NCBI GenBank assembly: GCA_946965045.2
Contig: OX337228.1
Span: 6,138,001 to 6,202,000 of the forward strand
Direction: 5' to 3'
Source: Epithemia pelagica
Taxonomy: Eukaryota > Protista > Bacillariophyta
DNA: 64,000 nucleotides
Positions 1 through 64,000 of this stretch are shown here, one piece after another (position 1 is the stretch's first letter; each line of letters opens with the position of its first letter). A model generated the notes under the pieces. That model made no database searches and had not been told where the DNA came from. It saw nothing but the letters and a program-made list of their open reading frames with translations. The translations under genes and the position numbers were made by a program.

Positions 1-3000
1 GTTTCTTTTAATTTTGGACCGATAAGAGTGGCCCAGTCAATCGGCTTCGTAAGATCAAGGGACTTTAACGCTTGCTCTAAACGTGTTCTGTTGTCGAGCT
101 GTACAATGGAGTGTGAAGCCGAGGAATCAACACTGACGACCGTGGATTGGGATGAATGGCTAGAAGATCCCACAGACTTCTTGATGTTGTTTTTCGACCC
201 CTGTACTCCAGAATTCGAAGAGTCACTGAAAGGAAGTGGTGACACGCTTGATGTAGGCAAGTTGTGGACAATGCTAGAATCGACGACCACATTGGTTGCT
301 GTCTCAGCTTGACGTGAGTCATCTACGACGGTTAGATGTGGATTCTGTTCATCTCCGTCCTCCACAACAACGTGAGCTTTCGGACTTGTATGGAGTAAAT
401 GTATCTTCTCCGGTTTCGTTGCCTCGGATCCTTTCGTTGAGTCTTTCTCAGAGTCCAAATAGGCTTCCCTTAACACTTGGTCTTTGTCGTCAGGTGTGAC
501 ACCGTGGTCTGCCAATCTTGGGATCTTTTTTTGTCTATTTTGCTCAACAGGAGTCATTTCTGAGGGCTCCACTTGGCGCTTCATACTTGACGGGGTATCG
601 GAGGCGACCTTTTTGTTCGATCGTTGCCTTCTTGAAATTTGCGATGGTGTGATAAAGGTTTCTCTGTATTCACTTATTGCCTCCGTCAAGTACACTTCCA
701 AGCTCAGACGTTCCTCGTGAGGAAGCACAGATTCATCAATCCAAGCCGGGAGGCCATATCGAGCAAGGTGCTTTGTAAGATCCTCGTCGCTGTTGAACCT
801 TTCGGCACCAGAAGGGTCACACCACATGTCGAGCCCAGACACTAGTTTTTTCTTGTATCCCGCCTTTTTCAGCAAGGAAAGATACTGCGAAATACTTTTA
901 ATCACCTTGTATGTGGGCAACGGCTCGGTCAGATCCGCAGAGCGAACAATGGCAAAGCGGACCCAAAGGTTAATGTTTTTCTTTTCTTCATCGTTCCATC
1001 CCCCAAAGTCATCCACAAAATTTTCGCAGAGGTACTTTCGAAATTCGTCTTCTGTACGGAACCAGTCTGTCCCGTGGATCGACTCGCCTAGATTTTTGGG
1101 ATTGGTTCCCGGGCGACAAAATAGATTCTTGGCAAACTGGAATCCACCCTTTTCAAAAATCTTTTTGACTTCTCGAAACTGGATGATCTTCGTGTCGGGT
1201 GTGAAGGACTCGCCGGTAAGGGACAAGGAATCGCTAGGACTCGTAGTGCCTTTGAAGGATTTACGGTGGGATCGGCTCGACTTGCTGGAATTCGAACGCG
1301 GCGTACGGGCTTGGCTGTATTTAGAATTTTGAGATCTCTTGCTGGACCTCGTCGAATGGGATGTCGTGGCCTGTAATAAGACGGACTGTGACGGTGAATC
1401 CACTTTGCGACGATGACTTTGCGTCTCGGTCGACGCTACCGCTGTACCTGCTCGATTGGACCGCGTCGTATGTGTCGAATCGGACTTCGTGGACTGTACC
1501 AAGTCGGATTGTGAAGCAGGTGAATTCATTTTGCGACGGTGACTTTGCGCCTCGTTCGATGTGGCTGTTGTACTAGCTTGTCGAGAAGATCTATTCGACT
1601 GGATGCTGTCCTTTTGTTGGGTTTCCAAAAGCTCCTCTTTGTTGCTGGTCTTGTCGGAATCCAGTTCCATTGCACTACTTTCAGGGCAGGTGATTTCCTT
1701 GTTGCTTGGGGAAAGAGTTCCCTGGCGTGTTTCCACTCCATCGTCTTGTTTCTGGGCCCCACACTCGGCCAATGACGGGTCATTAACCTTGGCTGGAGCA
1801 TTGGTGGGGTTTTCAATAGTGTCTACCGCATTGTCTGTACCGGGAGGGTCTTTCCTGGCATTCGCGGGTCGATTGGTTGAAACTTGCATCCTGTTTGCCT
1901 CATCATCTCCTGCTTGTCGTGGTTTCAGTGGGGTTTCCTCCTCTCCCAACCTTGTCTCGGTTGGTTCACACGGCATGTCTTGAGCCGTCTCGCTCTCTTG
2001 CACTTTCTCTGCGGATTCTTGGGCCAACTCCTTCTTGTCATTCCTAGCGTCATATTGGACTATTGCCATGCTTGCAGCCTCATCAGCCCCACTCATGTCC
2101 ATGATTGGTTCGCAATCCATGGCACTTTCGTGTGCTTCTGTACCGTGGTTGACAAGGATTGTGGGATCTTGGGTCATAATGGGAGGGGCCGACGCACGTG
2201 TCACAGCGTTGCGGGCTTTTGCTTGGTCCTCTACCGCGGAATTCGTAGTCGTCGTCGAAGACGAAAAGGCGGGTTGCGTCAGTTGCGTGAGCAACAAAAA
2301 GGGATGGTCCTCTTCTGGTCCATTGCCCACTGGTTCACTCGAGCCATCCGTGATGCTTTCTTCTACAATACAATTCTCTTCCATGTCGTCGTTGCAGGGC
2401 ATGAGCTCATCAAAGACATTTTTGTTGTCGTCATGGTTGTCTTGTAGTGCTAATGGCGCAGACTCGTCGTTTCCAGTGGGGGCGGCAGACTCGGGCGCTG
2501 CCTGGGTGCACAGCATGTCGTGAAAATCCATTGCCAGCACTTGCTCCTCCTTTGGTTGTTGTTGTGGGTGTGGCAAGTAGGATGCATCCTCCCGAGTGGG
2601 TTTCGCAGCCGCCGCCTCCAAAGAAGAGTTGGTGATGCGGGGAGTCTCTGGTTCGAGTTGGAGTGTAGGGCATGCTGCTTGTGGACCATCCAAGGACACG
2701 CGAGGGATGGGTCGTCCTGCTTGTGGGGGACCCTGTTTCCGGCGGGTGTCCTGATTCGGTCCGGCCAAAAGAGACGGTGCGTCTGTCTGGACGGGGGCGA
2801 GTGTCGAGGCATCCATGTCCGTCCTGTTGTGATCCAGTGGTGGTGGATGCGTTGTTGGAGCATTCGTGGGGTTTGGCTGGGGATCCAACCCACGAGAGGA
2901 GGACGACGATGATTTCGGAATGGATTGCATCAGTGTCGCGACTTGTTGTAGGGCGTCCTTGAGTCCTTCGACGCGATGAATATAGGGTAGTACGAGATGG

Positions 3001-3404
3001 ACATGATGCCATGACTTGAAGCGCTTTGGAGGGGGGTCGTAAAAGGCCCGTTGTCGTTCGGTAAGGGGAGTGTTGGGACCGAGTAAAATGGCCACGGGTA
3101 CATCCGAGACTTGCGCACCACCTGCCTTGTGGATGGCGTCAAAGTAATCTGTGAGGTCGAGAATCATCCGAGGTTCGCAATGCCCAAAGAGTCCATAGCG
3201 CTGTTGAATATGGTTGCATGTGTTCGCCGAGTCAAAGAACAAACAAGGCCAATAACGAACATGACATGTCGTGCTCGAACAAGACGAGGGAGAATCGTCC
3301 AGACGCAACAAACGAAACATGTCCATGGTCAACTTGGCATTCTGGATTGCGTCGGCGTCATCGTCTTGGGTCATCCACAGACCGTCGTCATGGTCCGGAT
3401 TCAT
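1..3404 (-). CDS. Large uncharacterised protein (>1,130 aa, 3' end beyond the window): PWWP-like N-terminal segment, long low-complexity middle, repeated C-terminal globular units
   Basis: Manual translation gives one stop-free frame from ATG 3404 (MNPDHDDGLW) to the window edge (IDWATLIGPKLKE). It is absent from the ORF track because it has no stop in the window. Contains VRYWPCLFFDS and about 70-80-aa units near 950-1200 and 690-900. Confidence 0.8.
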   Translation of the reverse strand, partial: MNPDHDDGLWMTQDDDADAIQNAKLTMDMFRLLRLDDSPSSCSSTTCHVRYWPCLFFDSANTCNHIQQRYGLFGHCEPRMILDLTDYFDAIHKAGGAQVSDVPVAILLGPNTPLTERQRAFYDPPPKRFKSWHHVHLVLPYIHRVEGLKDALQQVATLMQSIPKSSSSSSRGLDPQPNPTNAPTTHPPPLDHNRTDMDASTLAPVQTDAPSLLAGPNQDTRRKQGPPQAGRPIPRVSLDGPQAACPTLQLEPETPRITNSSLEAAAAKPTREDASYLPHPQQQPKEEQVLAMDFHDMLCTQAAPESAAPTGNDESAPLALQDNHDDNKNVFDELMPCNDDMEENCIVEESITDGSSEPVGNGPEEDHPFLLLTQLTQPAFSSSTTTTNSAVEDQAKARNAVTRASAPPIMTQDPTILVNHGTEAHESAMDCEPIMDMSGADEAASMAIVQYDARNDKKELAQESAEKVQESETAQDMPCEPTETRLGEEETPLKPRQAGDDEANRMQVSTNRPANARKDPPGTDNAVDTIENPTNAPAKVNDPSLAECGAQKQDDGVETRQGTLSPSNKEITCPESSAMELDSDKTSNKEELLETQQKDSIQSNRSSRQASTTATSNEAQSHRRKMNSPASQSDLVQSTKSDSTHTTRSNRAGTAVASTETQSHRRKVDSPSQSVLLQATTSHSTRSSKRSQNSKYSQARTPRSNSSKSSRSHRKSFKGTTSPSDSLSLTGESFTPDTKIIQFREVKKIFEKGGFQFAKNLFCRPGTNPKNLGESIHGTDWFRTEDEFRKYLCENFVDDFGGWNDEEKKNINLWVRFAIVRSADLTEPLPTYKVIKSISQYLSLLKKAGYKKKLVSGLDMWCDPSGAERFNSDEDLTKHLARYGLPAWIDESVLPHEERLSLEVYLTEAISEYRETFITPSQISRRQRSNKKVASDTPSSMKRQVEPSEMTPVEQNRQKKIPRLADHGVTPDDKDQVLREAYLDSEKDSTKGSEATKPEKIHLLHTSPKAHVVVEDGDEQNPHLTVVDDSRQAETATNVVVDSSIVHNLPTSSVSPLPFSDSSNSGVQGSKNNIKKSVGSSSHSSQSTVVSVDSSASHSIVQLDNRTRLEQALKSLDLTKPIDWATLIGPKLKE

Positions 3405-3676
3405 TCTGCACAATTCGCTGCCAAAAGTGTTTGGTTGGAATCCTGCAGTGGTTGTCGTTACCAGGTACTAGCAGAACAACAGCAGCAGCAGCAAGGTATT
3501 CGTGCTGTTTGGCTGTCACCCCTTGGGTTGTTTGTGGATGGATCGATGGATGTTAATTTGCACAAGGCGAGCTTTGTTTTGTTTGTGTTTGGTGGATCGA
3601 CAATGGACCTCAACTGAGGAAAGTGCCACTCTCATTCTTCCGGCCGCCAAGCGCATCCCCATCCCGGCGTGCATGC

Positions 3677-3684
3677 GCGCGAAA
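3677..3684 (-). promoter_or_regulatory. E2F-type motif TTTCGCGC upstream of the 1-3404 gene
   Basis: Plus-strand GCGCGAAA is TTTCGCGC on minus, matching the E2F consensus TTTSSCGC, about 270 bp upstream of ATG 3404. Motif match only. Confidence 0.35.
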
Positions 3685-5492
3685 GTCGCGGCATCGTTTG
3701 GGCGCGCAAAACTATGCCATCCACAAAAGGCTACCGAGAACTACGCCTATTGTATGCTCTCTAGCGCACAAGCCGCCTATCTAGAAACGAGAAAAAGGGT
3801 ACTCTTGTTCGTCTGTCAAACAATGCTTCGTCTCTTCTACTTGCAACTGTTCCCCATGATCGTCATGTTAGAACTAGTATTCTTCTTGTTGTTGCTGCTG
3901 TGAAAGGCATTGTTGTAGTCTTCATGCTGGTCCTGCTTCAATGCCATGAGAAACGCAAGGTAAGGGTTGTTGCTTTGGGGTGAATAATCACACCAACAAC
4001 CAGACCCTTCCGAGTCCAGTAGGACTGTAGCATCATTCATTCAAAATCTCGCTCCGTCAGCCAGGAGTCGAAAAACTTGAATCTCTCGTATTGTAGCACA
4101 GTCGCCGAATGCAACCATGCCGACCAAATGTTTGACAGTTTCCATTCCAAACGCCACGGCTACCCCATGTCCTCACGCCTACCCCATGTCCTAAATCGGT
4201 CTCTCTTGGATCGTGCCTTGGTATGGGAATGACAAGACAGAGTTGCGGTGGTTTTTTTCATGATTCCGAGCATTTCTAACCGATCCAGTGTTGTGCAGGG
4301 TACTGTCGTGTTCTCAACTACGTAGCAAGGCAAATTCTTTGTATCTGTGGATACGGTGAGCCATTTCTAATCGGTAGTAGTAACATGAGAGTGAGTGTGG
4401 GTCAACGCCAAGAACCATTCCACGGAAATGGGCAAAATCGATCCAATAAACTTTTGGGAACATGGCCGAGGGACCATAGTTCATTCACTGTCACTTGTTT
4501 CCTTGTTTTGACCCTCATCGCCATTGTTGTTTGCCATTTTGTCGTATGGGAGGACAAAATGTGCGGGAACCTCACAAGAATGAATCCTATATGGTATTGT
4601 GTCTTCGGCTTGCATCCTACAGTGGTTCAAAGAGGTTCCAACGTTCTGCCATTATGAATCCGGCTCTCTCGTGGTCCAGATTGATTTTTCTTCCATGTTG
4701 GCTCATGGTTTCGATACTACGGTCCATTCGAACATGTGTCACTTATTCCTTCACGTACGCAGGAGCGCCAAAATCGCAAAATCGAGCGTTGATGGAATGG
4801 CCCCTCAGGGTGGGGAGTATCGATTGCCCATCAAATCTCTCTTCTTTTGCAGAAGAACCGGATGAATCCCTGTCCCTAAAACTCCAACGGATCCAACAGG
4901 TATCGGCTTGTTGAGGATAACTCCTCATTCGGGGCGATATCGGTGGTGGTTGATACCATTGTTGTCGCAGAAAGGCAATACTTGAAAAGCAACAAGAAGG
5001 GGATGCATTTCACTCAATGTTCATTATAGGTCTCATTTTGTTTCTTCCATACTTAGATGAGGACATCAATTTAGTCGGTGTGTAGCCTACATACTCGTGG
5101 TCAAAGCAATTCCATTGTCTTTCATTGTTGCTCGACAAAGTGTCTTAGTGTGGCCTTCGAGAAAATTGTGGAGGGAGGTCAAAAAATCATCCGTCGAGTT
5201 TGACCGCGCGGGGTGAGCTTCCATTATCGGGTGCATGCTAAGTCTTGGATCTGTGTTTATTACTGATCCCGTACGACTTTGATCCTGATTTGTCACATAA
5301 TAACCATCCAAGCCTGCACGACAAATATTGGCCTATTCGTATAGTTTAGTGCGTCGAGCCGACCCCTCACGATTAAACGGACGCTCTGATCCCCACTAAA
5401 CGGAAGGAAAAATTGGATCCAACCCCTGGGAATTTTGAGACAAACAAACGATCGAAAGCGCACTTCTCTGGACGAGAAAAGGGACCTTCATC

Positions 5493-7388
5493 ATGGTGAA
5501 GTATATGAAGCTCAACACATCTATAATTTTACTTTTTTTCGGCCTTTTCTTCGTGGCTGTGTCTCCCGTTGCTGCTGGACGCAAATGGTATAATGTGGAC
5601 CGTGTCTCAGGCGCTCAACTAGCTAATGGTCGCCCAAGGAATCGAGGACGGCAACCCCGCCGCCGCCGTCTCGATTCCGAAGACGATGCAGGGGGCAAGG
5701 GGAAAAAGAAGCGTGATGCACCGTCTGTTTCACCAGCACCGTCTCCTGATCCTGGAACACAAGTGATGATAGGTTCGGCATTTCCTTCCTTTGCTCCCTC
5801 TGAGAGGCCCTCCACAACTCCATCTACCACTCAAGCGCCATCGGGCTCGCCTACCTTTTCCATGGCTCCGTCAACTTCGCCTCAGCCCACATCGACAGGT
5901 GTCCCGTCCTCGAATCCTTCAGAGGAACCAACGACAAGCCCTTCCTCCGGAATGCCCTCAACGAGTCCTTCCGACGAACCTTCGTTGTCTCCTTCCACTG
6001 AGCCATCTTCCGTTCCCTCGGTTCCTCCATCACTGTCGCAGTCTCCGTCTGAGTTTCCATCAATATTGCCGAGCACCTCTCCTTCTCATGAGCCTTCGAT
6101 GATACCGTCCACGAACCCATCTCTCTCATCCTTTCCTTCAACATCTCCCAGCAAAAGCCCACAGCCGTCAATGTCAGATCAACCGTCTTCTGAACCCAGC
6201 GCGGTCCCTAGTGTGACGCCAACACTCTCAGCTCAACCTTCTGAGAGTCCCACTAAATCGCCACAGCCAAGTTTATCGTTTGCTCCCACGACCACTGTAC
6301 AGCCATCCACCGCGCCTTCTGGTGACAAACTGTTTGTTAGATCGGACACTGCGGATTCCCTTACATTTATGTGTGAAGTACAGAACCCCAATGGCTACGC
6401 GTCACCGCCGGTGTTTCAACGGTTTGATGGCCGCGCAAACATCTGTCCAAACGGTGCTGTTACGGACTTGCAAAGCACAGCGCAGGCTCTCCTTCGAGAC
6501 CCGGTTGTCCCTGGACTTGCCGATCGGCTTTTGGACTGCGAATACAATGACGGAACGGAGTTTGTCGCGGTCATGATGTTTGACAATGACCCCGTTGAAG
6601 TAACTCCCACAGGAAATGGATGCTATTCATGGCAATTCTTTTTTCAAATGAATTACATAGTAGAGGTAAAGGAAGGACGCCGCTTGGACGTTCAAGAAAC
6701 CATTTCCGACACAGAAGTTGCGCAAACGGTGAAAAATGCTTTGGCGGATATATTTGCCACTATTGATGGCCTAACTATTACCTTGGAGGATTTCGGAAAC
6801 ATTGCCACGAACAATCAGGATCCTCCACCTTCCAATGGGGGGACGACAACAGAAGTGCTGCAGTCCGAAACAACCGGCGACGACGACAGAAGTGTCACCG
6901 TTCCGGTCATGACAGTGGCTTGTTCCGTTCTAGTTTTGGCTATTGTTGGAGTTCTTGCTGTTCGAAAGAAGAGAGTATACGACAAAAACCTTGAAGAAGG
7001 CCATATTCTACTCAAAGACTCTATGGATCTCGAAGATATGGACGACCTCGATTTTGGTACACCGGGAATCTCTACAGGATCAATATTGAGAGACCTTGAT
7101 CCCACTGAGAGTTTCGATGATGAAGAAGTTAGCACTGTCTATGATTCCAGCGTATATCCTAAAGTTTATGTGCTCGGCGAAGGGGATCAGGAATCCGCCG
7201 AAGTGGAATACGATGAATTGCGGTTTACGTCGGAAGCCTACGAGATTCGAGGGGATCGTTCAGTGGCACGGGGTACCACGTTCGTGACTGCGGACTTGAG
7301 AAATGCCATGAAAGATTTGCAACCACCACCTGTGACGCCACAAAGGTCGGGCCGGAGATACATACACGATGATACCATAGACCTATAG
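5493..7388 (+). CDS. Type I membrane/cell-surface protein with signal peptide, RxL-type motifs, Pro/Ser/Thr-rich mucin-like repeats, single TM and acidic cytosolic tail
   Basis: 631-aa ORF: hydrophobic N-terminus (IILLFFGLFFVAVSPVAA), RRRRLD and GRRLD motifs, many PSxxPS units, TM VPVMTVACSVLVLAIVGVLAV followed by RKKR, ends YIHDDTIDL. Confidence 0.85.
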   Translation: MVKYMKLNTSIILLFFGLFFVAVSPVAAGRKWYNVDRVSGAQLANGRPRNRGRQPRRRRLDSEDDAGGKGKKKRDAPSVSPAPSPDPGTQVMIGSAFPSFAPSERPSTTPSTTQAPSGSPTFSMAPSTSPQPTSTGVPSSNPSEEPTTSPSSGMPSTSPSDEPSLSPSTEPSSVPSVPPSLSQSPSEFPSILPSTSPSHEPSMIPSTNPSLSSFPSTSPSKSPQPSMSDQPSSEPSAVPSVTPTLSAQPSESPTKSPQPSLSFAPTTTVQPSTAPSGDKLFVRSDTADSLTFMCEVQNPNGYASPPVFQRFDGRANICPNGAVTDLQSTAQALLRDPVVPGLADRLLDCEYNDGTEFVAVMMFDNDPVEVTPTGNGCYSWQFFFQMNYIVEVKEGRRLDVQETISDTEVAQTVKNALADIFATIDGLTITLEDFGNIATNNQDPPPSNGGTTTEVLQSETTGDDDRSVTVPVMTVACSVLVLAIVGVLAVRKKRVYDKNLEEGHILLKDSMDLEDMDDLDFGTPGISTGSILRDLDPTESFDDEEVSTVYDSSVYPKVYVLGEGDQESAEVEYDELRFTSEAYEIRGDRSVARGTTFVTADLRNAMKDLQPPPVTPQRSGRRYIHDDTIDL

Positions 7389-7516
7389 CGGAGCAGGGCT
7401 CCTCTGTACATGAAATCGTAGTTCTAGTGTTCTAGAATGTTAGTTTGACCACTGACTGCATCTAAACCTCATGTCCGAACTCTGGCACTCGCTGTTCATT
7501 GTGTCCAGCTCCTGTC

Positions 7517-10500
7517 TTATTCGCAGAGGGAGACACCACGGTCCTTGGTCGAACTTGTGGCACCGACGACCGTCCAAAACCAACTTCGAAAGCTAGGATC
7601 CGACTCGGCATCGTAAAACTTGAACTTTTGTCGCACCGTCTCAAGCTCTTGTGCGGACAATCGCGATAGGGCCGGAAAATTGGCCAGGCAATGTTCAATG
7701 GGATCACCGTGACTGGGGGCCAACAAGGCTGTGAATCGTCGACTCATGGAGTCATTTTCCTTCACCACATGGAGCTGGGGAAGTGGGAAGCGGAGCTCGG
7801 AGCGCATCGTCAAGTGTGACAGGCATTGGCTTCGCAATGAATCATATTGTGGGTCCGAAACCTCACTGCCTGACCAAACGAATATACTATGATAGTTGTC
7901 GGCTGCAATGACACTGTTGCTCCAAAGAATCAATGTTTCAGGAAGAATCTCTTCCAACGGAGCAGACTCACTGCTATCTTTGTCGTTGGAAGGTTCACAT
8001 CTCCAGAGCAAGGGGGCCATCATACAGAGGCAGTCCTCCATGGGGAATCGGATGAAGAGGGACCGAATCTCCGCCCGATCATCGAGGGATCGCATGGGTC
8101 CAGGATTCAAGAGAGGTCCCCGTCGTAAGTAGTATAATCGTCGAAGGGCGACCGAGAGTTCAGGCGGGAAGGCAAAATCAAAGGACGATCCCGGTGCTCG
8201 AACGCCACCGGCTTCAGTCATGTCCAATCCTCGCGATCCTCCTTGTTCCAAACCCAGCAAACGATAGGCACCGGAGATACGAGCAATGGTGGCATCCAAA
8301 TCGTCCTGAGCTCGAAAGGCCAAACTTTCCAATTGGACGGAGCTGGGAGCATCCACAATATCTTGTTCATGCATTTCCCGTCCATACATGGATCGATAGA
8401 CTGCTTCCTTGGCCAAGACGACGGGCACTACTTCTTCATCCATATTCTCTAAGAATTCTCCGACATCTTTGGCAATGGCCAATCGATGCGTGGCCACACG
8501 CGTTACCAAATAATTCCCTGTCGGGTCCACAAAGCGAGCAATGCATTGAAACACGGCATATCCACGACTGGTATCCGGAAGGGCTTGTCCAAAGGAATCG
8601 TTTGTCCGAAACATGATCGAGTAGGTGGACAAGGGATCGACGCGGCCCACGGTCAATCGAGTTAATGTACTTTGGACAAAGTCTTGGGAGGGCAAATGAT
8701 GAGTGGCAATGCCATGGTGTTGAGCGGCATAAGAAGATCCTTTGGCAAAGGCGGCCCGTTCATTGGGAAGCACGAGATGGGTTCCACCACGACCACGTCG
8801 AGAACTCTTTTGATCAGCATTGTTGAGCAACTCGCCGGGCCCGACCAAATGAGTGGCTGTGAGAAAGGGCGATGCCCGCAAGTCAACAATACATCCCGTC
8901 GGCACGAGCGAATCCGGGCTATTGTCCTTGATATCAAATGCCTCAGCCGCTGCTCCCGTTCCGACATCAAAGGCCAAGGATGGAACATTCGAGACGTATG
9001 TGTGTTGAAGCAAAAAGGTTAAATTGTGTTGAAGGGGTTGGGTTGTTGCACTGGCGGCGGAATCCAATCTCCCCTTTTCGTGCTCAATGGACAGCGACAA
9101 CGATGACGCCGCGTCCACAACCACAAAGGATTCATGGGGAAGGACATAGCCTCCACTGGGGTCCACCAAGGCCTGATAGGCAGCAATCCCCAATTCGGAC
9201 GATCCAGTACACAAGACATCGAGGGCCACACTGGGTTCCGATCGTGCCAAGGTATCCAAGAATTCAATGGACCGTGCCAATTTCAAGGGATGGACGACAT
9301 CGGGTCCTAGTAGAGTGACGCTGGAATCCATGGAAGGAGAATGATCCGAATCTGCATGACTATAATGTGACGACGACGGCTGTTGCTCCACAACACTGGC
9401 ATCTCCATAATTGGGACATCCATTGGTAAAGAGGAGAATGCGACATGTATTGTTGGGTGCATTAGTGTCGTTGTCTTCGTCGCCTTGTTCTGCGGGTGAT
9501 GGTTTGTGCGACGGCTGTCGTCGTAGGGTGGTTGCCTTGGTGAGATTGAGTGCTGTATGAATTGCTTCTCCAGTGGCACGGTAGGCATGAGTGGATGATG
9601 ACGAATCGCGATGATGGTGATGCGACGGCCGTTTGGTCTGACGTGCCCGAATCCAAGGCGAAACCGGTGCTGGGGTTGGAACAGAAGAAGTGGAAGAAGA
9701 CTCAGACACGGTAGATGAAGACGAAACCAAGGATTCTTGACGTTGTTGTTGTTGTTTTCGTAACCGTTCGGCTTTGCGTTGTTTAAGAATTTCCAGTCGA
9801 GAACGTGGTGCGTTGAGACTGCTAGTACCGAGATCCATGGCGTGGTCGCCCGTTGTTGTTGTTGGTTGAGAGGCTCCATGGTCTTGTGAAACTCCAAAAG
9901 CGGCCGAGACGCACAAGTTCAATCGATCCCATGCCGAAGACGACTCCTTGTCGTCCAGTGTGGCCAAATAGTCTCGGGTTTGCAAGTGTTCCATGGTCAA
10001 GCCATCGTCTTCGATGGTAAAGACGTCGGCACAAGCCATACCCGACAATCCCAATTGATAGACAGAGATATGTTGATCAAAAACAACCAATCCCAATTGA
10101 ATGGATCGTTTGGTGGACGACAGGGCTTGTTGAACGGCCTGTGGAATGGCATGGGCTTCTTGGTTGGACAAATTGGCATCGACCACTAAAATCAGAGTGA
10201 GGGGAGCCTCTGCCGTGGCTGCTTTAGAGGATACTCCATTATTTCTTCTCAAGGCTTGGCGAAATTCCAACAGAGGTGAGACCAAGAGATTGTTTTGCGC
10301 ATGGAGTTCCAACAAGTGAGGGGATGCCGCATTTTTGGATCCACACAAGGCACAGTGCCAAATGCCAGGATTAGTTTCATCCAAGGTCGCATACAAATTC
10401 ATATAAGCCAAACAAGTAGTACACAAAATCGGTGGCAATTCGTTGGGTTGCTGTTGATCATTGTTGTCGTAATGGCACGTGGTGGTTGTTTCGGAGATGG

Positions 10501-10675
10501 CGGCCATGGGCGTGTACAAAAAGCCAAAGGGCAATTGACAAGAACAATTCAATCCACCGACATCGTATTGATTGCTTCCCACAACCGGTGGGGGGCATTT
10601 CGTCGATGTAAACAAGGCACCATTTCCCGCACGGTATCGGGAAGCACGATCGTATGAGTACGACGACGACGACAT
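7517..10675 (-). CDS. Divergent Sec23/Sec24-family protein
   Basis: 1052-aa ORF with the Sec23/24 zinc finger (CTTCLAYMNLY...WHCALCGSKN), vWA-like trunk (LILVVDAN; RILLFTNGCPNYG), beta-sandwich/helical region and gelsolin-like end (IFVWSG). Confidence 0.8.
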   Translation of the reverse strand: MSSSSYSYDRASRYRAGNGALFTSTKCPPPVVGSNQYDVGGLNCSCQLPFGFLYTPMAAISETTTTCHYDNNDQQQPNELPPILCTTCLAYMNLYATLDETNPGIWHCALCGSKNAASPHLLELHAQNNLLVSPLLEFRQALRRNNGVSSKAATAEAPLTLILVVDANLSNQEAHAIPQAVQQALSSTKRSIQLGLVVFDQHISVYQLGLSGMACADVFTIEDDGLTMEHLQTRDYLATLDDKESSSAWDRLNLCVSAAFGVSQDHGASQPTTTTGDHAMDLGTSSLNAPRSRLEILKQRKAERLRKQQQQRQESLVSSSSTVSESSSTSSVPTPAPVSPWIRARQTKRPSHHHHRDSSSSTHAYRATGEAIHTALNLTKATTLRRQPSHKPSPAEQGDEDNDTNAPNNTCRILLFTNGCPNYGDASVVEQQPSSSHYSHADSDHSPSMDSSVTLLGPDVVHPLKLARSIEFLDTLARSEPSVALDVLCTGSSELGIAAYQALVDPSGGYVLPHESFVVVDAASSLSLSIEHEKGRLDSAASATTQPLQHNLTFLLQHTYVSNVPSLAFDVGTGAAAEAFDIKDNSPDSLVPTGCIVDLRASPFLTATHLVGPGELLNNADQKSSRRGRGGTHLVLPNERAAFAKGSSYAAQHHGIATHHLPSQDFVQSTLTRLTVGRVDPLSTYSIMFRTNDSFGQALPDTSRGYAVFQCIARFVDPTGNYLVTRVATHRLAIAKDVGEFLENMDEEVVPVVLAKEAVYRSMYGREMHEQDIVDAPSSVQLESLAFRAQDDLDATIARISGAYRLLGLEQGGSRGLDMTEAGGVRAPGSSFDFAFPPELSVALRRLYYLRRGPLLNPGPMRSLDDRAEIRSLFIRFPMEDCLCMMAPLLWRCEPSNDKDSSESAPLEEILPETLILWSNSVIAADNYHSIFVWSGSEVSDPQYDSLRSQCLSHLTMRSELRFPLPQLHVVKENDSMSRRFTALLAPSHGDPIEHCLANFPALSRLSAQELETVRQKFKFYDAESDPSFRSWFWTVVGATSSTKDRGVSLCE

Positions 10676-11070
10676 GGTCGAGTTGTTAATGCCAACAATT
10701 GTCTTCTGGGGGCCACATTTGCAACTAGAGGGAAACGGAAAGGGTAGCTACCCTACTTTTCGAGTTCCCTTTTCCCTTGCCTCAAACGCGTTATTGCCTC
10801 GACCTTGATGACAGACTGTTCGTTTCGTATGATACGGAGAACAAGATCATGGTATGAAAACTAGGTCTTACGATTCATAATAATAATATACGAGTAGTGT
10901 AGTAGCGATAGGGAAACATTTGGTCAAACGGAATGAACAACTCAGGAGCAATTTGGGGTCTGTTTCGACTTTTTGACCAACACAACGATTCCACCCCAAA
11001 GAATCGTCTCATAATGGCCCAAGATTGAACGTGCGATCCACAATGGGATACAGGTAATGCCGTAAATCTC

Positions 11071-11391
11071 TCACGATGGCGGTGTCGAAGTTCGAAACAG
11101 GTTTAAAATCTGGACGACACTGGACCCCACCACGACAAATAGAAAAAAGGCAATCAAGGTCTTGCTCACAGGAGAGTCATCTTCGTGTTCGGCCGCCTTT
11201 CCAACGGGAACATTCCCTCGTTTCGTAATGTTCTTGTCAAATTTCGTCGCACGGTTCCGAATATTTCGGGGAAGCGTCTATCGTAGTTCGTAACAAGTGT
11301 TGCAGCAGTCAAGACAATTGTGAGACAATATTTCGGTTGAAGAGGAACACAGGAATATCGTTTCGAACCATCCATCGTTTTTACATACCAT
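11071..11391 (-). CDS. SERP1: RAMP4/SERP1 stress-associated ER protein, 69 aa; exon 1 = ATG only (11389-11391), intron 11278-11388, exon 2 11071-11277
   Basis: Spliced product MTLPRNIRNRATKFDKNITKRGNVPVGKAAEHEDDSPVSKTLIAFFLFVVVGSSVVQILNLFRTSTPPS matches the RAMP4 pattern (KNITxRGNV ... LFVVxGS..xQI). Donor GTATGT, acceptor TAG. Confidence 0.9.
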
Positions 11392-11563
11392 GTTGTTCTG
11401 TTGGGTTACAGGGCAGCTCTTTGGTGAACGAGAATCCTGTTTTGGATTCTTTTAGGGAGGTCATACCATCACCATGGCACTGTGCCAGTCTTTTTCGGAT
11501 CTGTGGACAGACGTCGGAAGCAGTTGTAGCACGCCTGCCGATGGGTCTTCGCGCAAGCCACAC

Positions 11564-11568
11564 ACGAG
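11564..11568. repeat. Left target-site duplication ACGAG
   Basis: Identical 5-mer at 21919-21923 immediately outside the other LTR. Confidence 0.95.
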
Positions 11569-12284
11569 AGTTAGAGGTGGGTAAAAAGCTAACTCCAGAC
11601 GATAGAGTTAGATACAGTAGTTTCTCTAGGTCAACCTATATGCACAATAGACGATGGGGCCCTCACCTTCTATCAGCGTAATAGGTCGACTCCTCCGTTA
11701 CAAAACAAGTTCGGTTATCAAACTGGATGTTTATAAAGAAGTGAGATTAAACTAAAGATTGTGTTTTTCATCTTGAGATGGTTTGGCTCCTCTCGGATCG
11801 TTCGGTCATCATCCCCCAAAATCTAGTCGTACATGAGGAACGAATTCCTTACTTCAGTGGACAAGTACTATGGAGCTACGATTAGGGACTAATAGAACTT
11901 GTTCTACTCCATAGAGGAATGTGTTCCATCTTGGGTTGGATCTCCTGTTGATGAAGATCAAGTTCTATTCTCGAGGATCACGTTCTTTTCTCGATCCTCG
12001 ATTTATGTAGCCCTTACTTCCGAGTGTAGCTCGTCCAGCGTACATCTCTTCCGAATAGTAGGGGGCACAGTTATGCTTATCCACAAATTCCTGTTGCGGG
12101 TCCGTCTGTCCGTTCAATCGGCCTACTTCTATTTAAGTACACGTAATGAATCTTGGATACACGTCAAGGTTTGTGTCGCATACAGCGGTTTGTAACAGAT
12201 GTCTCAAACCTGGACAATAAACTAGGTGTGCTTGCTGGACTAGTTGATCGGATACAGACGTTGTAGAATAGCTATGTCTTAACT
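11569..12284 (-). repeat. 3' LTR (716 bp), termini AGTTA...TAACT
   Basis: Matches 21207-21918 except for a 4-bp indel (TCGC) and one A/G substitution found by eye. Confidence 0.96.
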
Positions 12285-12293
12285 CTCCCTCTC
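12285..12293 (-). other. Polypurine tract GAGAGGGAG abutting the 3' LTR
   Basis: Plus-strand CTCCCTCTC directly follows the LTR end at 12284. Confidence 0.85.
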
Positions 12294-12357
12294 ATGGAGT
12301 GATTTCTCAAATTGCGATATGCCCCGAGATGTCGGAGGGCAGAAAGAGAGAGAGGAG

Positions 12358-15300
12358 TTACCATCCTTGATTAAGTTTTCGGCAGCGTTCGAAGAGGTCA
12401 CGTGCTTGACACTTTGTAAAGTAATCAGCTCGTTGTTCTTCTGTGCTCACCATGCTGACCTTAGTTCCTCCTGGGTGATCGCCAACATGTTCCCAAAAGA
12501 AATGAAGGTAGGTGTTGAAATGTTTTGTTCTAGGCGTCAACCTTTGCTTTGTTGCAAGATAGAAGGCACCAGAATTATCTTCGAATACCTCTGAGTAGAT
12601 TGTAGGCTTTTCGAATGGAAGGTCCAGATTAGTCAATAGTTCCTCTACTACACGTCGGGTAGCTATGACACTACGCATGGCTTGTGAGAGGGCATGGTAC
12701 TCGGCTTGGAGAGTACTTAGGGCTACTGACGACTGAAGTTGGGAACGCCAAATTAAAGGGCACCCAGAAAGACTCAGAATATATCCTGTACGGGACTTGG
12801 CGCTTACAGGATTATCTTGTGGTTCTCGTCCGTGTAGACCGGCAAAATCGGCATCTACATAACAATCCAACTTAAAGTCTTTGGTAGGGGTGAAAATCGT
12901 TCCCTTGTCTTTAGTACGCACTAGGTAGCGGACTATAGTTTTGATTGCTGCTGCGTGAGACTTCTTCGGAGCTGTACTAAATCTTGCTACTTGACTAACT
13001 GCAAAGGCTATGTCGGGTCGCGTATTAGTGGCCAGGTACAGTAGCATGCCGACAATGGACCTGTATTGCCATTTTTCTTGCATAGGTTCACCATCTGGAT
13101 CGCTTCCGAGTGCCAGTTGTGTGGCTGGTGTCCAGTTGGGCTTACAGTCTTGTAGTCCTGTAGCTTCGATTATTTTGTTGATCAGGCCCTTTTGGGTCAT
13201 TGTAATTGACTTGGTCTTTTCGTCATGTACAAAATTGATCCCTAGGTAATCAGTGAAGTTTCCTTCTTTTTGCAAAGATAGTCCTTTCTCTTTTAGCCGT
13301 TCAATAAGGTCGTCTACAAGTTTCATTGTAGGGGCACATACACCACAGTCATCTACCCAGAGAAAGATAATTATGTCTTTCTTGTACAGTAGACATTTAT
13401 CATGCTTACTCATTTGGAAACCATCTTCCAATAGGGCCTTTACTAGGTGGTCGTACCAAAGTCTTGGTGCGGATGAGAGTCCGTATAGACTCTTAAGAAG
13501 CCTGAGGCACATAGTTCCAGGTGATGATGATCTGAAGCCTCTTGGAAGGTGAATCCAGACAGGTTCATGAAGTGTTGCTTGCACGAATGCATTGTTGAAA
13601 TCGATGCAAGCAAGCTCCCATCCTAGAACTAGACTAAGGACAAGCACTATTCGAATTGTGCTCCAATTGACAACAGGAGAGTAATTTTCTTCTTCGGTTT
13701 CCTGAAGGTCTCCTCGTACACAGTACCTAGCTTTGTATTTTCGTATCTCTCCATCTGGAGAGCGCTTTCTTTTAAAGACCCATGTTCCTGGTAGGATTCT
13801 TGTAGTTGCCTCGGATTTCGGCACTTCCGTCCATGTTCCTTTTTCTTCTAGTTCCCTAATCTCATTTTCGGCCGCTTCTTTCCACCTGTCTATGTCGTTA
13901 TCTCGCATTGCTTCGTCATAGCTCAATGTGTCCGGGTCGGAAATCGACGCTTTCATCATTGAAAGCAGATCGTTAGGCTGATAGGACGGAGCTAGAGAGG
14001 CTAGGTTAGCATCCTGTACATAGCGTTGCGGTGGACGGATAGTTCGTCCGGAGCGTCGACTAGTTCTAAAAGAACTAGGTGGAGTCGGTTCCGGAGGAGG
14101 TTGTTCCCTCTTAGGAGTGGCAGATTTTAAGGGGGTCATAACAGGGGGTGAAGGAGGATCCTCCTCTGCGATTGGCGTTAAGACGGTGTTCTCCCTCTGA
14201 GGAAGGGGCGCTGCAACAGGGGTGTGTGGAACTCCCTCTGAGGGCAGTGTCGGTTCCGCTACGGGAGCAGAGTGAGAAGAAACAGGAGGCAAAGTGGGAG
14301 GAGTGGGAATGGGTAAAGGATTGTCGGGAATATGCCGATCCATGGATTGATGGATATGATCCAATCGATTTTCATATTTGGATCGATGGACCTCATCAGT
14401 TGCAGTAGGCGATTCCATATTTTCTTCTGTTTCGTCTTCAGTATATTGATATCGAGATTCTCCGAATAATTGGTCCCATTCAGTACTAGTGAAATCTGGA
14501 ACATCCTCAACGGAAGTGGCTATTGTAGAAAACCAATCATCGAATACCACATGGAATTGCGGTGTGATATATCCTGTAGAAGGGTTTAAAACTAAAGGTA
14601 CAGTTGTTGCGTGTCGATTACTCAAGCCCATTAGTATACACCGTGTGGAACGTGGCTTCCACCTAGGTAGCTTCTTTCCATCTGACATAGATTTGTCCAG
14701 TACGTAGACAGGGCAGCCCCACACGTGTAAGTCGTGGAACTTTCGCTGCTCCCATCTAGTGCGAGTGAATAAATCATGTGGGCTTATTCCGGTGGCGGTG
14801 TTGGGGACATGGTTACATAAGAAGGTAGCATGGGACACAGCCATGGGCCATAGTGAGGGATCAGCCATTTCTGGCCAATGTATAGCGGCGTGTAGCATCA
14901 TGGTGCGCGCTATAGACATAATTGTTTGTATGGCCCGCTCGGCTATACCGGCGTGATGATGAGCCCCTACTCCAGCAAAGCGGTATGTTTGAGCAAAAGT
15001 TTGTAGGGACTCTGTATATTTGGCAGAGGTGAATGCCGATCCATTATCGGTGAGATACTGAGAGGGCATAACTCCAACGTCTCTACAAAATAACTCGAAG
15101 GAATTTTTAACGTGTAGAGTTTCATGAGTATTTAAGTGGCTCTGAAAGCCAATCCAGGTGTAACCCGAAGCGTGGTCTACGAATATTGCTCCACCCATAT
15201 ACATATCCTTAGACGCGGATGAACCCTGAGTATTGAATCTTCTTCCCTTAGTAGAGCATACGAAATGATCGACACTGACACATTGTCCAGGATATAAATT

Positions 15301-15492
15301 TTCTGCTTTTGTTATCCCCTTTCGATCCTTCACAATGGAACTTGTGGTTCCAGGTGACGGTCTTTGCTTTTGTTTGCCATATTGGCAGGCTGCACAAAGA
15401 GGTAAGTTCGTGAGAGTGGATGCTTTGATGTGGAGTCGACGCTTGTGTTCACTGGTTGCAAGCACTCCGGTTCTCATAACAAATTGAACTTT
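12358..15492 (-). CDS. Copia Pol, downstream part: end of GAG-pre-integrase, integrase, reverse transcriptase, RNase H
   Basis: CAACQYGK; integrase DDE (VSVDHF, YLTDNG, IAERAI); RT motifs WVFKRK/KARYCVRGD/DFNNAFVQA/SLYGL/WVDD; RNase H YVDADFAG, AEY, FEDNSGA, QRADYFTK; ends GW*. Same frame as the upstream ORF, separated only by TGA 15493-15495. Confidence 0.95.
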   Translation of the reverse strand, partial: KVQFVMRTGVLATSEHKRRLHIKASTLTNLPLCAACQYGKQKQRPSPGTTSSIVKDRKGITKAENLYPGQCVSVDHFVCSTKGRRFNTQGSSASKDMYMGGAIFVDHASGYTWIGFQSHLNTHETLHVKNSFELFCRDVGVMPSQYLTDNGSAFTSAKYTESLQTFAQTYRFAGVGAHHHAGIAERAIQTIMSIARTMMLHAAIHWPEMADPSLWPMAVSHATFLCNHVPNTATGISPHDLFTRTRWEQRKFHDLHVWGCPVYVLDKSMSDGKKLPRWKPRSTRCILMGLSNRHATTVPLVLNPSTGYITPQFHVVFDDWFSTIATSVEDVPDFTSTEWDQLFGESRYQYTEDETEENMESPTATDEVHRSKYENRLDHIHQSMDRHIPDNPLPIPTPPTLPPVSSHSAPVAEPTLPSEGVPHTPVAAPLPQRENTVLTPIAEEDPPSPPVMTPLKSATPKREQPPPEPTPPSSFRTSRRSGRTIRPPQRYVQDANLASLAPSYQPNDLLSMMKASISDPDTLSYDEAMRDNDIDRWKEAAENEIRELEEKGTWTEVPKSEATTRILPGTWVFKRKRSPDGEIRKYKARYCVRGDLQETEEENYSPVVNWSTIRIVLVLSLVLGWELACIDFNNAFVQATLHEPVWIHLPRGFRSSSPGTMCLRLLKSLYGLSSAPRLWYDHLVKALLEDGFQMSKHDKCLLYKKDIIIFLWVDDCGVCAPTMKLVDDLIERLKEKGLSLQKEGNFTDYLGINFVHDEKTKSITMTQKGLINKIIEATGLQDCKPNWTPATQLALGSDPDGEPMQEKWQYRSIVGMLLYLATNTRPDIAFAVSQVARFSTAPKKSHAAAIKTIVRYLVRTKDKGTIFTPTKDFKLDCYVDADFAGLHGREPQDNPVSAKSRTGYILSLSGCPLIWRSQLQSSVALSTLQAEYHALSQAMRSVIATRRVVEELLTNLDLPFEKPTIYSEVFEDNSGAFYLATKQRLTPRTKHFNTYLHFFWEHVGDHPGGTKVSMVSTEEQRADYFTKCQARDLFERCRKLNQGW

Positions 15493-18400
15493 TCAAAACG
15501 ACAGGTGGCCAAAGCGATTGTGCCAACGTACCAATTCTTGCTGCGCTTCGCTTAAATTCATGTTGTGCTGTGACGTTTCTGAAATGATGGAGCTGAGAGC
15601 GTGTGCGCTTTTCTTTACTTCTTTGTGGTCGTACCCATATGACATGGGCAGGTTGTTGGACGGATTGATGAGAATTGTGATTTGCGTTCGTTTCTTGTCA
15701 CCGGGCATTCCTGTAAGCACCATTGTCTTTCCATCTTGGATGATTTTCTCACCGTCGTATGTTTGGAGCAGACTTTGTGTTGACAGGAGTCTTGCGTTGG
15801 TCTTTGGCACAAGAAAGGCAGGGAGTTTGAGCTGTCTGAGCTTCCCTTCGGTGTCAAGCACAGACCATAAGACAAAACCTCGGCCTGTTGCCTTCATCCT
15901 GTTGGCGATTCCTTTTACATTGAAGTTTGGCAAGGGCTGGATTGTTCCGATGAAGTCTTGAGTCTGGTTTGTGATCGAGATGCTTGCTCCGCTGTCCCAA
16001 ATAATTGGATAGGATGCATTGTGTGGCATGGCGCTTCGTAAAGCGAGAGGATCCTGAAGGCAAGCTTGGAGTCCAGCTTGTGTAATTTGTTCCCATTGGT
16101 GGTGTGGTGTGCTCCCCAAGGTCCTGAAGACATCGCAGAGTGTGGGTCCCTCAAGGCACGCTGCAAGAGCGAACATTTCTCGTTCCTTTGCAGATCGTGT
16201 GTTCCTGAAGATGTCGACAGGGTTTGTCGACGGGCGGTTATTAGAGTTCCTATTCCGATGATGGTTCATCGGGTTCGATGGATGGTTGGCGCGATGGGGG
16301 TTCTGATAGCGGTCTATGGGTGTGGTACAGTATGCTTCTTGTGGGTTGCGTCGCTTCTTGGAATGGATTCGTTGTTGACGAAGTCGTTGTTGCAAGGATG
16401 GACGGTTAACCCGTGTCAGTCGAGTCCGCATTCGTGCTCTCTTGGTGACTGGAGCAGGGTGAATTGGTCGGAAAACGGATTTGCGTTTGCGTTTGGGACC
16501 GGCTCGTCGAGGGGACAAAGGTTGGTGTTCTCCCTCTTTCGAGCGATTTGCCCTGCCAGAAAGCAACAATTTACCAACAGACACAACAATCAAACGGAGG
16601 CAGTCGGAAAGGACACGGCCATTAAGGATGGATCCAACAATCTTGCACCAGAAGGTGTGGAAGAGAAGCGTGTTCCCGAACAAAGGTGGTGGAGCGTGGC
16701 GACGTGGGTGGAGATTGACTCGGAAATGGTGCACAGCGGATGAGCGCTGTGGCTGGGGTGAGAATAAAGAACGGATAGGGGCAGTGTGTGCCACGCTAGG
16801 CGATTCCCAGGGTGCAACCATGAAGGCAGCCAACCAACAGCACAACCAGGTGAAGAAAGCCGGTTGGCACGATGGGTGAATAAGAACACTCCAAACAAGG
16901 GCAGATCCGCCGTAGGTCAAGTCTCGGATTCCCAAGTACAGATGGGTCATTCCCGACCAAATAGACTTAAAACCTGAAATAGTTGCATTGTTTGCATGTT
17001 CCAGAGGGTGAGGAGCAGGTAGGATCCAAAGGATACTGGATAGGACCACAAGAAGGGTCGTGAAGCTAGCCGCAAACATATGCCAAGGGAAAGGAGAAAT
17101 TGTGGTTGTCTCGCCCTGCGTTTGTGCCGACCCGACAGGCGCAGTGTGGTTGCTTACACGTGTAGGGCCACGTGTATCTCCGGGCGTGGTGTCCGAGAAA
17201 GTACTATAAGGTGCATAGTTCATTTCGAACTGATCGAAATCCGGAAAGTCTTTGCTAGGACTGTCACGAGGCGTCTGTGATTGTGATGGATAGACTGTAC
17301 TGCTAGATCCATCAGAACGAACACGATCAGGGCAGACCGGCGTCGGGATGTCAGGAGCAAGGTCGCCGGCCGCTAAGTCCCAAGCAAATTCGTGAATGAG
17401 AGTCAAAGGTAGACTCCGATTGGAATAGGGTGATCCTTCAACCTGTTCACGTGCATGTGTGTAAATCCATAGTTCTTTAACAAGCTCGCCTTGGTTGTGT
17501 AGTTTGATTTCCAGCTCTCCACGTGTAGCTGGATCAGACTCACGGTTGAATGCAAGGCGTGTTGTCACTAATTCCTCAGTCGCGTTGGTTAAGAGGACGT
17601 CCATTTTGTCTGGATTTTGGTCAAACCCGTGCTTCCCCAGTACATTATGGATCACAGTAATACTGTGGGGGACACACGTGAGGTATTGGATGATACTGTC
17701 ACAGAGTGAGACAAAAGGGGACTCGTTGTTCTCGTCGATCTCATCTTCACTTTCCAAATTTTCGTTTGCATCAGTCATCTCTTCGTCGTCGGAGCTCGAG
17801 TCCGAGTCAGCAATCTCAATGAGTGCCATCTTGGCATAGTATTGCGCAAAGGGATTGATGCGTGGGTAAGTGATATCTGTTTCGTTTGTTGTGTGAGAAG
17901 CGTCAGTGGGAACGTATTGTTCTCCAAGATTGCTTGTGTCAACGAACGACGTCGAGGAGAAAGATCGTTCTCCATCAGCTGTGTCAGCCATGTCTTCTAC
18001 TTGCTGTTCCAAAGTCTCACATGCCTTGCTTCTTGAACTGAGATTTACAGAGGGCGGATCTGAGATATTGACTGGTGACGGCGTGGCGTTGCTTTGATTG
18101 AGAAGGGCAACAAATTGTGCATGGTATCCTCGTTCAATTGGTCGATGTTCCATAATGCGAGCCCGAAGAAGGCAAGGTGGCGGATCGGATTGAATCTCTA
18201 GTCCAGGCCAGACAGGAGCTGGATTTGGGTGGTGTGGGATCCTCGTACCATCCAAATACCATCCAAGGTACCATTCTTCGTTCTTTACTCTTTGGTAGGC
18301 CTGTGCGATGGTAAGTTTCGGCTCTTGATGTTGCAGAGCGTAAACGGTGTACTGCGCTCTCTCATAACGCATTCCGTCTCGTCTTGCTTTTGCTGCTTCT

Positions 18401-20997
18401 TCCTCTATGGAGATCCGTGGATCTGTTGCAGGAGGACGTAGTCCTGGTTGAAAGCTTCTTGCCCATTCTTCTAAAGTTCTCACAGAAGGACGAGGTTGGA
18501 GATTGAGTCGAGGAGGTGAAGTGTGGTCCATCTGGATAGGTGAGATATCTGGTTGCATTGCTGCAGGTTTCCTATCCTCTTGTTCCTCACCACTTGCAAT
18601 CTCTCCTCTCTGCAAGTTCTTGAGAGGAGTCATTGAGATATTGTCATCGCTCAAAACCGAGCTGTCCTGTGTCGTATCGAGGATCGAGCTCATTGTTGTG
18701 TTGTGGGAACGCATATGTGTGTCGTCACTGCCAAGGTTGAGTTGAGAGCTGTCAAAGCTCGCCTCGTGTGCAGCTGTGTTTGCTTCAACAGTTTGGATGA
18801 CCATGCTTAGATCCGTGTCCATGTTTTGGTTCTTGCTTGATGTGTCATACCAAGAGTTGATATCCTCCCATTCGTCGAAGTACAATGTATTTGCTTCGGC
18901 TTCTGTCTCACTACCACATCTCTTTTCACAGCAGTGACGACGTACAAGAGGTGGTAGAGAAGGGAAGGACTCATCGGATGCAACAATTGACTCTCCAGAC
19001 CCAACAATCAACCCCAGAGGAGTTCCTCCCTCTGTTTTCCGTTCTTTGGTGATGTGGTCCACACAACAATTTGTTTCTTCTTGGTTCTGTGGAGGATCCT
19101 TATTTGAATGGGAGGACCATTCCAGGGAGGATGTGTCTGCCGAGTGGTGATCAAAGTTGGGATTGTTGACTGGGTGCTGAATCATGTTGGTTCCGTGTCC
19201 TTCCATGAAGTCGCATTGCATGACAAAGGCGCACAAGTCGAAGTCTTGTGTATTGGTATATCCTTTGTCGTCTTCTTCAAGAGACATGCAATCTGGAAGA
19301 TCTTTCCAGTCGTTGGTATTACAGTCTTGGTCATGACAAAGCACACAACAATCAAACTCCGTTTTCCAAGCGGACACATCAAACTCGAGCTTGTGGGCTC
19401 GGGATTCCTTGGTGCCGTGCTTGTTTTTCTTGTATCCAACAATATGCTTGGCGGTCCCATGGGTGTCATTCCATCGTTTACAGATGGCACACCAATAATA
19501 CATAACCCCGTCTACGATCATGGATTCAGGTTCATGAGAGGCCGGAGGCACAAGTCGCCACGGATGCACCTTTGAACGGTCAACTCGAGTCATATTCTTT
19601 TTGTGTTGGGGTTTCTTCTTTCCCCCCTTGTCGCGGTGACCGGTCGAGGGATTGCGTGGTCCAGTGGATGGAGAAGGGGTGGGATTATGGCCAGGGGGGT
19701 GTTTCAGCGAATTGATGAGGGCATTCAAGCTTGCCTGGGTCATGGCACCCTTATGACCACTACTGCGATTCTGTCGAGGGGACGGAGTAGTTTTCGCGAT
19801 TGCTTTGTTTGCTCCAAACGAGGTAGGTGGCGCTTTGGAGTCAGTGGCATGCTGCTTGGGGCGCCACTTGCCATCCTTGACACTAACCAAATATTTTGTG
19901 TTTGCTGTTTCAATGATATCGGTATACCACAGCTTTTCTTTTCGCATTTTCAGATCAGCAGTGGTGCGATCCTGGAAGCAAACTTCAATGATGGTGTCGT
20001 TTAGATTCTTGGCCAAGTACATGAGCTCAAACTTGGGAGTGTCTGGCCACTCGGCACGTAGTATATTGGTCATCAAGCTAGCGGTCAGGGTGTGATCATA
20101 CAACCCAGCGGCGATGAGCGGTCGCGCCTTCTGCGAGAAGTCTTTGGTGAGTGCCATTATGTCTTGGCCCGGATATTTTTGAGGGAGTAATCCTCTCATA
20201 TCTTTCTTCACCTGTTCCCAGTGTTGCGGTGAGTCATGGGTTACTATTTTCACGAGCACCATGAAAAGCTCGGGGAACGATTTGACGTCCCGTGCTTGAT
20301 CCTGCACTTCCCTTCTGAATCCCTTTTCAAGACAGTCGAACAGGAAATCTCGTGCGCTCACATCATTGTTGCGATCATACTGATCGTACTGAGTCATCTG
20401 CACGTCCATCAACTCCTTGACCTTGCTGGGAGTGTATTTGGGATGTTCAGTCACAATGAAGAGCATTGCGGTAGGATCAAGGGGATTACGTAAGTACGCG
20501 ATCGAGTCCATGCCATGCATGACAAGGTGTTGCTCAATATCGTCCTTCAATCGACTAAAGTCTCCTTTCTTTTTGTCAAACTTGTCTTCAGGTCCTGTCA
20601 CTCGGTCCTTGAACCGCTTGTCGTTGAAGGTACGTACTTGAAGTGCACGCAAGTATTCTTGTCTTGCGGTTGGGTCTAACCCTTTCCAATCTGCTTTGGG
20701 TTTCCCGCCAGTCCAGATGACAAACTCATCTCGTTTGCTCTGGAAGATGCCGCCGATCTTAGGCTTGGTCGGCTTAAACACAGTGGGTGGAGCGTCCTCC
20801 TCCTCGGTCATGCTTGTTTGTCTTGACTCACCAATCAACCCGTCGGAGTTTTGCAATCTACCGGTTTGTTGGTCGTTGTTGGTGTCCTCCTCGTTGTTTG
20901 CAATCCGCGCCCCTGGAACTCCTGTATCAGTGACAGTGGTTTCTTGCTGGGGTTGTTCGTCGGAATCAAGAGAGGATAGTAAGTCAAAACTTCCCAC
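15493..20997 (-). CDS. Copia Gag-(long insertion)-protease ORF, 1834 aa
   Basis: Gag-like N-terminus, knuckle YYWCAICKRWNDTHGTAKH, aspartic protease IIWDSGASISIT, GAG-pre-integrase start WHNRFGHLSF. Confidence 0.93.
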   Translation of the reverse strand: MGSFDLLSSLDSDEQPQQETTVTDTGVPGARIANNEEDTNNDQQTGRLQNSDGLIGESRQTSMTEEEDAPPTVFKPTKPKIGGIFQSKRDEFVIWTGGKPKADWKGLDPTARQEYLRALQVRTFNDKRFKDRVTGPEDKFDKKKGDFSRLKDDIEQHLVMHGMDSIAYLRNPLDPTAMLFIVTEHPKYTPSKVKELMDVQMTQYDQYDRNNDVSARDFLFDCLEKGFRREVQDQARDVKSFPELFMVLVKIVTHDSPQHWEQVKKDMRGLLPQKYPGQDIMALTKDFSQKARPLIAAGLYDHTLTASLMTNILRAEWPDTPKFELMYLAKNLNDTIIEVCFQDRTTADLKMRKEKLWYTDIIETANTKYLVSVKDGKWRPKQHATDSKAPPTSFGANKAIAKTTPSPRQNRSSGHKGAMTQASLNALINSLKHPPGHNPTPSPSTGPRNPSTGHRDKGGKKKPQHKKNMTRVDRSKVHPWRLVPPASHEPESMIVDGVMYYWCAICKRWNDTHGTAKHIVGYKKNKHGTKESRAHKLEFDVSAWKTEFDCCVLCHDQDCNTNDWKDLPDCMSLEEDDKGYTNTQDFDLCAFVMQCDFMEGHGTNMIQHPVNNPNFDHHSADTSSLEWSSHSNKDPPQNQEETNCCVDHITKERKTEGGTPLGLIVGSGESIVASDESFPSLPPLVRRHCCEKRCGSETEAEANTLYFDEWEDINSWYDTSSKNQNMDTDLSMVIQTVEANTAAHEASFDSSQLNLGSDDTHMRSHNTTMSSILDTTQDSSVLSDDNISMTPLKNLQRGEIASGEEQEDRKPAAMQPDISPIQMDHTSPPRLNLQPRPSVRTLEEWARSFQPGLRPPATDPRISIEEEAAKARRDGMRYERAQYTVYALQHQEPKLTIAQAYQRVKNEEWYLGWYLDGTRIPHHPNPAPVWPGLEIQSDPPPCLLRARIMEHRPIERGYHAQFVALLNQSNATPSPVNISDPPSVNLSSRSKACETLEQQVEDMADTADGERSFSSTSFVDTSNLGEQYVPTDASHTTNETDITYPRINPFAQYYAKMALIEIADSDSSSDDEEMTDANENLESEDEIDENNESPFVSLCDSIIQYLTCVPHSITVIHNVLGKHGFDQNPDKMDVLLTNATEELVTTRLAFNRESDPATRGELEIKLHNQGELVKELWIYTHAREQVEGSPYSNRSLPLTLIHEFAWDLAAGDLAPDIPTPVCPDRVRSDGSSSTVYPSQSQTPRDSPSKDFPDFDQFEMNYAPYSTFSDTTPGDTRGPTRVSNHTAPVGSAQTQGETTTISPFPWHMFAASFTTLLVVLSSILWILPAPHPLEHANNATISGFKSIWSGMTHLYLGIRDLTYGGSALVWSVLIHPSCQPAFFTWLCCWLAAFMVAPWESPSVAHTAPIRSLFSPQPQRSSAVHHFRVNLHPRRHAPPPLFGNTLLFHTFWCKIVGSILNGRVLSDCLRLIVVSVGKLLLSGRANRSKEGEHQPLSPRRAGPKRKRKSVFRPIHPAPVTKRARMRTRLTRVNRPSLQQRLRQQRIHSKKRRNPQEAYCTTPIDRYQNPHRANHPSNPMNHHRNRNSNNRPSTNPVDIFRNTRSAKEREMFALAACLEGPTLCDVFRTLGSTPHHQWEQITQAGLQACLQDPLALRSAMPHNASYPIIWDSGASISITNQTQDFIGTIQPLPNFNVKGIANRMKATGRGFVLWSVLDTEGKLRQLKLPAFLVPKTNARLLSTQSLLQTYDGEKIIQDGKTMVLTGMPGDKKRTQITILINPSNNLPMSYGYDHKEVKKSAHALSSIISETSQHNMNLSEAQQELVRWHNRFGHLSF

Positions 20998-21206
20998 TCC
21001 ACTGGAGGAGGTTGGGGAGTCTTGGTCGTCAGCCGTGTTGGAGCTGGAGTCAGGGAGAAGCTAAATAGCTTCAGCGCGCAAAGCGGTCGGGTAGACGCAA
21101 TAATCCACCAGAGCTAGTAGAAGGGACAAGCTCGATGTCTTGTCCTTGGGATCGATCGACAGATAAAAGCGTAGGGTTCGTCAGCCTCTGTTTGGGCTCG
21201 ATACTC

Positions 21207-21918
21207 AGTTAGAGGTGGGTAAAAAGCTAACTCCAGACGATAGAGTTAGATACAGTAGTTTCTCTAGGTCAACCTATATGCACAATAGACGATGGGGCCC
21301 TCACCTTCTATCAGCGTAATAGGTCGACTCCTCCGTTACAAAACAAGTTCGGTTATCAAACTGGATGTTTATAAAGAAGTGAGATTAAACTAAAGATTGT
21401 GTTTTTCATCTTGAGATGGTTTGGCTCCTCTCGGATCGTTCGGTCATCATCCCCCAAAATCTAGTCGTACATGAGGAACGAATTCCTTACTTCAGTGGAC
21501 AAGTACTATGGAGCTACGATTAGGGACTAATAGAACTTGTTCTACTCCATAGAGGAATGTGTTCCATCTTGGGTTGGATCTCCTGTTGATGAAGATCAAG
21601 TTCTATTCTCGAGGATCACGTTCTTTTCTCGATCCTCGATTTATGTAGCCCTTACTTCCGAGTGTAGCTCGTCCAGCGTACATCTCTTCCGAATAGTAGG
21701 GGGCACAGTTATGCTTATCCACAAATTCCTGTTGCGGGTCCGTCTGTCCGTTCAATCGGCCTACTTCTATTTAAGTACACGTAATGAATCTTGGATACAC
21801 GTCAAGGTTTGTGATACAGCGGTTTGTAACAGATGTCTCAAACCTGGACGATAAACTAGGTGTGCTTGCTGGACTAGTTGATCGGATACAGACGTTGTAG
21901 AATAGCTATGTCTTAACT
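21207..21918 (-). repeat. 5' LTR (712 bp), termini AGTTA...TAACT
   Basis: Direct repeat of 11569-12284. Flanking bases diverge exactly at the stated boundaries. Confidence 0.96.
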
Positions 21919-21923
21919 ACGAG
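21919..21923. repeat. Right target-site duplication ACGAG
   Basis: Identical to 11564-11568. Confidence 0.95.
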
Positions 21924-22643
21924 CGAGGTGCACCGTCCGCACTCCGCACGACAATCAATCAGACGCCGTTCATTTTTCTTGCTTGGCTTTCCTCATGAGA
22001 GATGACAGCATCATCCATGATAGGATCTTCCACGGTTCTGTGAGTTGTACAAAGGTCGAATGGGTTGTGGGCAGGACAACGTCGTGTTGAGAGAATCAAA
22101 GATTGTGAGTACTCGTCTTTCGGTCAAGTGATTGACGAGAATGATTTGGCCAGAACTTTCTGAACTGCGCTTGTCAACTTTTCTCATGGCAAAATGTCAG
22201 GAAAAGATTGTTTCGTATGCTGACTCCTTAGTTCGATAGGAAGAGTATGACTCAGATTAAAAAGAAAAGAGAGTTTGGATTGTTATTTTGATTAGATTGG
22301 TAAATCAGTTTGTCTAACATGTGTTGGATTCTCTTTTATTGTAGCCGCGAGTCTCTAACGACCGGAAATGAGTTGGTGCTATTTTTGTGCAATTGGCCGT
22401 CTCCTCCCCAACCAATAGTTTCTCGGTGTTGATTTCGTCGGCGCGAATCGGAGGACTCGGCCGTCTAGCAATTGGGAATTGGGAAGCGTTCTTTGCCTGT
22501 TTGGTCATTGTGAGACGAGAACACGTATTACTCTCTGTAGCTGTAGCAGCAGACTGTAACGGTTGCAGATGTAACCAAAGAAGACTCAATCCACTTGTAT
22601 CTTCCCTGCGCTACACACACATCCAGTTGAACTGCCGTCTCCT

Positions 22644-23288
22644 TTAGACAAGTTGTTGAACCCATTGTTTGAAGTATCCAAACCATTGTTCGTCCCACGA
22701 TTGGCCTGTGATGAATTCGTTAAAAACTTGTATAGTCAATGCGAGCATGGCCAATCTCCCATTTTCTAGCTCTGCAATCAGTTTTGATTCATTCAATCCC
22801 TTGTCTCGCAATCCGAAATATCCAGTTCCATAGTCACCGGGCATGGCAACTTCATCGCGTTGCACAAAGACGACCGTTTCCAGTATACCACATGCAATGA
22901 CTACTGTTAGTAACTCCCCAACGCCCGAGTTTGATATACTTGTGATGACTCCTCCCTTGAGAGCAAGCTTCGTATCTGGATCTATGAGAGAGGTCGTGCG
23001 CACAATGGGGATGACCATTGTTTCGAGGACTGCCAGCATTGCAACTCGTCCATGTTTGAGCTCAGCCTCTCGGAAACGAGCAAAGTTGTTTTCGTTGGCG
23101 AGTTGAAGGGGATCAAAAAAGAAATTGGGATATTTCGTCGTCCCAAACACAAGCGAAAGCGTGGGACTGCAACCAAGTTCTTGTGAAATCAATGGAGGAC
23201 GAAAACTTGATGCTTCCTTGACAAGGAGACTGCTAAAACGTAGCAGCCACAAGAAACAATGATGTGTTGAGGTGATGGAACGCCGCAT
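22644..23288 (-). CDS. Light-harvesting complex (fucoxanthin-chlorophyll a/c binding family) protein, divergent
   Basis: FFFDPLQL, FREAELKHGRVAMLA, PGDYG and AELENGRLAMLA helix motifs. N-terminal leader with ASSF. Confidence 0.9.
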   Translation of the reverse strand: MRRSITSTHHCFLWLLRFSSLLVKEASSFRPPLISQELGCSPTLSLVFGTTKYPNFFFDPLQLANENNFARFREAELKHGRVAMLAVLETMVIPIVRTTSLIDPDTKLALKGGVITSISNSGVGELLTVVIACGILETVVFVQRDEVAMPGDYGTGYFGLRDKGLNESKLIAELENGRLAMLALTIQVFNEFITGQSWDEQWFGYFKQWVQQLV

Positions 23289-23508
23289 GATGTTGTGTTG
23301 AGATAGAACCTTTTAGGGCACCCATCAATCTCAACGATCCAAGGGAGATCTTGTGACGGAAAGGACGATGTCGCATAAGATCGCTCGTAGGTCGCGTCGC
23401 GCTCGTAGATTATCTTCTGCGACCAAAAACCATCGGCTTCTTTCCGAAGCGAGAAAGAAGAAAAACAGAACTCAAAAAATACTGCCACCATTTTACCGAA
23501 GAACCACC

Positions 23509-24783
23509 ATGGCGATCTTGTCATTGTTACGGCGGAGTGTCACGACTCTGAAACATGTCACGCAAAAGACAACTTCATGCCGTACGATTTCATCAGGCCA
23601 ACTTTCCATTGAACGTCAAACGGATGATACTAGATTCGAAAGTCGTCCACCCAAGGAGGAACTCCTCTTTGGCACTACCATGTCCGATCATATGTTGGTG
23701 ACAGAATGGAATCAAGATTCAGAATGGTCGTCACCGAGCATAGTTCCGTACCAGGATCTGAAACTCAGCCCTGCCTCGAGTTGTCTACATTATGGTAAAT
23801 GAACAACACCTGTTTTCCGTGTACTATATACCATATGTTTTGCTTACAAATGAATCTTTCTCTGATCCTCTGCCGACCAAGGACTTCAATGTTTCGAAGG
23901 CATGAAAGCATACAAGACACTGTCTGACCAATCGATAAGATTGTTTCGACCTGAGATGAATATGAAGCGGTTGAAATCGTCAATGTCTCGTCTGAATATG
24001 CCAGGATACGATTTTAATTCCAACGAACTGATATCTTGTATCTCCGAACTTGTTAAGGTGGACGAAAAGTGGATTCCAGAAGGAGAAGGATACTCGCTCT
24101 ACATTCGACCCACAGTGATTGCCACCAATCGGTTTCTGGGTCTTGCAGCTCCAACGTCTTTGCTCATGTTCATTATCACATGCCCTGTTGGCCCTTATTA
24201 CAAAACTGGTTTTCAGCCAGTTCGATTGACAGCTGATTCTTCTTATATTCGAGCGTGGCCAGGTGGTACAGGTAATGCCAAGGTTGGTGGGAACTACGCC
24301 CCAACAATGATAGCTCAGTCGGAGGCAGCAAGCTCTGGATATGCTCAGAACTTGTGGCTTTTTGGACCAAACGAAGAAATCACTGAGGTGGGTTCCATGA
24401 ATGTCTTCTTCTTCATTCTCAATAAGACAACCGGAAGGCCTGAATTGATCACGGCGCCTTTGGATCGGGGTGACATCTTGCCTGGCGTAACACGCGATTC
24501 GATCTTGTACTTGGCTCGTGAGTGGGGCGATGACATGGACGTCTCTGAACGTTCTCTTACGATGGCAGAGCTAACAGAAGCAGCTGGCGATGGTCGCTTA
24601 CTTGAAGCCTTTGGTGCGGGAACTGCGGCTGTGGTTTCTCCCATCTCTTGCATTCGCTACAAAGGCAAAGACATTGAAATTCCGGCCACCGGAGAACTCA
24701 CGAAGCGCCTATGGAATGAAATTACTTCTATTCAGTATGGGAAAATCGAAGGACCTGAAGGATGGTCATATCCAGTGGTCTAG
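23509..24783 (+). CDS. BCAT: Branched-chain amino acid aminotransferase, probably mitochondrial; intron 23795-23881
   Basis: Spliced LHYG|LQCFEGMKAY, LYIRP, KVGGNY, EVGSMN, ILPGVTRDS, FGAGTAAVVSP. Basic, hydroxylated N-terminal leader. Confidence 0.95.
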
Positions 24784-25040
24784 AGGGTTACATCCAAAGA
24801 AAATGTGATGAACCGACAGGTAATCCGAAGCATAATAGGTACTCCAATCTCCAAGAGATACTCCAACGATATACAATACCAACCCTGGAGTATCCAGATA
24901 TCCGTAGTAAGCGTAGGTAGACCGTTGGGTGGACCCCTTTCTCATTCAACTCTACCCCCGTTTCATCCCCCTGAACCCCCCCCCCAACTACTTTCTTTCA
25001 ACTTCAAAGACAATTTCGCCGATTGAACACGTCTCCCACC

Positions 25041-26051
25041 ATGATCTTTTCCCCTCCGTGTCGTTCGCGTCTAGGTGTACAGGAAGCGCGTACAATCCAG
25101 TTGGTGATCTTGCTTGCGTCTCTATCAGTTGCTTTCTCCTTTGCCTTCCACGTGACAACGACATCGAAATCGACACTGAGACTCTCTTCTCTGTTTTTGT
25201 CGCAATCAAGAGGACATGCCGATCCTTTTGAAGACGCGCAGCAAAATACCGGAATAGTTGCCGATTTCCCAACTAGAAGAAGGAGTTTGGTATCAATATC
25301 TTCATTTCTTATCGTGACCGGAATTCGGTCGGCATCCTGGGCGGATGATGGTGCACAAGATATGACAAGTGCCATGTTCAATTCAGATGGATCCCTGAAG
25401 GATGGAGTGGAGAGTGAGGCAAAATTTCAAAACGTCCAATTCACATGGGACGCATCATCATCATCGCTAGACAGCTATATTATAAATGTCGATGGATCGG
25501 ACACGACGGCTGCCCCAAAGAGTGCATCCGATTTAAGTGTTCGCGTTTCGTATCAGTTGCCCGTCAAATGGAGGGGCCCTTCGGGGAGCAACGACAAAAA
25601 CCTTTACCAAGACATGACTGTACAAAAGGATGACGGAGAAATCACTAAGGCGTTGACAAGAATCACTGTGTATCAGTCGCCAGGTCTGGTGGAAGAGAAT
25701 CGACTGGAAAAGGCTGCCTCCTTTGGAATTGCAAAATCTTTGAACGTGATTCCAGACCTGTCTCCTCTTCAATCGGCAGATTTCGTTGGGGGACGTACCA
25801 GATCTCTTGGTGGAGAGAAAGACGGGAAGGTCTTTGAGTTCGACCTTGCCGTCGCACCAAAAAGTTGTGAGAGTGATTCAAAAGACAATCTCCGTCTTGG
25901 CTTTTGTCCCTTTGATACAATTTATCTACTTTCCGCAACGGTTGTGAAACAAAGACTCTACGTGTTTGCTCTGGAATGCAGCAAAGACCAGTGGAAAATG
26001 AACAGTTCTGATCTTCGAAAGGTCCGTTCAAGTTTCCTTGTATCGCCATAG
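25041..26051 (+). CDS. Plastid thylakoid-lumen PsbP-like protein
   Basis: Signal peptide (VILLASLSVAFSFAF), twin-Arg lumenal leader (TRRRSLV...SASWA), PsbP-type C-terminus (LLSATVVKQRLYVFALEC...W...VRSSFLV). Confidence 0.7.
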   Translation: MIFSPPCRSRLGVQEARTIQLVILLASLSVAFSFAFHVTTTSKSTLRLSSLFLSQSRGHADPFEDAQQNTGIVADFPTRRRSLVSISSFLIVTGIRSASWADDGAQDMTSAMFNSDGSLKDGVESEAKFQNVQFTWDASSSSLDSYIINVDGSDTTAAPKSASDLSVRVSYQLPVKWRGPSGSNDKNLYQDMTVQKDDGEITKALTRITVYQSPGLVEENRLEKAASFGIAKSLNVIPDLSPLQSADFVGGRTRSLGGEKDGKVFEFDLAVAPKSCESDSKDNLRLGFCPFDTIYLLSATVVKQRLYVFALECSKDQWKMNSSDLRKVRSSFLVSP

Positions 26052-26306
26052 TGGACATTCAGTAGTTCTTTTTCCTCTCTACACGTACTCTCAACTCAAC
26101 ACCGATATCTTGATTGTGCCTATGCATACGCGCACGGCTGAGTAGATGTTATAGTTAGTTCGTGAAGAGATAATTGGAAATAGAATCATGGGAAACTTGG
26201 AGAAATAGGGTAGAATATGGACAAAAAGAACATGGAGAATAGACTGGTGTACTTTATTGCAAGGAGCGTTGCCCGTTCATTTCATAGGGGGCTCCGCACA
26301 ATGGGA

Positions 26307-27684
26307 TCACAGAAACTGGCACTCCATTTTATGTCGGCCAGATCTCCAATCATACACTTGACACAACTTGGAACAATACTTTGCACGACAGCATCGACTA
26401 CACATTTTCATTCGAGATACACGGATATCAAGAGATTGGGGCGTCTTTGTTGGTGGTGGTCCAACAGAAGCTTCACTAGCCATTGAGTGCGCATCATTTA
26501 CTGGCGAAACACTCAACTCACTATGTGACAACCCGACATTGGTCTCGCCCGACAAATGATCTGCCGGTAACCCATCCGGTTGTTGTTGCAAAGAAAGCGC
26601 TGCTGCCCGTAGATGTGCGGCATGGCGGCGCTGACGAAAGTTACGAATTCCTGGGGGAGCAGTCGTGGCGGCCTTGAACGCCCATCTCCCGCAAAGCGGA
26701 TTCCAGCAATGGCTTGTACTGAATTCTCTAAGATCCGTGGATTTGACGTAGTGGCGACTCAAGAGACGATTCAGACACAAAGGATCAAGATGGCGTCGGA
26801 GCTCCTCCGCCTTTGGTTCTCCGTACTGCGCCTTCATTTGACGGGGCGACAGAACTTCTTGAAGAGCCGGGATATATCCAGCGTTTGCTGCATTCGTCAT
26901 CTGGTCGGACGCTTCTTTCGGATGAGAGTCACGCAACACCAGTCCCAAAGCGTATGAGGCCCGTACGTAACCTTGTGATGAAGCCGCCCGGAGCAAGTTA
27001 ATACCACACTCGACATCTTGATTACAGTAGCTTTTAATAATTCCAAGCCTGAGCGACCATGTGAGAACTTTGCAGGCGAGACGGATTTCCAATCTGATTA
27101 AAAGAGACTTACATGTAAATAGCTTCCAAATTTCCGGCGAGAGCAAATGGAGCCAGGTTTTCGGACGCAGCTTCTGGTGTGTCCTTCTCCGTTATGATAC
27201 CATTCAGTCCAGTCTCTTTGTCACCTCCAACTTGGATTCCAATCAACATTTCATCTGTATTGGAAATTCTACGAAACTGTTTACAGGTGCACTGCAAAGC
27301 ATGGCGATCCTCAACCCCTCCCAAGAACGACAGGCAATGCGAGAGCAAATCCTCTGGAAGGGAACTAAGTGAAGGCCCGTTCTTACTGGGCCTCTTAGGA
27401 ACATCACCTGTCTCTTCTTTCGGAAAAACGTTACCACTGGATTCTGCTGACAAACGTATCCTTTTCGCTGGCCGCGAATCCTCTAATTCAGTGTCCGGTT
27501 CGTCCGTGGGACCTAATGTCGACAGACGACTGCTGCCACCGTACCAGCGTTTGCGCCGTCGGTCCTCCCTACGTTTTATCCCTCTCGTTTCCTCCCCCTC
27601 CTCAGATTCCCCTTCATCCGTTTGACCAAATAGTCCCATTGTCAAGTTGGAGAAGAAAGAATCCATACCCATTCTGAACTGCAT
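26307..27684 (-). CDS. F-box / Sel1-like / MYND zinc-finger protein; intron 27049-27112
   Basis: F-box LSSLPEDLLSHCLSFL; spliced IYM|LGIIKSYC; Sel1-like ASYALGL; C-terminal MYND CSRCCRAKYCSKLCQVYDWRSGRHKMEC. Start codon could be 27684, 27672 or 27666. Confidence 0.85.
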
Positions 27685-29294
27685 CAGGCCTTTTTCTTCC
27701 TGTAAACAGAATGAGAGGGGGCACCATGCGATTGTGATTTGTGATAGCCCGGACCAGTGACCGCTGAGGCCTGAATGAACTACGAAGAGTCCACGAACAG
27801 ACAGACACCCAAACAAAACCCAAACCCAAACCCCAAACGTTCTGTTTCAACAATTCGAGCTATACGAAAATTCCGACTACATCTTTATGTATCAGTGTGA
27901 AGAAATATGTACTCGAAGAGCACCAGCCTTTCCAAATTCCAAGCGATTGCGATTGCGTGTGACCGCCTAAAATCGGAATAGCCCATAAATAAAACAGTCC
28001 GAGAATACACTGTAGGATACTCTGTACGACGGCTCACCTCGAGCGCGTCCATGGTCAGAGCCGGCGATCATCCTCAAAGCAAACAGATACAAAACCGGTA
28101 ATGCCGTTCGCTCAAACAGCAGCCAAAGAGAGCCAACGATCATCCGTTAGGCTTACCTAGAGTAGGTAGGTGTTTAGAATCAATCACCCAACGATCTCCA
28201 ACGATACTCTGGCGATGCGCATTCTAGAACCGTTTGAAAAGACAAGCGACAAGAGTGCACCTTTCTGTTAAAACTTGTCCTAGACAACATGACGGACATC
28301 GGTTGTGGAAAACGTTCCATGGAGTGGAACGAAAAGGAAGCGTACCTCGTCTTGCAATCGCCAAGAAAATGTAATCCTATATCGGATGTTGCCAAAGCTC
28401 CCCAGATAGGCCAATTCACAAAAGAGCGCGCATCCGAAGACATGAACCATGGGTAAAAATTTTCCTAGCATTGGTGTCGGAAATGACCCTGCCTAGCTGC
28501 ACACATGGATGGACGTAACAACAGACGGGAATGGCAAAGTGCGAATCTTTACTCTGATCTGCCTTGCAACGCTCCATGACTTTGAACATTCGCCAAGATG
28601 CTTTCTCGCTCCTTGCTTGGTTATTTGAGATTTGTTAGGTACTCCTAGTACTAATAGCATCTGGTCGAACAACACGTCGACTAGGAGTAGGTTTGTTCAA
28701 TCAAGGTCAAACATCACATGGGTGGGCAAGACAGTTTGAGTTTGTCTATTCATAAACGGAAACAAGATTTCGACTCGACTTCATTCTTCACTGAGCATTG
28801 AAAATGTTGAATCCACTATCGCCAATCGTCACGCCCGAACAATCTGTTATGACAACGTTCGATTGGTTTAGTTGAAAGATGGCCGCACTCGTGGTCGGCG
28901 AAGAGCAGAATTTTGGCATTCTCCCAACCACCACTTCGTCAATACAGGTAGCAGCATCCTCGGACTTGAGAGCCACAGAATTTTCGAAATAAAACAGCGT
29001 CCTGTAAGAGTCATAGAAGAAAGCCCTCCCCAATTGAAACAGCTTGTTGTGCGTTGTTAGTCTTTTTCGACTTTCGAAATGTCGATTTGCGACGTTGCCA
29101 TTTGTGCTATCTGCTGTGATTATTAATTCTTTCCATTCTAGAGCACATGGAATCTCGAGTTTCGATGATATGTAGGATATGGTGGCACTCTCACCCCTGC
29201 CACAATGAATTGGAACTGACTGCTCTTTGTTTGCCGTGGCAATTGATCCGGTTTGTTCAAAACACCATTTCGGCTGCATCGTCAACACAAATAA

Positions 29295-30170
29295 TTACAA
29301 TGCCGTCCCACGTTCCAAATTCTGTCGAATCTCGGCCGTTGCCTCGTCGTAGGTTCGATTGATTTTCTGGTTGAATCGTTTGTTGCGTTGGTTGATGTAA
29401 CTGACATCGCCATCGCCTTGTTCCATTTCTTTTTCCTTGCGTTTGAGTTCACGTTTTTGTTTCTTCTCAATCCGGCGATGCATTTCCTTTGCCATGGCAC
29501 GAGCTCCCTCTCGTTCGGCCGCGGCAGACAAGGAATTGTGGGAATCAGTTGTCGGATCAAAGGTCGACGTATTGTCATTCATGGGTCGTTGTTGTGACGG
29601 CAAACTCTGTAAATTGCGTTGATAATTGCGGAACTGCCCTTGTGGATTGTGATAATCATTGACCGAGAACTGATTCAAGGCTTCTTTCTCGGCAGCTTGT
29701 TGGGCATCGTGAAGGACGTGCGAGGCTACTTGTTGCGTGAGTGGATCCAACTTTGCCGCTTTGATTTTGGATTTCTTTGTAGTGGAAGCTCCCTGCTGTG
29801 CCCGTTGTCCTTCTTCTTGTACAGCTTGTTGATTCAAGGTTCGAGCCTGATTCATTTTTTGCTTCAACAATCGCAATCGATCTCGAATGCTCGATGAAGA
29901 AGTAGCGCCAAGATTGGATGTTTCAGCAGGTGTTTCGGATGATTCATCCCTTGTTTTGGTTTCGAGTTTGTCAGTAACTCGCCTTGATTCCGTGTCATGG
30001 TCGTTGTCATCCTCGTCGAGTTCGATTTCGTTGTCATCCTCCCCATTCATGGGCTTCTCTTCGCTATCACCCTTGACCGGGGGATTGCCGGAACTTTTAA
30101 AGCCTCCTTCTTCTCCTTGTGAGGGCTTTACAGCATCAGTCTCTGGATTCTTGATCGGTCGTTCATCCAT
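29295..30170 (-). CDS. SYF2: Pre-mRNA splicing factor SYF2
   Basis: C-terminus YINQRNKRFNQKINRTYDEATAEIRQNLERGTAL is the SYF2 signature. Likely ATG at 30170. Confidence 0.92.
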   Translation of the reverse strand: MDERPIKNPETDAVKPSQGEEGGFKSSGNPPVKGDSEEKPMNGEDDNEIELDEDDNDHDTESRRVTDKLETKTRDESSETPAETSNLGATSSSSIRDRLRLLKQKMNQARTLNQQAVQEEGQRAQQGASTTKKSKIKAAKLDPLTQQVASHVLHDAQQAAEKEALNQFSVNDYHNPQGQFRNYQRNLQSLPSQQRPMNDNTSTFDPTTDSHNSLSAAAEREGARAMAKEMHRRIEKKQKRELKRKEKEMEQGDGDVSYINQRNKRFNQKINRTYDEATAEIRQNLERGTAL

Positions 30171-31019
30171 GATAGCGTCGATTCCAGGATGAAGAATGGA
30201 GAATGGAGAGGAAGGACGAATTGTTAATCGTTGGTGGCAGAGGTTCCTTGACTCGAGTCCCGACACATCTCATCTCTGGACTCAATGGTAGCGCGCCCGT
30301 CCGCCTTCTACCAAGTGGAGAAAGAAAGCCGAGCGCGCAACTTCTCCATCCAACACACCGTAACGAATAAGTAGCCAACGTTCCTATCTTTCGTCCATCC
30401 GCGTCCAATAGTTTTAGTCTTGTGAGATATTAGATAGAGGAATGCACGTGCAAGGCATTGGACATTTTCTGCGGAACATAACAGCCCCAATCTACAACAC
30501 TAAGGAAACGAACCTGAATGCCATAAGTGTTTTCTCTAGTATGTATTCGTTCCTCATTCATGTGGATTTAAGACATCGGCTCGCCAGATAGCGAGAAAGG
30601 GCGACATCGACCAAAGTGGACGGGCTCGGTCGTTTGGGCGTGCTAAATTTTGCGGGCTTTTTTCGGTTGGTGTTCGATTGGGAGAAATGAGATAAAGAAC
30701 CTCACTCACTCCATCCACGTTCCAGGTTCCGGCACTACCAAAGAGAGAAAGAAAGACGCAACCAAAGGACCACTTGGCGCTCGAGGTGGAGATGAACCAA
30801 GGCCTCTTGTCTTGAATTTGTTGTTGTTTTGCTTCAGCTGTTTCATTCAAGTCGATTGATTCGTCGTTTCCATTGGGTGCAGTTCCTCCCCATTGCTACA
30901 GAAATTGTGAGAAAAGTCCATTCGATTGAGGCAATCTGTAGTGTGGCCTCGTTTCGTGAGCAACGGCCAAGTTCGACTTCCACCAAGCGACAACATACAT
31001 ACATTAGAAATTCGAAAGT

Positions 31020-33070
31020 ATGGGCAATGCGGATTCAAAAGGAGGCAAACCGGTGGATGTGTCCATGATGGACCCCATAGGCGGCGACTCGGGCGGAGAT
31101 GGTTATGGGGACACCAATGGCTTTGAGGAAAAGAAGGAAGATCACTACACGGGTCACAAGAGTCGAAAAGGCTCCAAAAACGGGGGCCGATCCAAGACCA
31201 TGGCCAATGGCAAAGATATTTGGAACTCGATTGGTGCCGAAGGAGATTTGGCGGCTGCGGAGGATCAAGTGCATGTCAATTTGGCCATGGCCGATCTCAT
31301 GGCCTATTTGCAAGTGGTTGCCAACAATTCCAACCATCTACCGTTGACCAGACGTGATGACCCTGAGTTGGATCGCAGCGTCAGTCAGCTCAGTGCGGAA
31401 GACTATGCCCGAAAATCGGCAGCCTTTGTTCCCTCCGACGTGCGCGTGATTGGAGGAGTCTTTACGCGCTATGGAAGAGTCTGGGATTTACCCAACAGTT
31501 CGGTAAGTTTTTGATGGGACAGCGATGCAAACAAAACATCTTATGTTCTCTCATGTCTCATTTGATGGTTGCTTACTGGTATCGTTAGGAATATAATGCC
31601 TGCGATGGCGCTCACGAACCAGGCCGTTCCTATGGAGGTGCGTGTGCCAACGCCTTGCTCAAGGTGGTCTACGATGCTGCCAGTGAAGTGGCCGATGCGG
31701 CGCAAAACGATGCAGCCGCGGCTTCCTTGTTTGAAGACGATGATGAGAATGACGCGGACAACTTTTCGATTACGCAAAAATCTGTCCGATCGGGCTACAG
31801 TTTGGACTGCACTCAACCCAATCCCACAACCATTACCTGGGCAGAACTCCTTCGAAAAATGAAGGCTGAAATGAAAGAGATTGAGTACGCACAATATCCG
31901 AAGATCACAACCACTAGAAAGATTGATCTCTCGAAACCATTCTCGCTCGTACCAGAGGACTTTGACTTTGGAACGGGACAGAAACGTGCCCTCCTGATTG
32001 GCTGCAACTACACAAACATGAACGACGCGTTGCTCAAAGCCAGCCATGATGATGTGCGATCAATGAAGGTAGGTTTGAATCTTGGTCGCATCAGGATTAT
32101 TTTCCCCGCACGTTACATGTATTGACTCACTTTTTGTCTGTTCTCGTTCCAGGACTACATTGTCAACGTTCACGGATTTTCAGAGTCGGAGGATCTTATG
32201 ACAGTTCTCCTTGACGACGGTGATCACAAGCACCCAACGTTCAAAAACATTACTGAGGCATTTAAAGCGCTGTCGGAACAAGCTCAACCAGGTGATGCTG
32301 TTTTTGTCCAATTTTCGGGTCATGGAGGTCGAATCTTGGACACGGACGTCGAGGACGCCTCCTATGACGAAGTTTTGGTACCCACCGACTACATTGAGTC
32401 CGGATTGGTCCGAGATACACTCATCTTCAAAACACTGTTGGCACCCATGCGATATGGTGTCACAGTGACCATTGTTATGGATTGTTGTGACAATGGAATG
32501 TTACTAGAGCTTCCCTATTCTTGGTCGACGAAATCGGATCGACATCAACGGGAGAGTTCCGCTAAACTTTCAATCAACGATGACTTTTCTTTTGTCCGCT
32601 TCCTAAAGGTTGTGAAAACCTTGTATGAATCCTCAACCTTTACACAGCTTGGAAAGACTGTCGGTCACGCTCTACACGACAATGAAAATGAAGACGAATT
32701 TGGTCCGGAAGCAGATTTTGAGTCAGACCATGAAAAAGAAACTGCCATGGATGTATCACAAGACAAATCCTTGTTTGAAATGTTTGCCAAGGCGTGCAAT
32801 TTAAATACCAAAACAGAAAAACGACGCAAGAATGGTGCACTTGCTCCGAAAGAAACCATGCTGGATCAATTAATCAATAGCTGTAGTGTCTTTGCTCCGG
32901 ATGAGGGTGAGATAACGGACGAAGACACTCTTCGGACGGACACAGATGGAGGTTATTCGTACGATGAAGGAACGGCACACGAGGGCACGAACAGATCGTT
33001 TGATTCAATATCCGACGATGAATCCATGGACCGGAGAGGGCGACGAAACCACCGTACTCGACGGAAGTAG
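31020..33070 (+). CDS. Type III (p10-before-p20) metacaspase-like protein; introns 31503-31588 and 32069-32152
   Basis: p10-like GGACANALLK...TWAELL...QYPKITTTRKIDL precedes p20 KRALLIGCNY, FSGHGG, DEVLVPTD, DCCDNG. Both introns are phase 0 GT-AG and restore the frame. Confidence 0.88.
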
Positions 33071-33254
33071 TTTCACCCAGTCTACCGGGATAGCCCGGTA
33101 TGTGTCCAAAATCAAATTGCTGCTCTCTTGTTTGAATAATTTCCTGGTACTATTCGTATATCAGTTAGTACATGGATACTTTTCAACTTTCTCAAATAGT
33201 GCTACATAGAATCCGTTGCTGTCATTTCAGGCAGTGCTCTCCGTGCGTTGTCTT

Positions 33255-34688
33255 TCAGGTTTTGGTCTCTTTTTGCAGGCGGATACGTTGTTGATTGAAG
33301 TATCTTTCTATAGTGTCGGGTGGTGCTGGATTACTTGCCCCTCTTACAGTAACGGCACTGGTACCGACGGCACAGCCCCAAAGTATGCCTTGCTGAACGG
33401 CTTCTGCGGGCCAGGAAACCTTTTGAAATGAGGGGGTGATGGTGGACGTCTGTGTGACCATGGGTTCACGAAGCTGGTTGCCGTTTTCGCGTTCCCATTC
33501 CCAGAGTCCATGCAAAAACCCTGCTGTAAAGGAATCCCCTGCACCGGTTGGATCGACCACATCCACTTTGACTGCGGGAAGCAGCGAAGCCACAACTTGG
33601 TGGTTGCAAAATGCCACTGCCCCCTGTGGACCCATCGTGACAATGACACAAGTGGTAGGATCCCAGGAAGAGAAATAGTGTACCCATGCCTTTACCAAAT
33701 CATCGGTAAGAGACAAGGATGAAGTATCGGAAGGTGATGATGGCGATGGCGGCACATCTTTTCCTGCTCGGTTCAAAATAGAGTTTGCCTCGAGTTCATT
33801 CATAATGAGGAAGTCGAGGTACGGAGCCACTTGTGCGAGACCACCGTCCCATTGCTTAGAGGCATCATGTTGCGTCACAAGCGACATGACAGTGGACTCG
33901 GTACGTTCTGCTCTTATTTTGGCCAATGCTCGCCGTAAATTGTCGTGATGAAATCCTTCGACATTGAAGAACCCAGCTACGTGTACATGAATTGAGTGTT
34001 TTGTTTGAATGATTCTAGGCAAGTCTAAATCGTCAGCGGAAAATGTTCCCACACATCCTTGATGTGTCATGAAACTTCTCTCTCCTCCTGATACAATAGC
34101 AACGCAATGGCCGGTAGACAAGGAACGCGAGGACGAATCACTAGTCTCTTCCTCGGACGGAGGATGGTAACAGTTGGAAATTTCAAAGCCTTGTCGCTCT
34201 CCGTGTTCCAGCAAAATCTGACCAAACCGATCGCTGGCATTGAACACGGTATGAAGAAGGACCAATGGTTTATTTGCAGGAGGATCGACTGTCTTTTCAT
34301 TTGAATCCTCAGTTTGGTTTTGTTGGTCTGGGTCTTTATGGAAAAAATGGCCAATCAGTGCATGTAAATGAGTGGCTGTATTTGTGGAGGAACCTCCTGC
34401 ATATCGTCGAATGGGTTGTTCCAAACGGGAATCGCCCCCTGCACCCAAACAATCGAAATTTGACAAAGAGTAGAAATGACAACTTTTAGAATATGGCAAC
34501 AGAGCACAACCAGGCCAAATAGTGTAACACTCAACCAGGGGACCGTATGGGACCCTGGCATCCACATAACCTGTGATTTGCCGATACTCACCAGATTCGG
34601 GCAAGCCCCCTTCTAGAAAGCAAAACAAATCGACATAAGCATCGCCGATAATATGGAACGTCAGTTTAGGTTCCAGCGATTCGGGCAT
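33255..34688 (-). CDS. PfkB/ribokinase-family carbohydrate kinase; predicted intron 34439-34591
   Basis: IIGDAYVD, AGGSSTNTA, NELEA, TMGPQGA, VVDPTGAGDSFTAGF. Confidence 0.9.
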   Translation of the reverse strand: MPESLEPKLTFHIIGDAYVDLFCFLEGGLPESGEYRQITGYVDARVPYGPLVECYTIWPGCALLPYSKSCHFYSLSNFDCLGAGGDSRLEQPIRRYAGGSSTNTATHLHALIGHFFHKDPDQQNQTEDSNEKTVDPPANKPLVLLHTVFNASDRFGQILLEHGERQGFEISNCYHPPSEEETSDSSSRSLSTGHCVAIVSGGERSFMTHQGCVGTFSADDLDLPRIIQTKHSIHVHVAGFFNVEGFHHDNLRRALAKIRAERTESTVMSLVTQHDASKQWDGGLAQVAPYLDFLIMNELEANSILNRAGKDVPPSPSSPSDTSSLSLTDDLVKAWVHYFSSWDPTTCVIVTMGPQGAVAFCNHQVVASLLPAVKVDVVDPTGAGDSFTAGFLHGLWEWERENGNQLREPMVTQTSTITPSFQKVSWPAEAVQQGILWGCAVGTSAVTVRGASNPAPPDTIERYFNQQRIRLQKETKT

Positions 34689-34939
34689 GACATGAGCACA
34701 AAAGGATCAGACTTGGCTTCGTCGTTGTAGGCAGGAGAGGGCAGAACAGAAAGAAGAATTGAAGAGGATGACGATTGACGAAGTGAGATCCGACGCCGAC
34801 AGAAGGCGAATCATTGAGGTCGCCGATAAATCGCGTATCATCTCATCCATCCATCAGAATAGAGATTTTTTGTCTGTCGACCAAGCAGGAAGACGACCAA
34901 CTCGTCTTGAAACACTTGGAACAAACGACAATCATCATC

Positions 34940-36214
34940 ATGGACTTGTTGGCATCCCTGAACCTAGAAGATCTTCCAGAGCAGCAAACGCGTATGATGG
35001 AAATCATGAAACACTATCCTGAATTGGATGCAAGACTAGGATTCGACGTTTGTTGTACGTGCGCCGCCTTGCTCGACCCAGCCACCAAGGTTACCTGTCC
35101 TGTTTGTCGACGTGTCGACTATTGCTCTGAAGCCTGTCGAGAGAAAGATGCGCGAGTAATGATGACGGATCGAGTGGGAACATCAACAGACGATGAGCTT
35201 CTCGAGGTCGACCCTGCGACTGGTCACTCCGCTATTATCTGTGCTCTACTAAAGTTGTGTCAAGACGACGAAGATGTCGAAGACAAAGAAGGTGGCCACA
35301 AATTGGATTATCAGCGTAGAGAGGCAGCACAGTATCGCGTACGAAGTGAATTGGAGTCATATCCGGCGACCCTTGCAAACGTGATTGCCGAGGGTCCCTG
35401 TTATGAATCAGTATTGAAACAATGCAAAACTCAAACGAACAAGAAACTGGTGATTCATGTGGTCGGTGCGTCTATTGACGGGGAGCTATGGGGGAACGAC
35501 AAAGACTTGGATCAAGTTAGTGATGCCTACGCAGAAGCCTTGTCAGATTTGGCCGAAAAGACGGGCTTGGCAACAATCGAGTTACTGCTCTTTGGACCAG
35601 AGTGTCCAAGTGCAACAAATCTTGAAACATTGAAGCCTATTCGTGATCAAGATCACACCAAAGGTGAACTTATTATGCGAACCTATCACGGCGTGTACAA
35701 CGCGGAACTGTTAGAGCAAAACCATGTCACAAAGGCAGATATTGTTGTCTTTTTCAATCCTGGATTCACCGTGCCAGATTATCAGTGGGTCGAAAGTTTG
35801 GAATGCATACCATTAGGAACTCCATTCTTATCTACGACGAACACTGAAATGGAAGGGATAGCGGACTGTCAGTTCTTACTAGACCAAGACAAGATTCAGT
35901 CAATACCACCAGGTCTGGCGGAAATGTTGGGATTATATAGCTCTCCGGATGACGATGGAGATCAAGACGATGAAACCATGGATTCGCCTTCATCATTTTT
36001 CGCTGTTAACCCTTTTTGCGGTATGCGTGTGCGCCAAAGTGGAACAATGGCCAACGATCTTTTTGTCAAGAATAGATGGATGTTGGGTGGAATAATGAAC
36101 AGCTTTGATCCATCACGAAGATCAAGCAAGAACGATTCCTCCAAAAAGAAGAGAAGAACGGATACTGAATCTGATCGTGGTAACAGCAAAGCGGCAAATC
36201 CTGCCTTGATATAA
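34940..36214 (+). CDS. MYND zinc-finger protein with MSS51/ZMYND15-like C-terminal domain
   Basis: CCTC...CPVCRRVDYCSEAC; LVIHVVGAS, LLLFGPE, VVFFNPGF...W, LSTTNTEME, NPF. Confidence 0.7.
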   Translation: MDLLASLNLEDLPEQQTRMMEIMKHYPELDARLGFDVCCTCAALLDPATKVTCPVCRRVDYCSEACREKDARVMMTDRVGTSTDDELLEVDPATGHSAIICALLKLCQDDEDVEDKEGGHKLDYQRREAAQYRVRSELESYPATLANVIAEGPCYESVLKQCKTQTNKKLVIHVVGASIDGELWGNDKDLDQVSDAYAEALSDLAEKTGLATIELLLFGPECPSATNLETLKPIRDQDHTKGELIMRTYHGVYNAELLEQNHVTKADIVVFFNPGFTVPDYQWVESLECIPLGTPFLSTTNTEMEGIADCQFLLDQDKIQSIPPGLAEMLGLYSSPDDDGDQDDETMDSPSSFFAVNPFCGMRVRQSGTMANDLFVKNRWMLGGIMNSFDPSRRSSKNDSSKKKRRTDTESDRGNSKAANPALI

Positions 36215-36535
36215 CCAGGAACCAGGTGTAGATCATTCTCATCTCTCAGCGCAGAAATGGAAGGGATCTACCTAGCTTGTCTACGGATTGTTGGTGGGGT
36301 GAGTGGTGGGAACGTGCATCGTTCAATAGACCCGGATGTGGGGTGCTGGTGGGGTGTCGCACCACCACCACCACGTCATTCAAAAGACACACGAACGAGC
36401 AGGAGGCAAGTGTCACCCTTACCAAGATACCATTATTCTTCGGCAAGGGTTGATCATTGATCGAACAGACACGACGACACGACATAAAATAGGCCGAGAA
36501 CATTTCTATTCTCCTCCTACTGTAGTGACAACATC

Positions 36536-37191
36536 ATGAAGTTTCTAGGCCTCCTTCTCTTTCTTCCCTTTGCGACGGCTTTCGCACCGGTGCCATCGAG
36601 ATGTGATGTGCGATCCCAATCAGTTGTTCAATGGGGTAAGTGTTGTCGAAAGTGGTGTGAGTCAGCGCACGAACAGAAATATTCCGATGGTCAATGACGA
36701 TAGGAATGAACTCATCTCTTGCCTCTCCTGCCTGAATGGACTTTGATTCTTCTCAATCAAAAGGCTATGTTCCAAGTGGTATGAGTGCTGAGCAGTACAA
36801 GAAACTGAAGGCAAAGGAAAGTTCCGCGAAATCGAAAAAGAACTTCGGTGCATTTGGTCCTCAGTCGTTCAAGTCTCGTTCGTTGCAGAGTTTTCAAACG
36901 GATTTGGAGACCGGCAGGGCTGGACATTTGTTGCCTGTTTTCAATGCCAAGGAGAAAGTTCGTGCAGGGAAATTGAAACAAGAAGACATTCCCTATATGC
37001 AGCGAGGTGGAAGTTGGGATAATTCCGACGTAAAGTCCGCCAAAAAGAAGAAGTGGAACGATCTCGACAAAAAGTACAATGCGAACCAAAGGGTTACCGG
37101 CATTGATTGGATGGGTAAGAGCCAGGCTAGTGGACCTGCTGGACGAAAGCAGACTGCAGTTGCAACTAAGGCAAAAACAGGTTGGTGGTAG
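36536..37191 (+). CDS. Plastid-targeted uncharacterised protein; intron 36636-36763
   Basis: Exon 1 MKFLGLLLFLPFATAFAPV (signal peptide plus ASAFAP-type motif), GTAAGT donor, splices in frame to GYVPSGMSAEQYKKLK. Confidence 0.8.
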
Positions 37192-38105
37192 TTGTTGGCA
37201 AATGGTTGTCTTTGAGCTACTGGGCCTCTACTGTATGTCATAAACTTAATCCAATGCAAAACTTAGAAATAATTCCAAAAAGTAGAGCTTAAGTATAAGA
37301 TCACGACTGCTACTGAATGTCTTAGACGCAAAATGACAAGCTGTGAATCACACGCCAGCATATTTTATACAATATACAAGGATGAATATGTTAATTAGTT
37401 TTTCGCGCCGTATCCCCCACAGACCCCCAGACACTTCTCTAAATAACAAAGAAGGTTGTGTAAATAATAATGTCACGGGGAAGGCATACGATTTAGAGTA
37501 TTCATGTCTGTATATTTATAACCATTTTGATTTCAGAATAAGTTTACGACGAAAGTTCATGAGCCGGGGCCTACCCCCGGACAAATTTCGTCTCAGATTT
37601 ATCTCAAATCTAAAATGCTCAGGTTATGGGCTCAAATTTAAGAGCCGGTTGGGATTGAGATTTGGGGGTTACGACATACAGTAGAGTTCCACTTCAAGAT
37701 CTTTGCAGGGTATACAGTCTTAAAATTAAGTTTCATCAACTGATCTCTATCCCTAGGTGGTTCAAACATGTCATGAGGCAACACAGCGCCTCCATAAGAT
37801 CCTTTTTCTTGACCTCTTACTCGAGACCTCAATGCCGAGTTTCCCCAAAATACGAACGAGTGCGTTCAGGCCCTTGGTTTACCTGGATTCGGTCGAATCG
37901 TCCACGTTTCGGTTTTTATCCGCACGTTCCCCTTGTTCGCTTTATTATGCGAAGGGTTCCTCTACCCTTTAGGGACCTCGCTAGATAGATCCCGACTAAA
38001 ACGACAAGTAGCATAGTAGGAGTAGCTAGCAGCATAAACGAATCAGTCCCAGTCCCGTGACCTCATCTTTAATGCGACTGTTCATATTTTCGAACAAAAA
38101 TCACC

Positions 38106-41100
38106 ATGGCCATGGCGAGGTCGAGCGGACAACAGGACGCGAGTGAGTGGTGTTCAGATGCTCTACATGATCTGTTGGGTTTTGCTGATTCTTCGCTGGC
38201 ATCCTACCTTGTCAGTGTCGCCAAGAAAAGTAAGACAGCGTCTTCCGTAGTCGATGTGCTTCGAGAAGGTCAGGTGACTGCGGATGTGAATAAAGTTCAG
38301 CAATTTGCACAGGCGTTGGTTCAGAAAACTCAAGCTTCGAAGAAGCATGAAGCCTTACATTCGTCATCTGGATCGAAATCAAGAAAAACAAATGCGCAAT
38401 GGGAAAAGGAAGCGTCAAAATATCAACTTGTGGATGATGAAGAAGAAGAAGAAGTCAGGAACGTGGTTGCCCAAACAGAGAAAAAGAGTAGAAAGGGATC
38501 TTCTGAAGGGAACAGCAAGAGTCGGAGAAGAAAACGAGAGGTTGACAGCAGCCCCGAAGATGGTGGAAGTGAGGGCATTGAAAGAGTTCGGCAGAAAGCC
38601 GAAGAACGACGGGAAAAGCGTCGTAGTCGGAGAGATGAGCATCAGGAGTCAGCTTTGACGGAGGATGAACGACATGAATTGGAGCGGGAGAAAGACCTGA
38701 AAGAACGAGATGAGTTTGTTCAACGAATGTTGGATCGAGACAGACAAAAAGATAGACGGAAGCAGGAATCTAGAGACGCGGCCTTGAGAAAAAAGCACGG
38801 TATTGAGGATCGTCTTGCGAGAGGCGAGACAGTTGTTGACGAAGCCACAGGAGAGGAGCTTAGTGTTTTGAAGCTTAGAGAACAGAGCCGAAGAGACTAT
38901 TTAAAGAAAAGAGAAGAAAGAGAGTTGACTTTGTTGAAGCAATCGCTGGAAGATGAAAAAGATCTCTTCCAAGGCGAGAAACTCACAGCAGCAGAAAGAA
39001 AACGCATCGAGATCAGCAAAAAGATTCTTCACATGTCCAGTGACAGAGGAGAGGCTTCCACAGAAGATGGCTTCTATCGTTTGCCTGATCAATTCAATGA
39101 ATCTAGAACAAAAGCTAGTCAAGACCAAAGCCTGTTGAAGTCACGCTATGTTGATCCGAAAGAAGAAAAGACTGAACAAGATTTATGGGAGGAGTCGCAG
39201 ACGAAGAAGGCACAGTTGCGTAATGTAAAGAAAGCGAAATCTTCCAGTTCCGACCAATACGACATTTTGCTTGATAACCAGATTGATTTTGTGATGCAAG
39301 GGACGAAGGAGGGATATGACAACAGGACTAAAGCAAGCGCACAACATCAGGACACACAAACAAAGGGTGACCCCTCTCCCGCGCCACGTCCAGTCACCGA
39401 ACATGAAAAGATCCTCGCAGGTAGAAAGAAGCTTCCAGTCTATGCTTATAGAGAGGAGTTCCTAGCTGCCGTGAAAGACCATCAAGTTCTCATTCTGATC
39501 GGAGAGACCGGTTCAGGGAAAACCACACAAATTCCCCAGTTCTTGTATGAGATAGGGTATGGCGAGCTTGGTAAAATTGGATGCACACAACCAAGACGAG
39601 TAGCTGCTTTATCTGTGGCCTCAAGAGTGGCAAAGGAGATGAATGTCAAGCTAGGTCATGAAGTGGGATACTCTATTCGATTCGAGAATTGTACGAGCAA
39701 GAAGACAGTTATTCAGTACATGACGGACGGTATGCTTTTGCGCGAAATTCTCACGGAACCTGACTTGGCGAGCTACTCATGCATGATTATCGACGAGTCT
39801 CACGAGAGAACTCTACACACTGACATTCTGTTTGGCTTGGTAAAAGATATTGTCAGGTTCAGAAGCGACCTCAAGCTCATCATCAGTAGCGCAACGTTAG
39901 ACGCTGAAAAGTTCTCAAAGTATTTCGACGATGCTAGTATCTTCATGATACCTGGAAGAATGTTTCCGGTGGATATCTACTATACTAAAGCACCCGAAGC
40001 AGACTACGTCGATGCAGCTGTTGTCACTGTTCTGCAAATTCATGTCTCTCAGCCTCTAAACGGCGATTGCCTCGTATTTTTAACAGGACAAGAGGAAATT
40101 GAAGCTGCTGCCGAAATTCTTAACCAGAGATGCAAGAATCTGGGATCTAGGATTCCTGAACTTATAATCTGTCCCATCTACGCGAATCTTCCGTCCGAGG
40201 CTCAAGCCAAGATATTTGAGAAGACACCAAAGGGAGCACGAAAAGTCGTTCTTGCCACGAATATCGCGGAGACCTCCCTTACGATTGATGGGATCTGTTA
40301 CGTGATAGATACAGGATTCAACAAACAGAACACATACAATGCGCGTTCCGCGATGGAATCGCTTGTCGTAACGCCGGTATCTCAGGCATCTGCCAATCAA
40401 CGAGCTGGTCGAGCTGGTCGAACCCAGCCAGGGAAATGTTTTCGACTTTTTACCAAATGGTCGTTTCAGCACGAGCTTGAACCAAATACAACACCGGAGA
40501 TTCTGAGGACCAACATGGCGAATGTGGTTCTCATGCTGAAGAGTCTAGGGATACACAATCTGATTGATTTTGATTTCATGGATCGTCCACCGGCGGATGC
40601 GTTGATTCGTGCATTAGAGCTTCTGTACGCGTTGGGATCTCTCAATGACAGAGGCGAATTGACAAAGCTGGGTCGGAAGCAAAGCGAGTTTCCTTTGGAC
40701 CCTATGTTGAGCAAAACTGTCATTGTGTCGGAAAAGTATAAATGTACACAACAAATTTTGTCGACTGTTGCAATGCTTTCAGTTGGTGCCAGTATCTTTT
40801 ACCGTCCTAAAGATAAAGCCATCCATGCTGATACGGCGCGGATGCACTTTGCGAGACATGGCGGGGGTGATATGATTGCTCTTCTTCGCTGTTATAGTGA
40901 ATGGATGGACAATGAATACAGCGCAATGTGGTGTCGGGAACATTACATACAAGTCAAAAGTTTACAAAAGGCGCGTGATATACGAGAGCAACTTGAATCT
41001 CTTTGTGACCGTGTCGAGATCGACCACACAGTGACTACCGATGAAGACGATATTGAAAGCGTTCTCAAGTCGATGACTGGTGGGTTCTTCTACCACACTG

Positions 41101-41393
41101 CCAAGTTGGGGAAAACTGGGGATTATGAAACAGTGAAGCAGCGGAAGACAGTTTATATTCATCCGAGTAGTGTCCTTGCTCACAAGAAAGGCAAAGACGA
41201 AGAAGGCCCACTGCCTCTGCCTCCATGGCTGATATACTTCGACCTAGCATTCACCACAAAGGAGTATATGCGTCAAGTCGCACCTATTGAGCCATCCTGG
41301 CTTCTTGAGATCGCTCCGCACTATTACCAAGCAAGCGAAATCGAGGACTCAAAATCCAAAAAGATGCCTCGAGGATATCGTCGTGATCGATAA
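38106..41393 (+). CDS. DHX16: DEAH-box splicing helicase DHX16/Prp2-like
   Basis: GETGSGKTTQ, CTQPRRVAA, DESHER, SAT, FLTGQEEI, ATNIAETSLT, QRAGRAGR, HA2 and OB-fold regions. Charged N-terminus typical of DHX16. Confidence 0.9.
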   Translation: MAMARSSGQQDASEWCSDALHDLLGFADSSLASYLVSVAKKSKTASSVVDVLREGQVTADVNKVQQFAQALVQKTQASKKHEALHSSSGSKSRKTNAQWEKEASKYQLVDDEEEEEVRNVVAQTEKKSRKGSSEGNSKSRRRKREVDSSPEDGGSEGIERVRQKAEERREKRRSRRDEHQESALTEDERHELEREKDLKERDEFVQRMLDRDRQKDRRKQESRDAALRKKHGIEDRLARGETVVDEATGEELSVLKLREQSRRDYLKKREERELTLLKQSLEDEKDLFQGEKLTAAERKRIEISKKILHMSSDRGEASTEDGFYRLPDQFNESRTKASQDQSLLKSRYVDPKEEKTEQDLWEESQTKKAQLRNVKKAKSSSSDQYDILLDNQIDFVMQGTKEGYDNRTKASAQHQDTQTKGDPSPAPRPVTEHEKILAGRKKLPVYAYREEFLAAVKDHQVLILIGETGSGKTTQIPQFLYEIGYGELGKIGCTQPRRVAALSVASRVAKEMNVKLGHEVGYSIRFENCTSKKTVIQYMTDGMLLREILTEPDLASYSCMIIDESHERTLHTDILFGLVKDIVRFRSDLKLIISSATLDAEKFSKYFDDASIFMIPGRMFPVDIYYTKAPEADYVDAAVVTVLQIHVSQPLNGDCLVFLTGQEEIEAAAEILNQRCKNLGSRIPELIICPIYANLPSEAQAKIFEKTPKGARKVVLATNIAETSLTIDGICYVIDTGFNKQNTYNARSAMESLVVTPVSQASANQRAGRAGRTQPGKCFRLFTKWSFQHELEPNTTPEILRTNMANVVLMLKSLGIHNLIDFDFMDRPPADALIRALELLYALGSLNDRGELTKLGRKQSEFPLDPMLSKTVIVSEKYKCTQQILSTVAMLSVGASIFYRPKDKAIHADTARMHFARHGGGDMIALLRCYSEWMDNEYSAMWCREHYIQVKSLQKARDIREQLESLCDRVEIDHTVTTDEDDIESVLKSMTGGFFYHTAKLGKTGDYETVKQRKTVYIHPSSVLAHKKGKDEEGPLPLPPWLIYFDLAFTTKEYMRQVAPIEPSWLLEIAPHYYQASEIEDSKSKKMPRGYRRDR

Positions 41394-41934
41394 AAAGACG
41401 TTCATTTCGTTTGCTGATATAGGAGTATTTCCTTAGATGGATCTATCTTGGACATAGTTAAGGAAGAGTGCTCGTAGCTCGTAGTGATACTTTCACCCCC
41501 CGATTTTGAGTCTTGTATTTATTTTTCTCAGAATATGAGGGGGTCCACATGATTTGGTGATGGCGCACATCATCTCCTCATCGGTAAGATCGACACGCTC
41601 TCTAACGGCTAACGCATGACTTAATCTATCAAACTGTCTCGCGGACTCGAAGCTGAGCCATTAAATAGAAATTTCCCGCCCCTCCGGTGTCTGGTTGTCG
41701 AATTGGTCACTTTTCCACGACTGTGATAGCGAATGATCGAATCTATTCGGATCAGCGCACCTCGTCGCCTGTGTCTAATCGTTGGATATCCATCGTCACC
41801 TTTGGCTGCTCCATGTGCACTTGAGGTGCATCATACGAACAGACCGATCTTTTCTTGTTTGAGTGAACAGATTCTGTTGTCCTTCTTCTTTCGTTGTCAG
41901 GTACTCCTTGTGTCAAGGTTTTTCGGAAGTTACC

Positions 41935-42783
41935 ATGTCGAGATCCAACGAGCGAAATGTCGAACTGCGCTGTAACATCAATGACAATACAACCAACAAA
42001 GTATCTGTTGTCCCATGTGCTGTATCAAACTATGGGCAATCTCACACGGCAGTGATTGTGACGCATCCCTGGGGGCCGCTGGGAGGGAACATGCACAACA
42101 ATGTCGTGGTGGCATCGGCCTTGTATTTTCAAAAAATGGGCTTTGCCACATGTCGATTTGATTTTCTTCCCCATCAATGGCTCTCACCGGGATTTGTACA
42201 TGTGGAACAAGTTAAACAAGCCGCGCAAATGATGCTTCATGGATCGGCACAATTGGACAGAGCCTATTATCCTGAATCTGCAACCGATGAATTCATTCGA
42301 CCAAAAAGGATAATTCTTATTGGGTATTCGTATGGATCGCTCATTTCGGGGAGTGCTAGTTTGGATATTCCAGAATGTATAGCCACAATTTCCATTGCAC
42401 CTCCGTTTGCGGTTCAAATGTGGTTGCTCTCCTTCCGATCAGATGGCTTCTTGGAACGTTCCGCAGAACGACTGGATTTGTTTCGATTCTATGTGATTGG
42501 AGACAATGACAATTTCACGTCCGAATCTTACTTTCAATCGGTCCTCGATAAACGGCTTCCATCGAAACATACGGATGCTGCAATACTAAGTGGTGCCGAT
42601 CATTTCTTTCGGCAACGAGAGAAGGATCTCATGGCTGTTATTGGACAATGGCTCCGTACGACCTTTGTATCGCAATGTCAAGGCGATCTAAAGCGATTGC
42701 CCAAAGTTGTCGAGTTGCCTCACGCATCTGACACGCACAGGGATGGACCTACCGATGCTAGCTACAAAAGCAGTGCACAATAG
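41935..42783 (+). CDS. Alpha/beta-fold hydrolase
   Basis: THPWGPLGGNMHNNVV, nucleophile GYSYG, GDNDNF, GADHFF (Ser-Asp-His triad). Confidence 0.85.
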   Translation: MSRSNERNVELRCNINDNTTNKVSVVPCAVSNYGQSHTAVIVTHPWGPLGGNMHNNVVVASALYFQKMGFATCRFDFLPHQWLSPGFVHVEQVKQAAQMMLHGSAQLDRAYYPESATDEFIRPKRIILIGYSYGSLISGSASLDIPECIATISIAPPFAVQMWLLSFRSDGFLERSAERLDLFRFYVIGDNDNFTSESYFQSVLDKRLPSKHTDAAILSGADHFFRQREKDLMAVIGQWLRTTFVSQCQGDLKRLPKVVELPHASDTHRDGPTDASYKSSAQ

Positions 42784-42963
42784 AATCGAATGATGGTAAA
42801 CCTTGGGAGTCGGGAGGAATGGTTTACCACGAGATAAAAATGCTGAAAGCAATTATAATGTTTCGTTATAATCAGAGCTTCTAAGAATTTAAGAATTATT
42901 TGACAAAGAAGTGTCATATTACCACCACGTCGAGAGTGTCTCATTTGTCTTAGGCTTGGAGTT

Positions 42964-45900
42964 TTACATCAACTTTCTCAAAGCTTGTTCAGCTTGCATT
43001 TGGAGTTCAGGAGAGTCTGCCTTGGTTTTGATTTCCATTAGTCTCCTTGCATCTCGAATTCTAATTGCTTCTTCCAACGCTCGCTTCCACATTCCAGCTT
43101 CGGACAAGAGGTCACATCGTTCTTCGGCCGCGGTTATTTTTTCAATGTACTTGACGATTTCTGTCGATGGTTGGCGGCCGCGAATGGCCGCCCGAGCAAA
43201 GGGAGCATATCCAATCGGAGATTTACTACGAGAGTCAGCAAGGAGTCTCAGATTCGACCATTGTGCCGATTCCGAAAAGGCCTTCACTTTGATATGCCAC
43301 AATCGACGGTCTGGAATGCGAAACTTCTTTGCGATCTTGTCTACATCCGACAATAAACGGTGCTGTTCTCTAACATGAGTCGATGCATAATGTATAACAG
43401 ATACCAGAGTGGCTGTGACAGATGTGGTGGGTGGAACTACCTCCGAAGAGCCGTACTTGGTCCTGATGACTTCTTGATCCTTCAAAAGTTCCACGTACTC
43501 ATCAGTGGATTGCTTGTAAAACGTCGTCTCCTTTCCTAGACCAAACAACCGGCTTGACTCTTGGAGAATTCCCAACTGTTCTCGTGGATCATCTTCCACC
43601 ATTGACCTCTTTGCCAAGACAATGGCAGCATCTGTAAATCTTTGTGCTCGAACCAGCAATGTGACAGCACTATTGCCGCCTGACACGATAGCGTCCCCCG
43701 TAGAAGTTGACGGAGCGGCCACTGTGGCGCCTCCCGTCGCCAAGTAATATCTTCGCAGTGTGTGAAATGCCTCAGGAGGTAACTTGGTAATTACTGTCTG
43801 CCAAAATGTTGACTGCGATTTGGCAATCTCACTCGCGTTTGTGGCTGTGGCTAAGCAGGCCTTGTCTAGTTGCATCAACGTGGAGAAGATATAGTCGGAG
43901 TCGCGTGCAAAGGTGGCGACTGCCATTGCATCCACATAAGATCCATTTGAGATCAATGCTGGAACCTTGTCAGAAACCGAACTCTCCAAGAGGAGAAGCA
44001 AATTCGCAACAACCGGTCTCCCTGCCTTGGTTGCTGCCATTGCCACGGTGGCATAGGCTCCCCGGTACAGAGTGCTATTGTTTTTGTTCTTTGCAACCAC
44101 CTGACTTGGTGGGCTCTTTTCGTCCTCCTCCAAAGCGCTTTCAGTTTCGTTTTGAATAATGGCTATGGCCTTTTCAGCAGTCACCGTGTCTGACTGAGTT
44201 TCGCCACCTTGAGCATGGGCCATTTGAACGTAGGCAGCCGCTTTGGCAGCTCGTGAATACAGCTGAACTGATTTAGGAAGACGAAGATAAACCGCCAAGC
44301 GACTAGCCAATGCTGGGAAGCGCATTGAGATGAGCCTACTGACGATACCAGTTGGGGTGAGGACATCGTACTGTGCCAACGTTAGAACAAACCCGACTTT
44401 GGGATTCCTCAAGGCATTTAAAATACGCAACTTCCGACAAGAACTGACAAACTTTCTTGTAGTCAACCAAGGTAAAACCATTTCGTGGCCATTGTATGGT
44501 TTTTCGTTCTCTCGTTTCTCCTCATTGTCTAGATCGTACGGCCCTCCCATAACCTGCGCCGTGCAGTTATTCATGTTCGTCGAAGCTTGTTTCTGTTTCA
44601 AAAACTGCATTCCATAAGAAGCAGCCCTCAATAAACGCTTTTGGGTGGCAATGTCAAACTCCTTTGTAGCAGCTTCAATACAACAAGCAATATCCTCATC
44701 TTTGGGAGGGTTTTCGGTCAGGAGGACATCATCCGATACACTGCCTGCCGCGAAGGCATCGGCTGCCTCCAGTAGAAGAGCCGAGCCTTCAATGGAACCA
44801 ATGCGAAGCAAGTTCGCAGTCATGGGAGGTACTCGCTGCAGTAATTCCACGGCAGAATCTGTAATTACCCGACAAGCATCCATTTCAGGAATGAGATGCA
44901 CCGACGTCGTGTTGTTGTAGCAAAATCGGAGCCAATCCCCGTAGGGTCCAACCATCAATATGCCCATATTCTTCCAGTGCAAAACAACACTATCCTCCCC
45001 GCACCATTGCATGGCAATGGGTGGTGAGGACGAGCCTTCCGAGGTATCAAAGTCCAGAACTTTCGTTTCAAAGCTTGTGCTTACCACAGTAAGCATACTG
45101 GCCTCTGTGAAGCACGCCAAGAAACGCCCATTGGGACAAAAGCTCATATCTACAATGGGCGAAGCCAAGCGGTGCCGACAATCAACGTCCACTAGATCCA
45201 TGGTGGCCGAAACGGGAACCACAACCACCGAATGATCGTCGGTGCTTAAGAATACTTCTGGACGTCCATGGCTGGTACAATGTCTGGGGAGAACAGCCAG
45301 TGTACGAAAGGACTTGAAATGAGACGCACACCACTCGGAGGCAACCGTGAGAGGCGTGACGAGGGCCATGATGGTCGAATGAGTGGTGGAATAGGAGGCT
45401 GGAAGGTCGAGATTTTTGTCTGTCGAGGACGATCGGTTCGTTATTTCTCTCGCCGCCAAATGGGCACTTTGCAAATAGGTGACATCCAATGATTCATGCA
45501 ATAATTCGGCAATGGCAACCTGCTTGGTGTGAGAGAGACAGGCCACGCCTTGTCCATAAATGTGGGCCCGCATAACATCACCACCCTCGGCAAAAAGAAA
45601 GAAGGGTGGCAAGACCGGTTCCCCTTGAATGTCATAGGTGAAGCAAAGGGAATCACGCATGAGAACAATGAGAATACCATTTTCTGTAAAGCCAATTTTG
45701 AAAATATCACCGGCCGATCGGAGGAACTGTTGCGCCTGTTGAGGAGCTTTTTGTTGTGATTGAGCTCCACTACTGCTACCTTTCTTCTTGGAGGGCGTAT
45801 TGGATGTACTGGCTGCTGATGTCGTATTTTGTGGAAACGGGATTCGGCCCAACAATTTTCCTGAATTGGAAAGGATCCTTACTTGTGTGCTCGTAAACCG

Positions 45901-46638
45901 ATGCGCCGCACTACTGGAAGAAGAAGAGGATGCACCCCCACCAGAACGATGGTGAAGAGGGAGAGTGACAGCTGCAATAGGTCCTCCATGAGGGCATCCC
46001 ACTACCTGTGTAACGGTTGAAGTTTGAATCCATTGTCTCATTTCGCGAGCATCGAACAACGCATTGCCAGCCATATTCGTCGACGAGGACGACGTCATGA
46101 GAGAGGATTTTCCTCCCATGATGGAGGATGGAAACTGTGCCAAACCACCTCCACTACTAAACATTCCACTAGTACCGGTTGAGTCGGTCCATCGAACATT
46201 TTGATAAATGGGGATTCTTCGATAGGGCAAATCTCCCAAATATTGCCATGACGCTTCGGCCGAGGGCGGTGGTTCCGTCAAGAAATGAGCTCCTGCGCTC
46301 GAACCACCCGATCCCAAGGCCCCATTGGCTGCCACAGCCGTCGCTGCTGCTGCCGCAGCGGCTGCTGCAAGATCCTCATCGACTGGTTCTTCGTCATCCT
46401 CGCTGTCAAATGGATTGTGGCTCGGTGGATAAAACGATGGCTGTTGTTCTTCCGGATGCGATAATACATCTCCTTCTGATGAATCTGGAGGATCAAAGGG
46501 ATTGCTGGTTGAACGAACCGTCAGTTTGGGTCGAGACACCAAGCCCTGTTGTTGTTGCGATTTGTGTGATTTGCGGTCCAATGCGGAGGAGGGTGTATCA
46601 TCCTCGAATGGATTCGTGCTACCGTTTCCCCTCGGCAT
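42964..46638 (-). CDS. VPS16: Vacuolar protein sorting VPS16 (HOPS/CORVET)
   Basis: 1224-aa ORF: WCGEDSV, GPYGDW, E.DACRVITD, LLRAASYG, LRILNALR, RLWHIKVKA, KSPIGYAPF. Confidence 0.92.
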   Translation of the reverse strand: MPRGNGSTNPFEDDTPSSALDRKSHKSQQQQGLVSRPKLTVRSTSNPFDPPDSSEGDVLSHPEEQQPSFYPPSHNPFDSEDDEEPVDEDLAAAAAAAAATAVAANGALGSGGSSAGAHFLTEPPPSAEASWQYLGDLPYRRIPIYQNVRWTDSTGTSGMFSSGGGLAQFPSSIMGGKSSLMTSSSSTNMAGNALFDAREMRQWIQTSTVTQVVGCPHGGPIAAVTLPLHHRSGGGASSSSSSSAAHRFTSTQVRILSNSGKLLGRIPFPQNTTSAASTSNTPSKKKGSSSGAQSQQKAPQQAQQFLRSAGDIFKIGFTENGILIVLMRDSLCFTYDIQGEPVLPPFFLFAEGGDVMRAHIYGQGVACLSHTKQVAIAELLHESLDVTYLQSAHLAAREITNRSSSTDKNLDLPASYSTTHSTIMALVTPLTVASEWCASHFKSFRTLAVLPRHCTSHGRPEVFLSTDDHSVVVVPVSATMDLVDVDCRHRLASPIVDMSFCPNGRFLACFTEASMLTVVSTSFETKVLDFDTSEGSSSPPIAMQWCGEDSVVLHWKNMGILMVGPYGDWLRFCYNNTTSVHLIPEMDACRVITDSAVELLQRVPPMTANLLRIGSIEGSALLLEAADAFAAGSVSDDVLLTENPPKDEDIACCIEAATKEFDIATQKRLLRAASYGMQFLKQKQASTNMNNCTAQVMGGPYDLDNEEKRENEKPYNGHEMVLPWLTTRKFVSSCRKLRILNALRNPKVGFVLTLAQYDVLTPTGIVSRLISMRFPALASRLAVYLRLPKSVQLYSRAAKAAAYVQMAHAQGGETQSDTVTAEKAIAIIQNETESALEEDEKSPPSQVVAKNKNNSTLYRGAYATVAMAATKAGRPVVANLLLLLESSVSDKVPALISNGSYVDAMAVATFARDSDYIFSTLMQLDKACLATATNASEIAKSQSTFWQTVITKLPPEAFHTLRRYYLATGGATVAAPSTSTGDAIVSGGNSAVTLLVRAQRFTDAAIVLAKRSMVEDDPREQLGILQESSRLFGLGKETTFYKQSTDEYVELLKDQEVIRTKYGSSEVVPPTTSVTATLVSVIHYASTHVREQHRLLSDVDKIAKKFRIPDRRLWHIKVKAFSESAQWSNLRLLADSRSKSPIGYAPFARAAIRGRQPSTEIVKYIEKITAAEERCDLLSEAGMWKRALEEAIRIRDARRLMEIKTKADSPELQMQAEQALRKLM

Positions 46639-47099
46639 GTTATTTGCTCACTCTCGATTCTGTAAAAGGGTAAACGCTCCTTGGTTTCAATCAACGACTT
46701 CTAGTCAATGAGCTCTCTTGTTGCGCCAATCTGTTCATCAAGATCCCCGTCCATGAGATCAATGCCAGAGAAATAGTTTGCATTTGACCCCCTGGTTTCA
46801 TGTGTTGGTCCCGATAAATAAGGGGGTGCGTTGTTTTGATTTTTGGTTGTACCCCGCTCTCTACTACCGTAGCTCATATTGTAGAGTCATATAAATGAAG
46901 ATTCCTGAGCGTCCGTAATACATCCGTTTAAAAGGATTCTGTCCGGTAAATTCATCAAGAGCGAAAAGGAGTGAAGAAGTACATGCCAACGATTCAGACC
47001 CACACAAACGTCGTCCGTCTCGAACCACACATTGCCACCAACTTGATTTTGCACCCAGCAACTCCAACGCCGTTCATTGCATTGCGAGAATCGAAAATC

Positions 47100-48767
47100 A
47101 TGGGTGAACAATGGGATTTGACAAGCTCTGTGAGTCCATACTTGGACCGGCACATGATGTTCCCTTTGCTGGAGTTTATGGACAATCTTATTGCCAGCAA
47201 ACAAATTGGCTACGAGGCGGACCATGTTCAGGCCGCTCGCTTGGCCTTGTTACGGCCCACCAAGATGATTGACTATGCCTTGGACATTTTGAATGGTGAC
47301 GGAGCGGCGGCAGTTGCCAGCAACGATTCGTCCGATCGCATAAAACAAGAATTGCAGGAAGAAAAGACACGGGTTCTCCAACAATTAGAAGTCCTCAAAG
47401 AGGGATGCAGTAAATTACAGGATATTTGTGGGAACGAGGAAGAATTGGTACGTACGATCTTGGCTGATGTCAAATGTCCTGGAATAATTGGGATGTGAAT
47501 GTCGGACCACACTCATGTTTCGATGTTTTCGTAGACAAAGCTCAAGTCTGCAGGTCAGTGGAACGTTGCAGCCCTGGAGCAACGCCATGGCATTACTAGA
47601 GAAACGATCAACACCTATCTCCAGTTTGCACGTTTCAAATATGATTGTGGAGATTACAAAGCTTCACGGGACATGTTGACACATTACATTGCTCTCTTTG
47701 CCCATCCACCGCCGGCTGCCGACAGCAACAAGGCGTCGGAAGAGGATGAGTTTTTGCAAGAAACGAGTAATACGACGACTGCAGCTTCTTCGTCGTCCCA
47801 AGCTTCCACGGGGAATCCATCCATGTATTACCTGCAATCGGTGGACAAGGAATTCTTGAAAGTGCTGTGGGGGAAATTAGCGAGTGAAATTATGGCCGAA
47901 GATTGGGAAGCCGCGTCCAAGGCTGTCGAGGCAGTTCGCACGGCCATTGAATCCATGGCCGGCAGCGGCAACTCGTCATCTTCTAAAGCTTCTTTGACTC
48001 CCCTGGAAGCCTTGCAACAACGTACATGGCTTCTCCACTGGTCCTTGTTTGTATTTTGGAACGATGCCGCCAATGGGTTGGAGCATTTGGTCGAATTGTT
48101 CCACAACGACCGTTACAAGCAAGCCATCACCACACATGCACCCCATTTGCTCCGATACTTGACGGCAGCTGTCTTGTTGTGCAAGCGACGGAGCAAAACC
48201 AACAAGGGCAACAATAGCGGTAACAACAGTACCCTGATGGAAGCGCGTCGTTTATTGCGCAACTTGGTGTACGTCATGCAAGACTGCGATTACTCGGATC
48301 CCATTGTGGCCTTTGTGAATTCGTTGTTGGTGAAGTTTGATTTTGACATGGCGCAGAACAAGTTGGCTGAATGTCAAGATGTCCTCAAGACCGATTTTTT
48401 CCTCTGTCATCAAACGGAGCTGTTTATGGAAGAGGCACGCGTGTTTTTGTTTGAGAATTACTGTCGTATTCACCACAAGATTGATCTCAAGGCACTGGGA
48501 TTCAAGTTTTTGGCCATGGATCCAGCGGACGCGGAACAATGGATTGTAGATTTGATTCGGACGTCTGATGTCCTACAGACAGCCAAGGTACAAGAAGATG
48601 ACTGTGTCCTGATGGAAATGGAACCGCAATCGATTTATGAACAAGTGATGGATCGAACACGTGATCTCAATGTCCGCAGTGCAACCCTTGTCCAATCGTT
48701 GCAAAATCGATTGGTGGATTTACGCAAAGAACAAGTAAAGCGCGAAAAGATGGCAATGGACGACTAA
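47100..48767 (+). CDS. EIF3E: Translation initiation factor eIF3 subunit E; intron 47448-47534
   Basis: WDLTSSVSPYLDRHMMFPLLEF, LWGKLASEI, LQQRTWLLHWSLFVF, FDFDMAQ, EEARVFLFENYCRIH (PCI domain). Confidence 0.95.
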
Positions 48768-49095
48768 GTGCTTACTGCATCATCAACGAAAGCAATTTAC
48801 GAAAGCCGCTCTCGCATTCGTCTAAAGCTATCTAAATCATCTAGAGATCTACTTTCGACATAGCGTCCTTTTCAACAGAAAGGCTAGAGTCAATAATAAG
48901 TTGGACGACTTAAAGTTACCGTCACAGGCTGATATTTTTTGCGAAACTCTAAGAGCAGGGGCAACCAAAACGAAAAAGCAATGAAACATCAATAAGGATG
49001 AAACTAGTTTATCAGTATGATCTACTCCTACAATACACTGCTGCTCCGTGGTACGCCTTGCTTCCTTTCTGCATTTTAAAGGAGCCACCACTCCC

Positions 49096-50204
49096 TCAAC
49101 CAACTGATGTTTGTCCAATCACGCTATTGAAAATCTCTACAATCTCGAGCCCCGAGACCTGAGATCTTTGAGAGACAAGTTCTGTCACCTGTTTCATTTC
49201 ATCCTCGGAAACATAGACAAACTGTCCCTGTTTCGTGATGCATCCAGCCACCCTTTGTTCGGCAATGAGTTCTTGGATCCGTGCTCCCACGCATTCACTG
49301 GACACTCCAAATCGACGAGCCAACTCATCAATGGATATAGAACGGATGGATTGCATTTCGTGAATCCATTGATCCACCATGAGAGATTCGTGTTCAGTGG
49401 ATAAAAAAGTTTCGTGTTCCAGCCGGCGTTTCTCTTCCTCCTCTGCTTTTAGCAAACGATTTTGGCGACGTTCCTCTTCCTGTTCCATCCTTTGACGTTT
49501 TTCTCGATCCAGACGCTCCTTTTTGGCGGCAGTCTCGACCTCCTGCTGATATTTCCGACGTTCCTCCTGTCGGAGATTTCGTTCCTCTTTTTCCGCAGCC
49601 TTGGCTTTTTTCTGGCGTTCCTTTCGTGATAGTTGAGGATGTGTGGGTTCCGGCTCTTGCTCGTCCACGCCGTGCTCAGGTACTGGAGCTGCGTTGTTGT
49701 TGTTGTTGTTATGAGGCACAATTTGCTGATCCTCATCCACATCTTCTTGTCCCTCCTCCCGAGGTCGTTGTTGCTGTTGCGGAACTGCACGTCGTTGTTG
49801 TTTCATAATGGCTCGAGCCCGAGCACGTCGTTCTCCCCGAGACATGCCAGCCACATCCGATTGGACCAAACGAGCTTCATAATCTGTCGAATTTTCCACC
49901 TCTTCCTTTTCTAGCTCCTCTCTCGTTTTCAATCGGAGCATGAGAACACTAAACAAGGCTTCAACCAGACAAGAATCAGATGAAAGACATGAGAACGCGA
50001 TTGATCGTTAGGAACCGTATTGTCACCTGTCGCAACGAAAACAACCGGTCCCATACAGAAAGCGCTGTGCCTTTTGACCAAAAAGAACTCACTGAAGGCG
50101 AGAAAGCCGAATCCAATCAATGATATTATGAGCAAGTACGTATCTGAGATCCCGATACCAAAGATTTCATTTTCTCCGTTGGATGCATCATGATTCTCCG
50201 CCAT
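49096..50204 (-). CDS. DDRGK1: DDRGK1/UFBP1-like UFMylation adaptor; predicted intron 49959-50092
   Basis: The splice (GTGAGT...AAG) builds an N-terminal TM (YLLIISLIGFGFLAFTLFSVLML), then a charged coiled coil and a winged helix (SIDELARRFG...GQFVYVSEDEM). Confidence 0.8.
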
Positions 50205-50470
50205 GGTGAAAGTCCACTATCTCATCTCGCCCCCTCATCTCCCGTGTGTGGCGGGGTTTGTGATGAGATTGAGATAGACCCATAGCTGAGTCCCGAATAT
50301 GACTCAATGATACAATCGAATGGCAATCACGAATCACGATTCACGATGTTGATGCCAATAAAAAAATGACACTTCATCAATCTCTTCACCACAAATGCTG
50401 ACTATCAATTAATACGACGATAACGACAAGATCATTCCAGTAGGAGCACAATCAACATCAGCATCTCATC

Positions 50471-51713
50471 ATGGCAATTATCAATCGAGACGGATGGAAA
50501 AAACAACCATTGCAAGCTATCCTCAAGACCAGTACTGGCAGTAGTAGCAGCAACCAAAACAAGAAGAAAAAGAGGCGATCCATTTCGTGGTGGACACTTG
50601 CCTTGGTGGTGCTTGTGCTGCTCAGTCTATGGTTTGATCCATCCTCTTCGTTGTCTCCATCTGATTGGTTTGCGTGGTTTTCCACCCATCCTCATCAACC
50701 CTGGCATTCCCCGAAAAACGTTGGGTAATGCATTGGTGCAGAAGGGTACCAATTTCGTCTCACAACGCAACAGTCCCACAACGGTGAAGGACGGTAAACC
50801 GGAACGATGGCTAAAAACCTTGTTGCTGGAGCAATATTGGCAAGAATTTTTGGAAGTTTATCGGAATCGCCCGAATTCTGGCAATCGATGTGGTATTCGA
50901 TTGAATCATGCCTATGCCTTGTTTCTTACAGTCAAACAGTTGCAACCCAAGACTATTTTGGAATCGGGTGTCAATGCGGGTCAATCTACCTACTTTTTAC
51001 GACAGGCGGCCAAACCGCATACGCCACATATTTACTCCTTCGATCCGGCCGATCGTCCCATCTGTGGACATGCCAAACGATGGTTGGATACCAATCATAC
51101 ACCAGATTATACACACTATTATTTGGGAAAGAACGACTTTGTTGATGTGACGGAATTAGATTGGTCTCGAGAAATAGAGGCTGGTCGAGTGGTTCGAAAT
51201 TCTACTCTGGTCTTTTCGGACGATCATTTGAATTCCTTTGAACGCATCCGATCGCTCTTACCACATGGCTTTGTTCATGTATTGGTCGAAGACAATTACA
51301 TGGTTGGGCGGGGTTCAACAGAGGCAGACAGGGCCGGATTTACACCCAAACAATTGTTGGCTCGTCGCGATGCCGACGCTCACTGGTTTTGGAAGCACTT
51401 GCAGTCCTATTCCGAATTTCCACCCCTTGTGGCACCCAGTTTGGCGCACAATTACCCTGGCGGTCCCAAATTAGGCTATCTACATTCCTCTGCGAATCGA
51501 AAAGCCTTGAGGTACCTGGCAGAACCCTTGTTGCGTGTTGACTTGTACGATCCCAAGAACAATCTCAAGAAGAAGGATCCTTACCAGGACGATTGGCGGG
51601 CCTATCAACAATTGTGTGAGGCCGCCCACGCCAAAACCAGTCTGATTGACGAACATTCGTATCAACAAGTCATGAATTACAATCAAATGGCCTATCTCCA
51701 TCTCCGACCGTAA
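50471..51713 (+). CDS. Type II membrane SAM-dependent methyltransferase-like protein; predicted short intron 50725-50773
   Basis: N-terminal TM (WWTLALVVLVLLSLWF) in one frame and catalytic-like region (TILESGVNAGQSTYFLRQA, LVFSDDH, VEDNY) in another. A 49-nt GT-AG intron joins them in frame. Confidence 0.7.
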
Positions 51714-52234
51714 ACGCATAACGTACCGTGGACTAGAATGATGACCAGGATACGCGTTCATACGCAAACGACCAAGCCGAAGGAGTGTCAACATCTAATT
51801 TTGCGACCATCATATCTTGTACATGAAACAAAGAAACGCTCTAAATGACCTTTGTTCCAATCGTCAAATGACTTCACGGTAAGAAGGGCATGGGGAACCA
51901 TTACAGGATGACACCCTATTGTTTATCATATGTCGCAATCCATTTGTTCATGAAGCGTAAAAGAAAGTTTATCCCTCCAATCGCACGCCAAATCCTCGAG
52001 ATACTCAAAGTCTCTCAATGAGGCACACATCCTATCACATTGCTATTCGAAACCAAGATCGTTCAATACAAAACAAAGAGTAGAATGCATCAATCCGAGC
52101 GAGGTCTAATTGTTATGCCTAACGTAAAAACTTTGCCCCTTCTTTCACCTACCGTGTCACCCCCTCCAAAAGTTTTCCTTACTCGTTCGCGTCGTCCTGT
52201 TTCCCGCTGGCATTGTCAAACCTATCTTCTTTTT

Positions 52235-55200
52235 CTAGGCTTTGGCATCCATTTGGTCAGCGTCGGCATCTTTGGCACTTCCGGAAGCACTGGGCAAGGT
52301 ATCCGTTCGTTGCCACAAGTACAGATAGGCGTGTTCGACGGGTGGATGCTCCGATTCGGCCACTTTTTCATCGTTAAAGATGATCCATTGAGGTTTTGGT
52401 TGGTCCGGTGTTTGTACCAATACATGAGCGACGTAGTGGCCACTGCCTGTATGTTTGCCAATGTGGGAGATCAAACCCACCAATTGGTAAGTTGAGCACG
52501 TGGTGGAATCTTCCAAGGGAGGCAGTTTCGTCTTGGCAACCGTCGCCGTGGCCGCTGCCTCAGTGTCATTAGCAGCGGCAATCATGAGGGCATCCAATTC
52601 TTCCATGTGCGAAAAAAGCCAGTCGGCCGCCCGATCGGCAGCTCCATTCGTCTGCTTCAATCCAAAGCGAACTTGATCTGTGGTAAAACACCCCAACATT
52701 TCCACCAACGATTGAACTGTGGCATCGTCAATCCCATCGGTTGTCGAGGAAGCAGCAGCGGCAGCGGGTGTTTCGTCAACAGGAGGCAAGGGATCGTTAA
52801 AGTCTGGATCCGTGTTGTGTTCAAAGACCCAGGTCATGGCAGCTTCCACATCACTTCCCCCGACGGCTGTTAAGGCACGTTGACACGAATGAAGAGAAAA
52901 TCCCATATCCATGAGTTGTGCCAAGGCCCCTTCATCCAAAACTGGACGTGATGGTTTGGCAGCGGCAGGGGCTGGAGCGGACGTGCCATCGTCTTCTTCT
53001 TCCGGAACCAAGACTTCTCCAGGTTGAGGACCACCCTGGGCCTTGTATTTGGCCAAGTCGATTTTATAGACATTTTTCTCTTTTTGTTCGGGCACTTTGA
53101 GTTCGACTTGCAACTTGACGGGTTGCCAATCGTCTCCCAGGGTATAGCGTTGTAATTGCATCATCAGGTAGGGTGGGAAATTGCGCAGCTTGGTGCTTTG
53201 CAAGGCAGCATGACGTGCATTGTCCAAGTGCGGCCAACGAACATCGTCCACCACGGTTTCCGCCGCCCAAGCATCCAAACAGGTTTCCAACGAAATTTGT
53301 GGTAGCTTCGGAGGCTTTTCGGTCGTTGTCGTTGTGCCTGGAGCACTTGTGTTGGTCGAAGTGGAGGATGGCTCCGTGGTGGAAGCTCCAGTGGTGTTAC
53401 CCGCACCACTCTCTGGTTGTGATATTGTTGCTGCTGCTGAACTTGTTTGAGTAGGATGCTCTTCTTCATCATCAGTCAAAGCCATGGTAGCTGTGGTCAC
53501 GGTTGTAGCCGAAGCGGCCGTCGCCGCTGTACTATTGCTTCCTGTATCCATGGCACCGGCGGCGGCCGCAGCCGCAGATTCAGTTGTGGGTGTGGTTTCC
53601 ATGGGCGTCACAGTCGGGGAGGGACTGCTTTCGACGGGTGGTTCCATGGCCGTATCAGCTCCCTCGACCGCCGGCGGTGAGGATCCTTCTGTTTCGGTTC
53701 CCTTGTGTCGTTTTTGATCAGGTTCCTGATTAGCATCGTCTCCTTCGATACCCGTGTTATTGGCGTTATTGGACGACTGCTCTTCGACCGCAGGTGTCGT
53801 GGCCAATTCCATAGGAATGCGAAGGGTCCAAAGAGTTTCGCGTCCTCCGCCGCCCCCTCCTTGTCCTTGTTGATACTTGACCTTTTGATCGGCTGTACAA
53901 ATGGATTTGGTTTCGGTTCCAAAGGAAAACCAATGAGAAGAGGGATAAAACAAGACTTCTTCGTCTTGTTTTTTGTCCTCGGTCGCTTCTTGTTTACCGT
54001 CTGCATCTCCCCCCACATTGTTGGCCAAGGAGGAGGCTGAATAATAGACTTGTTCGGCTCGATCCAATTGTTCCCAAAAGTATTGCAAATATTGAGCAGC
54101 ATCTTGTTGTTGACCCGTGCAGAAATCGACATGACGCTGTGCAATGGTATGTTTGAACATGCGAGGAGCCAATCGAAATTCAAAGGGTTGAATCATGGGC
54201 AAGGGCTTTGAAGTGGTACTAGGTTCCTCCTCTGCTGTCTTCTTCTTCTCGTCCTCCTTGTCATGATACATGCCTGCCACCAAGGCTGTAGCCAATTTGG
54301 CTGTTTGTACCAAGACATGGTCAGGAGCCTGTGAGGGTGGGAGGGTTGCTGCAAACGGATTGTAGGATGTTGTCGTTGTCGTTCCGACATAACGCTGTTG
54401 CAATTGAGGCAAATGAAACAAGACTTGAGCGACCGAATTGAGGTAACACGAATTGCCCAAATTTTGCAAGCCTTGCAAGGACGGTCCCTGTCGTGGCACC
54501 AACCGTTTGTTGTCCTCGGTAATATTGGTTTCGGCAAAGAAATTATACGTGGCATTGAGTTGAACTTCTTTTTCGGCCGTGGAATGCACCGTCTTTTGCA
54601 ATTGACGCAAGACGGCCGCAGTGGCGGGACCTCGACGTTCCAACAAGTGACGCAAATTGGTAATGTGGACTGGTCCATCTTCGTCGGGGGCATAGGAATA
54701 ACAATCGGCCGTCAACTGCCAATCATCACTGTTGCTCGTGTTGTTTACGACCGCTAAGGTCCCCAATTTGACCACGAGAGGATACTTGCCACCCGTTTCA
54801 TTGAAATGATCCAATGCTCCATTGGTACCACCCGATCCATCCCATTGCAATCGTCCTCCTCCAACAAAGCCATCACTGAGATTGAACCAGACATTGTCGG
54901 TGGCGGTGGCATTGACATGATTGGGATGTTGTTGACAGGTCCAAAAGCGGGGATCCATGGGTAAGGCAACATCATTGTCCACATGAGGTATGGTATTGGC
55001 ATATTTGGTGACGGGCAAGGCCTCTTGACCTTGATCCAACTGCCATGCCTCGACTTGTTGTTGCAAAGTCGAACCAGCTTGGGTAATGACAAAGTCCATG
55101 GCCTCACACACTCGTTTGGGCAACCACTCACGAGAATTCTTGTCGCTGTTAGGGATCTCCTCCTCGCTGGTCAAACTATAGGGATATTCGGCCACCACTT

Positions 55201-55726
55201 GTACAGTACCATCTTCCTTTCGCTGCTTCAAATGAACAAAGGAGTAGGTGGATTTGGTTTCGTACTTGTCTGATTCGCTCACAAAGCCACCTTCGACTCC
55301 AATGCCCAAGGTCGTTGGTAACTTCTCCTCCTTGGCTTGGTTTGCCTTGTCGTCATCCGTCTGTTGATATTCCGGTTTCAATACCTTTTGTTGCACAAAT
55401 CGAACAAACAATCCATCGGCTGGTGGGTTTGCCGTTGCCGCAAAGGCCAAGGCTGGAATGGTCCCCACCCACGAGTGCAAATTCACCACAATGCCCTCGG
55501 GACTACTCAAGGGAGAATGAAAGGTGTAGACACATTCTTCATTCCATACCTTGGAGGAGGTTGTCGAACCAACGCGACAATACGATTGTTCGGAGGAGGC
55601 AGAGGAAGACGCCGCACTCTGCTCCAACACGTGTCGTGTCTCGTCCGGCACAAAGGATGGAATAGCAGCAGAAGCAGCAGCCACAGTGGATCCTCCTCCT
55701 TCAGTTGTATTGCCCGTGTTATCCAT
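52235..55726 (-). CDS. USP5: Ubiquitin C-terminal hydrolase USP5/13 (isopeptidase T/UBP14)
   Basis: ZnF-UBP-like region, Cys box GLQNLGNSCYLNSV, QQQDA, two UBA domains (LMDMGFS; VEMLGCFT), His box HIGKHTGSGHYVAH. Likely ATG at 55726. Confidence 0.92.
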   Translation of the reverse strand: MDNTGNTTEGGGSTVAAASAAIPSFVPDETRHVLEQSAASSSASSEQSYCRVGSTTSSKVWNEECVYTFHSPLSSPEGIVVNLHSWVGTIPALAFAATANPPADGLFVRFVQQKVLKPEYQQTDDDKANQAKEEKLPTTLGIGVEGGFVSESDKYETKSTYSFVHLKQRKEDGTVQVVAEYPYSLTSEEEIPNSDKNSREWLPKRVCEAMDFVITQAGSTLQQQVEAWQLDQGQEALPVTKYANTIPHVDNDVALPMDPRFWTCQQHPNHVNATATDNVWFNLSDGFVGGGRLQWDGSGGTNGALDHFNETGGKYPLVVKLGTLAVVNNTSNSDDWQLTADCYSYAPDEDGPVHITNLRHLLERRGPATAAVLRQLQKTVHSTAEKEVQLNATYNFFAETNITEDNKRLVPRQGPSLQGLQNLGNSCYLNSVAQVLFHLPQLQQRYVGTTTTTSYNPFAATLPPSQAPDHVLVQTAKLATALVAGMYHDKEDEKKKTAEEEPSTTSKPLPMIQPFEFRLAPRMFKHTIAQRHVDFCTGQQQDAAQYLQYFWEQLDRAEQVYYSASSLANNVGGDADGKQEATEDKKQDEEVLFYPSSHWFSFGTETKSICTADQKVKYQQGQGGGGGGRETLWTLRIPMELATTPAVEEQSSNNANNTGIEGDDANQEPDQKRHKGTETEGSSPPAVEGADTAMEPPVESSPSPTVTPMETTPTTESAAAAAAGAMDTGSNSTAATAASATTVTTATMALTDDEEEHPTQTSSAAATISQPESGAGNTTGASTTEPSSTSTNTSAPGTTTTTEKPPKLPQISLETCLDAWAAETVVDDVRWPHLDNARHAALQSTKLRNFPPYLMMQLQRYTLGDDWQPVKLQVELKVPEQKEKNVYKIDLAKYKAQGGPQPGEVLVPEEEDDGTSAPAPAAAKPSRPVLDEGALAQLMDMGFSLHSCQRALTAVGGSDVEAAMTWVFEHNTDPDFNDPLPPVDETPAAAAASSTTDGIDDATVQSLVEMLGCFTTDQVRFGLKQTNGAADRAADWLFSHMEELDALMIAAANDTEAAATATVAKTKLPPLEDSTTCSTYQLVGLISHIGKHTGSGHYVAHVLVQTPDQPKPQWIIFNDEKVAESEHPPVEHAYLYLWQRTDTLPSASGSAKDADADQMDAKA

Positions 55727-56360
55727 GCTGATGATGATCGATGCTCTTTCAATTCGTATCGGGGTTCGGGGTACGCAAAAGTTTTGGTCTTTGTCTCCTC
55801 TTTTCGGTGAAATTCGATGGCCGTCTTTGATTGCTATTATCCTGAATAGGGATAGAGGATATAGAGATAGAGATCTCGATTTGGGGTCAAACGTCAAACT
55901 GTCTGTCTGTGTAGTCTACTGACTGACTTTTGTCTGTCCCTCCGGAACTACGCGAGCCGGCGCTACTTCCGAATCAATGGTGGGAAGAGCTCGTCCGGCG
56001 CTTTGATTCAAGATCATCACTTTTTTTGAAAAAAATTGGGAACAGATCCGGAAGGGTGAAACATGGTCGCAACCATGTCCCGAAGCGCTCCATGTGTCCT
56101 CCAAAGCTCGGAAATACTGATCGTGCCATTGCATGAGAGTACGAATCCATGAGGGGCCACATTTCCCCGTCATAGACAAAGCAGACGCAATATGGGAACA
56201 TTCCGTGGCGATTCGGGTCAACCGTCCCTTCCCGTTTGCTTGATGACAGAATTGGATTGTGTGACAGGCCACCATCTCCCACCAGTTTGGACGGGGCGAG
56301 AAGGATCACAATCCACTGCAGGTCACGACAAGAAAGTTCCCTTTCTCATTGTTTGATACC

Positions 56361-57808
56361 ATGAAGCCGAACGTCAAACAGCACCGCAAGTCAAACTCCT
56401 GGACAGTTCTCGGCGATTCGTCTGTATGGATGATGGATAAGGAAAAGCGCCACCGTACGCATTTCTCGTTTGGCCAAGCCATGGCCCTGGCCGCCATATG
56501 TGCCTCTACTGCGGCAGCTCTCACAGCCATGGTTGCCGTCTATTTCTTTTCCAACTCTACTACGGATTACTACGCCGATCGTGTGATTGCATCCACGTCG
56601 AGAAGCATCATCTCTCGAACTCGCGTACGCCCCTTTTCGTCTCCTCCCCATGCTTCGGGGTGGGAGGCATCTGCTGGAATGGATGCGGAAAACGAGAATT
56701 CACAAGAGTCTTCCTTCCCTCTTTCGGTGCTTCCTTCTCGTAACTTGGAAGATGAAGGCCCTCGTCCCCACATTGTATGGTTGATGTCGTTTCCAAACAG
56801 GTCCGTACATGTGTTCCTATGTTCAACAGACTTTTGGATTCAATCTTCCAACTTGTCGTCTCACGCATTCTCATTTCTCTCCTTTTTTCCAGTGGTACCT
56901 CCTTCACCCTCCACATGACACGAGAGGCATCCAATTGCACTACCGCCACAAACTATGCCCTCGAAGGAGATATCAAGGACAAACCCAGTGTCCCCGCCAT
57001 TCACGGACCTCCAGGTGAACAAGGGCCTTTCCTCGAGCTCATTCCTAATCGTGAAACCAATATTCCCGACAGTATCCTTACCAAAACGCATTGCAAGGGT
57101 TTCTGCAGCGGGGAAATTTGCGGCCCCGAGCGGACGCTCCATACGGTCCGTTCCTTCATGATGGGGTGTCTTTCCGGGAAGCGCGCTATAGAAACCACAA
57201 AAGGAATTGAGAAGATTGATGTCACATATGACCGCTCCCTTGTAAAGAAGGCAATCCATCTTTTTCGCCATCCTCTGGACAACATTGTTGCCCGATTCCA
57301 TCTGGAGTACAAAGTGCAGGGGGAACGTGGCAACACGGAATTCGTAGAAACATTTCCCCGAAACTCTAGTGGATTTCACCATTGGTGTGCGACGGATGAC
57401 CGCAATCGCCACTTGATCGAATCGCGTTTCATGGATGCCAAGTTGCGTGCCAAAATGCGCGTCATTCCCTGCATGAACGAGTTCTACCGCTATGTGCAGT
57501 GGCACAACCTGGCATTTGCCGTTTCTCGTGACATGAACGTTCCAACCATGCTTTTGCATTACCACGAATACAACAACGACTTTGAGTGTACACGTGATCG
57601 CGTCTTGGATTGGATTGGACTCCCTCACGTTGGACAAGGCGAGCCGTTTCATCCCGGCAAGGTATACCGTCATTACTACACCGATACTCAAAAGCTCGCT
57701 ATCCGTGAATTCCTTGAGGAAGTGTCCTCTGCAGAGACCTGGGAACAGCTGAAAAGCTACAACTTTGGATCTGAAAACGAAGCTGAAAGCGAAGCAGCAG
57801 TGGTCTGA
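56361..57808 (+). CDS. Type II membrane sulfotransferase-like protein; intron 56801-56892
   Basis: The splice gives the 5'-PSB motif WLMSFPNSGTSFT; 3'-PB-like IHLFRHPLDNIVARF; LLHYHEY; N-terminal TM. Confidence 0.85.
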
Positions 57809-58109
57809 GCTATGCCAAGCGATGGACTGTTCTAACAGTAGCTAAAATCCATGAAAGAGCGGTAACATGGTAGGATTCCCATATTTAGTCTCTATGCTTT
57901 TGTGCAAACGTTCTGCATACAGCTTACTTCTCGTGTATTCCACAAGCGCCTAATAGAATGGGCATCATATTCACTCCACGATTTATGCTCTTGCGCCATC
58001 GTGATTGTGATTCTGTATAACACAAAACCTATCTCAAGACGATGATTGATTCGTTCTGTCGCTTCGCTACAATGGAACCAAGCAAGTATCAGTCCAAAAC
58101 CTTGAAGTA

Positions 58110-61100
58110 CTATTCAGTCTTTCTGGAGATGGCTTTCAAAACTGCATCTTCGCATCTCTCACGTTCAGTGGCATCTGGGCATAGCAAAGTGATCCTTTCC
58201 TGAGACCCCTCGCCTCGCCCAAAGATAACGATGATTCTGTTCGCTTCTTCACCCTTAACTGCCCTCATCTCGACTGGAGAAGGTGTCGCAATCCCTGCAT
58301 GTCCATCCAGAGTCAGCTGCCCTAGTACGGCTTCGCCTCGGTCGAAGCTATCAGATGAATTCCACCAAAGGAATCGGTGGCCTTGGAGGACGCAAAAAGC
58401 CGGACGTCGCTGTTCAGATGAAATAAACTCTATGTTTCCATGCCATGCGGATTTCCATAGGGCACTGAGTCTTTCATTTCGCCTCTCCGCCGAGCGGCTT
58501 TCAGCTTCAAGAGCAACAACCCGTCTTGTGTCCCAGTAATACGTTCGTCTCATATCTTCATCGGTGGGAAGCCCTATGAACGCGTTGGAGATCCAGGTTG
58601 CTACAGAAGGCGTATCGCTAGTAGACTTCTCCTTTTCGGGCTGATTGGATCCATGTGAGACTTTCCGAGATCTTGTCGACTGAAAGAGACGAGCATGTAA
58701 GGTAATACCGAACTGCAGGATTCCGGCTGCTGACATTAGAAAACGTGAAGGAATTATTGAAAGTACCATCCATGCCAGTAATATTACGACAAAAACAACG
58801 GATGATTTGTACGGATCAGAGAAGTTGAAGACGTTCAAGACTGCCTCAAAACAATCCAAAACTGTTCCCAAAGCATTCTGCACAGAGAGCAATGTGCTGC
58901 TCAAGCCTCGGACGGTGTTAAAAGCACCAATGGACGAACCGAGAAGAGACACCTTTTGCTGGCGAAAGAATCGCGCTGCTCTGATCATTTCTTGATGAAC
59001 AACCACGGAGGCTTCTTTTTCCTCATCAGGAGAAGAGCCAAGAAAACTTTCTGGTGGAACCCAGCTGAGCTGGACCAGGAGCTGTGGGGTCCCACCCGAG
59101 GGAAGCTTGCTGCGTAGTTCAAAAGGGACATCTTTCTTTCCAGGCTCACGGACCTCAAGCCAACCGCGTATTTCCCCTTGGGATATCAATTTTGAAACGG
59201 GGATAACGACTTGACCCAGAATATGTTCTGTACCTGGTAAAATGCTGACAAGGTCGTGGAATCGAACTTCGAGAATGATTGCGGCAGGACTTGCTGTCCA
59301 TGGTTCCAAGGAGATATTCTGTCCGTGGTGACGTCCTGGTTGAAGTAACGGAAAGGAGAAACGTGAATTGACGCTTGAGTTGTCATGATCAAAAATAGGG
59401 CCTTCAAAAGGAAAAGCTTGGCGAATTCGACTTGATTCTAGACTTTCTGTTGATTTGTGCCATATTGGATCCGACGAATACACACTTTCTGTGAAACCCA
59501 ATTCGTGAGGAGCTCCCAGGGCTTCATCCAGAGCAACGGAGCGTTTCCTGTCGTCCTCACTCATTAAATGAGTGAGGTCAAGCGAGACTTTGCAAACGGC
59601 ACTTCCAGGAAGTCCGTATTCGGGGTATTTCAAATTCGACCCTTTTACAATTTCGATGTTGATCATCCCCATAGATCTAGGAACCTTTCCGTCCTCGTGT
59701 TCCAGTTTCTCGAGATCTCGGTTTATGTATCTTCTAGGCAGCCTCCCGTGAGCCCTATCAAATCCCAGATATGCCATGATAACCAAGAGGGCAAACAATG
59801 GCATTGCCACAATGTGTTTGGACTTTGAAGTGATGCACAAGTGAAAATATATGCAAGCACAAAACGCCGTTATTGCTGGGTTCTCCCAACTGACCATGAA
59901 TTTGTATATTTCTACAAGCTTTTTCGCATCTCTGATCAAGTTCGATATTCGACGAATGTGATTTTGGAGAACCGCCAGGTCAAGTTGATCATGGGATCTT
60001 GGGGGGCATTTATAAGGGCTTGGCCCATATAATGCATTTTCGTCCTCTTCCAAAAGGAGATCGAGTTCGACGGTTCCGACAACAGCATCATCAGACGAAT
60101 CTGAGAAAAAAGCTACTGCACTCTGCTTGTTTGCCTCCTGTAGATCTAAAACAACTCGACGGGAAATGTTAAATGTCACGGGGCCACTGAAAACCCAAAC
60201 AAAGGGAATGATTGTTGAAGAAGCGTAGCTGTCACGTTGCTGTTGTAGAATTGCGTTTGCTGGAAGTACGCAAGATCCAATCACGCTATCGGTCGCATCA
60301 TCAACCAGTTCCAAACTGAACTCAACACCATAGCTTGGAACGGGTAGACTCATTTCGCCAGATCTAAACTTTGGTCGGCCCGACTGTTGGACCGTTTTTG
60401 TACGAATCATTTGACCAGTTGAGCTTGTGATTCTCATGTAATAGTCTCCTTTCTTCGTTAGGGCAGACAAAGACGCGCCTTTATCCACGTTCGATGAAGA
60501 GCTTGGATGCTTGGCAGATTGAAAGACGAACGCCTTGATGATGTTCACCTTGAGGGTCCCAACTGCTGCACGGGGGACATTGTTGTCACCATCACCAAGA
60601 CCATTCAACCCCATTCTCACAGTCGGCCCTGACGGGACGTTTTCCCGTACGTGGGGTGGATGGTTGCGGCCATCATCTAACTCAGGAACGGGAGCAACCG
60701 TTCGTAGAATGTTGTCTACCGTAAGTTTCGACTGAATACTTTGTGCCGCAGCAGAGGTAGCTGACTTGGACCCACAGGGCAATCGAAAATCAACATGTAA
60801 ACGACAATCATAACAACAATCGACTCCGCATCTTTCACACCGATAGGCAGGCGTTTTGCGAAACCCTGATGCAATACTCCTCGAACATACAGCGCACCGA
60901 GCAGCAACATAAAATACTTTTAAGCGGAGTAGGTGAGTTTTCGAGGATGAAATGACAACACCGTCCACATTTCGAAAGGAACTTAACGAAGTCGAGTGGT
61001 CGGATTGAGACAACTCTCGCTTTAGAGGTGGTCGTCGTTTCTTGGATGATAAGATCGTAGAGGATGTCTCAGATATTACATACTGTTGAACTTCATTGAA

Positions 61101-62480
61101 TTCGTGCAAGGCTGTCGATGGTATCGATGAATCATCGGCTACAGAAGAGTCGTCCATCAGTGCTTCGTTCTTGGACAAATGTTCTGTCCCATCCCTCGAC
61201 CTATTCTGTACCGTTGTGCTCTCCTCTGGCTCAAAAATCGCTTCAATATGGAGAAGCGGGTTGTCTCTTTGCTCTTCTGAAGCATGCACGTTTTCATTCA
61301 ATGACTTGGTGGTGACAAACCATCCACTCATTGGTTCGGTAGGGTGCTTCAGCAAACTTTCGCATGGCAGTTCGACATGACACATTTCAAATTCCAGCAT
61401 ACCAAGCGCACTAGCGCTAAAGACGAGGGCCACTCGGATGGAAGGTACGGGGCTGTCCTCACTGCTGTAGGCATGAACCATGGAGACAACCGAGTTTTCG
61501 GTATCGGCCCAGTCAGTACAGACATTGGCAATGGGGCCTCCAGAGCTGTTGGAGAAGGCCTTTGTTTTGGTAGTTCGTACCTTGCCTTTCCATGGAGGGA
61601 GAGCCACAACTGCATGTACCAAGGATCCTACTGGACAGGGTAACCGTTGTGCTCTCATAACCCGTACGTGTACAACACCGAAACAATTCATGCTCGGATC
61701 GTATGCTACACGCTCGTCGTCCTCTTTCCACGATGTGAGAGCATGGTCCACATCAAAATCGGATTTCAGCAAAACATGTTCCGGGTAAGAAGACCTTTTC
61801 AGTTCCGTTTCGTTAATGTCTGAGCTCGGATCCTCACTCGCAGCACCATCATCAACATCATCTTGTCCATTGAATGCTGTGATGGTTGTAGTTTTTTCTT
61901 TCATCAAGTCTTGTCCAGCCATTTCAACCATATCAGTGGGAGGTTTGTGCATTGAACGAGTCAGAGCCTTTGTTTTATTCTCTCGGCGAGGAGTTGTTTC
62001 TTCTTTAGACGGCACTGCGATAGAATCGATTGCTTGGCCCCACGGACTGTGTTTGGAGAGACGCGTGGCTGTGTTATTGTTTGTTGGGCCTGTAGCGCTG
62101 TTGAAAATCCCTACTTCATTCTCACTCTTGTGAGAAATTTTCGTAGGTGGCCTTGACTTTGTTGGCATTAGAGTCGTTCCCACTCCATGAGGTGTTGGAG
62201 GGAGGGAGACAGGTTGTTTTTTGTCGTCTATATTCATCGTATTTTGGATAGATCTGGACGATGACAGTGACGATGACATGGACGAAGTATCGTTTGTCAT
62301 GTTGTGTTGAGCAGCGGCCGTCGTCGTGGGTCTCAGATGTTGGGACACAAATTCAGCAAGGACTTCGGCATCCTCCGCCGTTTGCTGTTGTTGTTGAGTC
62401 CTTCGTCGGCGATTGTGAATTCGATGAGACGTATGAACAGCATCGTCCAGCGCATCATCCAACCGATTCAGCCAGTCCAT
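58110..62480 (-). CDS. Multi-C2 membrane protein with C1 zinc finger, MCTP-like TM regions and C-terminal PH-like domain
   Basis: 1456-aa ORF: C2 (GVVHVRVMRAQRLP), C1 (HLL...CAVCSR...YRCERCGVDCCYDC...C), further C2-like units, SWENP and FNFSDP motifs before hydrophobic segments, PH-like RPAFCVLQGHRFLWW. Confidence 0.8.
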   Translation of the reverse strand: MDWLNRLDDALDDAVHTSHRIHNRRRRTQQQQQTAEDAEVLAEFVSQHLRPTTTAAAQHNMTNDTSSMSSSLSSSRSIQNTMNIDDKKQPVSLPPTPHGVGTTLMPTKSRPPTKISHKSENEVGIFNSATGPTNNNTATRLSKHSPWGQAIDSIAVPSKEETTPRRENKTKALTRSMHKPPTDMVEMAGQDLMKEKTTTITAFNGQDDVDDGAASEDPSSDINETELKRSSYPEHVLLKSDFDVDHALTSWKEDDERVAYDPSMNCFGVVHVRVMRAQRLPCPVGSLVHAVVALPPWKGKVRTTKTKAFSNSSGGPIANVCTDWADTENSVVSMVHAYSSEDSPVPSIRVALVFSASALGMLEFEMCHVELPCESLLKHPTEPMSGWFVTTKSLNENVHASEEQRDNPLLHIEAIFEPEESTTVQNRSRDGTEHLSKNEALMDDSSVADDSSIPSTALHEFNEVQQYVISETSSTILSSKKRRPPLKRELSQSDHSTSLSSFRNVDGVVISSSKTHLLRLKVFYVAARCAVCSRSIASGFRKTPAYRCERCGVDCCYDCRLHVDFRLPCGSKSATSAAAQSIQSKLTVDNILRTVAPVPELDDGRNHPPHVRENVPSGPTVRMGLNGLGDGDNNVPRAAVGTLKVNIIKAFVFQSAKHPSSSSNVDKGASLSALTKKGDYYMRITSSTGQMIRTKTVQQSGRPKFRSGEMSLPVPSYGVEFSLELVDDATDSVIGSCVLPANAILQQQRDSYASSTIIPFVWVFSGPVTFNISRRVVLDLQEANKQSAVAFFSDSSDDAVVGTVELDLLLEEDENALYGPSPYKCPPRSHDQLDLAVLQNHIRRISNLIRDAKKLVEIYKFMVSWENPAITAFCACIYFHLCITSKSKHIVAMPLFALLVIMAYLGFDRAHGRLPRRYINRDLEKLEHEDGKVPRSMGMINIEIVKGSNLKYPEYGLPGSAVCKVSLDLTHLMSEDDRKRSVALDEALGAPHELGFTESVYSSDPIWHKSTESLESSRIRQAFPFEGPIFDHDNSSVNSRFSFPLLQPGRHHGQNISLEPWTASPAAIILEVRFHDLVSILPGTEHILGQVVIPVSKLISQGEIRGWLEVREPGKKDVPFELRSKLPSGGTPQLLVQLSWVPPESFLGSSPDEEKEASVVVHQEMIRAARFFRQQKVSLLGSSIGAFNTVRGLSSTLLSVQNALGTVLDCFEAVLNVFNFSDPYKSSVVFVVILLAWMVLSIIPSRFLMSAAGILQFGITLHARLFQSTRSRKVSHGSNQPEKEKSTSDTPSVATWISNAFIGLPTDEDMRRTYYWDTRRVVALEAESRSAERRNERLSALWKSAWHGNIEFISSEQRRPAFCVLQGHRFLWWNSSDSFDRGEAVLGQLTLDGHAGIATPSPVEMRAVKGEEANRIIVIFGRGEGSQERITLLCPDATERERCEDAVLKAISRKTE

Positions 62481-62876
62481 GCTGCAACTAAATTATGTTT
62501 AATTACTATCGGCAAACCTCATGTCGTGTCCCTAAGAAAAGCACACTGAACAAACAACCAGCATCGTCGTCGTCCTCTCTAAATTTTCTCGTTGCCATCA
62601 CAATGCCATGGCTATACTCGTGAATACACTTGAGGGACTGAAATAGTCAGACTACCCGTCCCTCAAGTAAACTTTGGAGGAGGGTCTCATCACTTTGTTG
62701 AGGGAGGGGTGCAAAGCGGAGGATTTGGTGGCCGAGTGGTCAAGTCTAAGGGCAACAGCAGTTGTCCTTGTCCTCACTGAGGTTTCATTGGTGCTCTACA
62801 GTCTACAGAGGCTTTGCTTTGCCCATGAAAAGAGAAGAGTGCTGGTAGGAGGTAGGACTAGGAGCAGGGCGGCTGG

Positions 62877-62887
62877 AAAAACCAAAA
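62877..62887 (-). terminator. RNA polymerase III terminator (T4 and T5 runs) downstream of tRNA-Leu
   Basis: Minus strand reads ...GTCA ACC TTTT GG TTTTT just after the discriminator base. Confidence 0.75.
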
Positions 62888-62890
62888 GGT

Positions 62891-63054
62891 TGACGACTGT
62901 GGGATTTGAACCCACGCCTCCGGAGAGAATGGAGCCTAAATCCACCTGCGGGAAGTTGCGACATTGGGCACTTGTGAGAAAGCAAGGGGTTATTCGACGA
63001 TGAATGCTTAACAATCATTAAACTTACCACCTTAGACCACTCGGTCAAATCGTC
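62891..63054 (-). tRNA. trnL-UAG: tRNA-Leu(UAG), intron-containing: exon 1 63028-63054 (27 nt), intron 62946-63027 (82 nt), exon 2 62891-62945 (55 nt)
   Basis: The joined sequence GACGATTTGACCGAGTGGTCTAAGGTGGTGGATTTAGGCTCCATTCTCTCCGGAGGCGTGGGTTCAAATCCCACAGTCGTCA (82 nt) folds into a full cloverleaf: 7-bp acceptor, D arm, GTGGA/TCCAT anticodon stem, loop TT-TAG-GC, Leu-type variable arm, T arm, A73. Confidence 0.93.
62946..63027 (-). other. 82-nt GT-AG intron at tRNA position 26/27 with spliceosomal-type signals
   Basis: GTAAGT...TTCTCAC...ACTTCCCGCAG. Removing exactly this segment restores the cloverleaf. Confidence 0.85.
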
Positions 63055-63076
63055 CCGCAAAACCTGGTGAAAATTG

Positions 63077-63085
63077 ATATAAATA
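63077..63085 (-). promoter_or_regulatory. TATA-like element TATTTATAT at about -31 to -23 of the tRNA
   Basis: Position matches the upstream TATA elements of Pol III tRNA genes in plants and fission yeast. Confidence 0.55.
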
Positions 63086-63212
63086 CGGTTGTTGACTTGT
63101 TTTTGTTGACCGACATTTTCGCGCCTGCCATCTCCCTCCGCACAGATTTTGTCAACACTTCGGCTCTTGGCAACAGGTCCAACTCCAACAACTCCTGTTC
63201 TACCAGTTCACC

Positions 63213-64000
63213 ATGATAAGTGGGACCTCCAACGCGGCCGTTGAGAGAGGAGGCTTGTTCCGGAACGCACCCCATTCCAGCGCCACTGGTAGATCCGGCG
63301 ATGTATCCGATCTACTGACTCCAACAACGATGCCGAATGACGCCATTACATTAACGGCGAAACCAAATGCCTTTGCGGGTGCGGTGCTAAGTCCCAACCA
63401 TGCTCGTACTCTGACGCCATCACTCTGTGTTGCAATCTCATCGGCATTGGCGGAGCAGTGCCATCGTCGGTCCGGTGTGCCATATACACGTAAGAGCAGT
63501 CTTTGTGGTTTGAATGTTCTCGTTCCATTGCCCAATTTTATCTCAGCGATCTGACAATTTATAATTATTATTCTTTGTCATTGGTTATATACTCGCAATT
63601 CAATCTGCTCTGTCCAGTTTGGATCACGGAAGCCTGGAGAGTTTTAGGTTGGGCGGAACCGAGTGCGGCCTTGTTCTGGGAGATGGCCACCATGTATCAC
63701 ACCTTATACTTGGCCGGACGAGCGTTCGCCGCAGACTACGAAGAGAATCCAGTTCACTCGAATAGCAACATTCCACCGATTCTCTCCTGTGGATCCACTA
63801 GTAGTGTTGGTTCCGGTACAACCACACAAACGCCTGTTACGTTTGACAAAAAGAAGTTGAGCACTGTGGCATCTGCCAAAGAGCTCCCCGTCTGGTTGGT
63901 GGGGACGTTTCTATTGCTTCACTGTGAAGAATTCGCTTATCAACGCAACTTATCGGGGCAAGACGAGAGGCGTTTCTTTGGTGGAGGAGATCCTTTAGGA
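63213..64000 (+). CDS. 5' part of an uncharacterised gene (possibly TBCC-domain TBCCD1-like); intron 63490-63617; runs off the window
   Basis: Exon 1 (...GVPYT) splices GTAAGA...CAG in phase 1 to an open frame LWITEAWRVLGWAEPSAALFWEM...LPVWLVGTFLLLHCEE that stays open to 64000. The family assignment is from memory and weak. Confidence 0.6.

Follow-up and report, generated by a model that had tools for sequence, protein, structure and literature searches.

A tRNA-Leu(UAG) gene in the diatom Epithemia pelagica, split by an insert with the features of a spliceosomal intron

A split tRNA-Leu gene and its insert

The window—the whole 64,000-nt stretch of DNA analysed here—contains a nuclear tRNA-Leu(UAG) gene, of the eukaryotic class II type, that is split once; it lies on the minus strand from 63054 to 62891, between the gene for a 1456-amino-acid (aa) protein and a TBCC-domain gene, and all parts of it described here are on that strand. 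Working from the 5′ end, we find a TATA-like element (TATTTATAT, 63077..63085, by direct reading) at −31 to −23 from the start of the tRNA; the box is unchanged in the organism's other haplotype (see below), similar A/T-rich boxes sit ~20–35 nt upstream of most orthologues, intron-bearing or not, and it would presumably act as a promoter. Exon 1 (63028..63054, 27 nt, as placed by ARAGORN on the spliced form) supplies the 5′ strand of the acceptor stem, the D arm and G26; it holds the A box (TGACCGAGTGG, 63047–63037), and its D arm is identical to that of one of the intronless orthologues (L051).

Next, after position 26 of the tRNA (26/27), comes an 82-nt GT-AG insert (62946..63027). It opens with the 5′ site GTAAGT (63027–63022), carries the candidate branch motif CTCAC, within a longer TTCTCAC, at 62978–62974 (the A at 62975, −30 from the insert end), and closes on the acceptor CAG (62948–62946), its end reading CCCGCAG; nowhere does it contain a run of four Ts. 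Exon 2 (62945–62891, 55 nt) then provides the anticodon arm with its TAG anticodon (62938–62936), the long variable arm, the T arm with the B box (GGTTCAAATCC, 62912–62902), the 3′ strand of the acceptor stem and A73. A Pol III-type terminator (62877..62887), made up of TTTT at 62887–62884 and TTTTT at 62881–62877, begins 4 nt past A73; these T runs are kept in both haplotypes and every orthologue has a T run shortly past the tRNA end. A box, B box and T-run terminator are all present, with an unusually long A-to-B spacing of ~125 nt.

When the exons are joined (…AAGGTG to GTGGATTTAGG at the predicted junction), ARAGORN calls a canonical 82-nt tRNA-Leu(tag) with A73, every stem paired (20/20 standard pairs) and the long variable arm that, like A73, is expected of a Leu tRNA. 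The first-pass annotation, made from the letters of the window, had described this gene at 62891–63054 with its insert at 26/27, the GTAAGT start, TTCTCAC ~30 nt before the end and an 82-nt, fully paired product of GT-AG removal, and in all of these its coordinates and sequence were right. No substitution or indel breaks a stem or box, and the window allele was on that count rejected as a tRNA pseudogene. Across the whole window, the unspliced gene is called neither by ARAGORN at default settings nor by Rfam at the gathering threshold; under permissive settings Rfam recovers no more than the T hairpin from the tRNA region.

As a reference for the insert we used two sets of mRNA introns: approximately ten credible ones in the window, obtained by joining open reading frames across GT…AG pairs, and four certain ones from alignment of the TBCC protein of E. 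clementina with three genomes. These introns are 64–143 nt long and start with GTAAG, GTACG or GTAGG, with CTCAC, CTCAT or CTGAC 13–38 nt ahead of a YAG acceptor. The tRNA inserts known to us (window, other haplotype and a second species, locus L047) fall within this range at 77–86 nt, and that of the window resembles the genome's mRNA introns in length as well as in its two splice sites and its branch motif. TTCTCAC itself also precedes the acceptor in the mRNA introns ending at 27049 and 30896, with ACTCAC in one ending at 32152, which bears out the earlier remark that CTCAC stands ahead of the acceptors at 27049 and 32152. The U1-matching 5′ site reads G/GTAAGT in the window and the other haplotype and CAG/GTGAGT in L047; the branch motif, with its A at −30, is CTCAC in the window (CTCAT on the other haplotype), and L047 has CTGAC with the A at −26; CAG closes all three inserts. 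Four registers (−1 to +2) give an identical spliced product, and only register 0 is GT-AG. A run of TTTT, which would stop Pol III, is absent from the three tRNA introns and present in 6/10 of the candidate mRNA introns; a weak signal. The spliceosome is, to our knowledge, the only known machinery that uses splice signals of this kind, and removal of the insert as a lariat would be its work.

With respect to where the insert came from, its junctions show a 3-nt direct repeat (GGT in the window, CAG in L047), which is not diagnostic since the exon consensus at splice sites gives the same repeat. Such a repeat and a recent, lineage-specific gain are also features of introners and other transposon-derived introns (PMC11282704); unlike those, the insert occurs only once in the window and ten further loci (~200 kb of DNA sampled) and its ends are not inverted repeats (4–6 of 20 terminal bases complementary); the DNA sampled gives no indication of an introner family.

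A script encoding the geometry of the bulge-helix-bulge that the tRNA splicing endonuclease recognises (outer helices around a central helix of 4 bp, with bulges of 3 nt cut after their second base) found at most two of the four central pairs in any register that yields a tRNA, be it in the window, the other haplotype or L047, whereas our positive control, the E. clementina orthologue with its 22-nt intron at 37/38, scores 4/4 together with a 4-bp outer helix. If the cut sites are left unrestricted a few chance helices appear, but essential bases would be lost. With no bulge-helix-bulge in the valid registers and a position at 26/27 rather than 37/38, we rejected an endonuclease-type tRNA intron; enumeration with a working control thus confirms what the first reading of the letters had stated for the equivalent registers.

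Orthologues beside TBCC and the two haplotypes

In nine loci (the window, L001, L047, L049, L050, L051, L052/L053, L054 and L061/L062) a tRNA-Leu(UAG) gene adjoins TBCC, a synteny that is unusually stable for a tRNA gene. Five outgroup genes (L049, L050, L051, L052/L053 and L061/L062) are intronless, lie ~0.2–0.5 kb from TBCC in either orientation and score 56–65 bits against Rfam, so that a search for intronless Leu(UAG) genes in related diatoms, as had been suggested at the outset, is answered in the positive. The E. clementina orthologue (L054:3890–3787, JBGMNV010000035.1, minus strand) has an ordinary 22-nt intron at 37/38, with its helix formed. In L047 (positions 4571–4727, plus strand; ENA ERZ25042306 ctg3266l) we see a 77-nt insert at 30/31, reading CAG/GTGAGT … CTGAC … ATCAG/A; its spliced form is an 80-nt tRNA-Leu(tag) with TTTT after A73, and the gene is inverted with respect to the window arrangement, 235 nt upstream of the TBCC reading frame.

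The TBCC protein of L047 falls in the same 90% cluster as that of E. clementina, and in the TBCC tree the window organism is sister to this pair, with 100/98 support for the three and with Nitzschia, Cylindrotheca and Seminavis outside them. One gene is therefore interrupted in three ways among three close relatives—GT-AG at 26/27, GT-AG at 30/31 and an ordinary intron at 37/38—and not at all in the outgroups. Across seven distinct orthologues all stem pairs are standard (140/140), whilst 15 of the 20 paired positions vary, mostly by double-sided changes; the anticodon stem of L047 has lineage-specific pairs, which create an optimal CAG/GT exon end. The tRNA/TBCC neighbourhood as a whole spans pennate diatoms whose TBCC identity is only 62–67%, and the tRNA may point either way.

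Following synteny through the 1456-aa neighbour instead, we found no tRNA at that position in E. clementina (L002) or in L003; in the organism represented by L048/L055–L060, sister to the three species, there is no tRNA within ~0.5 kb upstream of TBCC. Between the window and L047 introns no homology is detectable (z = −0.7): they share nothing beyond their splice signals and lie 4 nt apart in the GT-AG register, so that a single origin does not follow. The history is possibly one of a single gain, a 4-nt slide and replacement in E. clementina, or else of repeated gains; either way, the differing interruptions in the three relatives offer a rare view of intron gain, sliding or class switching.

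A protein (P0001) that is 98% identical to the neighbouring 1456-aa protein leads to a further locus, L001, which matches the window at 98.1% identity over 15.9 kb. Two versions of the upstream region are present in run X3 at depths of 179 and 165; given this and the level of identity, we take the window and L001 to be the two haplotypes of one diploid organism. L001 carries this gene too, interrupted at the identical position, which dates the intron to before the haplotypes separated.

Between the haplotypes none of the 72 aligned exon bases is substituted (0/27 in exon 1, 0/45 in exon 2), as against 21/77 in the intron, which has a further 14 gap columns (Fisher p = 2.5e-7 versus the exons). 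In the 21 nt upstream of the tRNA (63055–63075) 8/21 bases differ, all of them (8/10) inside a hypervariable patch of the 5′ leader at −3 to −12 (63057..63066); the 3′ flank past the terminator, also hypervariable (62835..62873) shows 7 substitutions and 13 gap columns in 52 alignment columns. With the near flanks taken together, 15/77 positions differ (p = 3e-5 versus the exons), compared with 0.9% divergence for the surrounding 14 kb and 1.9% for neighbouring coding sequence. The other haplotype's intron, 86 nt in length, is only ~47% identical in its interior, yet GTAAGTTT and TCTCA are intact and 22 of its last 26 bases survive. Selection has thus acted on exons and splice signals alike since the intron arrived, in line with the initial judgement that the exons look selected rather than decayed.

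In active, selected tRNA genes the mature sequence is conserved whilst leader, intron and trailer diverge strongly, with a peak of divergence 10–15 nt upstream and with intron divergence tracking that of the flanks (PMC6130373). The position of the leader patch fits this upstream peak and, as far as sequence can speak for activity, the haplotype pattern as a whole is that published signature; it is not what one would expect of a gene that is untranscribed or of no use. Seen on a larger scale, window positions 62500–63200 are the most diverged part in 16 kb (67–92% identity per 100 nt against ~99% elsewhere), the changes clustering in patches that adjoin the tRNA unit. A separate 9-nt haplotype indel lies inside the 1456-aa reading frame (window 59646–59736; 1456 versus 1459 residues).

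How the insert may be removed

We consider it probable that this is a working tRNA-Leu(UAG) gene whose intron is removed by the spliceosome, given the full set of splice signals in two species, the absence of the structure needed by the endonuclease and the selection on exons and signals alike. In the mechanism we propose, an old, TBCC-linked tRNA-Leu(UAG) gene would have gained a spliceosome-type intron between positions 26 and 27 in the lineage of the window organism, and would be transcribed as its own Pol III unit from the TATA-like box and the internal A and B boxes, ~125 nt apart, to the T-run terminator. The precursor would be unable to form the anticodon stem and would offer the tRNA splicing endonuclease no bulge-helix-bulge; U1 would instead recognise G/GTAAGT, the CTCAC adenosine 30 nt ahead of the acceptor would serve as the branch point, and G26 would be joined to G27 by the spliceosome, leaving RNase P, RNase Z and CCA addition to complete the tRNA. 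Counting against this reading, a Leu(IAG) tRNA bearing inosine could perhaps decode CUA as well, and efficient spliceosomal splicing normally depends on coupling to Pol II, to which recruitment of the spliceosome is ordinarily tied.

The last of these points favours an alternative in which the spliceosome is kept but the polymerase is not: the tRNA would form part of a Pol II transcript (an upstream non-coding RNA, or the 5′ leader of the 1456-aa gene lying downstream), its insert being spliced co-transcriptionally as a leader intron before RNase P and RNase Z release the tRNA. In both species with a GT-AG insert the tRNA does point towards a near downstream protein gene, with the ATG 410 nt away in the window and TBCC at 235 nt in L047. 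We nevertheless regard Pol II release as unlikely, and a Pol III precursor as the more likely of the two, since the layout of TATA-like box, A and B boxes and T-run terminator is shared with the intronless orthologues, since the hypervariability of leader, intron and trailer closely follows the tRNA unit, as at Pol III tRNA loci, and since the tRNA introns avoid TTTT, weak though that signal is. Moreover, Pol III-made U6 is spliced in fission yeast (PMC5855946).

That the gene is dead is, we think, quite unlikely. According to this explanation a spliceosome-type intron, or a mobile element with splice signals, inactivated the gene on insertion and the locus is slowly decaying, with Leu(UAG) function supplied by another copy or by wobble reading. 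It draws on the L001 haplotype, whose assembly (compared at L001:9430–9587) lacks 10 nt, window 62895–62904, and with them the integrity of the T stem and acceptor; a 3-nt GTC microhomology borders the deletion, which is probably real and would make one allele of the sequenced individual null, and a dead allele argues for dispensability or redundancy of the gene. Saying this, a contig from a seawater metagenome (X11), with the same type of flank as L001, does not have the deletion and so has an intact 3′ half. That standard tRNA finders do not call the gene also fits inactivation, as do the raised depth in X3 of relatives of the tRNA 3′ part and the lack of spliced product among the X3 contigs. 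Runs X1–X4 behave like DNA, and at the locus the X3 contigs are unspliced and DNA-like only, with no spliced joint. Equally, among these contigs there is no intronless copy or junction and no loose end at 62945, a point against the pseudogene that is weak because coverage has holes.

The sequences at raised depth share the 3′ third of the tRNA (over window 62874–62931) at 4–8 times single-copy depth; their contigs hold the T arm, acceptor and even the 17-nt trailer, or else positions 41–73, before running into unrelated sequence, and they may be paralogous Leu genes or tRNA-like transposon segments. Contigs of two other organisms (D and E) match only the 3′ two-thirds of the tRNA, as loose ends of 30 letters, and 43 metagenome matches to the exact anticodon arm were discarded, all of them being chance occurrences in unrelated DNA and none a tRNA. 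More telling against a decaying locus is the contrast since the haplotype split between exons without a substitution and intron and flanks changed at 19–27% of positions plus indels, together with the retention of splice signals inside an otherwise scrambled intron; the L047 orthologue, moreover, is also split by a GT-AG insert and yet retains a perfect cloverleaf with compensatory pairs particular to its lineage.

Very unlikely, in our estimation, is a functional gene from which the insert is removed without the spliceosome, by a relaxed tRNA splicing endonuclease with ligase or by another nuclease, the GT-AG signals being leftovers of the intron's origin. The normal 37/38 intron of the E. 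clementina orthologue speaks for it, as do the equivalent registers: those of the window (25/26–28/29) and L047 (27/28–30/31) overlap at 27/28 and 28/29, so that one shared cut position is conceivable. Set against this, the central 4-bp helix and 3-nt bulges are missing from every tRNA-yielding register in three alleles from two species by a method that scores its control fully; leftovers should decay, yet GTAAGTTT, TCTCA and CAG have been kept whilst 27% of intron positions were substituted, and GTGAGT, CTGAC and CAG are found independently in a second species.

An artefact of assembly is contradicted by the agreement of two haplotypes with a read-derived X3 contig that equals window 62920–63049 with zero differences, spanning the whole insert and both junctions, and with the X11 contig, which extends from the 3′ flank across exon 2 and into the last part of the insert, thereby crossing the 3′ junction; nor is a chance origin of the signals credible, GTAAGT at the boundary (over four registers) with CAG at the other end having a probability of ~1e-5 and the second species carrying the same signals.

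Relation to known systems

Removal by the spliceosome, if it occurs as we propose, would have its nearest precedent in fission yeast: in S. pombe the Pol III-made U6 snRNA is interrupted by an intron of the mRNA type (Tani and Ohshima 1989, 1991, reviewed in PMC5855946). In both cases a GT-AG intron with a branch site interrupts a small, structured, non-coding Pol III gene, whose RNA would be able to function only once the spliceosome has taken the intron out. Here, though, the host is a tRNA and no part of the spliceosome, so that the explanation offered for U6, reverse splicing at the catalytic centre, is not applicable; splicing is established for U6 and predicted for our gene; and tRNAs, unlike U6, have an intron-removal enzyme of their own, which the reading we favour would see bypassed. 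Spliceosomal introns are further described, in that review, from ascomycete rRNA genes and from the U1, U2 and U5 snRNA genes of some yeasts (PMC5855946). These resemble the present case in being of spliceosome type, in hosts that encode no protein, and in being patchy among close relatives; they differ in belonging to Pol I or Pol II genes and to other host RNAs, none of them a tRNA. tRNA is not named among the non-coding RNAs that the review lists as carrying spliceosomal introns (PMC5855946), and full-text literature searches turned up no described case of a tRNA gene with such an intron, in agreement with the first-pass annotation, which knew of none.

Non-canonical tRNA introns of the bulge-helix-bulge kind, known from Cyanidioschyzon merolae, Chondrus crispus, nucleomorphs and Archaea (PMC3728597, PMC4090602, PMC13578239), likewise split nuclear tRNA genes outside 37/38 and are likewise overlooked by ordinary tRNA finders. 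They are short to medium in length and defined by a motif that was absent here when looked for, GTAAGT and CAG boundaries and a branch motif standing in its place; the window insert is thus not a member of that family. From the canonical 37/38 endonuclease intron, as found in E. clementina (22 nt, helix formed), it differs in position, length and boundaries, and it is without the required structure.

More tentatively, and leaning somewhat towards doubt, we put forward a wider proposal: that in a small clade of diatoms near Epithemia, Pol III-transcribed tRNA-Leu genes (UAG here and in a sister species) have gained spliceosomal introns, either on several occasions or on one with a later 4-nt slide, and that the split gene is the sole source of this isoacceptor, making CUA/CUN decoding dependent on the spliceosome. 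In the textbook view a protein endonuclease cuts introns from nuclear tRNAs and spliceosomal introns belong to Pol II transcripts, fission-yeast U6 being treated as an oddity. If true, a spliceosome-dependent tRNA would represent a new maturation route, undescribed for any tRNA. Nuclear tRNA introns would then be removed in a third manner and the processing of mRNA and tRNA would be directly linked; spliceosomal introns would prove able to colonise Pol III genes that have nothing to do with the spliceosome, and to persist there; and spliceosome recruitment without Pol II could be studied in a natural system. As standard finders (ARAGORN, Rfam) miss such genes, some genomes may be wrongly reported as lacking an isoacceptor.

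Approximately 85 nt past the 3′ end of the tRNA, and inverted with respect to it, lies a stretch resembling the 5′ half of a class II tRNA (…GGCCGAGTGGTC…TCTAAGG…; window 62719–62806, plus strand). It was rejected as a decayed inverted tRNA copy, its full-length alignment score being no higher than that of other window tiles; it may be a relic of an inverted duplication.
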